Translations under genes and position numbers: made by a program
NCBI RefSeq assembly: GCF_003334315.1
Contig: NZ_QOWR01000008.1
From: Escherichia coli
GTDB taxonomy: Bacteria; Pseudomonadota; Gammaproteobacteria; Enterobacterales; Enterobacteriaceae
Strand: one strand, 5' to 3'
DNA: 64,000 nt
The notes under the pieces: model-generated
Database searches by the model: none
What the model was told of the DNA's origin: nothing
Seen by the model: the letters and a program-made list of their open reading frames with translations, nothing else
Shown here: positions 1 to 64,000 of the stretch, in pieces
How the letters are laid out: the number at the start of each line of letters is the position of its first letter
How positions within the stretch are numbered: position 1 is the first letter of the stretch

Positions 1-149
1 GGTTGAGAAGCGGTGTAAGTGAACTGCAGTTGCCATGTTTTACGGCAGTGAGAGCAGAGATAGCGCTGATGTCCGGCGGTGCTTTTGCCGTTACGCACCA
101 CCCCGTCAGTAGCTGAACAGGAGGGACAGCTGATAGAAACAGAAGCCAC
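1..149 (-). CDS. insA: IS1 InsA, N-terminal fragment (5-prime part only, cut by window edge)
   Basis: Minus-strand GTG at 147-149 followed by codons translating [49 protein letters not shown], matching recalled InsA. Confidence 0.8.
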
Positions 150-204
150 TGGAGCACCTCAAAAACACCATCATACACTAAATCAGTAAGTTGGCATCAT
201 CACC
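1..204 (-). mobile_element. IS1 insertion sequence, left end only (truncated by window edge), terminal inverted repeat at 182-204
   Basis: Positions 1-204 read as the reverse complement of the recalled IS1 left end; terminal repeat reads GGTGATGATGCCAACTTACTGAT on the minus strand, one mismatch to the recalled canonical IRL. Confidence 0.85.
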
Positions 205-409
205 GATAAAGAATATGATTTATTACAATGTAATCATTAATTGCTAAGGAATAACCCAGTTGCTATTTAGAATATATATTTATCAGTTTTAGTAATTTAA
301 ATCCCATAATTAATGTGAATATATACAATATTTTTAGCACAACGCTATGCGCACTGTCACCCGCTCAACAGATCACGGTTATCGTTCGTTTTTTATACTG
401 TTCAGGGAT

Positions 410-441
410 AAAAAAAGGCCCCTGTTGAAATTGCAGGGGCC
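410..441 (-). terminator. Rho-independent terminator downstream of cutC
   Basis: GC-rich hairpin ggcccctg/caggggcc at 417-441, followed on the minus strand by a U-run (plus-strand A-run 410-416). Confidence 0.7.
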
Positions 442-488
442 TGGTACGAGCAAGCATCATATTGGGCGACATGATGCAACGGTAAAAA

Positions 489-1244
<756 letters not shown>

Positions 1245-1248
1245 TTAA

Positions 1249-1815
1249 TTACGCCGACTGCTCGCTGGCAACGATCTCTTCAATGGACCACGGATGAAAC
1301 TTAATAGTTGTTTTGCCATCGGTGACCGCCAGCGTCGGATTCGGTAATCGCTCATGCTCACCTTTTGGCGAACTGGTTTTCACTGAGATCCCCGGTAGGC
1401 TGAGTCCTTCATCAGAAAGCAATGCCAGCGCACGGGCATTCAGCGTTTCTGGATCACCCGGCAGAACGATTTCAATATGTTCCCAACCTTCGTGTGGGTA
1501 ACGTTTTTCCCCGGGCCACGGTAGCTCCACAATAGAAAACTGCCAGTGCGCAACCTGTACCGGTTCATGCAATTTAAACAGACAAATCGGTCTGCCATTG
1601 ATCATATTTTCTGACAAAAGCTCGCCACACTGTTCAAACCCGCGACGCCAGCGTTCAGCAGTGGCGTTTTGATGGCAACGCAAAGAAATGTGATCGGCAG
1701 TCAGCGGAGTGATATTCAACCCCAGACGGCGGGAAAGTTCATCTAATGCGTGGATAAATCGCGGTAAATCCGATGCAATATCCTGCAGCTCGTCGATAGA
1801 TTGCCAGTTCGCCAT
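1249..1815 (-). CDS. yecM: YecM, conserved protein of unknown function
   Basis: ORF 1249-1821; start moved to Met giving MANWQSIDELQ, matching recalled YecM. Confidence 0.9.
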   Translation of the reverse strand: MANWQSIDELQDIASDLPRFIHALDELSRRLGLNITPLTADHISLRCHQNATAERWRRGFEQCGELLSENMINGRPICLFKLHEPVQVAHWQFSIVELPWPGEKRYPHEGWEHIEIVLPGDPETLNARALALLSDEGLSLPGISVKTSSPKGEHERLPNPTLAVTDGKTTIKFHPWSIEEIVASEQSA

Positions 1816-2030
1816 AATCACTCTTCGTCTTTCAGTAAAAGCGTTAATTTACCCTGTTGCCCTGTGCCAACCAACCGCTGATTTCACGCCGCTTCTGATG
1901 CAATAGTGAAAACGGCAATACGCCACGCGCACGTTGCTGACGAAAACAGCCATTTGCAGTATACTCCCGCCCTAATTTCTTTAACTGGTGCGGGCAATTT
2001 TTGCTCGCTTCATCAATGTAAGGTATTCCG

Positions 2031-3764
2031 GTGAATATTCAGGCTCTTCTCTCAGAAAAAGTCCGTCAGGCCATGATTGCGGCAGGCGCGCCTGCGGATT
2101 GCGAACCGCAGGTTCGTCAGTCAGCAAAAGTTCAGTTCGGCGACTATCAGGCTAACGGCATGATGGCAGTTGCTAAAAAACTGGGTATGGCACCGCGACA
2201 ATTAGCAGAGCAGGTGCTGACTCATCTGGATCTTAACGGTATCGCCAGCAAAGTTGAGATCGCCGGTCCAGGCTTTATCAACATTTTCCTTGATCCGGCA
2301 TTCCTGGCTGAACATGTTCAGCAGGCGCTGGCGTCCGATCGTCTCGGTGTTGCTACGCCAGAAAAACAGACCATTGTGGTTGACTACTCTGCGCCAAACG
2401 TGGCGAAAGAGATGCATGTCGGTCACCTGCGCTCTACCATTATTGGTGACGCAGCAGTGCGTACTCTGGAGTTCCTCGGTCACAAAGTGATTCGCGCAAA
2501 CCACGTCGGCGACTGGGGCACTCAGTTCGGTATGCTGATTGCATGGCTGGAAAAGCAGCAGCAGGAAAACGCCGGTGAAATGGAGCTGGCTGACCTTGAA
2601 GGTTTCTACCGCGATGCGAAAAAGCATTACGATGAAGATGAAGAGTTCGCCGAGCGCGCACGTAACTACGTGGTAAAACTGCAAAGCGGTGACGAATATT
2701 TCCGCGAGATGTGGCGCAAACTGGTCGACATCACCATGACGCAGAACCAGATCACCTACGATCGTCTCAACGTGACGCTGACCCGTGATGACGTGATGGG
2801 CGAAAGCCTCTACAACCCGATGCTGCCAGGAATTGTGGCGGATCTCAAAGCCAAAGGTCTGGCAGTAGAAAGCGAAGGGGCGACCGTCGTATTCCTTGAT
2901 GAGTTTAAAAACAAGGAAGGCGAACCGATGGGCGTGATCATTCAGAAGAAAGATGGCGGCTATCTCTACACCACCACTGATATCGCCTGTGCGAAATATC
3001 GTTATGAAACACTGCATGCCGATCGCGTGCTGTATTACATCGACTCCCGTCAGCATCAACACCTGATGCAGGCATGGGCGATCGTCCGTAAAGCAGGCTA
3101 TGTACCGGAATCCGTACCGCTGGAACACCACATGTTCGGCATGATGCTGGGTAAAGACGGCAAACCGTTCAAAACCCGCGCGGGTGGTACAGTGAAACTG
3201 GCCGATCTGCTGGATGAAGCCCTGGAACGTGCACGCCGTCTGGTGGCAGAAAAGAACCCGGATATGCCAGCCGACGAGCTGGAAAAACTGGCTAACGCGG
3301 TTGGTATTGGTGCGGTGAAATATGCGGATCTCTCCAAAAACCGCACCACGGACTACATCTTCGACTGGGACAACATGCTGGCGTTTGAGGGTAATACCGC
3401 GCCATACATGCAGTATGCATACACGCGTGTATTGTCCGTGTTCCGTAAAGCAGAAATTGACGAAGAGCAACTGGCTGCAGCTCCGGTTATCATCCGTGAA
3501 GATCGTGAAGCGCAACTGGCAGCTCGCTTGCTGCAGTTTGAAGAAACCCTCACCGTGGTTGCCCGTGAAGGTACGCCGCATGTGATGTGTGCTTACCTGT
3601 ACGATCTGGCCGGTCTGTTCTCTGGCTTCTACGAGCACTGCCCGATCCTCAGCGCAGAAAACGAAGAAGTGCGTAACAGCCGTCTGAAACTGGCACAACT
3701 GACGGCGAAGACGCTGAAGCTGGGTCTGGATACGCTGGGTATTGAGACTGTAGAGCGTATGTAA
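2031..3764 (+). CDS. argS: Arginyl-tRNA synthetase
   Basis: 577-aa ORF with GTG start; [14 protein letters not shown]-terminus and class I synthetase HVGH motif. Confidence 0.97.
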
Positions 3765-3783
3765 TCGATTTTTCGTGAGAGTG

Positions 3784-3820
3784 AAGCCTGATCAGGGTTA
3801 CCTGATCAGGCTTTTTTATT
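3784..3820 (+). terminator. Rho-independent terminator of argS
   Basis: Hairpin gaagcctgatcagg/cctgatcaggctt followed by a T-run. Confidence 0.75.
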
Positions 3821-3940
3821 GCCATCTAAATGTATTCTGAAAATGGACATGCCATCGTTTTCTCACTGTTGGGTAAGAAGTCAGAAGCGTAATATTCGGC
3901 CCCAGGGAAACGATAACGGTTGAATTTAAGGAATACCGCA

Positions 3941-4429
3941 GTGTTTAAATTTCTTGTATTAACATTAGGCATTATCTCTTGCCAGGTTTACGCAGAAGAT
4001 ACGCTTATAGTAAACGACCATGACATTTCAGCCATCAAAGATTGTTGGCAAAAAAATTCAGATGATGATAGTGACATTAACGTGATCAAATCATGCCTGC
4101 GACAAGAATACAATCTCGTCGATGCGCAATTAAATAAAGCCTATGGTGAAGCTTATCGTTATATAGAACAAGTGCCACGCACAGGTGTAAAAAAACCTGA
4201 TACCGAACAACTTAACTTGCTTAAAAAATCACAGCGAGCCTGGCTGGATTTTAGGGACAAAGAATGTGAATTAATCCTTTCAAATGAGGATGTTCAGGAT
4301 TTAAGTGACCCTTATTCTGAATCAGAATGGCTCTCATGTATGATCATACAGACCAATACGCGAACTCGCCAGTTGCAGCTATACCGTAACTCTGAAGATT
4401 TTTATCCAAGCCCTTTGACAAGAGGATAA
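3941..4429 (+). CDS. yecT: YecT, predicted secreted protein of unknown function
   Basis: ORF 3920-4429; GTG at 3941 preferred because AAGGA lies 8 nt upstream; signal-peptide-like N-terminus. Confidence 0.75.
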   Translation: MFKFLVLTLGIISCQVYAEDTLIVNDHDISAIKDCWQKNSDDDSDINVIKSCLRQEYNLVDAQLNKAYGEAYRYIEQVPRTGVKKPDTEQLNLLKKSQRAWLDFRDKECELILSNEDVQDLSDPYSESEWLSCMIIQTNTRTRQLQLYRNSEDFYPSPLTRG

Positions 4430-4447
4430 TTCACATATTTTTGGCAT

Positions 4448-4489
4448 GTTTTGTTGCAAGCTATTCCTGATAAATAATTGCAACAAAAC
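4448..4489. other. Perfect 12-bp inverted repeat (gttttgttgcaa / ttgcaacaaaac) with 18-nt loop, between convergent yecT and flhE
   Basis: Read directly from sequence; T-run a few nt downstream on plus strand; possible terminator or protein-binding dyad. Confidence 0.4.
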
Positions 4490-4548
4490 ATCGAGCCTTT
4501 TTCACTGAGTTATTAAACATACTCGCGAGCGCGTAATTTTTTTGTCCT

Positions 4549-4941
4549 TCAGCGATAATTCACAATCACTTCATTACGTTGTACTTTCAGCGGCGGAATT
4601 AACCGCCCACCGCCAGGCACTTCCCAGATAAAGCGCAACGGTTCTGCTGCCGCTATACCGGAAAAGGCCACGGTGGTTCCGCTCTGCCCCTCTAATTCGA
4701 CACAACGAGATTGCGAACACAAGCGAACCCGCAGTCCTGAAGGTGTCGGGCCGATAAGCTGATAACGCCACGCTACCAGCGTCATCAATCCTGAAGCAGG
4801 TTGTCGCGTAGAAAGAGGCGCAGACGACATCGACTCACCGCGATGATTTAGCGTAATTCCTACACTACTTGCCTGCCACATCCCCTCCCCGGCGGCTTGC
4901 ACCAGCAGCGGAAACAATAATATTGCTAATAAGGTTCTCAT
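4549..4941 (-). CDS. flhE: Flagellar protein FlhE
   Basis: 130-aa ORF matching recalled FlhE; last gene of the flhBAE operon. Confidence 0.95.
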   Translation of the reverse strand: MRTLLAILLFPLLVQAAGEGMWQASSVGITLNHRGESMSSAPLSTRQPASGLMTLVAWRYQLIGPTPSGLRVRLCSQSRCVELEGQSGTTVAFSGIAAAEPLRFIWEVPGGGRLIPPLKVQRNEVIVNYR

Positions 4942-7019
4942 TATTTGCCGCCAATTGTCGCCGTCATGCGGATATGTCGGTTATCAGACAGTTCCAGATT
5001 CGACAGGACCACTAACTGCGGCAAGCTGCGGCGCAGGAAGCGAGACAATAATGGTCGCAGCGCGTGGTTCACCAACAATACTGGCGGCGCACCCAGCATC
5101 TCCTGACGGGATAGCGCTTCCTGAGTTTGCGCCAGTAAACGATCCGCCAGCCCTGGCTCCAGTCCTCCCCCGCCCTGCAGCGCCTGTAGTAACAAACGTT
5201 CCAGCGGTGTATCGAGGCCAATAACATGGACTTCATCTTTGCCAGGAAACCACTGCTGGGTAATCGCCCGTCCCAACGCCACGCGCACGACGGCGGTTAA
5301 TTCATGTGGATCGCTTTGGATGGGCGCATGTTCCGCCAGCGTTTCGAGAATGGTGCGCATATCGCGAATCGGTACTTTTTCATCGAGGAGATTTTGCAGC
5401 ACTTTATGCAGTGTGGTGAGCGTGACGACGCCAGGAACGAGATCTTCCGTCAGCTTTGGCATCTCCTGGGCGACGCGATCCAACAGCTGTTGCGCCTCCT
5501 GACGACCAAACAGCTCTGCGGCATGCTGGCTAATGAGGTGGTTAAGATGCGTTGCTACCACCGTGCTGGCCTCAACCACTGTGTACCCCTGAATCTGCGC
5601 CTGTTCTTTTAGCGCACTTTCAATCCAGATAGCATTCAGGCCAAATGCCGGATCGACGGTCGCCTCACCAGGTAACGTCCCGGCAGCGATTCCAGGGTTA
5701 ATCGCCAGCCAGCGCCCCGGATAAGCATCACCACTGCCAATCTCCACGCCTTTCATCAAAATGCGATAGCGGGCAGGTTGCAGATCCATATTGTCGCGAA
5801 TGTGCACCACTGGCGGCAGAAATCCCATCTCCTGGGCAAATTTCTTGCGGATACTGCGTATACGGCCCAACAACTCACCATCCTGCTGGAAATCGACCAT
5901 CGGGATCAGTCGATAACCCACTTCCATTCCCAGAGAATCTTCCAGTTGTACATCGTTCCACGTCGCTTCGACAACGGTATTATTCTCTGCCATTTTTACC
6001 GGTTTGGGTTCGGCAGGCGCTTTTTGTTCGCGTCCGCGTATCCACCAGGCCAGCCCGAGCAATCCGGCAGTGAACAGCAAAAATACCAGGTTCGGCATTC
6101 CAGGCACCAGGCCGAGTAAACCGAGCACGGCGGCGCTTAACAACATAACGCTTGGGTTACTGAAAAGCTGATTCACCATCTGCTCGCCAACATCCTGATC
6201 GGTGCTGACACGCGTAACGATGACCCCCGCGGCGGTAGAAATCACCAGCGCCGGAATTTGTGCCACCAGACCGTCGCCAATGGTCAATAGCGTATAACTT
6301 TCCGCCGCGTGTCCCATGCTCATGCCATGTTGCAGCACGCCGACCAGCAACCCGCCGACAACGTTAATGACCATGATGAGGATCCCGGCGATGGCATCGC
6401 CGCGAACAAACTTACTTGCCCCGTCCATTGAGCCGTAAAAATCGGCTTCCTGAGTCACTTCGGAGCGGCGTTTTTTCGCCTCATCTTCACCAATCAATCC
6501 GGCGTTAAGGTCGGCGTCAATCGCCATCTGCTTACCCGGCATACCATCGAGAACAAAGCGCGCACCCACTTCTGCGATACGCCCGGCACCTTTGGTAATG
6601 ACCATAAAGTTGATGATCACGAGAATGACAAACACCACGATACCGATAGCGAAATTGCCACCAACGAGGAAGTGACCGAACGCTTCGACCACCTTCCCTG
6701 CCGCCGCCGCGCCGGTATGCCCTTCCATTAAAATGATACGGGTTGAAGCCACGTTAAGTGCCAGACGCAACAGCGTGGTAAACAACAGAATGGTCGGAAA
6801 CGCAGCAAACTCAAGCGTGCGCTGGGTAAACATCGCCACCAGCAACACCATGATCGACAAGGCAATATTGAAGGTAAACAACAGGTCGAGTATGAATGCG
6901 GGCAGTGGCAGCACCATCATCGACAAGATCAACAGGATCAAAATCGGTCCGGCAAGGATCTGCCATTGTGTCGATTTCAGGTTTGCGGGCAGGCGCAGCA
7001 TCGCGGCCAGATTACTCAT
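4941..7019 (-). CDS. flhA: Flagellar type III export apparatus protein FlhA
   Basis: ORF 4941-7094; start moved to MSNLAAMLRLPANLK (692 aa) matching recalled FlhA. Confidence 0.95.
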   Translation of the reverse strand: MSNLAAMLRLPANLKSTQWQILAGPILILLILSMMVLPLPAFILDLLFTFNIALSIMVLLVAMFTQRTLEFAAFPTILLFTTLLRLALNVASTRIILMEGHTGAAAAGKVVEAFGHFLVGGNFAIGIVVFVILVIINFMVITKGAGRIAEVGARFVLDGMPGKQMAIDADLNAGLIGEDEAKKRRSEVTQEADFYGSMDGASKFVRGDAIAGILIMVINVVGGLLVGVLQHGMSMGHAAESYTLLTIGDGLVAQIPALVISTAAGVIVTRVSTDQDVGEQMVNQLFSNPSVMLLSAAVLGLLGLVPGMPNLVFLLFTAGLLGLAWWIRGREQKAPAEPKPVKMAENNTVVEATWNDVQLEDSLGMEVGYRLIPMVDFQQDGELLGRIRSIRKKFAQEMGFLPPVVHIRDNMDLQPARYRILMKGVEIGSGDAYPGRWLAINPGIAAGTLPGEATVDPAFGLNAIWIESALKEQAQIQGYTVVEASTVVATHLNHLISQHAAELFGRQEAQQLLDRVAQEMPKLTEDLVPGVVTLTTLHKVLQNLLDEKVPIRDMRTILETLAEHAPIQSDPHELTAVVRVALGRAITQQWFPGKDEVHVIGLDTPLERLLLQALQGGGGLEPGLADRLLAQTQEALSRQEMLGAPPVLLVNHALRPLLSRFLRRSLPQLVVLSNLELSDNRHIRMTATIGGK

Positions 7020-8160
7020 GGGTCGGTTTCTCGTTAATAAAATCCAGGGCTTCCGGCACCGGAAGATGAGTAGGTTGTACAGGGCGCTGTCCACCAGCCA
7101 GACGCCAGCGTTTCAGTTGCCAGACCCAGGCCAGCACTTCCGCCACCGCGGCGTACAGTTGACCCGGGATTTGTTGACCAATCTCCGCATGTCGATACAG
7201 CGCTCGCGCCAGCGGCGGCGCTTCAAGCGTCGGGACGTTATTTTCAGCGCCAATTTCACGAATGCGCAGCGCGACCAGCCCTGCACCTTTAGCGACCACT
7301 TTCGGTGCGCTCATTTTGTTTTCGTCATACTGCAACGCTACCGAATAGTGGGTCGGGTTATTGACAATGACATCCGCTTTCGGCACATCGGCCATCATCC
7401 GACGCCGTGCGGCAGCTCGCTGCATCTGACGGATCCGTCCTTTAACATGGGGGTCGCCTTCGCTTTGTTTGAACTCATCACGAATATCCTGCCGCGACAT
7501 TCGCAGCTTTTTCAGGTGGTTGAAGATTTGGAAAAAGACGTCAAATCCCACCATTGGAATGACACCAAGCACCACCAGCAGTGCGCATAGCCCTACCAAA
7601 TCCATCGCATTACCCATGGCGGTAATCGGAGACTCGGCCATTAAGCGCATCATCTGCGGCCAGTGATGCCAGAGAAAAAACCCCGTCACGCTGCCAACCA
7701 GGATGGTTTTCAAAATTGCTTTAAGCAACTCCGCGCCAGTCTGAGCCGAGAACATCCGTTTAATGCCCGGTAGCGGGTTGAGTTTGGAAAACTTCGGCTG
7801 CAAGGATTTGCCGCTAAATACCAGCCCTCCCAGCATGACCGGAGAAATGAGCGCCACCAGTACCACGCCGCTAATCAGTGGCAGCAGCGCCAGCATGGCT
7901 TCTCTGATCAGCAGAATAATCTGCCCGAGGATCAGATTCGGGTCTTTGATAATACTGTGATCAAAATGCAGCCCAGCGGAGAGCATGCCCGACAATCGAC
8001 GGGCCAGCGACACACCGCCAAACCAGATAACACTAACGCCCACCAGCAAAATCAGCAGTGAGGTCAGTTCACGGGAACGCGGGATTTGCCCCTCTTCCCG
8101 CGCTTTTTCTAGTCGGTGAGGTGTGGGGGCTTCTGTTTTGTCGTCGCTCTCGTCAGACAC
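7012..8160 (-). CDS. flhB: Flagellar export apparatus and substrate-specificity switch protein FlhB
   Basis: 382-aa ORF; conserved N-terminus and NPTH autocleavage motif present. Confidence 0.95.
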   Translation of the reverse strand: MSDESDDKTEAPTPHRLEKAREEGQIPRSRELTSLLILLVGVSVIWFGGVSLARRLSGMLSAGLHFDHSIIKDPNLILGQIILLIREAMLALLPLISGVVLVALISPVMLGGLVFSGKSLQPKFSKLNPLPGIKRMFSAQTGAELLKAILKTILVGSVTGFFLWHHWPQMMRLMAESPITAMGNAMDLVGLCALLVVLGVIPMVGFDVFFQIFNHLKKLRMSRQDIRDEFKQSEGDPHVKGRIRQMQRAAARRRMMADVPKADVIVNNPTHYSVALQYDENKMSAPKVVAKGAGLVALRIREIGAENNVPTLEAPPLARALYRHAEIGQQIPGQLYAAVAEVLAWVWQLKRWRLAGGQRPVQPTHLPVPEALDFINEKPTHE

Positions 8161-8288
8161 GTCGCCAATCCTGGAAAGAGTATTAAGCGTGAATGATGCC
8201 AGAGCGCAAAGCGTTCAATGGTTTGAGTAAGGGGCAAAACAGGCGGGATTTAGGGCTTTTGCTGCCACACATCAAGCATAGTGTGCGT

Positions 8289-8352
8289 TTGTCGGATGCG
8301 GCGTCATCGCCTTATCAGACCGCCTGATATGACGTGGTCACGCCACATCAGG
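8289..8352. repeat. REP/BIME-like palindromic units in the flhB-cheZ intergenic region
   Basis: gtcggatgcggcgtcatcgccttatcagaccgcctgatatgacgtggtcacgccacatcaggc resembles the REP consensus. Confidence 0.5.
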
Positions 8353-8361
8353 CAATACAAA

Positions 8362-9006
8362 TCAAAATCCAAGACTATCCAACAAATCGTCCACCTGATC
8401 CTGACTGGCTACCACACCGGCTTTGCTGGTATCGACCTGAGGTCCATTAAGCAAACTCTGGTTTTCACGTTTTGGACGCGACTCCTGTTCCGGGATGTTT
8501 TCCAACAGCACCATCAGCAACTGGCGTTCGATCTCCTGAATGACATCCATCATCCGCTTAATGACCTGCCCGGTGAGATCCTGAAAATCCTGCTCCATCA
8601 TGATTTCCAGCAGTTGCGCGTTAGTAAAGCTGGTATGCGCGGGTACATCTGCCAGAAATTGTCGTGTATCTGTTACCAGTTCACGGGCGTCGGCAAGGTC
8701 AATCGGATCGGCAAACCAGTCATCCCAACGTTGGGTTAACGCTTTTGCTGATTTCTCCATTTGATCCTGATGCGGTTGTGACGCCTCAACACTGTTCAGC
8801 GCCCGCTCCGCAGCCTGGGCGGTCATCTGCACAACATAGTACAAACGATCGCGCGCATCGGGGATGGCTTCCGCCGCTTCGGCAATGGCCTGATCCAGCC
8901 CCAGTTCCCGCAAACTGTCGCGCAGCATACGCGTCAGGCTGCCGATGCGCGCAATGATATCGCCAGCTGAATGCTCGTCAGCAGGTTTGATTGATGGTTG
9001 CATCAT
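8362..9006 (-). CDS. cheZ: CheY-P phosphatase CheZ
   Basis: ORF 8362-9036; start moved to [12 protein letters not shown] (214 aa) matching recalled CheZ. Confidence 0.93.
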
Positions 9007-9016
9007 AGTCGCATCC

Positions 9017-10470
<1,454 letters not shown>

Positions 10471-10472
10471 CG

Positions 10473-11333
10473 TTAATCCTTACTTAGCGCATACACCGTC
10501 TGACCACGCAGCGTGAAGCGGCGCTCAAGGTGGCTAAAGTTTTCAGAGTGACCCGCAAACAGCAATCCGTCGGGTTTAAGGAGCGGAACAAAGCGGCGCA
10601 AAATCTCCTGCTGGGTAGTTTGATCGAAGTAGATCATGACGTTACGACAGAAGATCGCATCAAACGGCCCCGGCACGGTGTACTGTTTCGCCAGTAGATT
10701 CAGCGGGGCAAAATCAACATAGTTCGCCAGCTCCTGACGCACGCGTACCAGCCCTTCATGCGGCCCCGTCCCTCGCATGAAATACCGTTGCAGTTGCTGC
10801 GGCGTCAGGTTTTTCAACTCTTCATGGCGATAGATACCGCTTCTGGCTTTTTCCAGCACTTCGGTGTCGATATCACTGGCAAACACTTTCCAGCGTCCGG
10901 GCGCGGTGCCCAATGTGTCAGCCAGCGTCATCGCAATGCTGTACGGCTCTTCGCCGGTCGAAGCCGCCGCGCTCCATACGCGATACTCGCCAGAACGGCG
11001 ACGTGCGTGATCCGCGAGCAGAGGGAAATGATGTGCCTCACGGAAAAATGCCGTCAGATTCGTGGTCAGCGAATTGATAAACGCCTGCCACTCACCGCTG
11101 TGCTGATTAGATTCCAGCAAGTTCAGATAATGACCGAAATCCGTCAGTCCCAGCGAACGCAAACGACGAACCAGTCGGTTGTAAACCATGTCGCGTTTAT
11201 GGTCAGCCAGAACGATCCCGGCTCGTTGATAGATCAATTGACTTATCCGCCGAAAATGCGCGTCGGAAAGCGCCAGGCGCTCGGTCATCTGTAACAATAA
11301 AGACGTTTGCCCACAGGGCAGAGATGAAGTCAT
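10473..11333 (-). CDS. cheR: Chemotaxis methyltransferase CheR
   Basis: 286-aa ORF matching recalled CheR. Confidence 0.95.
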
Positions 11334-11351
11334 AGCGCCTTCTCAATCACT

Positions 11352-12953
11352 TCAGGATACCACTGGCGCAATTTGTAACTGCACCGACTCATGTCGTGCT
11401 ACTTCATGTTCTTCAAGGGTAAATACCGCTACACGCGACGAAAGATGGTCGGCCTGATTCGCCAGTTGTTCCGTTGCCACCGCCGCTTCTTCTACCAGCG
11501 AGGCGTTCTGCTGAGTCACCTGATCCATCTGGCTGACAGCCTGTGCAACCTGCTCAATCCCCCGCTGTTGTTCTTCCGACGCAGAGGCAATTTCTCCCAT
11601 AATGTCGTTCACGCGGGTCACCGAACTGACAATATCGATCATGGTCGCGGCGGCGTTATTCACCAGTTTCGAACCCTGCTGGACACGATTGACTGACTCT
11701 TCGATCAGCCCTTTGATCTCTTTTGCTGCCTGCGCGCTACGGCTGGCAAGATTGCGCACTTCACCTGCCACTACCGCAAAACCACGCCCCTGCTCTCCGG
11801 CGCGAGCCGCTTCCACTGCCGCATTCAGGGCCAGAATATTGGTCTGGAAAGCAATTCCGTCGATAACGCTGATAATGTCGCCAATTTTTTGCGAGCTGGT
11901 GGCGATCTCCTGCATGGTGTGAGTCATGGTACTGACCTGAACACCGCCCGCCTGCGCCGTTGTCGCGGCATTTTTTGCCAGTTCCGACGCCTGTCGTGCG
12001 TTATCGGCGTTTTGCCCTACCGTGGCGGTTAATTGCTCCATACTGGCGGCCGTTTGTGCCAGCGATGCCGCCTGCTGTTCGGTACGACTTGAGAGATCGT
12101 TATTGCCTGCGACAATCTCCGCGATACCAATGTGCATCTCCTGGCTTCCCTTACGCACATCACTTACCGTCCCACGCAAAGCCTGCTGCATGGTCTTCAG
12201 ACTGGCAAAAATGGCGGTGATCTCATTACGACCATATACCGCAATCGGACGCGCCAGATTACCCGCAGCAATGCTGTCAAAATGGCTACCGATAATGGCC
12301 AGTGGTTGAACAATCATCTTGCGCGTCCACCACAGCGCACTGCTGATGTAGATCGCCGCAACAATAATCATGCTGATAAACACCAGTGCCGAAATCTGAT
12401 AGTTACGCTGGCTTTGCGAACTGGCGGCTTCCAGCACATGGTTGATCTCCAGCTGCCAGGCCTCAAAGTTAACGTCAAACGCATTCTGTGATCCCTGCAC
12501 CGGCGCAGTGAGGAAATCCGAAAGTTGATTACTTTCAAGCCAGGTCGCCTGATGTTCGAGATCGTTGTGCCAGCGGGCAAAACTTTTCTCCGTCTCTTTT
12601 TGCAATCCCCTGACGTGCTCGTTGCCCGCAGTCATCGCCATAAAACTTTTAAACAGCGTGGTGGATTGCGTCAGACTGGCGCGCGCCGTCGTCATCAACG
12701 TTTTAATGTCATCCGCCGGATAGCTAAGTGCCGTCAGAGTGCCCGCTTTGTTCAGCGCGGTACTGGCCTGTAACATTACCGCCCGAGTTTGCGCTAATGC
12801 CGCACGTTGCTGATTGCTCTGCTCGACCTGATTCAGTCGTTGCAAATCGTCGCGAAATGCCCAAAAAGACATGCCGTTACTGCCAATCTGCAAGATCCCG
12901 CAGAGAATCAAAATTAAAAACAGCGTGGTCGAAATTCGAATACGATTAAACAT
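11352..12953 (-). CDS. tap: Methyl-accepting chemotaxis protein IV (dipeptide/pyrimidine sensor) Tap
   Basis: ORF 11352-12956; 533-aa product from MFNRIRIST; MCP signalling domain. Confidence 0.93.
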   Translation of the reverse strand: MFNRIRISTTLFLILILCGILQIGSNGMSFWAFRDDLQRLNQVEQSNQQRAALAQTRAVMLQASTALNKAGTLTALSYPADDIKTLMTTARASLTQSTTLFKSFMAMTAGNEHVRGLQKETEKSFARWHNDLEHQATWLESNQLSDFLTAPVQGSQNAFDVNFEAWQLEINHVLEAASSQSQRNYQISALVFISMIIVAAIYISSALWWTRKMIVQPLAIIGSHFDSIAAGNLARPIAVYGRNEITAIFASLKTMQQALRGTVSDVRKGSQEMHIGIAEIVAGNNDLSSRTEQQAASLAQTAASMEQLTATVGQNADNARQASELAKNAATTAQAGGVQVSTMTHTMQEIATSSQKIGDIISVIDGIAFQTNILALNAAVEAARAGEQGRGFAVVAGEVRNLASRSAQAAKEIKGLIEESVNRVQQGSKLVNNAAATMIDIVSSVTRVNDIMGEIASASEEQQRGIEQVAQAVSQMDQVTQQNASLVEEAAVATEQLANQADHLSSRVAVFTLEEHEVARHESVQLQIAPVVS

Positions 12954-12998
12954 CAACGCTCCCCATCAGGCGGCAATGACCGCGTTAGTAAATACTCG

Positions 12999-14660
12999 TC
13001 AAAATGTTTCCCAGTTTGGATCTTGTTCAGCAATTCGCAGTCGTGGCTGTGCCGGTGGTTGCTCACTGGCAGGACGGGATGGTGTTTGCGGTTTATTGGT
13101 GAGTGGGCTGGCTGCCAGACGGAACGCGGAAACCGCTTGCGTTAAACGACTCGCCTGTTCTTCCAGCGCAGCGGCGGCGGCAGCTGATTCCTGCACCAGC
13201 GATGCGTTCTGTTGCGTGACGCGATCCATTTCCGAAACCGCCAATGCGACTTGATCGATGCCACGGCTCTGTTCATCCGATGCCGATGCAATCTCGCCCA
13301 TAATGTCAGTCACGCGAGTGACAGCATTGACGATATTGTTCATTGTTTCCCCGGCGCTTTCGACCAGCACCGAACCGGTATCAACGCGTGAGACGGAGTC
13401 TTCAATGAGGGCTTTGATCTCTTTTGCCGCCTGGGCGCTGCGACTGGCAAGATTACGCACTTCACCCGCCACCACGGCAAAACCACGGCCCTGTTCACCC
13501 GCACGCGCGGCTTCAACCGCGGCATTCAGCGCGAGGATATTAGTCTGGAAGGCAATACCGTCGATAACGCTGATAATGTCGGCAATTTTCTTCGAACTAT
13601 CGGCGATCTCATGCATCGTTTTCACTACGCCATCCACCACTTTGCCGCCGTGCTGGGCGGTGTCGGAGGCACTTTGCGCCAGTTGCGAGGCCTGGCGGGC
13701 GTTATCGGCGTTTTGCTTCACTGTCGCGGTGAGCTGCTCCATGCTGGCGGCAGTTTCTTCCAGCGCGGATGCCTGCTGTTCAGTACGGGAGGAAAGATCG
13801 GTGTTGCCCGCCGCAATTTCACGGGTACCGGCATAGATGGCATCTGAACCTTCGCGGACATGAGTGACGGTGTCAGTCAAAGAGCGTTGCATATGTGAAA
13901 CGCTCTGCGCCAGGTCGCCCATTTCACTGCGCCCGTCAATGGTCAGGGTATTCGCCAGGTTACCACCGGCGATTTCGCGAATGTGAGCAATAATTTTTGC
14001 CAGCGGAGTAAGCAACATACGGCGAATGCCGTACCACGCCACCAGCAGAATCAATACCACCACCAGCGCGATAACCGCCAGTTGCCACTGGGCAAATCGG
14101 TAATCATCTGCGTTGTCAGTGACGATATCGCGATACAGTTTTTCACTGCTGAGGGCGTACTGAGCAAACGCTTCGCCCATTGCATTTTGCATTCCCTGGG
14201 TTGGCTGAGCGAAATAAGCTCCAGTATTGCCATAATCTAGATAATCAATCAGTTCAGTTAACGCTGTGTAATAGTTTTTATATTTTTCATCAATATTACG
14301 ACTGGTAGCGACCATTTCAGGTAACGGTGCCATGCTTTTGAATTTTTTATAATGCGTCGCTGCCTGCGCCAATGTTTTCCTGGCGCTATCGAGCAATTCA
14401 ACTTTGGCGTTACTTTGTTGATTGGAGGAATCCATCATCATCCGTACCGCTGAACGACTCAGGTTAATGCGCGTTTGCAGCATTAAATCCCAGGTTGACG
14501 TCAGCTCGCCCTGCTGTTCCCGTAATTGATTGGAAACCACAAAGCTCTTCTGGCTATGGTGAAGGGAAGAAAAAAACAGACTGCCGGAAATAAGCTGTAA
14601 CAGTGCGAATACCCCCAGCACCATTACCAACAGCGTGACTACGCGGATACGGTTAATCAT
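12999..14660 (-). CDS. tar: Methyl-accepting chemotaxis protein II (aspartate/maltose sensor) Tar
   Basis: ORF 12999-14681; start moved to [11 protein letters not shown] (553 aa); C-terminal NWETF pentapeptide present. Confidence 0.95.
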
Positions 14661-14691
14661 AAGGCACCTTCCTGAAAACAAGTTGATCTCG

Positions 14692-14718
14692 TTATCGGCA
14701 AGGAGGGGGGAAACTTTA
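14692..14718 (-). promoter_or_regulatory. Sigma-28 (FliA) class 3 promoter of the tar-tap-cheRBYZ operon
   Basis: Minus strand reads TAAAGTTT, 11-nt spacer, GCCGATAA: exact match to sigma-28 consensus, about 30 nt upstream of tar. Confidence 0.85.
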
Positions 14719-14748
14719 TTGCTGATGCCACCCGCCGCGAAATTGAAA

Positions 14749-14776
14749 TAAAAAACCCGATGCGCAGATCATCGGG
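14749..14776 (-). terminator. Rho-independent terminator downstream of cheW (end of motAB-cheAW operon)
   Basis: Hairpin cccgatg/catcggg (14756-14776) followed on the minus strand by a U-run. Confidence 0.7.
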
Positions 14777-14804
14777 TTCATTTCAATTGAGGAAATCGGG
14801 AGAA

Positions 14805-15308
14805 TTACGCCACTTCTGACGCCGCGCTATCTAACAGCGCCATCTCTTCGCTGTTCAGCAGTTTTTCGATGTTCACCAGAATCAACATCCGGTCGCCCAG
14901 TGCGCCCAGTCCAGTGAGATATTCTGTTGAAAGCGTCACGGCAAATTCCGGTGCCGGACGAATTTGCTCCGCCGTCAATGAAAGCACGTCTGAGACGCCG
15001 TCAACCACGATGCCGACCACCCGCTGTCCGAGATTCAGGACGATAACTACCGTGTTGTCGTTATAGTCCACATCCACCTGGCTGAACTTAATTCGTAAGT
15101 CAACAATCGGCACAATAACGCCGCGCAGATTCGTGACGCCTTTGATAAACGCTGGCGTGTTCGCAATCCGTGTTACCTGATCGTAGCCACGGATCTCCTG
15201 CACTTTCAGGATATCAATACCGTACTCTTCATCACCAAGGGTAAATACCAGAAATTCCTGGCCTGACGGCTCGCTGGCCAGCTTTGTTACATTCGTCATA
15301 CCGGTCAT
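14805..15308 (-). CDS. cheW: Chemotaxis coupling protein CheW
   Basis: 167-aa ORF matching recalled CheW. Confidence 0.97.
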
Positions 15309-15328
15309 ATTGTTACCTTTTTACTCAT

Positions 15329-18220
<2,892 letters not shown>

Positions 18221-18224
<4 letters not shown>

Positions 18225-19108
18225 GCTTCCTCGGTTGTCGTCTGTTGTTGCGGATTTTTCACCGCACGCACATGCTCTTCCAGTTCAATAAACGACGGGC
18301 GTTCGCTGGAATAGAGCGTTTTGCGACCAAACTCAACGGCGATAGGCGGTGCGTAACCGTTCAGATTAGAAAGCAGAGTGACTTTGACGCACTGCATCAT
18401 TTTGCTGGTTTCGGCGCTTTTCTGACGTAAAACAGTCGCTAATGGGGAAATAAATCCGTAAGCCAATAAAATGCCGAGGAAAGTCCCCACCATCGCATGT
18501 GCGATAAGCGCACCCAGCTCGGCGGCAGGACGATCGGCTGAACCTAACGCGTGAACGACCCCCATTACAGCCGCAACAATACCAAACGCCGGAAGTGAGT
18601 CCCCGACCAGCGCCAGACTGTTCGCCGGGACTTCTGCCTCGCTTTCGTGCGTCTCAATCTCTTCATCCATCAGGGCTTCGATTTCGAAGGTGTTCATGTG
18701 ACCGCTGATAATCAGGCGCAGATAATCGACGATAAAATCAAGCATGACGCTATCCGCGAGGATGCGTGGGTAGCTGGCGAAGATCTCGCTCTCACGGGGA
18801 TTTTCAATATCACGTTCCAGCGAAAACATCCCCATCTGCCGCGATTTCGCCATCAACCGATAAAGCAGAGCCAGCAGATCCATATACATTGCTTTGGTGT
18901 ATTTGGAGCGACGAAACAGCAACGGCAGCGCCTTCAGCGTGCCTTTAATCGCTTTGCCATTATTGCCGACGATAAACGACCCAATCCCTGCACCGGCAAT
19001 AATCACCAGTTCAGCGGGTTGATAGAGTGCTCCAAGGCTTCCACCGGTCATCAAATAACCGCCGAAAACTGTACCGAGAACAACCAGGTAACCTAATAAG
19101 ATAAGCAC
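18221..19108 (-). CDS. motA: Flagellar motor stator protein MotA
   Basis: 295-aa ORF matching recalled MotA. Confidence 0.96.
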
Positions 19109-19176
19109 GACATCATCCTTCCACTGTTGACCATGACAGGATGTTCAGTCGTCAGGCGTTAACGCGCGATTGGGGC

Positions 19177-19209
19177 AAAAAAAAGCAGCGGTACGTCGTT
19201 ACCGCTGCT
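19177..19209 (-). terminator. Rho-independent terminator of the flhDC operon
   Basis: Hairpin agcagcggta/taccgctgct (19184-19209) followed on the minus strand by an 8-nt U-run. Confidence 0.75.
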
Positions 19210-19234
19210 GGAATGTTGCGCCTCACCGTATCAG

Positions 19235-19813
19235 TTAAACAGCCTGTACTCTCTGTTCATCCAGCAGTTGTGGGATAATATCGGCAGGATTCTGGGAAAG
19301 TTTACGTCTTTTTACTGCCCGGGATGGCGGTTGACATAAGCTGCAGGCAAAGCTGCCAACAGGCTGGTGAGCGTGGGTAATAAAATTGCCGCCGCAGCAG
19401 TTGCAGCTGGAAAGTTGCAGTAATCCACTTTCAACAAACCGCACCAATGTCCAGGCACGGGTTAATGCCAGCAGTGGTCCTTCTTCTGCTTGTGGGCACT
19501 GTTCAAGGTATAAACGGTAGGCTTTGATCACCGCATCGACGCCATTACACAAACCGGTTTTCAGTAAAAACTGCCATGCATTACAGAACATCGAAGCATG
19601 AACGTTTTGTTCCCAGGTCATAAACCAGTCGGTTGAGAATGGCAGCATGCCTTTCGGCGGTGGGCTTCCGCGCAGTTCTTTATAAAGTTTTATCAGGCGT
19701 CCGCGACTTAACTGTGTTTCGCTTTCCAGCATCTGCAAACGAGCGCCCAGGGTGATCAATTCCATTGCCAGCTGAATATCCCGCGCTTCCTGAACAATGC
19801 TTTTTTCACTCAT
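19235..19813 (-). CDS. flhC: Flagellar master regulator subunit FlhC
   Basis: 192-aa ORF with zinc-binding cysteines; matches recalled FlhC. Confidence 0.96.
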
Positions 19814-19815
19814 GA

Positions 19816-20166
19816 TCAGGCCCTTTTCTTGCGCAGCGCTTCTTCAGGCTGATTAACATCATTCAGCAAGCGTGTTGAGAGCATGATGCCGGTATGAATT
19901 TGCTGGAGATCGTCAACGCGGGAATCTTGCGTCAACTGAGTAATCGTCTGGTGGCTGTCAAAACGGAAGTGACAAACCAGTTGATTGGTTTCTGCCAGCT
20001 TAACCATTTGCGGAAGAGTCAGTGCCGCTAACGTTGTCGCCATTTCTTCATTTATGCCGAGACGAAACATAGCGGACGCTTTGTCCTGAACAATCAAACG
20101 CTGTGCAAGTAGTAAATATGACAAGTTGATGTCATAAATGTGTTTCAGCAACTCGGAGGTATGCAT
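19816..20166 (-). CDS. flhD: Flagellar master regulator subunit FlhD
   Basis: ORF 19816-20175; ATG at 20166 gives the 116-aa [17 protein letters not shown] form. Confidence 0.92.
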
Positions 20167-20427
20167 TATTCCCACCCAGAATAACCAACTTTATTTTTAT
20201 GCGGTTTCACCGCACCCCGTGATGTCGCCGGGAAGCCCCGGTAAAAAATAATTAGCATTAGAATAGTTGCGATAAGCTGCAATAAGCAGAACCACCTTTT
20301 TGGTTTAATATGTCCTTACAAATAGAAATGGGTCTTTACACTTATCTAAGATTTTTCCTAAATCGACGCAACTGTACTCGTCACTACACGCACATACAAC
20401 GGAGGGGGGCTGCGATTTTCAATAATG

Positions 20428-20443
20428 TGTGATGCAGATCACA
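20428..20443. promoter_or_regulatory. CRP binding site in the flhDC class 1 promoter region
   Basis: tgtgatgcagatcaca fits the TGTGA-N6-TCACA CRP consensus at the expected distance upstream of flhD. Confidence 0.7.
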
Positions 20444-20945
20444 CAAAACACTCAATTACTTAACATAAATGTATAAGTCATACTTTTGTTTTGGGTGTAT
20501 TTCAATCTGTTAAAAAGTTTTTCGCTACGCTAGCAAGCAAAAATGAAACAGGAATAATCGAAATGGGATGTTGCGCACAGTCAAAATAACTCACCGTAAA
20601 TAATCATCTGCTATAAATAATCACTTTCATTCAATACCAGATAAGCTATTTTTAAACAGACACTTACCGCACAACAAACTAATTAAATACAAAGAAAGGC
20701 AACAATCAACTTAATGTTGATGAAATGTTTTACATATATTAACCACTTGTTTAATGCGGAGAATCAGTACACTATTTTCTTATAATTACATTTGAAATTA
20801 TATGATCACCGGGAGTGATTGATTAATTGTCTTTACTAATAATCAGACTAATATTTACCTGTTTGACCGAGTTGGGATTGCGTCGTTTCTCCATTAGGAG
20901 TAAAGCTTTAATGTCACCTGAAGTTCACAGAATAAGGAACAGGTT

Positions 20946-21374
20946 ATGAGCTATAGCAATATTCTTGTCGCTGTTGCGGTTACACCGGAAAGTCAGCAAC
21001 TGCTGGCAAAAGCGGTATCTATCGCCAGGCCAGTAAAGGGACACATCAGTTTAATTACTCTCGCTTCCGACCCGGAAATGTACAATCAATTAGCTGCGCC
21101 GATGCTTGAAGATTTACGCAGCGTGATGCAGGAAGAAACGCAAAGCTTTCTTGATAAGTTAATTCAGGATGCGGGGTATCCCGTTGACAAGACGTTTATT
21201 GCCTACGGTGAGTTAAGCGAACATATTCTGGAAGTATGTCACAAGCATCATTTCGATTTGGTGATTTGCGGTAATCACAATCACAGTTTCTTTTCGCGAG
21301 CATCCTGCTCGGCGAAAAGAGTTATTGCCTCAAGTGAGGTCGATGTGCTGTTAGTTCCACTTACGGGAGATTAA
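20946..21374 (+). CDS. uspC: Universal stress protein C
   Basis: 142-aa ORF matching recalled UspC (YecG). Confidence 0.93.
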   Translation: MSYSNILVAVAVTPESQQLLAKAVSIARPVKGHISLITLASDPEMYNQLAAPMLEDLRSVMQEETQSFLDKLIQDAGYPVDKTFIAYGELSEHILEVCHKHHFDLVICGNHNHSFFSRASCSAKRVIASSEVDVLLVPLTGD

Positions 21375-21380
21375 CCGCTC

Positions 21381-24733
<3,353 letters not shown>

Positions 24734-24747
24734 CATACTCTCCTTAC

Positions 24748-26262
24748 TCAGGCAACAGCCTGGCTGATTTTAGGCATCGCAAGGCTCAGTGCCTGACGCT
24801 CATCTGCCTGCTCGTGTAACAATTCACCGGCGATTTCACCTTCCCGCATCACCACAATCCGGTCGGCAACGCCGAGGACTTCAGGTAAGTCGCTGGAGGC
24901 AAACAGCACCGCCACGCCCTGCGCCGCCAGCGCATAAATTACGTTATATATTTCGTGCTTAGCGCCAACATCAATGCCGCGCGTAGGTTCATCCAGCAAA
25001 ATGACCTTCATCTCTTCCGATAACCAGCGGCCCAGAATGGCTTTTTGCTGATTTCCGCCTGAGAGATTCATGATCAGTTGCTCCGCGCCCGGCGTTTTGA
25101 TGTTGAGCGAACGAATGTGGTGATCGGCATTGTTTTCTTCCCAACCGTTGTTGATTACACAACCGCCGAGCACATGTTTACGTCTGGCACTGATGTTGAT
25201 ATTGTCGCGAACGGAGTGCACGGGAATAATGCCTTCCGCTTTGCGATCTTCCGGGCAGAGCATCATGCCTGCGGCAATGGCGTGGCTCGGTTTACGAATA
25301 TCGATCGGCTGTTGGTCGATATAAACCTGACCGGCGGTGATTTGCGTCCCGCCAAACATGCCTTTCATTAATTCGCTACGCCCCGCCCCTACCAGACCAA
25401 ACAGCCCAACAATTTCACCACTGCGAACCGCCAGACTTATTGGCGTACGCACGCCTGGTGCTTTCACAGCATCAAGACGTAGGCGCTCCTCGCCATAACT
25501 ACGCGGTTGCCAGCCGTAGATATCGCCAATGTCGCGCCCGACCATCGCCTGCACCAGCGCGTCGTGGTCAACCTGCTGCATATCGGTAAAGGTTTTGACA
25601 TAACGTCCATCTTTAAAGACAGTAATGGCATCGCTGAGGGCAAATATTTCTTCCATACGGTGAGAAACGTATAAGATTACCCGCCCCTCTTTTCGCAGTT
25701 CACGAATAACGCGGAAAAGATTGTCGATTTCACGGGCAGAGAGGGAGCTGGTTGGCTCATCAAAGGCGATAATTTTGGCGTTACGCGCCAGCGCTTTGGC
25801 GATTTCAACCATCTGCCACTGACCAATGGAGAGATATTTCAGCGGCGTGTCCGGGTCAATATCCATACCAAGATGTTTAAGTTGTAAACCCGCCTCATAA
25901 TTCAGCAATGAGCGATTCACAATGCCGCCTTTATGCGGCAGCTGGCCGAGATAGATGTTTTCCGCGACGGTCATTTCCGGCACGAGATGCAGTTCCTGGT
26001 AAATAATCGCCACGCCCGCGTTAAGTGCTGCGGTCGTGTCGGAAAAGGACATTTCCTGCCCATTAATCACTACAGAACCCGTGGTTGGCGCATAGTTGCC
26101 GCTGAGGATTTTTAAGAGAGTTGATTTTCCTGCGCCATTTTCACCCATCAACGCATGAACCTGACCGGCATAGCAGTCAAAACTAATATCCGTCAGCGCC
26201 TTAACGCCGGGAAACGTTTTACCGATGCCGCGAAATGAGAGATACGGGGTAGACTGTTGCAT
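24748..26262 (-). CDS. araG: L-arabinose ABC transporter ATP-binding protein
   Basis: ORF 24748-26307; start moved to [15 protein letters not shown] (504 aa); duplicated Walker A motifs. Confidence 0.93.
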
Positions 26263-26331
26263 AACGTCTCCGTGAATCACTGGTCGTTCACACCCCCTCT
26301 GCATCATGCAGAGGGGAATTTTTCCGGCAAA

Positions 26332-27321
26332 TTACTTACCGCCTAAACCTTTTTTCTCCAGTTCTTCTTTAAAGTTGTCACGCGTGATCAGTACCACGTC
26401 GGTAACTTCGGTAAATTTTGGCGGTTCAACGTCTTTTGCTACCCAGTTGTAAAGCATTTCGCTGGATTTATAGCCATGTACGTCCGGGCTTGGCAGCAGG
26501 GAACCGTAGAAGCCGGTTGCCTGTGCTTTAGACAGTTCGCTCACCGCATCCACACCGTTAATACCAATACCGATGATATCGGCTGCTTTAAAGCCCTGAC
26601 CTTCGGTTGCACGTACGCCGCCAAGTACGGTGCTGTCGTTCATACCGACGATCAGCCAATGTTTAACTTCCGGATGTTGAACCAGCATTGAGTTGGCAGC
26701 GTCAAATGCCCCCGGGATGTCGTTAGATTTGGTAGGTACCTGATAAATTTGTTTTTCCGGGAATCCGGCCGCTTTCAGTGCGTCCATAGAACCCGTTGTA
26801 CGGCGGCGGGCGGTATCCAGTTCGTTGGCGGTAATCGCCATCACCGCGCTTTCTTTGACATCCCAACCCCGTTTCTGCATCTCTTTATACAGTTCCTGGC
26901 CCTGACGTTCGCCAATTTTAGTCGCCGCCATCATCACCAGCGGAACGGTATCCATTGGCTTACCTTTGGCGTTAACAAACTGGTCATCCACGGCAATGAC
27001 TTTCATATCGTAGCCACGCGCTTTCGCGACGATGGCAGAGCCGAGTTTGGGGTCCGGAGTACAAATAACGAAACCTTTTGCGCCACTGGCTGCCAGGCTG
27101 TCGATCGCGTTCAATGTTTTTTCGCCATCCGGCACGGCAATCTTAATAACCTCAAACCCTAAATCCTTCCCGGCTTTATCGGCAAACTTCCATTCGGTCT
27201 GGAACCACGGCTCTTCCGGTTGCTTCACCAGGAAACCGAGCTTCAGGTTCTCCGCCATAGCGGATTGTGACATAACGGCTGCCAGACCAATGGCTGCCAG
27301 GGCTTTAGTAAATTTGTGCAT
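26332..27321 (-). CDS. araF: L-arabinose-binding periplasmic protein
   Basis: ORF 26332-27372; start moved to MHKFTKALAAIGLAAVMSQSAMA (329 aa) with signal peptide. Confidence 0.93.
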   Translation of the reverse strand: MHKFTKALAAIGLAAVMSQSAMAENLKLGFLVKQPEEPWFQTEWKFADKAGKDLGFEVIKIAVPDGEKTLNAIDSLAASGAKGFVICTPDPKLGSAIVAKARGYDMKVIAVDDQFVNAKGKPMDTVPLVMMAATKIGERQGQELYKEMQKRGWDVKESAVMAITANELDTARRRTTGSMDALKAAGFPEKQIYQVPTKSNDIPGAFDAANSMLVQHPEVKHWLIVGMNDSTVLGGVRATEGQGFKAADIIGIGINGVDAVSELSKAQATGFYGSLLPSPDVHGYKSSEMLYNWVAKDVEPPKFTEVTDVVLITRDNFKEELEKKGLGGK

Positions 27322-28117
27322 GGTTCTCTCCAGCTTTAGTGTCGTTTTGTGTAGGGCAAAAACGAATGACATTCGTTAAATTAATCGGAAAACAAAGCAT
27401 TACCTTTTAACTAAAAGATAAGTGACCGTGTTGACATAGTTTTAGCGAGAAATTAATTCTCCATAGGAGAGCAATATCACATCGCAGAATTACAGTGAGA
27501 ACGTGCATAAATTTAGCGGGAAAAGACATAAGGAAAAGCCAATTTGTCAGACAAATTGTTGAATGCACAGCAGATTAATCCATAAGATTAGCCTGGAAAT
27601 CCTTGTTGTCTTTGGTACCCATGCGGGATGTCTTCTTTTTAACCAGTCAATAGGCCGCATTACCTGGCGTTAAGTTTTTGAAATGGTGTAATAACCGCAA
27701 CTCAAAGATGTGGAAAATGCACGTCATTCATTTCGTCATTAATTATCACTGTGCTCATTAATTAACAGAACACGTATAATGAGAGCCATCTCGCAAAAAT
27801 GAAAAAACGTTTTATAAAATCATCACTTCATCATGAATTCAAATTCATTGATTAATATCAACAAGATACAAAAAGCACTATCATTAAAATTCATTGCAGT
27901 TACATTGATTTCATCAATGAAATGTAAAAATATATAAACTTGATGATTTAAGCATTTTCTTATGCCCGTTCAGACGTTATTCTTATTTCAGATCATCGTC
28001 AGAATTGACTCCACGATCACATTTCGGACCGGCAGAAAGGAATTATTCTGCAAACAGTAATTATGGTGTTTTGATTTATCTTGCACCTCTCCACTTCTGG
28101 ATATAAGGATATTAGGT

Positions 28118-28621
28118 ATGGCAACCGCTGGAATGCTTCTCAAACTCAACTCTCAAATGAACCGCGAGTTTTACGCATCCAATCTCTACCTTCACCTGAG
28201 TAACTGGTGTTCTGAACAGAGTCTGAACGGCACCGCCACTTTCCTTCGCGCCCAGGCACAGAGTAATGTGACCCAAATGATGCGCATGTTTAACTTTATG
28301 AAGAGTGTCGGCGCTACCCCCATCGTTAAAGCCATTGATGTTCCCGGTGAAAAACTGAACTCTCTGGAAGAACTGTTCCAAAAAACGATGGAAGAATACG
28401 AGCAACGTTCTAGTACGTTGGCACAGTTAGCCGATGAAGCGAAAGAACTGAATGATGATTCAACCGTCAATTTCCTGCGCGATCTGGAAAAAGAACAGCA
28501 GCATGATGGTCTGTTGCTGCAAACCATTCTTGATGAAGTGCGCAGTGCGAAACTTGCGGGTATGTGCCCTGTGCAGACCGACCAACATGTTCTGAATGTC
28601 GTGTCACACCAGCTGCATTGA
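28118..28621 (+). CDS. ftnB: Ferritin-like protein FtnB
   Basis: 167-aa ORF matching recalled FtnB (YecI). Confidence 0.93.
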
Positions 28622-28663
28622 TCATCATCGGCGCTAATGCATTGCGCCGATGAAGGTTTTGAG

Positions 28664-28701
28664 AAACCGCTGCCTCATCTGTTTGAAGCAGCGGTTTTTT
28701 T
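28664..28701 (+). terminator. Rho-independent terminator of ftnB
   Basis: Hairpin aaaccgctgc/gcagcggttt followed by a T-run. Confidence 0.7.
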
Positions 28702-28951
28702 AATGGGATTCACCCTGTGGGGTAAACTTGAGTTCAATAAGCGCGATGGCTTTTTGGATTGCCCGCATGGTGACCGGGTCTGCGGCGGCGGGATGGTTAG
28801 TAAAGTCGATATTCTTCAGCTGACTGGACATTTTTTCACGAACTTCAACGGGCGCGATTACATCGAGAACATCCAGAATTTGTTTGATAACCAACTGGCA
28901 AGCAACCACATCAGAAACCAGTTCCTGATCGGCATTCAGCGGCTGGGACAT
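28700..28951 (-). CDS. yecJ: YecJ, DUF2766 family protein
   Basis: 83-aa ORF matching recalled YecJ. Confidence 0.9.
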
Positions 28952-29036
28952 CGTAAACTCCTGATAGCATTTTGAAAGCCGTTATAGTAGCGGCTTCACA
29001 TCTTCAGCGATAGTCACATCCACCGTCATCAGGACA

Positions 29037-29065
29037 CAAAAAAACCTGCCGGAGCAGGTTTTTTG
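29037..29065 (-). terminator. Rho-independent terminator downstream of azuC
   Basis: Hairpin acctgc/gcaggt flanked by an A-run and a T-run (bidirectional architecture). Confidence 0.6.
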
Positions 29066-29152
29066 TTATCGGAACATATTGCCTGGCGGTACGTCTTTGA
29101 ACGTCTTGCAATAGTTATTGAACATACTTTTCAGTATTTTGCGCAGTTTCAT
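29066..29152 (-). CDS. azuC: Small membrane-associated protein AzuC (28 aa), encoded by the dual-function AzuCR (IsrB) RNA
   Basis: Minus strand translates to MKLRKILKSMFNNYCKTFKDVPPGNMFR then stop, identical to recalled AzuC; below the ORF-track size cut-off. Confidence 0.9.
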   Translation of the reverse strand: MKLRKILKSMFNNYCKTFKDVPPGNMFR

Positions 29153-29414
29153 CGCGGCACTCCGACCATTTGTTATACAGGTGTTATTGTCTTTGCACTT
29201 ATAATATGACAACCATCACAAAAATCAATCTTTATGTGATGTGAATCACATAAATACCCCTTTAATGTTATAAAAATGATAATCAAAAAGCAGCTACCCC
29301 ATTTCTGACACCTACAGATGGCAAGAAATAGCGCCTGCCAGGCGTCTTTTCCGGCCATTGTCGCAGCGCTGTAACGCGTAAAATAGTGCTTTCTTTTACT
29401 CTTCTGGCTGGACC

Positions 29415-29738
29415 ATGAGACTTCTGATTCTGACTCTTTCATTAATAACGCTGGCGGGGTGTACGGTTACTCGCCAGGCCCATGTGAGCGAAGTTGACGC
29501 GGCAACAGGTATTGTACGGTTGGTTTATGACCAGGCTTTTTTGCAGCATGCCCGTACCGATCGTTATGTCAGTCGCGGGATCGCCGATCGCGCATGCCAG
29601 CAGGAAGGCTATACCCACGCTATCCCCTTTGGTCAGCCAGTAGGCAACTGTAGCCTTTTTGCGGGTTCCTTATGTTTAAATACGGAATTCACTTTGTCAT
29701 ATCAGTGCCATCATTCCGCCTTCCCTGTCTTTCTCTAA
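29415..29738 (+). CDS. yecR: Lipoprotein YecR
   Basis: 107-aa ORF with lipobox (LAGC); matches recalled YecR. Confidence 0.92.
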   Translation: MRLLILTLSLITLAGCTVTRQAHVSEVDAATGIVRLVYDQAFLQHARTDRYVSRGIADRACQQEGYTHAIPFGQPVGNCSLFAGSLCLNTEFTLSYQCHHSAFPVFL

Positions 29739-29909
29739 ATGTTTTAATCAGCAAGGGGGATCTTCGCTGATTAAATAAATAGCGGTAATGCGTTTTATTC
29801 CCATTCGTATTTTTAATAAATGAAGTTTATATTTTACCTTTTGCAAATAATAAAATAACAAATTATAGTGACGCCACAGCAACAAATATAACCTTTGTGG
29901 AGCACTATC

Positions 29910-30407
29910 ATGCTGAAACCAGAAATGATTGAAAAACTTAATGAGCAGATGAACCTGGAACTGTACTCTTCACTGCTTTATCAGCAAATGAGCGCCTGGT
30001 GCAGCTATCATACCTTCGAAGGTGCTGCCGCGTTCCTGCGCCGCCACGCCCAGGAAGAGATGACACATATGCAGCGTCTGTTTGATTACCTGACTGATAC
30101 CGGAAACTTACCACGTATTAATACCGTTGAATCTCCGTTTGCTGAATATTCTTCACTTGATGAATTATTCCAGGAAACCTATAAACACGAACAATTAATC
30201 ACGCAGAAAATTAACGAACTGGCTCATGCTGCAATGACCAATCAGGACTACCCAACATTTAATTTCCTGCAATGGTATGTTTCTGAGCAGCATGAAGAAG
30301 AGAAACTGTTCAAATCGATTATTGATAAATTAAGCCTGGCAGGCAAAAGCGGCGAAGGTCTGTATTTTATCGACAAAGAACTCTCTACCCTCGACACACA
30401 AAACTAA
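29910..30407 (+). CDS. ftnA: Ferritin FtnA
   Basis: ORF 29895-30407; start moved to [13 protein letters not shown] (165 aa). Confidence 0.95.
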
Positions 30408-30410
30408 TGC

Positions 30411-30440
30411 TCTCCGGCGGCAGGTTTTCTGCCGCCGTTT
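30411..30440. terminator. Bidirectional terminator between convergent ftnA and yecH
   Basis: Hairpin cggcggcag/ctgccgccg with flanking T-run. Confidence 0.65.
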
Positions 30441-30444
30441 CAAA

Positions 30445-30684
30445 TCAGTGACGGCAAATCTTACTCTGATCGGTCGAAAAACCGTCTTCAGAAGGAATAA
30501 ATTTGCCTTTTGCTGCCAGAAACGCCACCAGCTCTCCCGCTGTCATCCCTTCTGCCGAGCAGGTGTGAAAACGTGCCTGTTCACCAAAACGCGCTTTAAT
30601 CGCAGCTTCCAGACTGGCATGCGTATATTGCTCGCCTGATTCAATCATCATATTTAACACTTCATGACCGTGAATAGAGTCCAT
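30445..30684 (-). CDS. yecH: YecH, DUF2492 family protein
   Basis: 79-aa ORF matching recalled YecH. Confidence 0.9.
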   Translation of the reverse strand: MDSIHGHEVLNMMIESGEQYTHASLEAAIKARFGEQARFHTCSAEGMTAGELVAFLAAKGKFIPSEDGFSTDQSKICRH

Positions 30685-30766
30685 CGTTCCTCCTCAAAAA
30701 AAAGCCTAGCGTAGCGATTGCCGCTTATGAAGACTTTGCGCCAGCGCAGGACTGAATGCTTTTTAT

Positions 30767-30784
30767 TGTACATTTATATTTACA
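30767..30784. promoter_or_regulatory. TyrR box in the tyrP promoter
   Basis: tgtacatttatatttaca fits TGTAAA-N6-TTTACA about 90 nt upstream of the tyrP start. Confidence 0.75.
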
Positions 30785-30875
30785 CCATATGTAACGTCGG
30801 TTTGACGAAGCAGCCGTTATGCCTTAACCTGCGCCGCAGATATCACTCATAAAGATCGTCAGGACAGAAGAAAGC

Positions 30876-32087
30876 GTGAAAAACAGAACCCTGGGAAGTG
30901 TTTTTATCGTGGCGGGAACCACAATTGGCGCAGGCATGCTGGCAATGCCGCTGGCTGCGGCAGGTGTTGGTTTTAGCGTCACGTTAATCTTGTTGATTGG
31001 GCTTTGGGCGTTGATGTGCTACACGGCGCTATTACTGCTGGAGGTGTACCAGCATGTTCCGGCAGATACCGGCTTGGGCACGCTGGCAAAACGCTATCTG
31101 GGACGCTACGGCCAATGGCTGACGGGCTTCAGTATGATGTTCTTAATGTATGCTCTGACTGCGGCATACATCAGCGGTGCTGGTGAATTGTTGGCCTCCA
31201 GCATCAGCGACTGGACAGGTATTTCAATGTCGGCAACCGCTGGCGTGCTGTTGTTCACTTTTGTTGCCGGTGGCGTGGTTTGTGTCGGAACTTCGCTGGT
31301 CGATTTGTTTAACCGTTTTCTGTTCAGCGCCAAGATTATTTTTCTGGTGGTAATGCTGGTACTACTGCTACCGCATATTCACAAAGTGAATCTTTTAACC
31401 CTGCCGTTGCAACAGGGGCTGGCACTATCTGCAATCCCGGTGATTTTTACGTCGTTTGGTTTTCACGGTAGCGTGCCGAGTATTGTCAGCTATATGGATG
31501 GCAACATTCGTAAGCTACGCTGGGTGTTTATAACCGGTAGTGCGATCCCCCTGGTGGCATATATTTTCTGGCAGGTGGCGACGCTTGGCAGCATTGATTC
31601 AACAACCTTTATGGGATTGCTGGCTAATCATGCCGGATTAAACGGGCTGTTACAGGCGTTACGCGAAATGGTGGCCTCTCCGCATGTTGAGCTGGCAGTG
31701 CATTTATTTGCTGATTTAGCCCTCGCCACGTCATTTCTCGGCGTTGCGTTAGGCTTATTTGATTATCTGGCTGATTTGTTTCAGCGTTCAAATACCGTTG
31801 GTGGACGATTGCAAACTGGTGCAATTACCTTTCTGCCGCCGTTGGCGTTTGCACTGTTTTATCCACGAGGATTTGTGATGGCGCTGGGTTACGCCGGTGT
31901 GGCGCTGGCGGTACTGGCATTGATTATCCCTTCACTATTGACCTGGCAAAGCAGAAAGCACAATCCTCAGGCGGGTTACCGGGTGAAAGGTGGTCGTCCG
32001 GCGCTGGTGGTGGTGTTTCTCTGTGGTATTGCTGTGATTGGCGTGCAATTTTTGATTGCGGCAGGGTTGTTACCAGAAGTGGGGTGA
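30876..32087 (+). CDS. tyrP: Tyrosine-specific transport protein
   Basis: 403-aa ORF with GTG start; multi-pass membrane protein matching recalled TyrP. Confidence 0.95.
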
Positions 32088-32148
32088 TCAGATAGCCTCA
32101 AATTCCTTATTGGGTGCCAGAATTAACGCTGACACCCAATTTGACTTC

Positions 32149-32814
32149 TTAATGCAGGCAGCACTGCTTAAATTTCTTACCACTGCCGCACGGACAAGGA
32201 TCGTTACGCCCCGGTTTCTCTTCTGCTTTGATCGGTTGCTGAACAGCTTTTTCCTGCGGATGCGCCATCCAGTATGCATGTAAATCAAGCGCCGCCAGTC
32301 GAATGGCATCTACGCTCTCTTCAAACGCTTCTGGCGACATCTTCTCTACCCGCTCGAAGTTGTCCTCAGTACCGTGCAGCGCTATCGCCTCCAGCGCTGG
32401 TTTTAACGAATCGGGCAATGTTGACCAGTCAGAAAGTGCCACGCCCCGCATATAGCCAAAGCACCACTCCTCAACAATCGTCAGCTCGCTGCCATCAACT
32501 TCTCGCAAGCCGAATAGCGGCTCAAACTGCTCCGGGAATTCGTTCAGACGCTCTGCGGTATCGGCCATATGTTGAAAGGCCAGGTTCATAAAGCGTGTCA
32601 TCTCTTTCTCAGACGCCCAGCGCGGCACATAGTCAGCCCCACCCCACACGGCAACCAGCCACTGTGCCGGTTCAATCTCTTGCGGAGAACTCAACACCGC
32701 CGTCAATAAACCGTCCAGCTCCGCCACATCAAGGATGGCGTGGTCAGTGTTGTATTTGGTCAGAATATCGTCCAGCCATTCCAACTCACTTTCGTTTAAC
32801 GGTCCCGTTTTCAT
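32149..32814 (-). CDS. yecA: YecA, UPF0149 family protein with C-terminal SEC-C metal-binding motif
   Basis: 221-aa ORF; C-terminal [13 protein letters not shown] motif. Confidence 0.93.
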
Positions 32815-32942
32815 ACGCTTTTCCTTGTGGATCTCAACTCGCCAGCACCTATCTTACATGCCGGTCCGTATCAGAGATACTTTTTGAGTGGCTTTGCCGG
32901 TGATTAAAAATTAAGGAGGGTGTAACGACAAGTTGCAGGCAC

Positions 32943-32970
32943 AAAAAAACCACCCGAAGGTGGTTTCACG
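32943..32970 (-). terminator. Rho-independent terminator of the leuZ-cysT-glyW tRNA operon
   Basis: Minus strand hairpin ccacc-ttcg-ggtgg followed by a 7-nt U-run. Confidence 0.75.
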
Positions 32971-33009
32971 ACACTGCTTATTGCTTTGATTTTATTCTTA
33001 TCTTTCCCA

Positions 33010-33096
33010 TGGTACCCGGAGCGGGACTTGAACCCGCACAGCGCGAACGCCGAGGGATTTTAAATCCCTTGTGTCTACCGATTCCACCATCCGGGC
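33010..33096 (-). tRNA. leuZ: tRNA-Leu (anticodon UAA)
   Basis: Minus strand reads GCCCGGATGGTGGAATCGGTAGACACAAGGGATTTAAAATCCC...GGGTACCA (87 nt) with encoded CCA. Confidence 0.95.
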
Positions 33097-33108
33097 TCGG
33101 GAAGAAAG

Positions 33109-33182
33109 TGGAGGCGCGTTCCGGAGTCGAACCGGACTAGACGGATTTGCAATCCGCTACATAACCGCTTTGTTAACGCGCC
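33109..33182 (-). tRNA. cysT: tRNA-Cys (anticodon GCA)
   Basis: Minus strand reads GGCGCGTTAACAAAGCGGTTATGTAGCGGATTGCAAATCCGTC...CTCCA (74 nt). Confidence 0.95.
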
Positions 33183-33236
33183 AAATTCTTCAGGCCTTTC
33201 AGCCAGACATCCGCTTGAGGCCGATGTCTTTTAAAC

Positions 33237-33312
<76 letters not shown>

Positions 33313-33463
33313 ATTCATCAAGCAATCAGTTAATCACTTGATTTTATTATCGTCTGGCAATCAGTGCCGCCGTTCGATGCGTTGCATTCTACTTACCTGG
33401 CGCGATGAGTCAACGATATTTTTCACCACTTTTGATCGTTTGCTGAAAATTGCACCAAAGCGA

Positions 33464-34012
33464 TCACTGATCAAGCAAATCTGCACGCGCAGCGCTCAAA
33501 TATTGCAACATTGACCACAGAGTCAGTACCGCAGCCACAAAGAAAAGTGCAATACCGGCGTACTCAACCCAAATGTTCGGACGCCACAGCAGCCAGGCCA
33601 ACGCCACCATCTGGGCCGTAGTTTTCACTTTCCCAATCCAGGAGACAGCCACGCTACTGCGTTTACCCAACTCCGCCATCCATTCGCGTAGCGCAGAAAT
33701 AATAATTTCACGGGCGATCATCGTTGCCGCCGGTAAGGTCACCCACCAGCTGTGATAATGCTCGGTTACCAGCACCATGGCGATAGCCACGAGAACTTTA
33801 TCTGCGACAGGGTCAAGGAAAGCACCAAACCGGGTACTCTGGTTCCAGCGGCGTGCCAGAAAACCATCGAACCAGTCAGTCACCGCCGCGACGCAGAAAA
33901 TGAGCGCGGCGGCAAACGGCGACCAGGTGACAGGCAGATAAAAGACCAATACAAAGAATGGGATAAGGATGACACGGAACAGTGTAAGCAACGTAGGGAT
34001 ATTAAATTGCAT
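33464..34012 (-). CDS. pgsA: CDP-diacylglycerol--glycerol-3-phosphate 3-phosphatidyltransferase (phosphatidylglycerophosphate synthase)
   Basis: 182-aa ORF with CDP-alcohol phosphatidyltransferase motif. Confidence 0.95.
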
Positions 34013-34068
34013 AATGACGGGTAACTATCTGTTGTCAGTAAGATTACCCCTATGTTGCTACAGAGACA

Positions 34069-35901
34069 TCAATGTTTCAACGACCAGAAGATCTTTTCTG
34101 CCAGACCTTGCGAAATACCCGGCACTTTTGCAATTTCCTCGACGCTGGCGTTACGTAAACCTTGCAAACCGCCCATATATTTCAACAACATTTGCCGGCG
34201 TTTTGGCCCGACGCCTTCAATGGTTTCCAGGGAACTGGTATTTTTGACCTTCGCCCGTTTTTTACGGTGCCCGCCAATCGCGTGATCGTGTGATTCATCG
34301 CGAATATGCTGGATAACATGCAGCGCGGGAGAATCTGGCGGCAAACTGAATCCCTCACCTTCCGGCTCAAAGAACAGCGTTTCCAGCCCAGCCTTACGAT
34401 CTACTCCTTTGGCAACGCCAAGTAGCAGCGGATGATTTTTATCCCATGAGACATCCAGTTCGGCGAAGACATTTTTCGCCTGCGCAAGCTGGCCTTTGCC
34501 GCCGTCGATAAGTATCACATCCGGGATCTTACTGTCGTCGATGGCTTTACCATAACGCCGACGCAGCACCTGATTCATCGCCGCATAATCATCGCCCGGC
34601 GTGATGCCAGTAATGTTATAGCGCCGATACTCCGCACGCAGCGGGCCGTTAGCATCAAACACCACACAGGAAGCGACGGTTTGTTCACCCATGGTATGGC
34701 TGATGTCAAAGCACTCCATCCGCTTCACTTCCGGCAATTTCAACACACTGGCAAGTGCTGTAAGCCGCTGGTGAACGGTAGATTGCTGCGAAAGTTTGCT
34801 GGTTAAGGCCGTCGCCGCATTGGTGCGCGCGAGTTTCAGATAACGCGCCCGATCGCCGCGAGGTTTGGTTTGAACATTAATCTTGCGTCCCGCCAGTTCT
34901 GAAAGGGAATCGGCGAGCAGCGTTTTATCGCTAAGATTAAAATCGAGCAGGATCTCACCCGGTAAGGTGCGCATCTGGCTGCCTTGTAAATAGAACTGAC
35001 CTACGAAGGTTTCTACCACCTCGCTCAGTTCCGTACCGCCAGGCACTTTCGGGAAATAGCTGCGGCTGCCGAGCACTTTGCCCTGACGAATGAACAATAC
35101 GTGGACACAAGCCATGCCCGCATCGAACGCCACACCAATAACGTCGAGGTCGTCGCCGGTATTGGAAACGAATTGTTTTTCGGTGACGCGTCGCACCGCC
35201 TGAATTTGGTCGCGAATACGTGCCGCTTCTTCAAACTCCAGATTCTGGCTGGCAGTTTCCATACGACTAATGAGTTGCGTAAGCACCTGATCATCTTTGC
35301 CAGACAAAAACAGGCGCACATACTCGACCTGCTGAGCGTATTCTTCTTCACTCACCAGTCCTTCAACGCACGGTCCCAGACAGCGCCCTATCTGATATTG
35401 CAGACACGGACGCGAGCGATTGCGATAAACACTATTTTCGCACTGGCGAATGGGGAAAATCTTTTGCAGTAGCGCCAGTGTTTCACGTACGGCATAGCCA
35501 TTCGGGAACGGGCCGAAATATTCACCTTTGGCATGCTTCGCACCACGATGCATCGCCAGACGCGGGTGGGTATCGCCACTCAGGAAGATAAAAGGATAAG
35601 ATTTATCATCGCGTAGCAAAACGTTGTAACGCGGCTGATAGAGTTTGATGTAGTTGTGTTCCAGCAACAGCGCTTCGGTTTCTGTATGAGTAACCGTTAC
35701 ATCAATTTGCTGGATCTGGGCGACCAGCGCTTCGGTTTTGCGCGAAGCGAGGTTGCTACGGAAATAGCTGGAAAGCCGTTTTTTCAGGTCTTTCGCTTTG
35801 CCGACATAGATAACCGTACCACCAGCATCGTACATGCGATAAACGCCTGGCTGGCTGGTTACGGTTTTTAAAAACGCTTTTGCGTCAAACTGATCACTCA
35901 C
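34069..35901 (-). CDS. uvrC: Excinuclease ABC subunit C
   Basis: 610-aa ORF with GIY-YIG N-terminal domain; matches recalled UvrC. Confidence 0.95.
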
Positions 35902-36554
35902 TGACTTGATAATGTCTCCGCATTACACAGACCATGGCGAATTGCCAGGTGAGTCAGCTCAACATCGCCATGAATGTTTAGTTTACTGAACATACGATAG
36001 CGGTAGCTGTTCACCGTTTTCGGACTGAGATTGAGCTGTTCTGAGATCTCATTGACCTTCTGGCCCTTGGTGATCATCAGCATAATCTGCAATTCACGTT
36101 CAGACAAACTGGCAAATGGGCTTTCTGTTTTTTCTGGTTCGATCTGGCTTAACGCCATTTGTTGAGCGATGTCAGAAGCAATGTAACGCTGCCCTGAATA
36201 GACAGAACGAATCGCACTCACGACTTCCTGCGGAGCCGCGCCTTTGCTGAGGTAGCCCGCAGCACCGGCCTGCATGACTTTCGCTGGTAAAGGGTTTTCT
36301 GTATGGACGGTAAGCATGATGATTTTGACATCAGCTGTGGAACGCGCGATTTTACGCGTCGCCTCAAGACCGCCAATGCCCGGCATACTCATGTCCATTA
36401 GCACCACGTCAACGGCATTTGCCCGACACCACTTAACGGCGTCTTCACCGCACGATGCCTCACCGACGACTTTTATACCCTTTATATCTTCCAGAATGCG
36501 TCGTATCCCTGCGCGCACCAGTTCGTGGTCATCAACAAGTAGAACGTTGATCAA
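35898..36554 (-). CDS. uvrY: Response regulator UvrY (partner of BarA)
   Basis: 218-aa ORF with receiver domain and LuxR-type HTH; overlaps uvrC by 4 nt. Confidence 0.96.
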
Positions 36555-37012
36555 AGGAATATCTCCAGAAATAGGGATAACGCTACTGATAGTTAGTCAT
36601 TCGTATATTAGCGGTTTTTATTGCAACTTTGAAACGTTAAAAATGGTGGGTATTCGATTTTTCTCTCGTTTTTGTCAATTCGATTGTCCACAGTTATGGT
36701 CACGCCCGTCACCAACGGCTTACCGGATCGTTTCACAGTAAGCCCGGCGATGAAATGTGACAAAAATTGACTTTATTCAGCAAAAATGAAAATCAGCCCG
36801 CTGAATATGTAACATTAATTAACCCAAACAATACGGGCAAAAAACATTCATGATAAAAATATTTATTGGTCATTATATTAACGTATTTTATAGCACTGTT
36901 GATATCACGCTCAAAAAACAACCACTGCTATTTTTAGCAAAGCTTATGGTATACTCCGCCGCCTTAACATTTTTCACCGCAAATTTTCATTGCAACATGA
37001 CGAGGAAAATAA

Positions 37013-37237
37013 ATGAGTACGCCTGATTTTTCTACTGCCGAGAATAATCAAGAACTGGCAAATGAAGTCTCCTGCCTGAAAGCGATGCTGACGCTGATGC
37101 TGCAGGCGATGGGACAAGCTGACGCGGGCCGCGTGATGTTAAAGATGGAAAAACAGCTTGCGCTGATCGAAGACGAAACCCAGGCTGCAGTATTTTCCAA
37201 AACGGTTAAGCAAATTAAACAAGCCTACCGTCAGTAA
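37013..37237 (+). CDS. yecF: YecF, DUF2594 family protein
   Basis: 74-aa ORF matching recalled YecF. Confidence 0.9.
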
Positions 37238-37240
37238 TAT

Positions 37241-37277
37241 AAAACCGGCTGAGAACGTGCCTTTCAGCCGGTTTTTG
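37241..37277 (+). terminator. Rho-independent terminator of yecF
   Basis: Hairpin aaaaccggctga/tcagccggtttt followed by a T-run. Confidence 0.7.
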
Positions 37278-37303
37278 CATCTGACACGCAGAAAGAAAAG
37301 AGA

Positions 37304-38026
37304 TCAAATTAAGCCAGTAGCGGCCGCGTAACAGGCAACCTGGGTCTTATTCGGTGCATTGATTTTTTTCTGCATGTTTTTCTGATGGAAATTGACCGTA
37401 TTCTCAGAGATTGACAAAATCATCGCTATCTCTGCTGATGTCTTCCCTTCCGCCGTCCACCTCAGAATTTCTTTTTCGCGCTTGCTGAAATTCATCTCTG
37501 GCGTCATCACTATTTCATCATTTAAACGCATCAGAGCCATCAGACTTTCGCGCACCAGTAACTGCATTTTTAATTGCAGTTCATCACTAAGAATGGGTAT
37601 TTCGCGCGCGCTGCAACGGGAAAAGGACAAAAAGCCCAGCGCCCGGTTTGGCAGCATTAAATACTGAGTGACACCGCGGCGTAAACCATGTGCGCGCGCG
37701 GCTTCCCATAACGGCTGTGCTTCGTTGAATAAGTCATCATTCCACATTAGATGGCCCTGACTAAAGTTTTCAGGGTTCAGCACCGGATCAATTGCGAGAA
37801 AGTTTTTTGCCTGATAATAACTAACCCACGCCTCAGGGTAATTGGTGTAGAAAGCCACTTTAGGTCGCGTGAATGGTACCGGGTGGCGAACACATAACGA
37901 ATAGTAATCGTACTCCAGCTGCTGAGCCTGAAGCTCTATTTCATGGTAGACCTCTTCTGCGGCCTCCATCCTCTGAAAACGCAACAGCATCGTGCGACGC
38001 CAGCTGAAAAAATCCGTATCCTGCAT
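37304..38026 (-). CDS. sdiA: LuxR-family quorum-sensing regulator SdiA
   Basis: ORF 37304-38038; start moved to MQDTDFFSWRRTMLL (240 aa). Confidence 0.94.
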   Translation of the reverse strand: MQDTDFFSWRRTMLLRFQRMEAAEEVYHEIELQAQQLEYDYYSLCVRHPVPFTRPKVAFYTNYPEAWVSYYQAKNFLAIDPVLNPENFSQGHLMWNDDLFNEAQPLWEAARAHGLRRGVTQYLMLPNRALGFLSFSRCSAREIPILSDELQLKMQLLVRESLMALMRLNDEIVMTPEMNFSKREKEILRWTAEGKTSAEIAMILSISENTVNFHQKNMQKKINAPNKTQVACYAAATGLI

Positions 38027-38217
38027 AGTAAACCGCAACGCCCCTGAGAGTGAGTATCATTTATAATGATAATTCAAACTATCACATAAATAAGATTTAT
38101 ATATAATTTATATTATTCAGGCAATGAATTACTTTTGCAAGCCATCACATTCTCTTATGTTATTAATGAGTTATGCTGATTTGTTAAGCAGTTTTATCAC
38201 GCTTGAAATAGCGTCCC

Positions 38218-38252
38218 GCCCCGACAGGTGAATCGTCGGGGCTGATTTTTTC
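38218..38252. terminator. Terminator-like hairpin just downstream of tcyN; the T-run is on the plus strand
   Basis: Stem gccccgac/gtcggggc with 9-nt loop; plus-strand T-run at 38246-38252 and an A-run on the other flank. Confidence 0.5.
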
Positions 38253-38255
38253 TTA

Positions 38256-39008
38256 TTATTGCAGCAGAAACTTCTCGAGGAACTGGCGGGTGCGAGGCTG
38301 CTGGGGATCGGCAAATAACGCTTTTGCTGCCCCCTGCTCGACTATCCGCCCCTGGTCCATAAAAATCGCCCGGTCCGCAACATCCCGGGCAAAGCTCATT
38401 TCGTGCGTCACAATCACCATCGTGCGCTTTTCCTGCGCCAGCTGACGGATGGTATTCAGGACTTCGCCCACCAGCTCTGGATCCAGCGCTGACGTTGGCT
38501 CGTCAAACAAAATCACCTCAGGACGCATTGCCAGCGCACGCGCAATCGCAACACGCTGCTGTTGACCGCCAGACAAACGACGTGGATAGCTGGTTTCTTT
38601 ACCGGCCAGCCCAACTTTCGCCAGTAGCTCGCGAGCGCGCGCCGTGGCCTCTTCTTTCGGTTCGCCTTTGACGATCACCGGCCCTTCAATAATGTTCTCC
38701 AGCACCGTACGATGCGGAAACAAATTAAAGTTCTGGAAGACAAACCCGACGTGCTGACGCAACTGGCGAATCAGCGATTTTTGCTGACTTAATGAACGTG
38801 CAGTATCAATAGTGATATCGCCAACGGTGATCGTTCCCGCTTCGGGTTGTTCCAGCAGATTTATGCTGCGTAGCAACGTGGTTTTGCCGGAACCACTCGG
38901 ACCGATAATTGCCACCACTTCGCCAGGCTTTACCTCGAGGTCGATACCGTGCAGCACCGTCTGACCGTGGAATTTTTTCACCAGGTTCTTAACTTCAATG
39001 GCACTCAT
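38256..39008 (-). CDS. tcyN: L-cystine ABC transporter ATP-binding protein
   Basis: 250-aa ORF with Walker A GPSGSGKTT and ABC signature; matches recalled YecC/TcyN. Confidence 0.93.
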   Translation of the reverse strand: MSAIEVKNLVKKFHGQTVLHGIDLEVKPGEVVAIIGPSGSGKTTLLRSINLLEQPEAGTITVGDITIDTARSLSQQKSLIRQLRQHVGFVFQNFNLFPHRTVLENIIEGPVIVKGEPKEEATARARELLAKVGLAGKETSYPRRLSGGQQQRVAIARALAMRPEVILFDEPTSALDPELVGEVLNTIRQLAQEKRTMVIVTHEMSFARDVADRAIFMDQGRIVEQGAAKALFADPQQPRTRQFLEKFLLQ

Positions 39009-39673
39009 TTTGGTTCTCTCTCCTGGCGATTAAGTTGATTCTCAAAATGGTTCTGCAACGTCGATAACACAGTCGCCATGATCCAGTAGATGAGCGAAGC
39101 CGCCAGATACATGGTGAACACCTCCAGCGTACGCGAGGTAATCAACTGCGCCTGACGGAACAGCTCCGGCACCTGGATTGTCGCGGCCAGCGACGTATCT
39201 TTTACCAGGCTGATAAAGCTGTTCGACAGCGGCGGCAACGCCACACGCGCCGCCTGTGGCAAAATCGCGCGACGCATGGTCTGCCACGGCGTCATACCAA
39301 TACTGGCTGCCGCTTCCCACTGACCTTTATCAATAGAAGAAATGGCGGCGCGCAGCGTTTCGGCAGCATAGGCGGCAGTGTTCAACGACAGACCAATCAT
39401 TGCTGACGGAATGGGATCTAATTCGATACCAAACTGCGGCAGGCCGTAATAGATCATAAACAGTTGTGCGATGAGCGGCGTACCACGAAAAATAGAGATA
39501 TAAAAACGCGCCAGCCAGCGCACGGGCCAGATTGGCGACAGGCGCATCAGCGCGAGAATAAACCCGAGCAGTAAGCCAAAAAACATGCCGCCGATACTGA
39601 GTTGCAGCGTATACCCAGCACCTTTCAGCAGGAACGGCAAGGAATCAATAACCAGTTGTATACTTTCTTGCAT
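39005..39673 (-). CDS. tcyL: L-cystine ABC transporter permease
   Basis: 222-aa ORF, polar amino acid permease family; matches recalled YecS/TcyL. Confidence 0.93.
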   Translation of the reverse strand: MQESIQLVIDSLPFLLKGAGYTLQLSIGGMFFGLLLGFILALMRLSPIWPVRWLARFYISIFRGTPLIAQLFMIYYGLPQFGIELDPIPSAMIGLSLNTAAYAAETLRAAISSIDKGQWEAAASIGMTPWQTMRRAILPQAARVALPPLSNSFISLVKDTSLAATIQVPELFRQAQLITSRTLEVFTMYLAASLIYWIMATVLSTLQNHFENQLNRQEREPK

Positions 39674-39687
39674 GAGCGTTTCCGGAG

Positions 39688-41579
<1,892 letters not shown>

Positions 41580-41666
41580 ATTCACCCCGAATGTTGTTAT
41601 GTCTGTTTGCAGTGTAGAGCCATTGTTTGTAAACACAAAAACAACTCCGCTACATCTTATTCTTAT

Positions 41667-42218
41667 TTAATATATATCAGAAGCAGGCAGGCTGGAGGAT
41701 TTCTGCACAAGTCCGGTACAGGTTTGGCGCTGATAGTGTTGATACTTCCGTAACGCGATGCGGTAATTGTTGGTGCTGGTGGTGGGCAGCCACGGGGCGA
41801 GGATTTCATCAAGGAAACCGTCCTGCAGCTGATCGAGGGAAATATTTTGCTCGTGTAGATGATTCCCCAAACGGCGCAGACGAACGACATATTCACGCAC
41901 CGTACCTGGGCTCATTTCAGTTTGCTCAAAAAGAAATTGCTTAAAGCCGATAATATCGAAAAAATCACTCTGCGTTTTGCAATGTAAATCACCGCAAAAT
42001 CGGCACAATGCCGCCCATGATTTTTGTTCCGTTTGCCAGCCCTTTTCATCAAGCAGCGTGTCCAGGCGGGAAATCTCGATTTTATTCACTATTTTGCCGT
42101 CGCGAACGAGGGTAATGCGATCGAGTAATTTACGGCAATGCGCGCAATGGGTCTGGCTGTGTTTAAAGTCTTTAAGATAGCGGCTTAATGGCCGTCTTTT
42201 CAGGTGCTGCACCATCAT
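41667..42218 (-). CDS. fliZ: Regulator FliZ (RpoS antagonist, flagellar class 2 regulator)
   Basis: ORF 41667-42254; start moved to MMVQHLKRRPLSRYL (183 aa). Confidence 0.9.
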   Translation of the reverse strand: MMVQHLKRRPLSRYLKDFKHSQTHCAHCRKLLDRITLVRDGKIVNKIEISRLDTLLDEKGWQTEQKSWAALCRFCGDLHCKTQSDFFDIIGFKQFLFEQTEMSPGTVREYVVRLRRLGNHLHEQNISLDQLQDGFLDEILAPWLPTTSTNNYRIALRKYQHYQRQTCTGLVQKSSSLPASDIY

Positions 42219-42263
42219 TAAGAACTCCTGGTAGTCAAAGTTAAAGTGCGGCATTTACTGACG

Positions 42264-42983
42264 TTATAACTTACCCAGTTTAGTGCGTAACCGTTTAATA
42301 GCCTGGCTGTGTAACTGACTGACCCGCGATTCCCCGACCTCCAGCACTGCACCAATCTCTTTGAGATTCAGCTCTTCCTGGTAATAGAGGGTTAATACCA
42401 GTTTTTCGCGCTCCGGCAACGTTTCGATGGCTTCCATCACCCGCTGGCGCAGATTATTGTCCAGCAGTTGTTGTAGCGGGTTTTCTCGCTGATGATCATC
42501 AGTAACCAGTTCGATGCTATCGCCGTGCTCTTCGCGCCACTCATCGTAGGAGAAGAGCTGGCTGTTATTGGTGTCGAGCAACATTTGGCGATAATCGGCA
42601 ATATCGATCCCTAAACGTTCCGCTACCTCAGTTTCCGTGGCGTTGCGGCCAAGTTCCTGCTCCAGTTGCCCTATTGCCTGTGCCACTTCACGCGCGTTGC
42701 GTCGCACGCTGCGCGGCACCCAGTCACGGCTGCGAAGTTCATCCAGCATAGCGCCACGGATACGCTGCACTGCGTAAGTTGTAAATGCCGTTCCTTGTAG
42801 GGCGTCATAGCGTTCGACGGCATTAAGTAACCCAATGCCGCCCGCCTGTAGCAGATCGTCAAGTTCCACGCTCGCGGGCAGTCGAACCTGCAGGCGCAAT
42901 GCTTCGTGACGCACCAGCGGGACATAACGCTGCCACAGCGAGTGTTTATCCATTACACCTTCAGCGGTATAGAGTGAATTCAC
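42264..42983 (-). CDS. fliA: Flagellar sigma factor sigma-28 (FliA)
   Basis: 239-aa ORF with sigma-70 region 2 and 4 motifs; matches recalled FliA. Confidence 0.96.
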   Translation of the reverse strand: MNSLYTAEGVMDKHSLWQRYVPLVRHEALRLQVRLPASVELDDLLQAGGIGLLNAVERYDALQGTAFTTYAVQRIRGAMLDELRSRDWVPRSVRRNAREVAQAIGQLEQELGRNATETEVAERLGIDIADYRQMLLDTNNSQLFSYDEWREEHGDSIELVTDDHQRENPLQQLLDNNLRQRVMEAIETLPEREKLVLTLYYQEELNLKEIGAVLEVGESRVSQLHSQAIKRLRTKLGKL

Positions 42984-43008
42984 GATAAACAGCCCTGCGT
43001 TATATGAG

Positions 43009-43016
43009 TTATCGGC
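43009..43016 (-). promoter_or_regulatory. Candidate sigma-28 -10 element (GCCGATAA) of the autoregulated fliA promoter
   Basis: Minus strand GCCGATAA about 25 nt upstream of the fliA start; the -35 is a poor match. Confidence 0.5.
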
Positions 43017-43102
43017 ATGATTATCCGTTTCTGCAGGGTTTTTAATCGGACGATTAGTGGGTGAAATGAGGGGTTATTTGGGGGTTACCGGTAAATTGCG
43101 GG

Positions 43103-43128
43103 CAGAAAAAACCCCGCCGTTGGCGGGG
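43103..43128 (-). terminator. Rho-independent terminator at the end of the fliC 3-prime UTR
   Basis: Minus strand hairpin ccccgcc-aacg-gcgggg followed by a U-run. Confidence 0.75.
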
Positions 43129-43149
43129 AAGCACGTTGCTGACAAATTA

Positions 43150-43260
43150 CCATTCATGTTGCCGGATGCGGCGTAACGCCTTATCCGGCCTACAAAAATC
43201 TGCAAATTCAATAAATTGCAATTCACCTTGTAGGCCTGATAAGCACAGCGCACCAGGCAA
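43150..43260. repeat. REP/BIME palindromic units within the fliC 3-prime UTR
   Basis: gccggatgcggcgtaacgccttatccggcctac and ggcctgataagcacagcgcaccaggc match REP consensus in inverted orientation. Confidence 0.75.
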
Positions 43261-43301
43261 TTTGGCGTTGCCGTCAGTCTCAGTTAATCAGGTTACGACG
43301 A

Positions 43302-44612
43302 TTAACCCTGCAGCAGAGACAGAACCTGCTGCGGTACCTGGTTGGCTTTTGCCAGTACGGAGTTACCGGCCTGCTGGATAATCTGCGCTTTCGACATGTT
43401 GGACACTTCGGTCGCATAGTCGGCGTCCTGAATACGGGACTGCGCTTCAGACAGGTTGGTAGTGGTGTTGTTCAGGTTGGTGACTGCGGAATCCAGACGG
43501 TTTTGCACCGCACCGAGGGAGGAGCGGAAAGTATCAACCTGTGCAATCGCTTTGTCTAAAAGTGCCAGTGGATCAGCAGAAGAAGCCCCTGAGAACTGTG
43601 CAGTCGGTTTTGCTGTTGATAATTCAACAACAACTTTATTATCTGTTGCTTTTGCCGCAGTATTATCATCAAGTGCCTTTGAAACCGTTGTAGCGTAGTT
43701 TTTACCTTGGAATGTTACATATCCCGCAGCCGAGCCGTCAGAGTCAGCGGCAACTTTAATCAGTTGATCTTTCTGAGTAGCCGCAGTCGTTAGTCCATTA
43801 TCGGTGTCTGTGTATTCGACATCGGCTTTATTCAACGTGACTTTGCCGTCTGTATGATTAATCGACGCGGAGTAGAAATCATTGCCGGATTGAACGACGA
43901 ACTGTGATGTAGCAGCCCCTTTCGCATCCAGAGTGTTGTGTAACGTCAGGCTAGAAACATCGACTGTTTTACCTGTCGCAGTAGTCAGATCTTTCGCAAC
44001 AGCAGTGAAATCAACACCAACAGGTTTTGCCCCGGCGGCACCGGTAATTTGAGTAATGGAATCACTAACGTTAAGTGACTGACCCGAAACGGAGAAACCG
44101 TTCAGTCCTAATGTAGAAGAGTCAATCTTCTGCAAATCAATGCTAATAGTCTGCCCATCATTCGCGCCAACCTGAATCTTCATCGAACCATCTTTCGCCA
44201 GCACATTCACGCCGTTGAACTGGGTCTGACCGGAAACGCGATCAATTTCATCCAGACGGGATTTGATTTCGTCCTGGATTGAAGACAGGTCAGAATCAGA
44301 GTTAGTCCCGGTCGTCGCCTGAACGGTCAACTCACGCACACGCTGCAAGTTGTTGTTGATTTCAGACAGCGCGCCTTCAGTGGTCTGCGCCAGAGAGATA
44401 CCGTCGTTGGCGTTACGTGCGGCCTGAGTCAGACCTTTGATGTTAGAGGTGAAGCGGTTAGCAATCGCCTGGCCCGCAGCGTCATCTTTAGCGCTGTTAA
44501 TGCGCAGACCAGAAGAGAGGCGCTCGATAGAAGTCGACAGCGCAGACTGGTTTTTGTTGATGTTGTTCTGAGTGATCAGCGAGAGGCTGTTGGTATTAAT
44601 GACTTGTGCCAT
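43302..44612 (-). CDS. fliC: Flagellin FliC (H antigen), 436 aa, non-K-12 central domain
   Basis: ORF 43302-44633; start moved to MAQVINTNSLSLITQNN; N and C termini conserved, central region divergent and shorter than the 498-aa K-12 protein. Confidence 0.95.
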   Translation of the reverse strand: MAQVINTNSLSLITQNNINKNQSALSTSIERLSSGLRINSAKDDAAGQAIANRFTSNIKGLTQAARNANDGISLAQTTEGALSEINNNLQRVRELTVQATTGTNSDSDLSSIQDEIKSRLDEIDRVSGQTQFNGVNVLAKDGSMKIQVGANDGQTISIDLQKIDSSTLGLNGFSVSGQSLNVSDSITQITGAAGAKPVGVDFTAVAKDLTTATGKTVDVSSLTLHNTLDAKGAATSQFVVQSGNDFYSASINHTDGKVTLNKADVEYTDTDNGLTTAATQKDQLIKVAADSDGSAAGYVTFQGKNYATTVSKALDDNTAAKATDNKVVVELSTAKPTAQFSGASSADPLALLDKAIAQVDTFRSSLGAVQNRLDSAVTNLNNTTTNLSEAQSRIQDADYATEVSNMSKAQIIQQAGNSVLAKANQVPQQVLSLLQG

Positions 44613-44688
44613 GATTTCTTTTCCTGTTTTCAAGTCTACGGTTTAAGTATTGGGCTTCCACCCTTCGGCTTCGTCGCCGTCAACCCTG

Positions 44689-44715
44689 TTATCGTCTGGT
44701 CACTCACAACCTTTA
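44689..44715 (-). promoter_or_regulatory. Sigma-28 promoter of fliC
   Basis: Minus strand reads TAAAGGTT, 11-nt spacer, GACGATAA, about 75 nt upstream of fliC. Confidence 0.8.
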
Positions 44716-44788
44716 GAATTTTTTTCTAGCGGTCGAAATACTCCCCTTCCTCGTTGCTGTTCGTGCCATTAAGGCAAAAAATAAATCG

Positions 44789-44815
44789 TAAACTTTACCC
44801 CGCTTACGCCGATAA
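44789..44815 (+). promoter_or_regulatory. Sigma-28 promoter of the fliDST operon
   Basis: Plus strand reads TAAACTTT, 11-nt spacer, GCCGATAA, 45 nt upstream of fliD. Confidence 0.85.
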
Positions 44816-44859
44816 CCCCGGTATTCGTTCTATACACGTCGCATGATTAAGGAAACTAT

Positions 44860-46275
44860 ATGGCTAGTATTTCAACGCTTGGGGTTGGGTCGGGGCTGAA
44901 CTTAAGCAGCATCCTTGACAGTCTGGAGGCGGCAGAAAAATCTACCCTGACGCCGATATCAAAACAGCAAAGCTCTTACACCGCGAAACTGAGCGCCTAC
45001 GGGACGCTGAAAAGTGCACTAGAGAGTTTCCAGACAGCCAACACAGCACTGAATAAAGCCGATTTATTTACCGCCACCTCAACCACCAGCAGTTCATCGG
45101 CTTTCAGCGCCACCACCACGGGCAGCGCGATTGCTGGGAAATACACCATTAGCGTTAGCCAACTGGCGCAGGCACAGACGCTGACAACAAAAAATAGTCA
45201 AAAAGACAGTAAAGCCGCCATCGCCACCAGCGATAGCGTACTAACCATCCAGCAAGGTGGCGGTAAAGATCCGGTCACGATTGATATCAGCGCGGCTAAC
45301 TCGTCACTTTCCGGCATTCGCGATGCCATTAACAACGCCAAAGCTGGTGTCAGCGCCAGTATCATCCATGTGGGTAACGGCGAGTATCGTCTGTCCATCA
45401 CTGCTAACGATACGGGCAGCGATAACGCTATGAAACTTAGCGTCAGCGGCGACAGCGCCCTGGAAAGTTTTATGGGTTACAACGGAACGTCGGGTGATAG
45501 CAGCAATGGCATGATTGAAAGCGTCACTGCGCAAAACGCCAAACTGACAGTCAATAACGTTGAGATTGAAAACAGCAGTAACACTATCAGCGACGCGCTG
45601 GAAGATATCACCCTCAACCTGAATGACGTCACCACCGGTAATCAGACACTGACCATCAGTAAAGACACATCCAAAGCTGAAAATGCGGTTAAAACGTGGG
45701 TGGATGCCTATAACTCATTGCAGGATACGTTCAGCAGCTTAACCAAATACACCGCTGTCGATGCCGGAGCAGAGAGTCAGGACTCCAGCAATGGCGCATT
45801 ACTCGGTGACTCCACACTGCGTACCATCCAGACTCAGCTTAAAACCTTGCTCGCCAATACTCACAGCAGTTCAAACTATAAAACGCTGGCACAGATTGGC
45901 ATTACCAGCGATGCCAGTACCGGCAAGCTGGAAATCGCGACCGACAAACTGCAAACGGCGCTAAAAAAAGATGCCGCTGGCATCAGTGAAATGTTTATAG
46001 GTGACGGTAAAAGTACAGGGGTAACCACCGGCATTAGTAGCAACCTAACCAGTTGGCTCTCTTCCACCGGGATAATCCAGGCCGCAAAAGATGGCGTCAG
46101 CAAAACGCTGAATAATTTGACCGACCAGTACAACGCAGCCAGTGAGCGTATCGATACCTTAATGACGCGCTATAAAGCCCAGTTCACCCAATTAGATGTG
46201 TTAATGAACTCGCTTAACTCCACCAGTAGCTATCTGACACAGCAATTCGACACCTCAAATAGCAACTCGAAATAA
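44860..46275 (+). CDS. fliD: Flagellar filament cap protein FliD
   Basis: 471-aa ORF MASISTLGVGSGL...; clearly FliD but with many substitutions relative to the recalled K-12 protein. Confidence 0.94.
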   Translation: MASISTLGVGSGLNLSSILDSLEAAEKSTLTPISKQQSSYTAKLSAYGTLKSALESFQTANTALNKADLFTATSTTSSSSAFSATTTGSAIAGKYTISVSQLAQAQTLTTKNSQKDSKAAIATSDSVLTIQQGGGKDPVTIDISAANSSLSGIRDAINNAKAGVSASIIHVGNGEYRLSITANDTGSDNAMKLSVSGDSALESFMGYNGTSGDSSNGMIESVTAQNAKLTVNNVEIENSSNTISDALEDITLNLNDVTTGNQTLTISKDTSKAENAVKTWVDAYNSLQDTFSSLTKYTAVDAGAESQDSSNGALLGDSTLRTIQTQLKTLLANTHSSSNYKTLAQIGITSDASTGKLEIATDKLQTALKKDAAGISEMFIGDGKSTGVTTGISSNLTSWLSSTGIIQAAKDGVSKTLNNLTDQYNAASERIDTLMTRYKAQFTQLDVLMNSLNSTSSYLTQQFDTSNSNSK

Positions 46276-46290
46276 TCTTCAGGAGAAACT

Positions 46291-46701
46291 ATGTACGCGG
46301 CAAAAGGCACCCAGGCCTATGCACAAATTGGCGTCGAAAGCGCCGTAATGAGCGCCAGCCAACAGCAGCTGGTCACCATGCTATTTGATGGAGTGCTGAG
46401 CGCACTGGTTAGAGCGCGCCTGTTTATGCAGGACAACAATCAGCAAGGCAAAGGCGTCTCTTTATCAAAAGCGATCAACATCATTGAGAACGGGCTGCGG
46501 GTGAGTCTTGATGAAGAGAGCAAAGACGAATTAACCCAAAACTTGATTGCTCTTTATAGCTATATGGTCAGGCGTTTGCTGCAAGCCAATTTACGCAACG
46601 ATGTCTCCGCAGTCGAAGAAGTGGAAGCATTAATGCGCAATATTGCCGATGCCTGGAAAGAGTCTTTACTCTCCCCTTCTTTGATTCAGGACCCAGTCTG
46701 A
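46291..46701 (+). CDS. fliS: Flagellin-specific export chaperone FliS
   Basis: 136-aa ORF matching recalled FliS. Confidence 0.95.
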
Positions 46702-47066
46702 TGAACGACGCACCGCATTTGTATTTCGCCTGGCAACAACTCGTCGAAAAAAGCCAGCTCATGTTACGCCTGGCAACGGAAGAACAATGGGACGAACTCA
46801 TCGCCAGCGAAATGGCGTATGTGAATGCGGTGCAGGAGATTGCACATCTGACTGAAGAGATTGACCCGTCCATCACGATGCAGGAGCAGCTCCGCCCGAT
46901 GCTGCGCCTGATTCTCGACAACGAAAGCAAGGTAAAGCAGTTATTACAGATTCGGATGGATGAACTGGCGAAACTGGTCGGTCAGTCATCGGTGCAAAAA
47001 TCGGTGTTAAGTGCCTATGGCGATCAGGGCGGCTTTGTGCTGGCTCCGCAGGATAACCTCTTTTGA
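46701..47066 (+). CDS. fliT: FliD chaperone and anti-FlhDC factor FliT
   Basis: 121-aa ORF matching recalled FliT; start overlaps fliS stop. Confidence 0.94.
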
Positions 47067-47143
47067 ATCTGAATGAGTCGATGGCTCGCGAATAATCCGA
47101 TTACGGCTACGCTTCTAATGTTCCCCTTGAATGGAGTCGAAGA

Positions 47144-48631
47144 ATGCGTAATCCCACGCTGTTACAATGTTTTCACTGGTATTACCCGGAAGGCGGTAAG
47201 CTCTGGCCTGAACTGGCCGAGCGCGCCGACGGTTTTAATGATATTGGTATCAATATGGTCTGGTTGCCGCCCGCCTATAAAGGCGCATCGGGCGGGTATT
47301 CGGTCGGCTACGACTCCTATGATTTATTTGATTTAGGCGAGTTTGATCAGAAAGGCAGCATCCCTACTAAATATGGCGTTAAAGCACAACTGCTGGCCGC
47401 CATTGACGCCCTGAAACGTAATGACATTGCGGTGCTGTTGGACGTGGTAGTCAACCACAAAATGGGCGCGGATGAAAAAGAAGCTATTCGCGTGCAGCGT
47501 GTAAATGCTGATGACCGTACGCAAATTGACGAAGAAATCATTGAGTGTGAAGGCTGGACGCGTTACACCTTCCCCGCCCGTGCCGGGCAATACTCGCAGT
47601 TTATCTGGGATTTCAAATGTTTTAGCGGTATCGACCATATCGAAAACCCTGATGAAGATGGCATATTTAAAATTGTTAACGACTACACCGGCGAAGGCTG
47701 GAACGATCAGGTTGATGATGAATTAGGTAATTTCGATTATCTGATGGGTGAGAATATCGATTTTCGCAATCATGCCGTGACGGAAGAGATTAAATACTGG
47801 GCGCGCTGGGTGATGGAACAAACGCAATGCGACGGTTTTCGTCTTGATGCGGTCAAACATATTCCGGCGTGGTTTTATAAAGAGTGGATCGAACACGTAC
47901 AGGAAGTTGCGCCAAAGCCGCTGTTTATTGTGGCAGAGTACTGGTCACATGAAGTCGATAAACTGCAAACGTATATTGATCAGGTGGAAGGCAAAACCAT
48001 GCTGTTCGATGCGCCGCTGCAGATGAAATTCCATGAAGCATCGCGCATGGGGCGCGACTACGACATGACGCAGATTTTCACGGGTACATTAGTGGAAGCC
48101 GATCCTTTCCACGCCGTAACCCTCGTTGCCAACCACGACACCCAACCGTTGCAAGCCCTCGAAGCCCCCGTCGAACCGTGGTTTAAACCGCTGGCGTATG
48201 CCTTAATTTTGTTGCGGGAAAATGGCGTTCCTTCGGTGTTCTATCCGGACCTCTACGGTGCGCATTACGAAGATGTCGGCGGTGACGGGCAAACCTATCC
48301 GATAGATATGCCAATAATCGAACAGCTTGATGAGTTAATTCTCGCCCGTCAGCGTTTCGCCCACGGTGTACAGACGTTATTTTTCGACCATCCGAACTGC
48401 ATTGCCTTTAGCCGCAGTGGCACTGACGAATATCCTGGCTGCGTGGTGGTCATGTCGAACGGGGATGATGGCGAAAAAACCATTCATCTGGGAGAGAATT
48501 ACGGCAATAAAACCTGGCGTGATTTTCTGGGGAACCGGCAAGAGAGCGTAGTGACCGACGAAAACGGCGAAGCAACCTTCTTTTGCAACGGCGGCAGCGT
48601 CAGCGTGTGGGTTATCGAAGAGGTGATTTAA
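47144..48631 (+). CDS. amyA: Cytoplasmic alpha-amylase
   Basis: 495-aa ORF, GH13 family; matches recalled AmyA. Confidence 0.94.
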
Positions 48632-48638
48632 ATTCATC

Positions 48639-48660
48639 CCCGGCGGCAAGCCGGGGAGAT
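48639..48660. terminator. Hairpin terminator between convergent amyA and yedD
   Basis: ccccggc-ggcaa-gccgggg stem-loop immediately after the amyA stop. Confidence 0.6.
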
Positions 48661-48664
48661 TTCA

Positions 48665-49078
48665 TTACGGCAGTGGCGTCGGTAACGGCGCTTTATCCAG
48701 CGCGGCGGCACACTCTGCCGTCGGGCGATCCACACGCTCCATCGTCATACCATCGTACTCAATGGTGTTACCGTCACGCTCAACCTCGTACAGCTCACGT
48801 TTTACGGTAACGTTAGTGAGATCATCAGACATCAATGTCAACTTACCCGGCACAGCAATCACCCGCTGCCACTGACGGCAATCCAGAGTATCGCCCTCTT
48901 TAGTGACAATCAGGCTGCCTATCGCTTCCGGACTGACCAGCGCACGTTGCGGCCCTTTGGTCTGCCAGTAGCCCGCCAGCCAGTCCGGCGCGGGGGTTTT
49001 CACGACATTGTTATAGTTTTCGACTTCGGCACAGCCCGCCAGCAACATGAGCGCGCCTGCAATTGCGAGTTTTTTCAT
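48665..49078 (-). CDS. yedD: Lipoprotein YedD
   Basis: ORF 48665-49081; lipobox LAGC; matches recalled YedD. Confidence 0.9.
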   Translation of the reverse strand: MKKLAIAGALMLLAGCAEVENYNNVVKTPAPDWLAGYWQTKGPQRALVSPEAIGSLIVTKEGDTLDCRQWQRVIAVPGKLTLMSDDLTNVTVKRELYEVERDGNTIEYDGMTMERVDRPTAECAAALDKAPLPTPLP

Positions 49079-49264
49079 CATTCGTCCTGCATGAGAAGAA
49101 AAGAGGATTGTGGCATTAAAGCCCTGATGTCGCCAGCCTTTCCAGGTTCAGAGAGAAATTTGATCTAACTATTATTTTTGTGAATTATTACCCCGAAAAT
49201 AAATGTGCATGATGTATGATTCGCGACTCTTGTTTCAAACCTTCTGAGTTCAGAGGCTACATTC

Positions 49265-50470
49265 ATGTCATGGCAGCAATTCAAACACGCCTGGTTGATT
49301 AAATTCTGGGCACCCATCCCTGCGGTCATCGCGGCGGGTATTCTCTCCACTTACTATTTTGGCATTACTGGCACCTTTTGGGCTGTCACGGGTGAATTTA
49401 CCCGTTGGGGCGGTCAGCTCCTGCAGCTGTTTGGCGTCCATGCTGAAGAGTGGGGTTACTTTAAAATTATCCATCTGGAAGGATCGCCATTAACCCGCAT
49501 CGACGGGATGATGATCCTCGGTATGTTTGGCGGCTGCTTTGCCGCAGCGCTGTGGGCCAACAATGTCAAACTGCGCATGCCACGCAGCCGTATCCGCATT
49601 ATGCAGGCCATCATTGGCGGCATTATCGCTGGTTTTGGCGCGCGTCTGGCAATGGGCTGTAACCTGGCAGCGTTCTTTACCGGTATTCCTCAGTTCTCGC
49701 TGCATGCCTGGTTCTTTGCCATCGCCACTGCCATTGGTTCATGGTTTGGCGCGCGCTTTACCCTGCTGCCCATCTTCCGTATTCCCGTGAAAATGCAGAA
49801 AGTTTCTGCCGCCTCACCGCTGACGCAAAAACCGGATCAGGCGCGGCGTCGTTTTCGTCTCGGGATGCTGGTCTTTTTCGGTATGCTGGGCTGGGCGCTG
49901 CTCACGGCGATGAACCAACCAAAACTGGGGCTGGCAATGCTGTTTGGCGTCGGCTTTGGTTTACTGATTGAACGTGCGCAAATCTGCTTTACTTCGGCGT
50001 TCCGCGATATGTGGATCACCGGACGTACCCATATGGCGAAAGCAATCATTATCGGTATGGCGGTGAGTGCCATCGGGATCTTCAGTTACGTACAGTTAGG
50101 CGTTGAACCCAAAATCATGTGGGCGGGACCAAACGCGGTAATTGGTGGTTTACTGTTTGGTTTTGGCATCGTGCTGGCAGGCGGCTGCGAAACCGGCTGG
50201 ATGTACCGCGCGGTAGAAGGCCAGGTGCACTACTGGTGGGTCGGTCTGGGCAATGTGATCGGCTCGACGATTCTGGCGTATTACTGGGATGATTTCGCTC
50301 CGGCGCTGGCCACCGACTGGGACAAAATCAACCTGCTGAAAACCTTTGGCCCGATGGGTGGCCTGCTGGTGACATATTTGCTGTTGTTTACTGCGCTGAT
50401 GTTGATTATCGGCTGGGAAAAACGCTTCTTCCGCCGTGCGGCACCGCAGACTGCTAAGGAGATCGCATGA
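49265..50470 (+). CDS. yedE: YedE, YeeE/YedE family inner membrane protein (putative sulfur or selenium compound transporter)
   Basis: 401-aa polytopic ORF matching recalled YedE. Confidence 0.92.
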   Translation: MSWQQFKHAWLIKFWAPIPAVIAAGILSTYYFGITGTFWAVTGEFTRWGGQLLQLFGVHAEEWGYFKIIHLEGSPLTRIDGMMILGMFGGCFAAALWANNVKLRMPRSRIRIMQAIIGGIIAGFGARLAMGCNLAAFFTGIPQFSLHAWFFAIATAIGSWFGARFTLLPIFRIPVKMQKVSAASPLTQKPDQARRRFRLGMLVFFGMLGWALLTAMNQPKLGLAMLFGVGFGLLIERAQICFTSAFRDMWITGRTHMAKAIIIGMAVSAIGIFSYVQLGVEPKIMWAGPNAVIGGLLFGFGIVLAGGCETGWMYRAVEGQVHYWWVGLGNVIGSTILAYYWDDFAPALATDWDKINLLKTFGPMGGLLVTYLLLFTALMLIIGWEKRFFRRAAPQTAKEIA

Positions 50471-50700
50471 AAAATATCGTTCCTGATTACCGCCTTGATA
50501 TGGTGGGTGAACCCTGCCCTTATCCGGCAGTCGCAACTCTTGAGGCGATGCCGCAGTTAAAAAAAGGGGAAATCCTGGAAGTGGTGAGCGACTGTCCACA
50601 GTCGATCAATAATATCCCACTGGATGCGCGTAATCACGGCTATACGGTGCTGGATATTCAGCAAGACGGGCCGACCATTCGTTATTTAATTCAGAAGTAA
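50467..50700 (+). CDS. yedF: YedF, TusA-like sulfurtransferase family protein
   Basis: 77-aa ORF with conserved CPYP (CPxP) motif; overlaps yedE stop by 4 nt. Confidence 0.93.
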   Translation: MKNIVPDYRLDMVGEPCPYPAVATLEAMPQLKKGEILEVVSDCPQSINNIPLDARNHGYTVLDIQQDGPTIRYLIQK

Positions 50701-50806
50701 TCCCTCATTCCCGCTGTGGCCCACTGCGGGAACATCGTTGCCTCTGACACATAGATTTTACCCACCCCCTCTCCTATTCTTTTCAGTATGATCTCAGGAG
50801 GTTTCT

Positions 50807-51475
50807 ATGTGTGGACGCTTTGCCCAATCCCAAACGCGTGAAGATTACCTTGCGCTTCTCGCGGAAGATATTGAACGCGATATTCCCTACGATCCCGAAC
50901 CCATTGGCAGATACAACGTCGCGCCGGGAACCAAAGTTCTTCTGCTCAGTGAACGTGATGAACACCTTCATCTGGATCCGGTTTTCTGGGGATATGCTCC
51001 CGGATGGTGGGATAAACCGCCGCTGATTAACGCCCGCGTAGAAACTGCGGCCACCAGTCGTATGTTTAAACCGCTCTGGCAACATGGTCGGGCAATCTGT
51101 TTTGCCGATGGCTGGTTTGAGTGGAAAAAAGAAGGCGACAAAAAACAGCCTTATTTTATCTATCGCGCTGATGGACAACCTGTTTTTATGGCCGCGATAG
51201 GTAGCACACCGTTTGAGCGCGGTGACGAAGCCGAAGGATTTTTAATTGTCACTGCAGCAGCAGACCAGGGTCTGGTATATATTCATGACCGCCGCCCGCT
51301 GGTTCTGTCGCCAGAAGCTGCACAGGAATGGATGCGGCAAGAGATTGGCGGTAAAGAAGCATCAGAAATTGCTACCAACGGCTGTGTGCCAGCAAACCAG
51401 TTCACCTGGCACCCGGTATCGCGCGCGGTAGGTAATGTCAAAAACCAGGGCGCGGAGTTAATTCAACCTATCTGA
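50807..51475 (+). CDS. yedK: SOS-response-associated peptidase (abasic site processing protein) YedK
   Basis: 222-aa ORF beginning MCGRFAQ (catalytic Cys2); matches recalled YedK. Confidence 0.93.
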   Translation: MCGRFAQSQTREDYLALLAEDIERDIPYDPEPIGRYNVAPGTKVLLLSERDEHLHLDPVFWGYAPGWWDKPPLINARVETAATSRMFKPLWQHGRAICFADGWFEWKKEGDKKQPYFIYRADGQPVFMAAIGSTPFERGDEAEGFLIVTAAADQGLVYIHDRRPLVLSPEAAQEWMRQEIGGKEASEIATNGCVPANQFTWHPVSRAVGNVKNQGAELIQPI

Positions 51476-51868
51476 TAAGCCTGGAGATTATTGATCAACA
51501 ATACTGCGTCATAAGAAATCTCTATTAGACAAAGTAGACGCTCCTTCCACATGCGCCACAAGAAACCTCTATTCCAGTGACACAATTACGCCTGATTATT
51601 TCCCTAGCCCGGAATATGAATAAAAACATCAACAAAGATTAAATTATTCAAACGTTACTGTTGCGTCTGCGGTCGTAGCAACATCCGACGTGGTGATGAG
51701 TGTTAAAAGAGACACTCTGATGTTCAGAGGGGTTATCGCGTTTACGGATCGTGGATGGCAGAAAACTTTCAGGATCAGGTATCCATTTTAAACCAGAAAT
51801 AGGGTGAGTTTGCCCCATCCATGCCCCACGCGGGCAGATGGGATGTAATTACCAACAGGTTACAAAAC

Positions 51869-52183
51869 CTACACCTGCATGGACATCACTTCCTGATACG
51901 CCGCCACCAGCTTATTACGCACCTGAATCCCCATTTGCATAGAAACTGAGGCTTTTTGCATATCGGTCATCACATCGTTTAACGCCACGCCGGGTTCACC
52001 GAGGGTGAATTTTTCTGCCTGCGTGCGGGCGGCTGTTTGTGTATCGCTTATGCGATCGAGCGCGGCGTGCAGCTGCCCGGTAAAACTAATGGTCGGTTGT
52101 GGCAGTGATTCCTGTGCACGCGCACTCATCGCCGTAGCCTGTAACTGGCTGATAACCCCTTCAATCCCCTGTATCGCTGACAT
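51869..52183 (-). CDS. fliE: Flagellar hook-basal body protein FliE
   Basis: ORF 51869-52213; start moved to [15 protein letters not shown] (104 aa). Confidence 0.93.
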
Positions 52184-52397
52184 TTTCGTCTCCCGGATAA
52201 TTTCTGGTAGCAAAGCCTACCAGTAAGTCAATAAGACAAAGGCGCTAAATAGCAACAAAAAAACGGGTTTATTGGCGGATAGAAAAAAACGAAAGCACAA
52301 ATAATGGGAGCGTCAATTTTTCGAGTTTGCTGACCCGGGAGTGAGTCTTGTTCCACTTTGCCAATAACGCCGTCCATAATCAGCCACGAGGTGCGCG
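52184..52397. promoter_or_regulatory. Divergent fliE / fliF class 2 (FlhDC-dependent) promoter region
   Basis: Intergenic region between divergently oriented fliE and fliF; individual FlhDC boxes not resolved by eye. Confidence 0.6.
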
Positions 52398-55722
<3,325 letters not shown>

Positions 55723-55723
<1 letters not shown>

Positions 55724-57096
55724 TGACCACGTGCCTGACTCGCTGGCTAACCACGCTGGATAACTTTGAAGCCAAAATGGCGCAGTTGCCTGCGGTACGT
55801 CGCTACGGGCGATTAACCCGCGCTACCGGGCTGGTGCTGGAAGCCACCGGATTACAATTGCCGCTCGGCGCAACCTGTGTGATTGAGCGCCAGAACGGCA
55901 CTGAAACGCACGAAGTAGAAAGCGAAGTCGTTGGCTTTAACGGTCAACGGCTGTTTTTAATGCCGCTGGAGGAAGTCGAAGGTGTCCTGCCCGGCGCGCG
56001 TGTTTATGCCAAAAACATTTCGGCAGAAGGGCTGCAAAGCGGCAAACAGTTGCCGCTCGGTCCGGCGTTATTAGGTCGCGTTCTGGACGGCAGCGGTAAA
56101 CCGCTCGATGGCCTCCCCTCCCCCGATACGACGGAAACCGGTGCGCTGATTACCCCACCATTTAACCCATTGCAACGTACACCGATTGAACATGTGCTGG
56201 ACACTGGCGTGCGCCCAATCAATGCCCTGCTTACCGTTGGGCGTGGGCAGCGTATGGGGCTGTTTGCCGGGTCCGGCGTTGGTAAAAGTGTGCTGCTGGG
56301 GATGATGGCCCGTTACACCCGCGCCGATGTCATTGTCGTGGGTTTGATTGGTGAACGAGGGCGCGAAGTAAAAGATTTTATTGAGAATATCCTCGGTGCC
56401 GAAGGGCGTGCACGCTCAGTAGTGATTGCCGCTCCGGCGGATGTTTCTCCGCTCCTGCGAATGCAGGGTGCCGCCTATGCCACGCGCATTGCCGAAGATT
56501 TTCGCGATCGTGGTCAGCATGTATTGCTGATTATGGACTCCCTCACCCGCTACGCGATGGCCCAGCGTGAAATTGCGCTGGCGATTGGCGAACCACCCGC
56601 CACTAAAGGTTATCCCCCGTCGGTGTTTGCCAAATTACCGGCACTGGTCGAGCGTGCCGGAAATGGCATTAGCGGCGGCGGATCGATTACTGCATTTTAT
56701 ACCGTGCTCACTGAAGGCGATGACCAGCAGGACCCCATTGCCGACTCTGCGCGGGCAATCCTCGACGGTCACATTGTGCTGTCTCGCCGACTGGCGGAAG
56801 CCGGGCACTATCCGGCTATCGATATTGAAGCGTCGATCAGCCGCGCAATGACGGCGTTGATCAGTGAGCAACATTACGCGCGAGTGCGCACCTTCAAACA
56901 GCTGTTGTCGAGTTTTCAGCGTAACCGCGATCTGGTTAGCGTCGGCGCGTATGCCAAAGGCAGCGATCCGATGCTCGACAAAGCCATCGCCCTGTGGCCG
57001 CAGCTGGAGGGCTATTTGCAACAAGGCATTTTTGAACGCGCGGACTGGGAAGCGTCTCTCCAGGGGCTGGAGCGTATTTTCCCGACAGTGTCATAA
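55723..57096 (+). CDS. fliI: Flagellum-specific ATPase FliI
   Basis: 457-aa ORF with Walker A GSGVGKS; start overlaps fliH stop. Confidence 0.96.
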
Positions 57097-57114
57097 CCCA
57101 GGAGATAACGGCAG

Positions 57115-57558
57115 ATGGCAGAACATGGCGCGCTGGCGACCCTGAAAGATCTGGCAGAAAAAGAGGTAGAGGATGCCGCGCGCCTGCTGGGTGAAATGCG
57201 TCGCGGGTGTCAGCAGGCGGAAGAACAGCTCAAAATGCTGATCGATTATCAGAATGAATATCGCAATAACCTCAATAGCGATATGAGTGCCGGGATGACC
57301 AGCAACCGCTGGATCAACTATCAGCAGTTTATCCAGACGCTGGAAAAAGCCATTACTCAGCATCGCCAGCAACTTAATCAGTGGACGCAGAAAGTTGACA
57401 TTGCCCTGAACAGCTGGCGAGAAAAGAAACAACGTTTGCAGGCCTGGCAGACACTGCAGGAACGGCAATCCACGGCGGCACTGCTTGCAGAAAACCGCCT
57501 CGATCAGAAAAAGATGGATGAGTTCGCCCAGCGCGCCGCCATGAGGAAACCTGAATGA
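57115..57558 (+). CDS. fliJ: Flagellar export protein FliJ
   Basis: 147-aa coiled-coil ORF matching recalled FliJ. Confidence 0.95.
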
Positions 57559-58682
57559 TTCGCTTAGCGCCCTTGATTACCGCCGACGTTGACACCACCA
57601 CATTGCCTGGCGGCAAAGCCAGCGATGCTGCACAAGATTTTCTCGCGTTGTTGAGCGAAGCATTAGCAGGCGAGACAACAACCGACAAAGCGGCCCCCCA
57701 GTTGCTGGTGGCAACAGATAAGCCCACGACAAAAGGCGAGCCGCTGGTCAGCGAGATTGTTTCCGATGCGCAACAAGCGGATTTACTGATCCCTGTGGAT
57801 GAAACACTTCCTGTCATCAACGACGAACAATCCACATCAACACCGTTAACCACCGCTCAGACGATGACGTTGGCTGCGGTGGCTGACAAAAATACGACAC
57901 AAGACGAAAAAGCGGATGACCTTAATGAAGACGTCACCGCAAGTCTGAGCGCCCTTTTTGCGATGTTGCCGGGTTTTGACAATACGCCCAAAGTGACTGA
58001 TGCACCGTCAACCGTGTTACCGGCAGAGAAACCAACGCTCTTCACAAAACTGACTTCTGCGCAACTCACTACAGCACAGCCTGATGACGCCCCCGGCACA
58101 CCAGCTCAGCCATTAACACCGCTGGTAGCAGAAGCCCAGAGTAAAGCGGAAGTCATCAGCACGCCTTCGCCGGTGACCGCTGACGCCAGCCCGCTAATCA
58201 CTCCACACCAGACACAGCCACTGCCCACCGTCGCCGCGCCTGTTTTGAGTGCACCGCTGGGTTCTCACGAATGGCAACAATCATTAAGCCAGCATATTTC
58301 GCTGTTCACCCGCCAGGGGCAACAAAGTGCAGAGTTGCGTCTGCACCCACAGGATTTAGGTGAAGTGCAAATTTCCCTCAAAGTGGATGATAACCAGGCG
58401 CAGATCCAGATGATTTCACCGCATCAGCACGTACGCGCCGCCCTCGAAGCAGCGCTGCCGGTACTGCGTACGCAGCTGGCCGAAAGTGGCATTCAGTTAG
58501 GGCAAAGCAACATCAGTGGCGAAAGCTTTAGTGGTCAGCAGCAGGCCGCGTCCCAACAACAGCAAAGCCAACGCACAGCAAACCATGAACCTCTGGCGGG
58601 GGAAGACGACGATACGCTTCCGGTTCCCGTCTCTTTACAAGGGCGTGTAACAGGTAACAGCGGCGTTGATATTTTCGCCTAA
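57555..58682 (+). CDS. fliK: Flagellar hook-length control protein FliK
   Basis: 375-aa ORF, Pro/Gln-rich central region, conserved C-terminal domain. Confidence 0.94.
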
Positions 58683-58786
58683 CGTCAGAGGTAGCACCGT
58701 AATCCTCGTCTTTTCCCCGCTTTGTTGCGCTCAAGACGCAGGATAATTAGCCGATAAGCAGTAGCGACACAGGAAGACCGCAACAC

Positions 58787-59251
58787 ATGACTGATTACGC
58801 GATAAGCAAGAAAAGCAAGCGATCGCTTTGGATCCCGATTCTGGTATTCATTACCCTCGCGGCCTGTGCCAGCGCAGGTTACAGCTACTGGCATTCGCAT
58901 CAGGTTGCCGCTGACGACAAAGCGCAGCAACGCGTCGTGCCCTCCCCGGTCTTCTATGCGCTGGATACCTTTACGGTCAATCTGGGCGATGCAGATCGCG
59001 TACTTTATATCGGCATAACCCTGCGCCTGAAAGATGAAGCTACCCGCTCGCGGCTGAGTGAGTATTTGCCGGAAGTCCGTAGCCGTTTGCTGTTACTGTT
59101 TTCGCGTCAGGATGCTGCCGTACTGGCGACAGAAGAAGGCAAGAAAAACCTGATTGCCGAGATTAAAACCACGCTTTCCACCCCGCTTGTTGCCGGGCAA
59201 CCGAAACAGGATGTCACCGACGTGCTGTATACCGCTTTTATTCTGCGATAA
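58787..59251 (+). CDS. fliL: Flagellar basal body-associated protein FliL
   Basis: 154-aa ORF with single N-terminal TM helix; matches recalled FliL. Confidence 0.95.
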
Positions 59252-59255
59252 CGAC

Positions 59256-60260
59256 ATGGGCGATAGTATTCTTTCTCAAGCTGAAATTGATGCGCTGTTG
59301 AATGGTGACAGCGAAGTCAAAGACGAACCGACAGCCAGTGTTAGCGGCGAAAGTGACATTCGTCCGTACGATCCGAATACCCAACGACGGGTTGTGCGCG
59401 AACGTTTGCAGGCGCTGGAAATCATTAATGAGCGCTTTGCCCGCCATTTTCGTATGGGGCTGTTCAACCTGCTGCGTCGTAGCCCGGATATAACCGTCGG
59501 GGCCATCCGCATTCAGCCGTACCATGAATTTGCCCGCAACCTGCCGGTGCCGACCAACCTGAACCTTATACACCTTAAACCGCTGCGCGGCACAGGGCTG
59601 GTGGTGTTCTCGCCGAGCCTGGTGTTTATCGCCGTGGATAACCTGTTTGGCGGCGATGGACGCTTCCCGACCAAAGTGGAAGGTCGCGAGTTTACCCATA
59701 CCGAACAGCGCGTCATCAACCGCATGTTAAAGCTGGCGCTTGAAGGCTATAGCGACGCCTGGAAAGCGATTAATCCGCTGGAAGTTGAGTACGTGCGTTC
59801 GGAAATGCAGGTGAAATTCACTAATATCACCACCTCGCCGAACGACATTGTGGTTAACACGCCGTTCCATGTGGAGATTGGCAACCTGACCGGCGAATTT
59901 AATATCTGCCTGCCATTCAGCATGATCGAGCCGCTACGGGAATTGTTGGTTAACCCGCCGCTGGAAAACTCGCGTAATGAAGATCAGAACTGGCGCGATA
60001 ACCTGGTGCGCCAGGTGCAGCATTCACAGCTGGAACTGGTGGCCAACTTTGCCGATATCTCGCTACGCCTGTCGCAGATTTTAAAACTGAAACCCGGCGA
60101 CGTCCTGCCGATAGAAAAACCCGATCGCATCATCGCCCATGTTGACGGCGTTCCGGTACTGACCAGTCAGTACGGCACCCTCAACGGTCAGTATGCGTTA
60201 CGGATAGAACATTTGATTAACCCGATTTTAAATTCTCTGAACGAGGAACAGCCCAAATGA
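59256..60260 (+). CDS. fliM: Flagellar motor switch protein FliM
   Basis: ORF 59154-60260; start moved to MGDSILSQAEIDALLNG (334 aa). Confidence 0.94.
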   Translation: MGDSILSQAEIDALLNGDSEVKDEPTASVSGESDIRPYDPNTQRRVVRERLQALEIINERFARHFRMGLFNLLRRSPDITVGAIRIQPYHEFARNLPVPTNLNLIHLKPLRGTGLVVFSPSLVFIAVDNLFGGDGRFPTKVEGREFTHTEQRVINRMLKLALEGYSDAWKAINPLEVEYVRSEMQVKFTNITTSPNDIVVNTPFHVEIGNLTGEFNICLPFSMIEPLRELLVNPPLENSRNEDQNWRDNLVRQVQHSQLELVANFADISLRLSQILKLKPGDVLPIEKPDRIIAHVDGVPVLTSQYGTLNGQYALRIEHLINPILNSLNEEQPK

Positions 60261-60670
60261 GTGACATGAATAATCCGGCCGATGACAACAACGGCGCAAT
60301 GGACGATCTGTGGGCTGAAGCGTTGAGCGAGCAAAAATCAACCAGTGGAAAAAGCGCTGCCGACGCGGTGTTCCAGCAATTTGGCGGCGGAGATGTCAGC
60401 GGAACGTTGCAGGATATCGACCTGATTATGGATATTCCGGTCAAGCTGACCGTCGAGCTGGGCCGTACGCGGATGACCATCAAAGAGCTGTTGCGTCTGA
60501 CGCAAGGATCAGTCGTGGCGCTGGACGGTCTGGCGGGCGAACCGCTGGATATTCTGATCAACGGTTATTTAATTGCCCAGGGCGAAGTGGTGGTCGTTGC
60601 CGATAAATATGGCGTGCGGATCACCGATATCATTACCCCGTCCGAGCGGATGCGCCGCCTGAGCCGTTAG
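60257..60670 (+). CDS. fliN: Flagellar motor switch protein FliN
   Basis: 137-aa ORF matching recalled FliN. Confidence 0.96.
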   Translation: MSDMNNPADDNNGAMDDLWAEALSEQKSTSGKSAADAVFQQFGGGDVSGTLQDIDLIMDIPVKLTVELGRTRMTIKELLRLTQGSVVALDGLAGEPLDILINGYLIAQGEVVVVADKYGVRITDIITPSERMRRLSR

Positions 60671-60672
60671 TG

Positions 60673-61038
60673 ATGAATAACCATGCTACTGTGCAATCTT
60701 CCGCGCCGGTTTCTGCTGCGTCACTGCTGCAGGTGAGCGGCGCACTCATCGCCATTATTGCCCTGATCCTCGCTGCCGCCTGGCTGGTAAAACGGCTGGG
60801 ATTTGCCCCTAAACGCACTGGCGTTAACGGTCTGAAAATTAGCGCCAGTGCTTCGCTGGGCGCGCGTGAACGGGTTGTGGTGGTCGATGTGGAAGATGCA
60901 CGGCTGGTGCTCGGCGTTACCGCAGGGCAAATCAATCTGCTGCATAAACTTCCCCCTTCAGCACCAACGGAAGAGATACCGCAGCCCGATTTTCAGTCGG
61001 TCATGAAAAGCTTGCTTAAGCGTAGCGGGAGATCCTGA
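60673..61038 (+). CDS. fliO: Flagellar biosynthesis protein FliO
   Basis: ORF 60670-61038; ATG at 60673 gives 121 aa [12 protein letters not shown]; single TM helix. Confidence 0.9.
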
Positions 61039-61775
61039 TGCGTCGTTTGTTGTCTGTCGCCCCTGTCCTTCTCTGGCTGATTACGCCCCTCGCCTTCGCG
61101 CAACTGCCGGGTATCACCAGCCAGCCGCTGCCTGGCGGTGGACAAAGCTGGTCGCTCCCGGTGCAGACGCTGGTGTTCATCACCTCGTTGACGTTTATTC
61201 CGGCAATTTTACTGATGATGACCAGTTTCACCCGCATCATTATTGTTTTTGGTTTATTGCGTAACGCGCTGGGAACGCCCTCCGCGCCACCTAACCAGGT
61301 ATTGCTGGGGCTGGCACTGTTTTTGACCTTTTTTATTATGTCGCCAGTGATCGACAAAATTTATGTCGATGCGTACCAGCCATTCAGCGAAGAGAAAATA
61401 TCAATGCAGGAGGCGCTGGAAAAAGGGGCGCAGCCGCTGCGTGAGTTTATGCTGCGTCAGACCCGTGAGGCGGATTTAGGGTTGTTTGCCAGACTGGCGA
61501 ATACTGGCCCGTTGCAGGGACCTGAAGCCGTGCCGATGCGCATTTTGCTCCCGGCCTACGTGACCAGCGAGTTGAAAACCGCATTTCAGATAGGCTTCAC
61601 GATTTTCATCCCTTTTTTGATTATCGACCTGGTGATAGCCAGCGTGTTGATGGCATTAGGGATGATGATGGTTCCCCCCGCCACCATTGCTCTGCCCTTT
61701 AAACTGATGCTGTTTGTACTGGTGGATGGCTGGCAATTGCTGGTCGGTTCGCTGGCGCAGAGCTTTTACAGCTAG
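61038..61775 (+). CDS. fliP: Flagellar export apparatus protein FliP
   Basis: 245-aa ORF with signal peptide; matches recalled FliP. Confidence 0.96.
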
Positions 61776-61784
61776 AGAGGCAAA

Positions 61785-62054
61785 ATGACACCTGAATCGG
61801 TCATGATGATGGGGACTGAAGCGATGAAAGTCGCGCTGGCACTGGCTGCCCCGCTATTGTTGGTAGCGTTGGTCACGGGCCTTATCATCAGTATTTTGCA
61901 GGCCGCCACCCAGATTAACGAAATGACGCTGTCGTTTATTCCGAAAATCATCGCCGTATTTATTGCCATTATTATTGCCGGACCGTGGATGCTCAATCTG
62001 TTGCTGGATTACGTCCGCACCTTGTTCACTAACCTGCCGTATATCATCGGGTAG
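61785..62054 (+). CDS. fliQ: Flagellar export apparatus protein FliQ
   Basis: 89-aa ORF matching recalled FliQ. Confidence 0.96.
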
Positions 62055-62061
62055 CCGTACT

Positions 62062-62847
62062 ATGTTGCAGGTGACAAGCGATCAATGGCTTTCCTGGCTA
62101 AGTCTGTACTTCTGGCCGTTACTGCGCGTGCTGGCGCTCATTTCTACCGCGCCAATTCTGAGCGAACGCAGCGTGCCGAAGCGGGTAAAACTGGGTCTGG
62201 CAATGATGATCACGTTCGCTATTGCCCCATCATTACCTGCCAACGATGTTCCTGTTTTTTCGTTCTTTACTCTGTGGCTGGCCGTGCAGCAGATCCTGAT
62301 CGGCATTGCGCTTGGTTTCACCATGCAATTTGCCTTTGCCGCTGTGCGAACCGCTGGCGAAATTATCGGTCTGCAAATGGGGCTGTCATTTGCGACGTTT
62401 GTCGATCCGGCCAGCCATCTCAACATGCCCGTTCTAGCGCGTATCATGGATATGCTGGCGTTACTGCTGTTCCTGACATTTAACGGTCATTTATGGTTGA
62501 TTTCACTGCTGGTCGATACCTTTCACACCCTGCCGATTGGTGGCGAACCGCTGAACAGCAATGCGTTTCTGGCACTCACCAAAGCAGGGAGTTTGATTTT
62601 CCTTAACGGGCTGATGCTGGCGTTACCGCTCATTACTCTGCTGCTGACCCTGAATCTGGCATTAGGTTTACTGAATCGTATGGCCCCGCAATTATCCATT
62701 TTTGTTATTGGATTTCCATTAACTCTGACTGTCGGCATCTCTTTAATGGCGGCATTAATGCCGTTAATTGCGCCTTTTTGCGAACATTTATTCAGTGAAA
62801 TTTTTAATTTGCTGGCTGATATTATTAGTGAATTGCCATTAATATAA
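62062..62847 (+). CDS. fliR: Flagellar export apparatus protein FliR
   Basis: ORF 61963-62847; start moved to ATG at 62062 giving [15 protein letters not shown] (261 aa). Confidence 0.93.
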
Positions 62848-63136
62848 TTCCGTAACGTTTATCATGCTACCCTAAGGATTATCCGAAAAATAATATCTGC
62901 GAACATCTTCCAGGATACTCCTGTAGCGAAATATTTGTTTTAAGCTCACTCACATATCGCAACATTTACTTTACTTTAAGACAATTCCAGGCAAATTATA
63001 CAACACTTTACGGGATAGTAAGTCCGCCTGAAAAATTGCGAGAGTGGCGCATTAGGTGACCCATGTTGTTCCGTTTAGTCATGATGAAATATTCAGGTAA
63101 GGGGAATTATCGTTACGCATTGAGTGAGGGTATGCC

Positions 63137-63760
63137 ATGTCAACGATTATTATGGATTTATGTAGTTACACCCGACTAGGTTTAACCGGGTATCTGTTGA
63201 GTAGAGGGGTTAAAAAAAGAGAAATCAACGACATTGAAACCGTTGATGACCTTGCCATAGCTTGTGATTCACAGCGCCCTTCAGTGGTGTTTATTAATGA
63301 GGACTGTTTCATCCATGATGCTTCTAACAGTCAGCGCATCAAGCACATCATTAATCAACATCCCAATACGTTATTTATCGTTTTTATGGCAATTGCCAAT
63401 GTTCATTTTGATGAATATCTATTGGTCAGAAAAAATTTATTGATAAGTTCTAAATCGATTAAACCGGAATCTCTCGACGATATCCTTGGCGATATTCTGA
63501 AAAAAGAGACAACGATAACCTCTTTTTTAAATATGCCGACGTTATCATTGAGCCGAACCGAATCGAGTATGTTGCGAATGTGGATGGCAGGTCAGGGAAC
63601 CATCCAAATCTCTGACCAAATGAATATCAAAGCCAAGACCGTTTCATCGCATAAAGGTAATATTAAACGTAAGATCAAAACGCATAATAAACAGGTTATC
63701 TACCATGTCGTCCGACTGACGGATAATGTGACTAATGGTATTTTTGTCAACATGCGCTAA
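63137..63760 (+). CDS. rcsA: Capsule synthesis co-activator RcsA (LuxR-family auxiliary regulator of RcsB)
   Basis: 207-aa ORF matching recalled RcsA. Confidence 0.95.
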
Positions 63761-63766
63761 CACATT

Positions 63767-63792
63767 CTGACTGGTGGTTTCCCACCAGTCAG
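63767..63792. terminator. Perfect palindrome between convergent rcsA and dsrB, probable bidirectional terminator
   Basis: ctgactggtgg-tttc-ccaccagtcag read directly; flanking U-tracts weak. Confidence 0.45.
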
Positions 63793-63803
63793 GCTGAATA
63801 AGA

Positions 63804-63998
<195 letters not shown>

Positions 63999-64000
63999 CC

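Follow-up and report, generated by a model that had tools for sequence, protein, structure and literature searches.

The gene on the minus strand at positions 43302 to 44612 of the 64,000-nucleotide stretch of DNA analysed here (the window) is, with a probability of about 93%, an H5 allele of fliC, which encodes the structural protein of the flagellar filament, and it belongs to a fliC-fliD cassette that is unlike that of K-12 through homologous recombination. The H5 allele is already catalogued and the mechanism of H-antigen replacement is well known, and the finding is neither new nor the source of a new question. The fliC-fliD locus illustrates the replacement of an H antigen cleanly, with both edges of the block mapped, and H5, as the H type of the source strain judged by the gene, serves in-silico serotyping and epidemiology.

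The minus-strand open reading frame that ends at 43302 encodes, from the ATG at 44612, a protein of 436 aa (plus stop) with the N-terminus MAQVINTN. A longer frame of 443 aa, present in the mechanical ORF list, is the product of an upstream in-frame TTG at 44633 only. The original prediction had placed a 436-aa flagellin here, which was confirmed by the ORF from the ATG and by the identical 1311-nt coding sequence in RefSeq, labelled 'FliC/FljB family flagellin'. The product matched Flagellin_N (Pfam PF00669) over residues 5-140 (E = 1.3e-46) and Flagellin_C (Pfam PF00700) over residues 350-434 (E = 1e-31), Pfam giving nothing between the two in the 436-aa protein, and it scored above the cut-offs of the NCBIfam models NF005953 (624.7 bits, cut-off 619) and NF005294 (515.6, cut-off 387). 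The position of the gene is also that of fliC, between fliA and fliD, pointing away from fliDST and preceded by a sigma-28 promoter motif, in synteny with K-12. The closest solved structures by sequence were the filaments of E. coli H6, K-12, and H7 and those of Salmonella.

When the protein was compared with FliC of K-12 MG1655 (498 aa, a length given correctly in the original prediction), 137/140 residues were identical over positions 1-140 and 29/40 over positions 141-180. Identity fell to 0-7 per 20 residues over positions 181-340 and returned to 75 of 76 residues over positions 361-436. Since these segment identities agree with it, the predicted division into about 175 conserved N-terminal and about 90 conserved C-terminal residues is accurate. 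FliC is made of a conserved N-terminal D0/D1 part almost identical in protein to K-12 (residues 1-175; 44088-44612, minus strand), a variable surface part, D2/D3, that is the H5 determinant (residues 176-345; 43578-44087, minus strand), and a conserved C-terminal D1/D0 part (residues 346-436; 43305-43577, minus strand). The centre had been described as much shorter than the K-12 centre and unrelated to it. It is indeed shorter, but by 62 aa (about 170 aa vs about 233 aa), at an identity of ~20-25%. The lack of relationship holds for the DNA, for which blastn gave no alignment with K-12 over 43530-44121 of fliC, but not for the protein, which BLASTP could still align weakly over a local stretch of 78 aa (28% identity, pairwise E = 8e-5).

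In DNA, the conserved N-terminal part is 88.4-88.5% identical to K-12 (88.4% over the first 491 nt of fliC, which can be aligned), with an almost identical protein, vs 99% identical to the H5 strain IMT5155. The final 270 nt of fliC are 89.6% identical to K-12, and the blastn-aligned piece at 43302-43529 holds 9 mismatches in 228 nt. Since the conserved 5' part differs from K-12 by ~11.5% in DNA with the protein almost unchanged, the changes in this part are nearly all synonymous; judged from the sequences, they reflect a long-standing synonymous divergence of separate allele lineages rather than fast evolution at this place.

AlphaFold predicted a beta-rich centre, mostly strands with one helix (pLDDT ~80-92 at residues ~180-310), within a poor model of the whole protein (pLDDT 65, pTM 0.41) that is confident for the central domain only. 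A Foldseek comparison of this model with the PDB returned flagellins with low TM-scores and, because the global packing of the model is wrong, it says nothing specific on the fold of D2/D3. Searched by sequence against solved structures, the centre alone matched no flagellin and gave two chance-level matches (E above 0.3), and in a protein database it retrieved mainly fragments, without a full-length H5 cluster. Relatives of the H5-type central domain occur at 43-89% identity as metagenomic fragments, and a protein named Enterobacter intestinihominis FliC is 80% identical to the first half of the H5 centre. There is thereby a hint that the variable-region family of this centre may be common to several genera.

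The conserved termini of flagellins make up the D0/D1 core of the filament, involved in polymerisation and export and carrying the surfaces recognised by TLR5. By analogy with established flagellin structures, the termini of the window's FliC (about 1-175 and about 346-436) would form, as helices, the D0/D1 filament core, and the centre of 170 residues would be an outward-facing domain seen by antibodies as the H5 antigen. Transcription of the gene would start at a class 3 promoter of the FliA (sigma-28) type, run in the direction opposite to fliD-fliS-fliT, and stop at an intrinsic terminator. A pattern search detected a sigma-28 (FliA) type motif, TAAA-N15-GACGATAA, at 44689-44715 on the minus strand, which is the putative fliC promoter given the known class 3 promoter of fliC. 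A second motif, TAAA-N15-GCCGATAA, is a perfect match at 44789-44815 on the plus strand, 45 nt upstream of the fliD ATG (44860). With one mismatch allowed, the search found 7 such motifs in the window vs 0.25 expected by chance. The intrinsic terminator of fliC, CCCCGCC-AAC-GGCGGGG then a T run, was located at 43106-43128 on the minus strand by a terminator scan and by its sequence. The fliC 3'UTR (43105-43299, minus strand), placed by K-12 alignment as the equivalent of the K-12 FliX sRNA region, has 16 mismatches to K-12 and contains REP-like repeats (match at 43160-43259); Rfam returned no family for it.

From these sequences, the source strain would be predicted to express H5. It is also conceivable, if unlikely, that the strain carries fliC-H5 without displaying it as its H antigen, being non-motile or else repressing fliC and using a flagellin encoded at another locus. 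Non-motile isolates and the flk/fll/flm/fln loci do exist in E. coli (PMC7018530; PMC3378880), the visible part of this genome is 64 kb, so that flkA, fllA, flmA, or flnA could lie outside it, and the IS1 found upstream of flhD in MG1655 is absent here. Against this, all the flagellar, motor, and chemotaxis genes of the window are intact full-length ORFs (flhDC, motAB, the che genes, flhBAE, fliA, fliZ, fliC, fliD, fliS, fliT, and fliE to fliR), and fliC has its sigma-28 promoter motif. More generally, every K-12 gene with a counterpart in the window is full-length and intact. In another H5-genotype strain, the ST1193 strain MDBZ1340, the annotation gives fliA (10109-10828) as a pseudogene interrupted by a stop codon, and that strain may therefore be non-motile.

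The allele is widespread. Many RefSeq E. coli genomes, of human, poultry, pig, frog, and seawater origin, carry the 1311-nt fliC at 100% identity over its whole length, and its central 531 nt were found at 99.4-100% identity in 309 of 5426 complete genomes (about 6%). All 309 matches of the centre among these 5426 genomes are at 99% or more, and no second cluster of lower identity was seen. The H5 typing is based on identity to strains that others labelled H5: the avian pathogenic strain (APEC) IMT5155 is O2:K1:H5 according to its genome paper (PMC4232414), and fliC-H5 was reported in all of the ST1193 clone (PMC8602892). For strain HS30-1, the literature searched yielded no serotype. Over the whole protein, the window FliC differs from that of IMT5155 by 3 aa and from that of an ST1193 strain by 2 aa; over the centre it is 99.6% identical to both at the nucleotide level (2 nt in 512), with 2 aa differences. 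Because of this near-identity to IMT5155 (O2:K1:H5) and ST1193 (fliC-H5), we assigned the allele to fliC-H5. The original prediction that this fliC defines a non-K-12 (non-H48) H type thus stands, and with the 309 genomes that carry a near-identical centre the type can probably be named as H5.

H5 and H56 are a related pair, one of four pairs of E. coli H types with related variable regions (PMC7018530), and the allele could in principle be H56 or another close serological relative of H5. The two members of this pair, however, align poorly over some segments of their variable regions (PMC7018530). The near-identity of the window's centre to H5-labelled strains across the variable region (2 nt in 512) makes H56 very improbable, as does the clustering of 309/309 centre matches at 99% or more without a second cluster. 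We therefore retain H5.

To place the difference from K-12 along the locus, mismatches to MG1655 were mapped. No mismatch was found at 42466-43088. Mismatches are dense from 43089, just past the fliC terminator, up to 46291, the base at which fliS begins, and beyond it their density is back to the background of about 1 per 50 nt. This strongly divergent block of ~3.2 kb contains the fliC 3'UTR, fliC, the intergenic region with the divergent sigma-28 promoter motifs, and all of fliD. The latter (44860-46275, plus strand) encodes the filament cap, a protein of 471 aa identified by the NCBIfam equivalog NF005955 (684.5 bits), and is of a non-K-12 class, 73.1-73.3% identical to the K-12 gene in nucleotides and 80.1% in amino acids (471 vs 468 aa). 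In contrast, the genes flanking the block are 98-99.4% identical to K-12 (fliZ 98.9%, fliA 99.4%, fliS 98.3%, fliT 98.4%, and amyA 98.3%). The per-gene comparison had been proposed with the original prediction; the breakpoints, at ~43,089 and ~46,291, are those set by the mismatch map. The claim that fliC had been exchanged by recombination relative to K-12 was thereby upheld and can be extended to the 3'UTR, the promoter region, and the whole of fliD. A block that is so abruptly bounded, between flanks at 98-99.4%, points to allelic replacement and not to divergence in place. The comparison thus supports a replacement of the fliC-fliD block relative to K-12, and being one of two sequences, it allows the recipient to be either lineage.

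Homologous recombination is the established way in which E. coli and Salmonella switch their H antigens, and the exchange of flagellin genes has been in the textbooks since the 1990s. Here, on the simplest account, crossovers in or beside conserved flanking sequence would have given, in one or more events, a fliC-fliD cassette different from that of K-12 (H48). Hu and Reeves described serotype switches in which the recombined segment ends within the conserved C1/C2 regions (PMC7018530).

The cassette was also compared with its counterparts in two H5 strains of phylogroup B2, IMT5155 and ST1193. Over 43,576-45,250 we counted 12 mismatches in 1675 nt (99.3% identity), vs 98.4% in the left flank and 97.4% in the right flank, so that the cassette would have moved between phylogroups later than the backgrounds diverged. 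This indicates that the H5 cassette is probably younger than the backgrounds that carry it. The C-terminal conserved part of fliC (43,302-43,575) is 95.3% identical to IMT5155 and 98.9% identical to ST1193, the centre being at 99.6% to both, which suggests that an additional crossover may have occurred inside fliC in one H5 lineage.

The fliD gene of the window is 97.5-97.8% identical in nucleotides to that of H5 and H4 strains of phylogroup B2. Its class, at 95% identity or more, is present in 1324 of the 5426 complete genomes and was seen with H5 and with H4, in H4 strains such as JJ1887 and O104:H4. The K-12 class, ~73% identical to that of the window, is present in 3189 of the 5426 and was seen with H48, H7, H1, and H12. 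In about 790 further complete genomes, for example O6:H16, a third class was found, which matches the K-12 fliD over 126 nt only. The fliD genes fall into these three deeply separated classes, and it is possible, and we propose it tentatively, that the unit exchanged at this locus is the fliC-fliD cassette, not fliC alone. If the cap classes were obligately paired with flagellin types, this would speak for a co-adaptation of cap and filament or for entire cassettes having been acquired long ago from other species. A limited search of the literature found no description of allelic classes of fliD in E. coli, only papers on Salmonella and Bacillus. That fliD travels with fliC, in discrete classes, is a mildly interesting by-product of this work.

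The remaining explanation of the difference from K-12, an accelerated divergence of fliC in place under diversifying selection and without exchange, would agree with the immune and phage selection acting on flagellin surface domains (PMC7018530), but it is hardly tenable in view of the nearly all synonymous difference of ~11.5% in the 5' DNA of fliC, the 27% nucleotide difference in fliD, the sharp edges of a block whose flanks differ by 1-2%, the recurrence of the cassette, at 99% identity or more, in B2 strains that are only distantly related, and the discreteness of the fliD classes, no fliD at 80% to 95% identity having been found among the complete genomes examined (n=5426).

The replaced block lies in a wider zone of difference from K-12. 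The divergence is 0.1-0.2% from ~8 kb to ~26,560, inside araF, and 1.1-2.2% from there to the end of the window at 64,000. As the divergence stays at the higher level beyond ~26,560, the fliC-fliD block is nested in a tract of at least 37 kb. Several other differences from K-12 were observed in the window. Small divergent patches are located at 3,528-4,633 and 7,411-7,945. The window starts (1-~203) inside an IS1 whose end is 99% identical to the K-12 IS1H and which abuts the micL/cutC region; torY is outside the window. The IS1-micL junction was not found as one piece at 100% among complete genomes. The closest strains for the junction query included the seawater isolates DAM and ANT, with ~39 matching places, most of them presumably IS1 copies. 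The IS1H located upstream of flhDC in MG1655 is absent here (20,167-20,945), the K-12 flanks being joined at ~20,464-20,471. Between yedK and fliE (51,476-51,868), K-12 yedL, the yedN pseudogene, and the intG prophage remnant (~2.2 kb) are absent and ~390 bp are left; in B2 strains this site holds a porin gene that resembles ompC. Of the flanking genes, the adjacent yedK diverges most from K-12 (95.1% identity).

The H5 locus of the window can be set beside four known systems. With the closest, IMT5155 (O2:K1:H5) and ST1193 (O75:H5), it shares the 436-aa FliC, with 2-3 aa differences, the locus, and the linked 471-aa fliD product, but their backbone is that of phylogroup B2, whereas that of the window is K-12-like (phylogroup-A-like). 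The fliC-H4 cassette of the ST131 strain JJ1887 has the same fliD class (97.8% identical in nucleotides to the window and 99.6% to a B2 H5 strain) but encodes a FliC of 349 aa with another centre, the conserved 5' part of its gene being 91% identical to H5. K-12 FliC (H48, 498 aa; filament structure 8cxm) has in common with the window the locus, the neighbours, the promoter type, and a near-identical D0/D1 protein, whereas the window's centre is 62 aa shorter, the conserved 5' DNA is at 88%, and the linked fliD DNA is at 73%. Salmonella FliC/FljB (structures 1ucu, 3a5x, and 9gnz) share the family and the D0/D1 architecture with the window's flagellin but differ in their central domains and in phase variation, the window holding no partner for it.

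Follow-up and report, generated by a model that had tools for sequence, protein, structure and literature searches.

The promoters from which sigma-28 (FliA) transcribes fliC and fliDST are already known, and they are a textbook part of the flagellar hierarchy. FlgM keeps FliA inactive until the hook-basal body is complete, so both promoters would be active late, at the stage where the cell needs flagellin, the filament cap and their chaperones. The sigma-28 consensus is TAAAGTTT-N11-GCCGATAA, in which the 11-nt spacing is documented; Ide, Ikebe and Kutsukake (1999) re-evaluated this consensus. In E. coli K-12, ChIP-seq placed a FliA site with a strong peak (FAT 110) at fliC, TAAAGGTT-GTTTTACGACA-GACGATAA, and another (FAT 43) at fliDST, TAAACTTT-GCGCAATTCAG-ACCGATAA (Fitzgerald et al. 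2014, PMC4183435). Expression of K-12 fliC fell from 2319 to 11 when fliA was deleted (PMC4183435). A second study of a fliA deletion found fliC reduced 78.8-fold and fliD reduced 9.9-fold.

The locus described here lies in a 64-kb stretch of E. coli DNA, which we call the window. The gene order is fliZ, fliA and fliC on the minus strand, followed by fliD, fliS, fliT and amyA on the plus strand. The flagellin gene fliC (436 aa) occupies 43302..44612 (-) with its ATG at 44612, in agreement with the RefSeq annotation of an identical locus. The open reading frames of fliD (44860-46275, ATG at 44860), fliS (46291-46701) and fliT (46701-47066), all on the plus strand, are annotated in the same way in near-identical loci. 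The gene for sigma-28 itself, fliA, is present both as an open reading frame and in the annotation at 42264..42983 (-), 1.6 kb from the promoters it would serve. Between fliC and fliD lie 247 bp (44613-44859), a length that an earlier note on this DNA had given and that is borne out by the open reading frame starts and by the identical, RefSeq-annotated locus of E. coli strain 120899. No known RNA family turned up in this intergenic region when 40000-50000 was scanned with Rfam, and a consensus scan found no sigma-70 promoter site in it. Just downstream of fliC, at 43141-43237, the REP-type families naRNA4 and ES036 gave sub-threshold Rfam matches; in K-12 the FliX small RNA originates from this region.

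Two sigma-28 motifs lie back to back in the intergenic region. On the plus strand, the fliD promoter consists of the -35 box TAAACTTT (44789..44796), the 11-nt spacer ACCCCGCTTAC (44797..44807) and the -10 box GCCGATAA (44808..44815). This -10 box is a perfect match to the consensus (8/8), and the only mismatch of the promoter falls in its -35 box (7/8). On the minus strand, the fliC promoter consists of the -35 box TAAAGGTT (44715-44708), the 11-nt spacer GTGAGTGACCA (44707-44697) and the -10 box GACGATAA (44696-44689), the last identical to that of the K-12 FliA ChIP-seq site. It carries two mismatches to the consensus, one in each box (7/8 for both the -35 and the -10), and the CGA core of the -10 box is kept. 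Each promoter points into its gene, with 76 nt between the end of the -10 box and the ATG for fliC and 44 nt for fliD.

The earlier note had placed these motifs at 44789-44815 (+) and 44689-44715 (-), which is exact to the base, and had rightly described them as facing away from each other, since both point outward. Its estimate that the promoters are about 75 bp apart was close; the measured distance from -35 box to -35 box is 73 bp (44716-44788). It had also reported a deviation from consensus at one position of the fliC -10 box, GAC. That deviation is present, and the second mismatch, in the -35 box, went unmentioned. The reading of the pair as sigma-28 promoters of fliC and fliDST is supported by the K-12 FliA sites, by chance statistics and by conservation.

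Very likely, these motifs represent the class 3 promoters already known for fliC and fliDST, and we infer that they depend on FliA in this strain as well. The assignment is carried by the statistical excess of sigma-28 matches in the window, by boxes that equal those of bound K-12 sites save for one base in the fliD -10, by FliA-dependent expression in K-12, and by conservation. Sigma-28 RNA polymerase would recognise TAAAGGTT-N11-GACGATAA on the minus strand to transcribe fliC, and TAAACTTT-N11-GCCGATAA on the plus strand to transcribe fliDST. The presence of the promoters mainly confirms an intact E. coli fliAZ-fliC-fliDST region.

A survey of 5426 complete E. coli genomes revealed three very different versions of the fliC-fliD intergenic region. 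The window allele, type B (247 bp), is present in about 1326 of the 5426 genomes, roughly a quarter, when matches of at least 95% identity are counted; its carriers include strain HS and ST131-labelled strains, among the matches listed, and motile lineages. Type A, the version of K-12 and O157:H7, is 265 bp long, shares only about 70% identity with the window and accounts for about 3187 genomes. Type C is 254 bp long and resembles the corresponding regions of Salmonella arizonae and Citrobacter; about 820 genomes were assigned to it because their match to the query was confined to the 5' end of the fliC coding sequence. Over the intergenic part, type C has no nucleotide match to the window. 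FliD follows the same division, with about 80% identity to the window protein in type A and about 49% in type C. Despite differences in the spacers and in most of the other sequence, all three haplotypes keep both promoters, with a spacer of exactly 11 nt in each. The O157:H7 allele, although type A, has GCCGATAA as its fliD -10 box, unlike the ACCGATAA of K-12, and haplotypes A and B share the conserved block CCCCGGTATTCG that follows the fliD -10 box. Two short contigs (L114 and L115) in a Collinsella-labelled metagenome-assembled genome contain fliC-fliD regions that look like those of E. coli types A and C. These are almost certainly contamination of the bin, because their promoter spacers exactly match those of K-12 and of type C strains.

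Conservation separates the promoter boxes from their surroundings. We aligned 33 intergenic regions and scored each window position by the fraction of regions sharing the base of the window. The four sigma-28 octamers score 0.93-1.0: 1.0 for the fliD -35 box, 0.99 for the fliD -10 box, 0.95 for the fliC -35 box and a mean of 0.93 for the fliC -10 box. The two 11-nt spacers score 0.36 (fliD) and 0.49 (fliC), their length fixed and their sequence free, and the rest of the inter-promoter region scores 0.58. Conserved boxes around drifting spacers are the pattern expected of functional sigma-28 promoters. Directly upstream of the fliC -35 box, the A/T tract GAAAAAAATTC (fliC strand; 44716..44726) reaches 0.86 and may, we infer, play a role like that of an UP element. 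Further conserved blocks are GAAATAC (44735-44741), T.TTC (44758-44762) and GCCATTAA (44765-44772). A terminator scan also picked up a terminator-like hairpin followed by a T-run at 44808-44787 (-), overlapping the fliD promoter. We treat it as probably incidental, because its stem is formed by the spacer sequence specific to this allele and is missing in K-12.

The same arrangement extends well beyond E. coli. From species-representative genomes we collected 120 loci with a pattern for the conserved region around the flagellin start codon, which makes the sampling independent of the promoters. Promoters were then called at 13 or more of 16 box matches, with the scan fixed at N11. In 77 of the 120 loci fliD lies divergently upstream of flagellin, and 68 of these 77 carry both sigma-28 motifs. 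The fliD -35 box takes the form TAAACTTT in 57 of the 68 loci and its -10 box the form GCCGATAA in 51; the fliC -35 box of the window recurs in 45. The commonest fliC promoter is TAAAGGTT-N11-GACGATAA, found in 36 of the 68 loci, including Enterobacter, Kluyvera, Cedecea, Pluralibacter and Pantoea. The GAC of the fliC -10 box, taken by the earlier note as a deviation, is thus part of the commonest form of this box and not a local peculiarity.

The region between the promoters may hold a second regulatory site. At 44728..44770 there is an inverted repeat, AGCGGTCGAAATACTC-N11-TGCTGTTCGTGCCATT, that resembles an FlhD4C2 box and matches 20 of 28 consensus positions. The published FlhDC consensus is AAYGSSNNAAATAGCG-N10-12-CGCTATTTNNSSCRTT, with two 16-bp inverted arms. 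Across the 64-kb window, only nine placements, 44728-44770 among them, reach a score of at least 20/28. The consensus is loose, however: scores of 19-20/28 occur near class 2 promoters expected from K-12 coordinates (e.g. 43044, upstream of fliA) and also at apparently unrelated sites. The assignment of 44728-44770 as an FlhD4C2 site therefore rests mainly on position, conservation and K-12 binding. At the same position the score is 19 in K-12, 22 in type C and 20 in the window. The left arm contains an AAATA core, and the conserved blocks GAAATAC, T.TTC and GCCATTAA all fall within the arms. In the right arm, the core reads TGTTC in the window and TATTC in nearly all relatives, owing to a G at 44759 where the relatives have an A.

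Taken with the K-12 data, 44728-44770 is a probable FlhD4C2 site and the presumed class 2 input of fliDST. Most likely it would give fliDST a second, class 2 input through FlhDC and sigma-70. An FlhD4C2-box-like element upstream of the fliD sigma-28 promoter is what would be shared with the dual class 2/class 3 promoters, a group that comprises those of the fliDST, flgKL, flgMN, fliAZ and fliL operons. The FlhDC ChIP peaks of fliA and fliL are only about 25 bp away from the sigma-28 motif, whereas the candidate box of fliD is about 55 bp upstream of it. Sigma-28, to which the earlier note assigned fliDST, is not the only input of this operon, which in K-12 is also under FlhDC control.

How much the sigma-28 site contributes to fliDST is a separate question. 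The chances are about even that the site is real but secondary, with fliDST transcribed mainly from an FlhDC-activated sigma-70 promoter acting through 44728-44770 and the sigma-28 promoter mattering only in particular situations, for example during filament repair or swarming. From 633 in the wild type, K-12 fliDST expression dropped to 356 when FliA was missing and to only 3 when FlhD was missing; by ChIP-qPCR, FlhDC occupied the K-12 fliDST promoter (PMC4183435). For genes under dual regulation, the authors of that study concluded that the contribution of FliA in exponential phase is small. A gSELEX screen for FlhDC gave only a weak peak at fliDST (intensity 6). The conserved FlhDC-box-like element at the same position in relatives fits a mainly class 2 operon, as does a weak K-12 start upstream of the sigma-28 -35 box (Kim 2012). 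Other data speak for a larger role of sigma-28. The 9.9-fold drop of fliD in the fliA deletion of the second study is one such result, and overexpression of FliA in an flhD deletion brought fliD expression back to the wild-type level or above (PMC4183435). The window itself adds two points on this side: its fliD -10 box is the perfect GCCGATAA, nearer to consensus than the ACCGATAA of K-12, and the right arm of its candidate FlhDC box departs from the core found in nearly all relatives. A secondary role for the fliD site would complement the assignment of the two motifs as class 3 promoters; it is not an alternative that excludes it.

The spacing between the two promoters differs among the haplotypes. 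The gap between -35 boxes is 92 bp in type A and 93 bp in type C, compared with 73 bp in the window, so that the check proposed in the earlier note, whether promoter spacing is conserved across alleles, came out negative. Among the species loci, 30 have a gap of 91-95 bp, nearly all of them in Enterobacteriaceae. Only one locus has a gap similar to that of the window, at 74 bp; it comes from a Pseudocitrobacter-labelled metagenome-assembled genome and has the same fliC spacer sequence as the window. Relative to K-12, the window lacks the 19-bp segment AAAAACAGCCATTTTTTGT (K-12 locus L002:2593-2611) at 44726/44727. In K-12 this segment is flanked by A/T runs, and it contains a T-run found in nearly all other aligned sequences. 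On the aligned sequences, the short gap apparently is most simply a derived 19-bp deletion, because the genera whose FliD is closest to that of the window (Cedecea, Dryocola and an Enterobacter) have the long form. The deletion sits on the fliC side of the candidate FlhDC box, between it and the A/T tract, so that the box keeps its distance from the fliD promoter.

The shorter gap could in principle alter the strength of fliC, its coupling to FlhDC or the fliC:fliD ratio relative to K-12-type strains, although we consider this unlikely. The deletion brings the candidate FlhD4C2 box right up to the fliC A/T tract and takes away a second such tract, and a gap of 73 bp stands out against the 92-93 bp of the other two haplotypes and the 91-95 bp of the 30 species loci. 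However, the allele is common (about 1326 of the 5426 genomes, motile lineages among them), which shows that it is compatible with function. In addition, Pantoea, Gilliamella and Proteus have gaps of 104-399 bp. Such values in distant genera indicate that neither promoter needs to lie at a fixed distance from the other, and that spacing as such is not critical.

It is quite improbable, though conceivable from the alignment, that the deletion and the A-to-G change in the right arm together could shift the class 2/class 3 balance of fliC and fliDST. If such a shift did occur, it would be a natural regulatory polymorphism linked to the H-antigen haplotype. Likewise, an effect of the short gap on flagellin or cap expression would bear on motility and on flagellin-driven immune recognition in common lineages. 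A natural separation of class 2 and class 3 elements is found in E. coli strain 2015C-3121 (L004:2471-3512), which carries a type A allele with an IS1 inserted at the fliD -35 box. The 9-bp duplication made by this insertion keeps the sigma-28 promoter intact beside fliD, while the insertion has pushed the candidate FlhDC box, along with the fliC promoter, about 770 bp away.

The transcription starts of both promoters can be predicted from those of other sigma-28 promoters. Salmonella fliC has a leader of 62 nt, which places the start at the 8th base after the -10 box in the type C sequence. At the sigma-28 promoter of aer, transcription begins 6 bp past the -10 octamer. On the minus strand, the fliC start is accordingly predicted at 44681..44683, 6-8 nt past the -10 box, with a 5' untranslated region of about 69-71 nt. 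On the plus strand, the aer distance would put the sigma-28 start of fliDST at 44821..44823, leaving a 5' untranslated region of about 37-39 nt. In Enterobacter, the fliC start seen by RNA-seq agrees with promoter elements annotated from K-12 (PMC10705468), and the Enterobacter loci in our species set have the same fliC boxes as the window.

Published start maps of K-12 add little at these positions. The start table of Kim 2012 has no start at either of the predicted sigma-28 positions. It does list a fliD start with 3 reads, 79 nt before the ATG, and a fliC start with 2 reads at an implausible site. Very low flagellar expression in that culture is a more likely explanation of the missing starts than absent promoters. 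We did not equate the listed fliD start with a class 2 start: the centre of the candidate box would fall at about -31, which leaves too little distance for an activator working from upstream, and so the start was not taken as FlhDC-activated. A class 2 start of fliD was located neither in the Kim 2012 table nor from the position of the candidate box. The text supplements of Cappable-seq and SMRT-Cappable-seq contain no entry for these coordinates or genes.

The predicted fliC leader (44613..44681, minus strand) would contain two short hairpins near its 5' end and the Shine-Dalgarno region. Its predicted fold has a minimum free energy of -14.4 kcal/mol (z = -2.0). The first hairpin spans +3..+16 (44679-44666), and one of its pairs covaries, appearing as C-G, U-G or U-A across 24 taxa. 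The second spans +19..+30 (44663-44652) and is closed by U-G in the window, by U-A in K-12 and by C-G in type C. Hairpins at the 5' end of an mRNA often stabilise it.

Sigma-28 motifs are rare enough for their number in the window to be informative. At no more than two mismatches to the consensus, the 64-kb window contains 4 matches where 0.02 are expected, and none of 100 shuffles reaches 4. All four are at flagellar or chemotaxis genes: in addition to the fliC and fliD promoters, they are the tar promoter (14692-14718, minus strand) and the motA promoter (19278-19304, minus strand). At no more than three mismatches there are 5 matches against 0.65 expected, the fifth being TGAAATTG-N11-GCCGATAA inside otsA (22510-22536, plus strand). 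All five sites have K-12 FliA ChIP-seq entries; those of tar, motA and otsA are identical to them throughout, and those of fliC and fliD correspond to them in the boxes. The intragenic otsA site has no detectable effect on expression in K-12 (Fitzgerald et al. 2014, PMC4183435). A chance resemblance in an A/T-rich intergenic region can practically be dismissed: apart from the Kim 2012 table, which lacks starts at the predicted positions, nothing specific speaks for it, and it is opposed by the expectation of 0.02 matches per window, by boxes equal to bound K-12 sites save for one base in the fliD -10, by the difference between boxes (0.93-1.0) and spacers (0.36-0.49), and by the presence of both promoters in 68 of 77 species loci.

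Of the known systems, the K-12 fliC and fliDST promoters are those most like the two promoters of the window. The two regions share their genes, with the same divergent arrangement and N11 spacing, and they share the fliC boxes TAAAGGTT and GACGATAA and the fliD -35 box TAAACTTT. Counted from the -10 box, the ATG of fliC comes after 76 nt in both, and that of fliD after nearly the same distance, 44 nt here against 43 in K-12. The differences lie in the fliD -10 box, where the window has a G at the first base (GCCGATAA instead of ACCGATAA), in the spacer sequences, in the gap between -35 boxes (73 bp compared with 92) and in an overall intergenic identity of only about 70%. The Salmonella/Citrobacter type of region, represented in E. 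coli by haplotype C, shares the back-to-back N11 sigma-28 promoters, the fliD promoter TAAACTTT-N11-GCCGATAA and the FlhDC-box-like element between the promoters. It differs in its fliC boxes, TAAAGTTC and GCCGATAC, in a gap of 93-94 bp and in a shorter fliC leader, the ATG following the -10 box after 69 nt rather than the 76 nt of the window.

A further comparison is with the Enterobacter fliC promoter that is targeted by TldR, a group of prophage-encoded RNA-guided repressors (Wiegand et al., PMC10705468). Its fliC boxes, TAAAGGTT and GACGATAA, are those of the window. The 11-nt spacer with which a guide would pair differs between the alleles. GTTAT, the target-adjacent motif of the TldR repressors of fliC in Enterobacter (PMC10705468), is present in the window at 44688-44692 (+), where it arises from the fliC -10 box read on the opposite strand. 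We considered whether the fliC spacer has been selected to escape TldR guides; this idea is unsupported, as the divergence looks like the drift of unconstrained sequence.

Together, these comparisons show three things. First, the sigma-28 octamers and their 11-nt spacing are strongly held while the sequence around them drifts. Second, many genera conserve the seemingly non-consensus GAC of the fliC -10 box. Finally, E. coli has three very different control regions between fliC and fliD, and that of the window, set against those of K-12 and the Salmonella/Citrobacter type, has an unusually short gap between its promoters.

Follow-up and report, generated by a model that had tools for sequence, protein, structure and literature searches.

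The diversity of the H antigens of E. coli has long been viewed as having arisen in part by lateral transfer. In Pseudomonas aeruginosa, A-type and B-type forms of the filament cap protein FliD are reportedly co-inherited with a-type and b-type flagellin, as Arora et al. are said to have described in 2000 in Infect Immun; the molecule name of PDB entry 5fhy carries the term 'B-type'. Discrete cap types that travel with the flagellin type within one species are the likeness between P. aeruginosa and the locus described here, the differences being that this organism is distant and has polar flagella and glycosylated flagellin. In Salmonella, fliB, fliC and fliD form two lineages that are incongruent with the core genome, whereas fliA and fliS are congruent with it, and recombination takes place mainly within lineages (PMC5744181). 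The E. coli locus resembles that of Salmonella enterica in that the tree of the cap gene tracks the flagellin gene while those of the flanking fliA and fliS track the core genome. It differs from it in that the two lineages of S. enterica are tied to monophasic versus biphasic serovars, whereas fliD of E. coli falls into three classes and fliB is missing.

We analysed a stretch of 64,000 nt of an E. coli genome (contig NZ_QOWR01000008.1), hereafter the window. Positions 39.6-50.5 kb of the window correspond to flagellar region IIIa of E. coli and show the customary gene order, with dcyD, tcyJ (fliY), fliZ, fliA and then fliC on the minus strand, fliD, fliS, fliT and amyA on the plus strand, followed by yedD (minus strand) and yedE (plus strand), and the annotations of K-12 and of strain 120899 agree with this order. 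Our main reading, to which we assign a probability of roughly 0.8, is that window fliD is a functional filament-cap gene from one of the three discrete and old lineages of fliD that coexist in E. coli, and that it is linked to fliC.

The gene itself (44860-46275, plus strand) is an intact ATG-initiated open reading frame coding for the flagellar filament cap protein FliD of 471 aa, of an allele that we call class B. The protein scores 684.5 bits against the NCBIfam equivalog NF005955 (cut-off 387), residues 1-464 aligning with positions 1-465 of the 465 of the profile, and matches E. coli FliD of PDB 5h5v with E=5.8e-173. Pfam domains PF02465 (FliD_N) and PF07195 (FliD_C) are found on the database proteins P0001-P0012, which are 97-100% identical to window FliD. 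The locus is canonical, fliD being divergent from fliC and first of fliD-fliS-fliT, with a sigma-28 promoter upstream. This sigma-28 (FliA) type promoter (44789-44815, plus strand), TAAACTTT-N11-GCCGATAA, is an exact match to the consensus for which the chance expectation in the window is 0.01; it sits 45 nt 5' of the ATG, and both of its hexamers are kept in classes A, B and C as well as in Pseudocitrobacter. Given the known sigma-28 consensus, this element probably drives fliD, and window FliD is predicted to cap the filament as it does in K-12.

That the gene could instead be a sequencing artefact, a decaying pseudogene or a cap paralogue from a second flagellar system has a negligible probability. 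The DNA of window fliD is 100% identical to the annotated fliD of strain 120899 (WP_000146840.1) and recurs unchanged in the independent complete genomes of strains 120899 and TBU0218_11-3CC. The reading frame is intact and lies at the canonical site, between fliC and fliST, the equivalog score is well above its cut-off, the sigma-28 promoter is conserved and the gene evolves under purifying selection. We found no support for such a reading, yet fliD has been published as absent from ST131 genomes (PMC5369007), a point to which we return below. The candidate explanations of artefact, pseudogene and second-system paralogue were thus set aside on the basis of the intact frame, the identical copies, the canonical locus and the equivalog profile. 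Window fliD is an ordinary and intact allele, annotated before, of a gene that is well understood.

K-12 FliD (b1924, NP_416434; PDB 5h5v) occupies the same position and shares its domain layout, its sigma-28 promoter and ten FliC-contact residues with window FliD. It is 468 aa long, compared with 471 aa in the window, where two residues are inserted around position 210 and one more close to the C-terminus. The sequence-only reading had held FliD to be divergent from the K-12 allele, with near-identity of more than 98% as the level that would speak against it. Alignment bears this out, since BLASTP against FliD of K-12 MG1655 (L001:9873-11279) gave 375/471 identities (80%), 90% positives and 3 gap positions, far under that level. 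The same reading had noticed frequent substitutions along the protein, and every domain is indeed affected, with identities to K-12 of 82.5% for D0-N, 89.7% for D1-N, 81.0% for D2-D3, 76.5% for D1-C and 75.5% for D0-C, the domain limits being taken from crystallised constructs (PDB 5h5v, ~41-418; PDB 5h5w, ~70-269). At the DNA level, identity of fliD to K-12 is 62-84% per 100-nt bin and ~73% overall, and window fliD falls outside the K-12-type class A, defined by at least 95% nucleotide identity to MG1655. The neighbouring fliA, fliS, fliT, amyA, yedD and yedE are 96-100% identical to K-12.

Base-level comparison with K-12 delimits a single block of 2.77 kb with dense mismatches (43521-46290), which holds fliC except for its last ~73 codons, the fliC-fliD spacer, fliD and the fliD-fliS spacer. 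The left flank of the block includes fliA (42264-42983, minus strand), the gene of sigma-28, conserved with 99.6% amino acid identity to K-12 and a dS of 0.018. The flagellin gene fliC (43302-44612, minus strand) codes for 436 aa of the H5 type, as supported by its open reading frame, by the annotated coordinates in strain 120899 and by its assignment to the NCBIfam FliC/FljB family; the conserved 5' part of fliC that lies inside the block is 81-90% identical to K-12. The spacer between fliC and fliD (44613-44859) bears both promoters and is divergent and class-specific. It is 54-79% identical to K-12, lacks a 19-nt insert found there and is 100% identical to the spacer of an ST131 H4 strain. 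The conserved right flank begins with fliS (46291-46701, plus strand), coding for the flagellin chaperone (TIGR00208; 99.3% amino acid identity to K-12, dS 0.069), followed by fliT (46701-47066, plus strand), coding for the FliD chaperone and regulator (NF007836; 97.5% amino acid identity to K-12). Synonymous divergence from K-12 is 0.040 for fliT and 0.074 for amyA. FliT is thus conserved at 97.5% although D0-C of FliD, the region that is its binding partner, is only 75.5% identical.

The block stops at 46290, one base short of the fliS ATG (46291). Outside of it, mismatches to K-12 are sparse, with 7 in 43302-43520 and the first one after 46290 at 46362, and a 100-nt sliding comparison gives 98-100% identity to K-12 in the flanks. 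An edge ~70 nt inside fliS, indicated by 100-nt binning, was overruled by the base-level mismatches; it is class C alone whose divergence reaches 24 nt into fliS. It had been suggested that the divergence boundary of fliD be compared with the recombination boundary of fliC, and the edge on the fliD side proves to be the outer edge of the very block that holds the fliC allele. An Rfam scan of positions 42000-47500 at gathering thresholds, for the fliC 3'-UTR small RNA FliX or any other family, returned no match.

The distribution of this allele was surveyed in 5,426 complete E. coli genomes, a collection so heavily biased to clinical clones such as ST131 that the class frequencies given here are not population frequencies. 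A fliD at least 99% identical to that of the window occurs in 154 genomes, one of 95-99% identity in 1,170 and one of 72.7-74% in 3,189, and not one of the 5,426 complete genomes carries a fliD that is 80-95% identical to that of the window, which makes the distribution strictly bimodal. A reciprocal search with K-12 fliD gave the mirror image, in that all class B matches to the query fell at 60-80% identity. In several hundred further genomes the match was weak and confined to 126 nt; these hold a third type, as in ATCC 43886 (470 aa). Three classes result: class A, which is K-12-like (3,189 genomes, 59% of the 5,426), class B, which includes the window, ST131 and O104:H4 (1,324 genomes, 24%), and class C (863 genomes, 16%, by direct search with the ATCC 43886 gene). 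An earlier size of ~788 for class C, derived from the weak K-12 matches, was too low compared with the direct search. About 50 of the 5,426 genomes have none of the three. Within class C, 839 of the 863 genomes are at least 99% identical to one another. FliD proteins of classes A and B are 79-80% identical and those of A and C or B and C 49-50%, while FliA, FliS and FliT are 96-100% identical among the strains compared for the three classes.

Membership of class B was defined by at least 97% full-length nucleotide identity to fliD of JJ1887 and O104:H4, a length of 471 aa and a shared spacer. Window fliD shows 97.6-97.8% nucleotide and 97.9% amino acid identity to the 471-aa FliD of the ST131 strains JJ1887 and EC958 (O25b:H4) and of O104:H4, with a spacer identity of 100%. 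Little or nothing separates the window from these strains in the fliC-fliD spacer or over the first ~250 nt of fliC, whereas they have an H4 flagellin of 349 aa and a fliA-fliC spacer of 163 nt where the window has an H5 flagellin of 436 aa and a spacer of 318 nt. One database protein, P0024, is a naturally occurring chimera of FliD classes A and B, resembling B in residues ~1-320 and A in residues ~321-470, which indicates that crossovers inside fliD occur, but rarely.

The central region of window fliC (561 nt) is present in 309 genomes, in all of them at 99.5% identity or more. It is 99.6% identical over 561 nt to that of an ST1193 isolate and of the avian pathogenic strain APEC IMT5155. 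The latter is presumably O2:K1:H5. As ST1193 is O75:H5 (PMC11362767), this match of the central region identifies the window flagellin as H5. A joint BLAST query in which the H5 central region was combined with the initial 600 nt of class B fliD, counted at 80% query coverage or more, recovered both together in 308 of the 309 genomes, and no H5 region was found beside a class A or C fliD, or without a class B match, among the 309 H5 genomes. Likewise, class B fliD accompanies the H4 flagellin in 758/759 genomes and a 443-aa flagellin type, 80% identical to H5, in 145/145, these counts covering three flagellin types while ~113 class B genomes carry other flagellins. By joint matching in complete genomes, no class A or C fliD was found with the H4 or the 443-aa type.

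The association is not one of single alleles. Class B fliD adjoins at least four flagellin types, of 349, 436, 443 and 493 aa. Compared with the window, these four share the first 250-350 nt of fliC (94-100%) and the spacer (91-100%), and differ in their central parts. In strain XJ6.1, the 493-aa flagellin pairs a class B 5' end with a central domain similar to the one of K-12 H48. Common 5' ends with different centres indicate that crossovers in the conserved 5' segment of fliC reassort the H determinant with respect to the cap class, and H types are nested within cap classes. The proposal that fliD had been exchanged together with the adjacent fliC allele consequently holds in part: both lie in one block and the flagellin predicts the cap class, but there is not one H type per fliD allele.

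Outside of E. coli, each class has relatives of its own. Class B FliD is nearest to that of Escherichia sp. E4208 (97%), then to those of Pseudocitrobacter and Enterobacteriaceae FGI 57 (88-89%), so that it is nearer to Pseudocitrobacter (89%) than to K-12 FliD (80%). Class A FliD is nearest to E. albertii (94-95%) and to Kluyvera ascorbata and K. georgiana (87%), and class C FliD to Citrobacter (85-87%), Salmonella (76-86%) and E. fergusonii (71-72%). Class C thus belongs to the Salmonella/Citrobacter FliD family, and class B of the window stands outside that family. In a neighbour-joining tree with 300 bootstraps, class B groups with Pseudocitrobacter/FGI 57 in 99% of replicates and class A with its relatives and Kluyvera in 90%, while a clade of A and B is recovered in 0%. 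The closest FliD proteins outside Escherichia, those of Pseudocitrobacter (P. corydidari, P. cyperus) and FGI 57, share 89% amino acid identity with window FliD at a dN of 0.061, that is, the value between the window and P. corydidari, as against 0.149 between the window and K-12. The Pseudocitrobacter locus has the gene order of the window from tcyL to yedK, and the FliC N-terminus carries the class B residues T27 and L74; its differences are a nucleotide identity of ~80%, a FliD of 469 aa and a flagellin of 570 aa. The genes flanking fliD in P. corydidari are at ordinary inter-genus distances from those of the window. With a fliD DNA identity of only ~80%, Pseudocitrobacter is to be seen as a relative and not as a recent donor.

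Between the window and K-12, fliD has a pS of 0.71, which is saturated, a dN of 0.149 and a dN/dS of 0.067 (Nei-Gojobori), while the dS of the flanking genes is ~0.02-0.07. A dN/dS of ~0.07 together with saturated synonymous sites points to an old allele under purifying selection. Within class B, that is, between the window and the ST131 strain JJ1887, the dS of fliD is 0.068 and similar to that of the flanking genes, which suggests that class B has been resident in E. coli for roughly as long as the age of the species. The class B lineage as such would be at least as old as the separation of enterobacterial genera, and may have originated either as a long-lived polymorphism or by a long-ago acquisition from a Pseudocitrobacter-like lineage; with synonymous sites saturated, ancient polymorphism and ancient lateral transfer look alike.

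A mode of spread among strains can also be proposed. The window carries a B-type haplotype, made of the 5' part of fliC, the spacer and fliD, joined to an H5 determinant in a chromosome that is otherwise 98-100% identical to K-12. Homologous recombination is likely to pass such haplotypes from one E. coli strain to another, by way of the conserved stretches that border them, with left crossovers in the last ~220 nt of fliC or in fliA and right crossovers in fliS; a third zone of crossovers, within the conserved 5' segment of fliC, would swap H determinants within a class. Lying 250 bp from fliC, a gene under strong diversifying selection, the cap gene would hitch-hike with it, a cause suggested by the pattern of association. 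Moreover, with fliD classes that are 27-50% different, recombination inside the gene is expected to be strongly suppressed, such that the cap is carried along with the flagellin locus.

The sequence-only reading had offered co-evolution of cap and filament surfaces as a possible reason for joint exchange. This functional co-adaptation supposes that each FliD class is tuned to its flagellins and that selection keeps cap and filament alleles together. It predicts that the H4, H5 and 443-aa flagellins should nearly always occur with class B, as they do, but adjacency by itself predicts the same association. The terminal domains of FliD do contact D0/D1 of FliC, and FliC-contact residues of FliD have been tested by mutagenesis in the Salmonella cap (PMC12221982). 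We checked ten of these (V9, L22, Y296, R319, F440, L443, M446, L450, Y456 and F461 in Salmonella numbering; PMC12221982): window FliD is identical to Salmonella at 9/10, M446 being L as in K-12, and 10/10 are identical between classes A and B, 9/10 also in C. On the filament side, the window and K-12 show 4 differences in FliC residues 1-140 and 94% identity over the C-terminal 90 residues. With the FliC core and all 10 tested contact residues alike in A and B, the co-evolution proposal finds no footing for these two classes. It may still apply to class C, whose linked flagellins also have divergent ends (84% over the N-terminal 170 aa of FliC and 71-72% over the C-terminal 90 aa). Furthermore, the flagellins served by a single FliD class range from 349 to 493 aa and differ greatly in their outer domains, the A/B chimera occurs in nature, and dN/dS is 0.06-0.12 in all FliD domains where it is computable, the synonymous sites of D0-C being saturated. 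Co-adaptation as the force that holds the haplotypes together is therefore unlikely, and for A versus B linkage to fliC is a better explanation than cap-filament co-evolution.

A further possibility is that diversifying or frequency-dependent selection acts directly on FliD, as a tip antigen, adhesin or phage target, and maintains the classes independently of fliC. FliD is surface-exposed, and deep discrete classes without intermediates resemble balanced antigen polymorphisms; antigenically distinct A and B types of FliD are also said to exist in P. aeruginosa. Direct selection of this kind sits poorly with an overall dN/dS of 0.067 and with the fact that divergence in the exposed D2-D3 (0.067, 81% identity) does not exceed that in the buried D0/D1, and the block includes a non-coding spacer and saturated synonymous sites, as an old linked haplotype predicts. 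We hold it to be very unlikely. Improbable too, if broader in its consequences, is a view of the three classes as ancient cassettes of flagellin and cap, any one of which has closer kin in other bacteria (Pseudocitrobacter for B, E. albertii and Kluyvera for A, Citrobacter and Salmonella for C) than in the other two classes, in which FliD class matters in itself and balancing selection maintains the classes. If this were true, FliD class would affect tip antigenicity, adhesion, phage susceptibility or the range of polymerisable flagellins, most plausibly for C versus A/B. The three-class pattern gains weight only if the cap class has such functional or antigenic consequences.

Linkage to fliC, our preferred reading, has consequences of its own. 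The unit of recombination of the E. coli H antigen exceeds the variable region of fliC and usually takes in fliD, and a larger unit matters for the interpretation of H-type switches, for the masking of recombination in phylogenies and for the use of FliD as an antigen. The three-class, cross-genus pattern parallels the one published for Salmonella and fits the view of H antigens as subject to lateral transfer; our literature search found no paper describing three fliD classes in E. coli or their relationships across genera. In practice, probes, primers and alignments based on K-12 miss class B and class C fliD. Alignment of the MG1655 gene led to fliD being scored as absent in the ST131 strains JJ1886, S250 and SE15 (PMC5369007). 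Since ST131 genomes carry an intact, annotated fliD of 471 aa, this absence is an artefact of the divergence of the gene.

The third type of fliD, class C, is exemplified by E. coli ATCC 43886 (positions 6173-7585 of its flagellar locus, L003), and its product shares 49-50% identity with both the K-12 protein and that of the window. This class was found in 863 of the 5,426 complete E. coli genomes and is highly uniform, 839 of these copies reaching 99% or more, while its nearest relatives are the FliD proteins of Citrobacter (85-87%) and Salmonella (76-86%). The divergent block that carries class C includes all of fliC and extends 24 nt into fliS.

Recombination between classes does occur within fliD itself, as judged from the sequence of P0024, a natural chimeric FliD encoded on a single 48-kb Logan contig. 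Residues ~1-320 of this protein resemble class B, the type found in the window (34-40 of 40 matches per block), and residues ~321-470 resemble the K-12-like class A (39-40 of 40 per block). A separate Logan database cluster, P0121 (613 aa), consists of a K-12-type FliD fused to a FliS domain, with Pfam domains PF07195, PF02561 and PF02465. This fusion probably results from the loss of a stop codon, or from an assembly or gene-calling artefact.

The ST131 strains JJ1886, S250 and SE15 were reported to lack fliD and to carry deletions in fliC (PMC5369007), a claim that rests on the alignment of MG1655 genes. Because the ST131 genomes JJ1887 and EC958 carry an intact class B fliD together with an H4 fliC, the published claim is an artefact of divergence.

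The spacer between fliA and fliC is dimorphic in length among the compared strains. The long form measures 318 nt in the window (42984-43301) and 320 nt in K-12, with 91-96% identity between the two; in K-12 it contains the annotated sRNA fliX (L001, the MG1655 locus, 7913-8107), and an Rfam scan of the spacer of the window returned no match. The short form of 163 nt, devoid of ~155 nt of the long one, occurs in JJ1887, CUVET16-465, 2013C-4830 and ATCC 43886. Among the strains compared, fliD class does not predict which form is present.

Between yedK and fliE (51534-51601), the window has neither yedL nor the yedN/intG pseudogene segment, both found there in K-12 (16550-17152 and 17220-18431 of its locus), and strain 120899 is organised in the same way. 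Also missing from the window are the insertions adjoining yedK in ATCC 43886 (L003:12829-14126) and JJ1887 (L004, the JJ1887 locus, 12368-13205). Both comprise an IS200/IS605 tnpA, which truncates yedK in JJ1887, and of these two loci only that of ATCC 43886 has a TnpB-family gene beside yedK.

Finally, a second perfect sigma-28 consensus, TAAAGTTT-N11-GCCGATAA, lies at 14692-14718 on the minus strand of the window, and this predicted promoter presumably serves another flagellar or chemotaxis operon.

Follow-up and report, generated by a model that had tools for sequence, protein, structure and literature searches.

The yedK-fliE spacer of Escherichia coli as a probable decayed prophage scar at a phage attachment site overlapping the fliE 3' end

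The spacer between yedK and fliE in the Escherichia coli DNA analysed here (a stretch of 64,000 nucleotides from contig NZ_QOWR01000008.1, hereafter the window) is very probably a decayed prophage scar in the most reduced of its common forms, located at the attB of lambdoid or P22-like phages that carry a tyrosine integrase of the type found in Escherichia phage IdasGreatGrand (PP925829.1). As read from sequence comparisons, it is a scar at an attB that would still be live. The spacer is a known kind of feature, since the annotation of K-12 already flags a prophage remnant at this locus, and our results make a modest addition, namely that the core is delimited to 20 bp at the 3' end of fliE and that no virgin site was found among the E. 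coli genomes surveyed.

The coordinates of the features discussed below are collected in Table 1. Both the open reading frames and the RefSeq annotation of near-identical genomes, which places the same genes at this interval, bear out the statement of an earlier note on this DNA that yedK and fliE are separated by a non-coding gap of 393 bp (51476-51868), inside which there is no convincing ORF. The GC content of the spacer is 43%, and that of its 51492-51712 portion 40%, as compared with 50.8% for the whole window. No Rfam family or tRNA was found within the spacer, and a scan of it for promoters and terminators rendered a single weak hairpin at 51715-51729, on the minus strand, which is at chance level. 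A palindrome that contains a GATC site (ATTATTGATCAACAAT, 51487-51502) straddles the position, 51491/51492, at which the haplotype families described below diverge. In the closest relative of the window, strain VTB97420v (NZ_CP178690.1, 100% identity), an IS1A copy is inserted within the yedK-spacer-fliE interval. Elsewhere the window bears ordinary E. coli content unrelated to this locus, including the MicL sRNA (410-717, minus strand), the C0465 RNA (14708-14785, plus strand) and a tRNA-Leu/Cys/Gly cluster (33010-33312, minus strand).

Table 1. Position of the features identified in the yedK-fliE region of the window
Feature	Position	Strand	Basis or remark
yedK (SOS response-associated peptidase), 222 aa	50807..51475	+	ORF; same annotation in near-identical genomes
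16 nt TAAGCCTGGAGATTAT, putative ancestral yedK-side arm of attB	51476..51491	.	Common to all haplotype families
K-12-family-specific DNA with both direct repeats and both indel junctions	51492..51606	.	Aligns to K-12 locus L003 ~1507-1549 and 2153-2219
Direct repeat copy 1, TGCGTCATAAGAAATCTCTATT	51505..51526	+	22 nt
Junction A, site of the 603-bp yedL block (GNAT acetyltransferase) in K-12 and 1,290 genomes	51534..51535	.	BLAST breakpoints
Direct repeat copy 2, TGCGCCACAAGAAACCTCTATT	51552..51573	+	Sole copy in the espR-only loci L007 and L012
Junction B, site of the ~1.2-kb yedN block (espR-like LRR effector pseudogene) in K-12	51598..51607	.	BLAST, sequences
Spacer common to K-12, upstream of the recognisable integrase fragment	51607..51712	.	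K-12 intG pseudogene annotation from ~51669
Integrase remnant (intG homologue)	51713..51850	+	blastx: 80% identity to a 434-aa phage tyrosine integrase over its residues 386-431; TAG in frame at 51800
Candidate arm-type integrase-binding repeat TTTGCCCCATCCATGCCCCAC	51809..51829	+	21-mer flanking the core on either side in attP of IdasGreatGrand
Phage P-arm CAACAGGTTACAAAAC, between integrase stop and core	51853..51868	.	Identical to IdasGreatGrand attP; absent from the Nissle distal junction
att core CTACACCTGCATGGACATCA, fliE stop codon and its last 17 nt	51869..51888	.	All 20 positions shared with attP of IdasGreatGrand and with that of an IMG/VR contig
fliE (flagellar hook-basal body protein), 104 aa	51869..52183	-	ORF, ATG at 52183; RefSeq annotation of near-identical genomes

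Over its right 40% the spacer matches the gene for the integrase of phage IdasGreatGrand, and what is left of that gene are its last ~46 codons, reading towards fliE. At the nucleotide level, 51705-51888 aligns to the 3' end of IdasGreatGrand int and the adjoining attP with 86% identity over 195 columns, so that the similarity extends past the stop codon, and the final 36 nt of the alignment (51853-51888) are identical to the phage at 36 of 36 positions. The orientation of the fragment and its adjacency to fliE reproduce the layout found in E. coli UTAK-1 and in the IdasGreatGrand attP. Between 51607 and 51712 no similarity to the IdasGreatGrand integrase was detectable, and the left 230 nt of the spacer found no DNA match in a phage collection of 50,697 records. 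In compact genomes, such as that represented by locus L001, PGAP marks an 'integrase, partial'; calls of this kind next to fliE are explained by the prophage scar.

Comparison with UTAK-1, with Nissle-type loci and with an IMG/VR contig that bears a 99.5% identical integrase and has the same right-hand core boundary divides the 36 identical nucleotides into a common core of 20 bp, shared by the phage attP and the bacterial site, and the phage P-arm at 51853-51868. The crossover would occur within this core, and can be placed no finer than that. Because the phage attP carries the same 20 bp, integration would rebuild an intact fliE, and it would set the integrase gene directly beside fliE, reading towards it. 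Motifs related to the 21-mer of Table 1 are present beside the distal core in Nissle and in a scar in Franconibacter, and they can be regarded, together with that 21-mer, as candidate arm-type integrase sites. A strict attP pattern matched no viral contig, and a looser one matched a single contig. The third-last codon of fliE, which encodes Ser and lies in the core, is TCC in the window as in the phage attP, and AGC in the K-12 counterpart of the core (L003 3701-3720). This two-step synonymous switch would most simply be accounted for by an exchange of the core with a phage copy.

The gene order in K-12 MG1655, yedK-yedL-yedN (pseudogene)-intG (pseudogene)-fliE, is as the earlier note had given it, with 2,210 bp between yedK and fliE and not an adjacency of ~400 bp; yedM no longer has a separate annotation. 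The note had also described the window as lacking intG, which is contradicted by the alignment. BLAST of window 50800-52200 against the K-12 locus (L003) rendered three collinear pieces, 50800-51534 (L003 815-1549), 51535-51601 (L003 2153-2219) and 51598-52200 (L003 3432-4032, K-12 2012431-2013031), and the third of them, with 94.7% identity, covers the whole K-12 intG pseudogene, so that intG has not been lost from the window. Nor is the K-12 surplus one island, as had been supposed: it consists of two separate blocks, yedL (GC content 46.8%) at junction A, where there is no microhomology, and yedN (33.7%) at junction B, which vary independently of each other. In other strains junction B holds an intact or degraded espR/DUF5503 gene, and all four combinations of presence and absence of the two blocks occur in E. 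coli: neither in the window, L001 and L002, yedL only in L004, espR/DUF5503 only in L007 and UTAK-1, and both in K-12 and L005, with a tandem duplication yedL-espR3-yedL'-espR4 in E. coli O55:H7 (L006). The integrase remnant is kept in all strains examined, whichever of the combinations they have, and yedL-yedN-intG does not behave as a single unit bounded by direct repeats. In O55:H7 DEC5B the region (L006 6000-12400) comprises yedL, espR3 split by an IS3-family element, a partial yedL, espR4, the integrase remnant and fliE.

The distribution of these forms was surveyed in 5,426 complete E. coli genomes. A query made of yedK, the spacer and fliE (window 50800-52200) matched in 5,380 of them, and an integrase-plus-core query in 5,160, in which, among the matches listed, only the last ~195 nt match. 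A full-length integrase of the IdasGreatGrand type was found in eight genomes, in six of which it abuts fliE. DNA of the K-12-family spacer is present in 2,695 genomes, yedL at junction A in 1,290 and the espR block adjoining repeat 2 in 1,181-1,490, and the compact form with both junctions closed is found in 1,014 (19%). The remaining genomes belong to a second family, with the order yedK-(nmpC-like porin or IS605)-ybcM-ybcL-emrE-int remnant-fliE, whose porin region matches lambdoid phages such as 434. The distal junction, in which the yedK flank is joined to a core copy, was detected in 444 genomes, the copy being identical at 19 of 20 positions, or at all 20 in five of them. The survey thus presents the window as the most eroded common state of the locus and not as an empty one.

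It had been suggested in the earlier note that the window shows the unoccupied form of an integration hotspot. The hotspot stands, as do the absence of a prophage and of the yedL and yedN genes; what does not stand is the unoccupied state, since the integrase 3' end, the P-arm and the core have been kept, which is the structure of a prophage-host junction. That the window represents a virgin integration site, at which the yedL-yedN-intG segment of K-12 was inserted as one degraded element, would be in keeping with the lack of an intact gene between yedK and fliE in the window and with the 2.2 kb, including an integrase pseudogene, found there in K-12, but it is scarcely credible in view of the integrase remnant, the P-arm and the candidate arm-type repeat present in the window and of the independent variation of the two K-12 blocks, and the match of 51705-51868 to the integrase gene of a phage already refutes it. 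Moreover, at a virgin site the convergent yedK and fliE genes would have 16 nt between their stop codons, and not 393 bp, the predicted attB being made of GGAGATTAT, the core and CTTCCTG, in this order; in the window it is the integrase remnant and the P-arm that abut the core. The predicted 60-nt virgin junction was found in none of the 5,426 genomes (best coverage, 50 of 60 nt), and exact-pattern scans of metagenomes, which would miss diverged virgin sites, found none either.

A prophage flanked by core copies is found at the fliE end in E. coli UTAK-1, and a full integrase abuts fliE in the six genomes mentioned above. The UTAK-1 prophage is complete, P22-like and of ~38.7 kb, and the order is fliE, int, xis ... 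tailspike, an old partial integrase, an LRR (espR) gene and yedK. A 36-nt sequence that includes the core is present at both ends of the prophage (L012 605-640 and 39330-39365), and the distal core copy is followed by TATGACCATGTAT, which corresponds to the P' arm of the IdasGreatGrand attP. To judge from UTAK-1, in which the same kind of scar has gained a complete prophage, the attB at the fliE end would still be usable. The junctions to be expected in such a lysogen would be old int remnant-core-TATGACCATG on the yedK side and new int-core-CTTCCTG on the fliE side. Since the new prophage sits between the old scar and fliE, older debris would be pushed towards yedK, and from this order yedL, espR and the filler can be taken as probable leftovers of older integrated elements.

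The left boundary of the scar emerges from the Nissle-type family, in which the 20-bp core stands directly after the 16-nt yedK flank and is followed by the lambdoid remnant with an nmpC-like porin, ybcM, ybcL and emrE. In Nissle 1917 and in L013 the flank TAAGCCTGGAGATTAT is followed by CTACACCTGGATGGACATCA, a 19/20 copy of 51869-51888, and then by unrelated DNA. The family that includes the window and K-12 is collinear with the Nissle family through 51491 and diverges from 51492. Because the two families diverge exactly where the distal core begins, 51492-51868 lies between two att junction positions, and all of it would be DNA of integrated elements. The window/K-12 family has no distal core copy, and its left boundary is identified as a core boundary only via the comparison with the Nissle family; a sequence considered as a degenerate core at the left junction of the K-12 family (TGATCAACAATACTGCGTCA) was rejected, as it matches at 5 of 20 positions. 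Over a 180-nt stretch that includes the core and the fliE 3' end, the integrase remnants of the window and of Nissle are only 86.7% identical, and the remnants found in E. coli fall into two identity classes with respect to the modern phage, which makes it probable, on the basis of these sequences, that more than one integration event was involved.

Two further observations concern this family. In L009 and L010 (~9660-11400) an IS200/IS605 element, with TnpB and a degraded TnpA, lies at or overlaps the yedK stop codon; with it yedK becomes one codon longer, and the element takes the place of the left att junction of the lambdoid remnant. The L013 contig, labelled as a 'Lachnospiraceae bacterium' MAG, is E. 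coli-like (yedF, yedK with 96% identity, the Nissle-type remnant and fliE) and is probably the result of contamination or mis-binning.

We propose that one or more ancient integrations filled an original gap of ~16 nt between the convergent yedK and fliE genes, and that later deletions would have taken away nearly everything, so that 377 bp (51492-51868) would be left in the window, consisting of ~220 bp of AT-rich filler together with the P-arm and the final ~46 codons of the integrase gene. K-12 would retain two more pieces of the same remnant, the 603 bp of yedL and the ~1.2 kb of yedN/espR, which were most likely lost from the window by two independent deletions, the direction of change being our interpretation. 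It is also possible, but rather unlikely, that the compact form is the older one within the K-12 family, and that yedL and espR/yedN were inserted later, the repeats having arisen by duplication upon arrival of the yedL segment. The two indels are clean, with fully kept flanks and with no microhomology at junction A, and espR-only genomes have one repeat copy, as would be expected before a duplication associated with yedL; in addition, neither YedL nor EspR adjoins yedK in 80 loci of other genera, and the GC content of the yedN block is low (33.7%). Against insertion, however, no transposase, inverted repeats or target duplications abut either block, the window has both repeats without having yedL, so that the repeats were not simply made by the arrival of yedL, and the right flank of the window is nearly identical to that of the espR-containing haplotype L007, which fits a loss of espR. 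Deletional decay is, besides, the general pattern for prophages.

The near-repeats of the spacer, which the earlier note had considered as possible remnants of, or targets for, site-specific recombination, are real, but their coordinates had been given 2 and 4 nt off, the 13-mers lying at 51514-51526 and 51561-51573. The 22-nt copies listed in Table 1 are identical at 19 positions, with a spacing of 47, and none of 2,000 dinucleotide shuffles reached 19/22, the maximum being 18. As candidate att cores they fail: they bear no similarity to the core CTACACCTGCATGGACATCA, which indicates that they are not the attachment sites of the integrase, and they bracket only the yedL indel site, whose endpoints fall outside the repeats, 8 nt past the end of copy 1 and 17 nt short of copy 2. 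A comparison of the window and 94 loci located the 22-nt repeat in E. coli loci of the K-12 family and in no others. In the window both copies are present and yedL is absent; in espR-only genomes there is one copy, intermediate in sequence, which could be either the product of a repeat-mediated deletion or an older allele.

That the repeats are the att-like recombination sites of a small site-specific yedL cassette is very unlikely. The repeat is non-random and, among the loci compared, confined to this one, its two copies lie on either side of the yedL indel, and there is also a form with one copy, all of which could be expected of such a cassette; yet the indel endpoints are not inside the repeats, recombination between the copies would not leave both of them in the window without yedL, the repeats are dissimilar to the integrase core, and no recombinase is associated with them. 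Only slightly less improbable are two further suggestions, that the 603-bp yedL segment is a small non-autonomous cassette mobilised by an unknown site-specific mechanism, or that the phage-derived DNA immediately downstream of fliE persists in every E. coli because it has been co-opted as a fliE 3' end or terminator. The yedL block shows neither inverted repeats nor an annotated transposase, and a transposon-type yedL block with an excision footprint (TAGAC-AAAG-TAGAC) was discarded because the single-repeat form does not fit it. A DNA search of the 50,697 phage records with K-12 yedL-yedN rendered no match.

Outside Escherichia, a scar of the same layout was found in Franconibacter pulveris (L085), with the order yedF-yedK-2.3 kb-integrase remnant-arm-like motif-fliE. 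At L085 7700-7990, a remnant of the integrase C-terminus is followed by the motif CTATGCCCCACCGATGCCCCAT and then by the core and fliE 3' end (CTAAACCTGCATGTTCATAA), a layout which implies that the fliE end has been used by this integrase family beyond Escherichia. The YedK homologues of other Enterobacteriaceae (L014-L092, e.g. L032, L033, L067 and L091, with 80-87% amino acid identity) are for the most part encoded away from yedF and fliE. Genomes often have two YedK copies, several of the homologues are found ~300 bp downstream of an integrase 3' fragment, and yedK-type SRAP genes outside E. coli look to be associated with phages or islands. In the YedK search of genome contigs no named representative of E. 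coli, E. albertii, E. fergusonii or Shigella was matched; the sole match with 'Escherichia' in its title was Escherichia sp. ESNIH1 (82% identity), and it is not at the yedK-fliE locus.

The interest of these results lies mainly in annotation and comparative genomics, in that the yedK-fliE interval can be described as a phage attachment site with its core at the fliE end, where prophage debris of some kind is present in every complete E. coli genome examined and of which the compact allele is simply the most eroded common state. As a practical use, if a modest one, the 20-bp core and the junctions expected from it allow the PCR typing of prophages at fliE. In addition, espR3, espR4 and yedL are often counted among virulence or accessory genes; they appear to have been left behind by this same decayed element. 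A full-text literature search on fliE, yedK or intG as a prophage, attB or integration site found no description of the locus, and EspR3 and EspR4 were found in lists of virulence genes only.

Among the known systems closest to the remnant in the window is the attP and integrase module of IdasGreatGrand and the UTAK-1 prophage, which belongs to the same integrase family (80% amino acid and 86% nucleotide identity). In contrast to them, the window keeps only the last ~46 codons of the gene, interrupted by a stop codon, lacks 11 nt directly past the place of the integrase stop codon, and has neither a P' arm nor a prophage. In Nissle 1917 and many further strains the interval between yedK and fliE is filled by the DLP12-like lambdoid remnant, which ends beside fliE in an integrase remnant of the kind found in the window, although this starts later than in the window (at the equivalent of 51732). 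The Nissle-type remnant is bounded by core copies and, unlike the scar in the window, it has 4.3 kb, intact genes and a preserved distal att junction. As to the K-12 intG pseudogene, for which the RefSeq note reads 'cryptic prophage PR-G', the window has the homologous DNA, including the intG fragment and the att core, without the adjacent yedL and yedN blocks and with the phage-type Ser codon in the core (TCC) instead of the AGC of K-12. A possible parallel from another gene is provided by e14, which integrates in the 3' end of icd, the phage supplying a replacement gene end. By analogy with e14 and icd, the core would overlap the last codons of the gene and attP would hold a synonymous copy of them, so that the gene would stay intact, but at fliE only 17 nt and the stop codon would be replaced.
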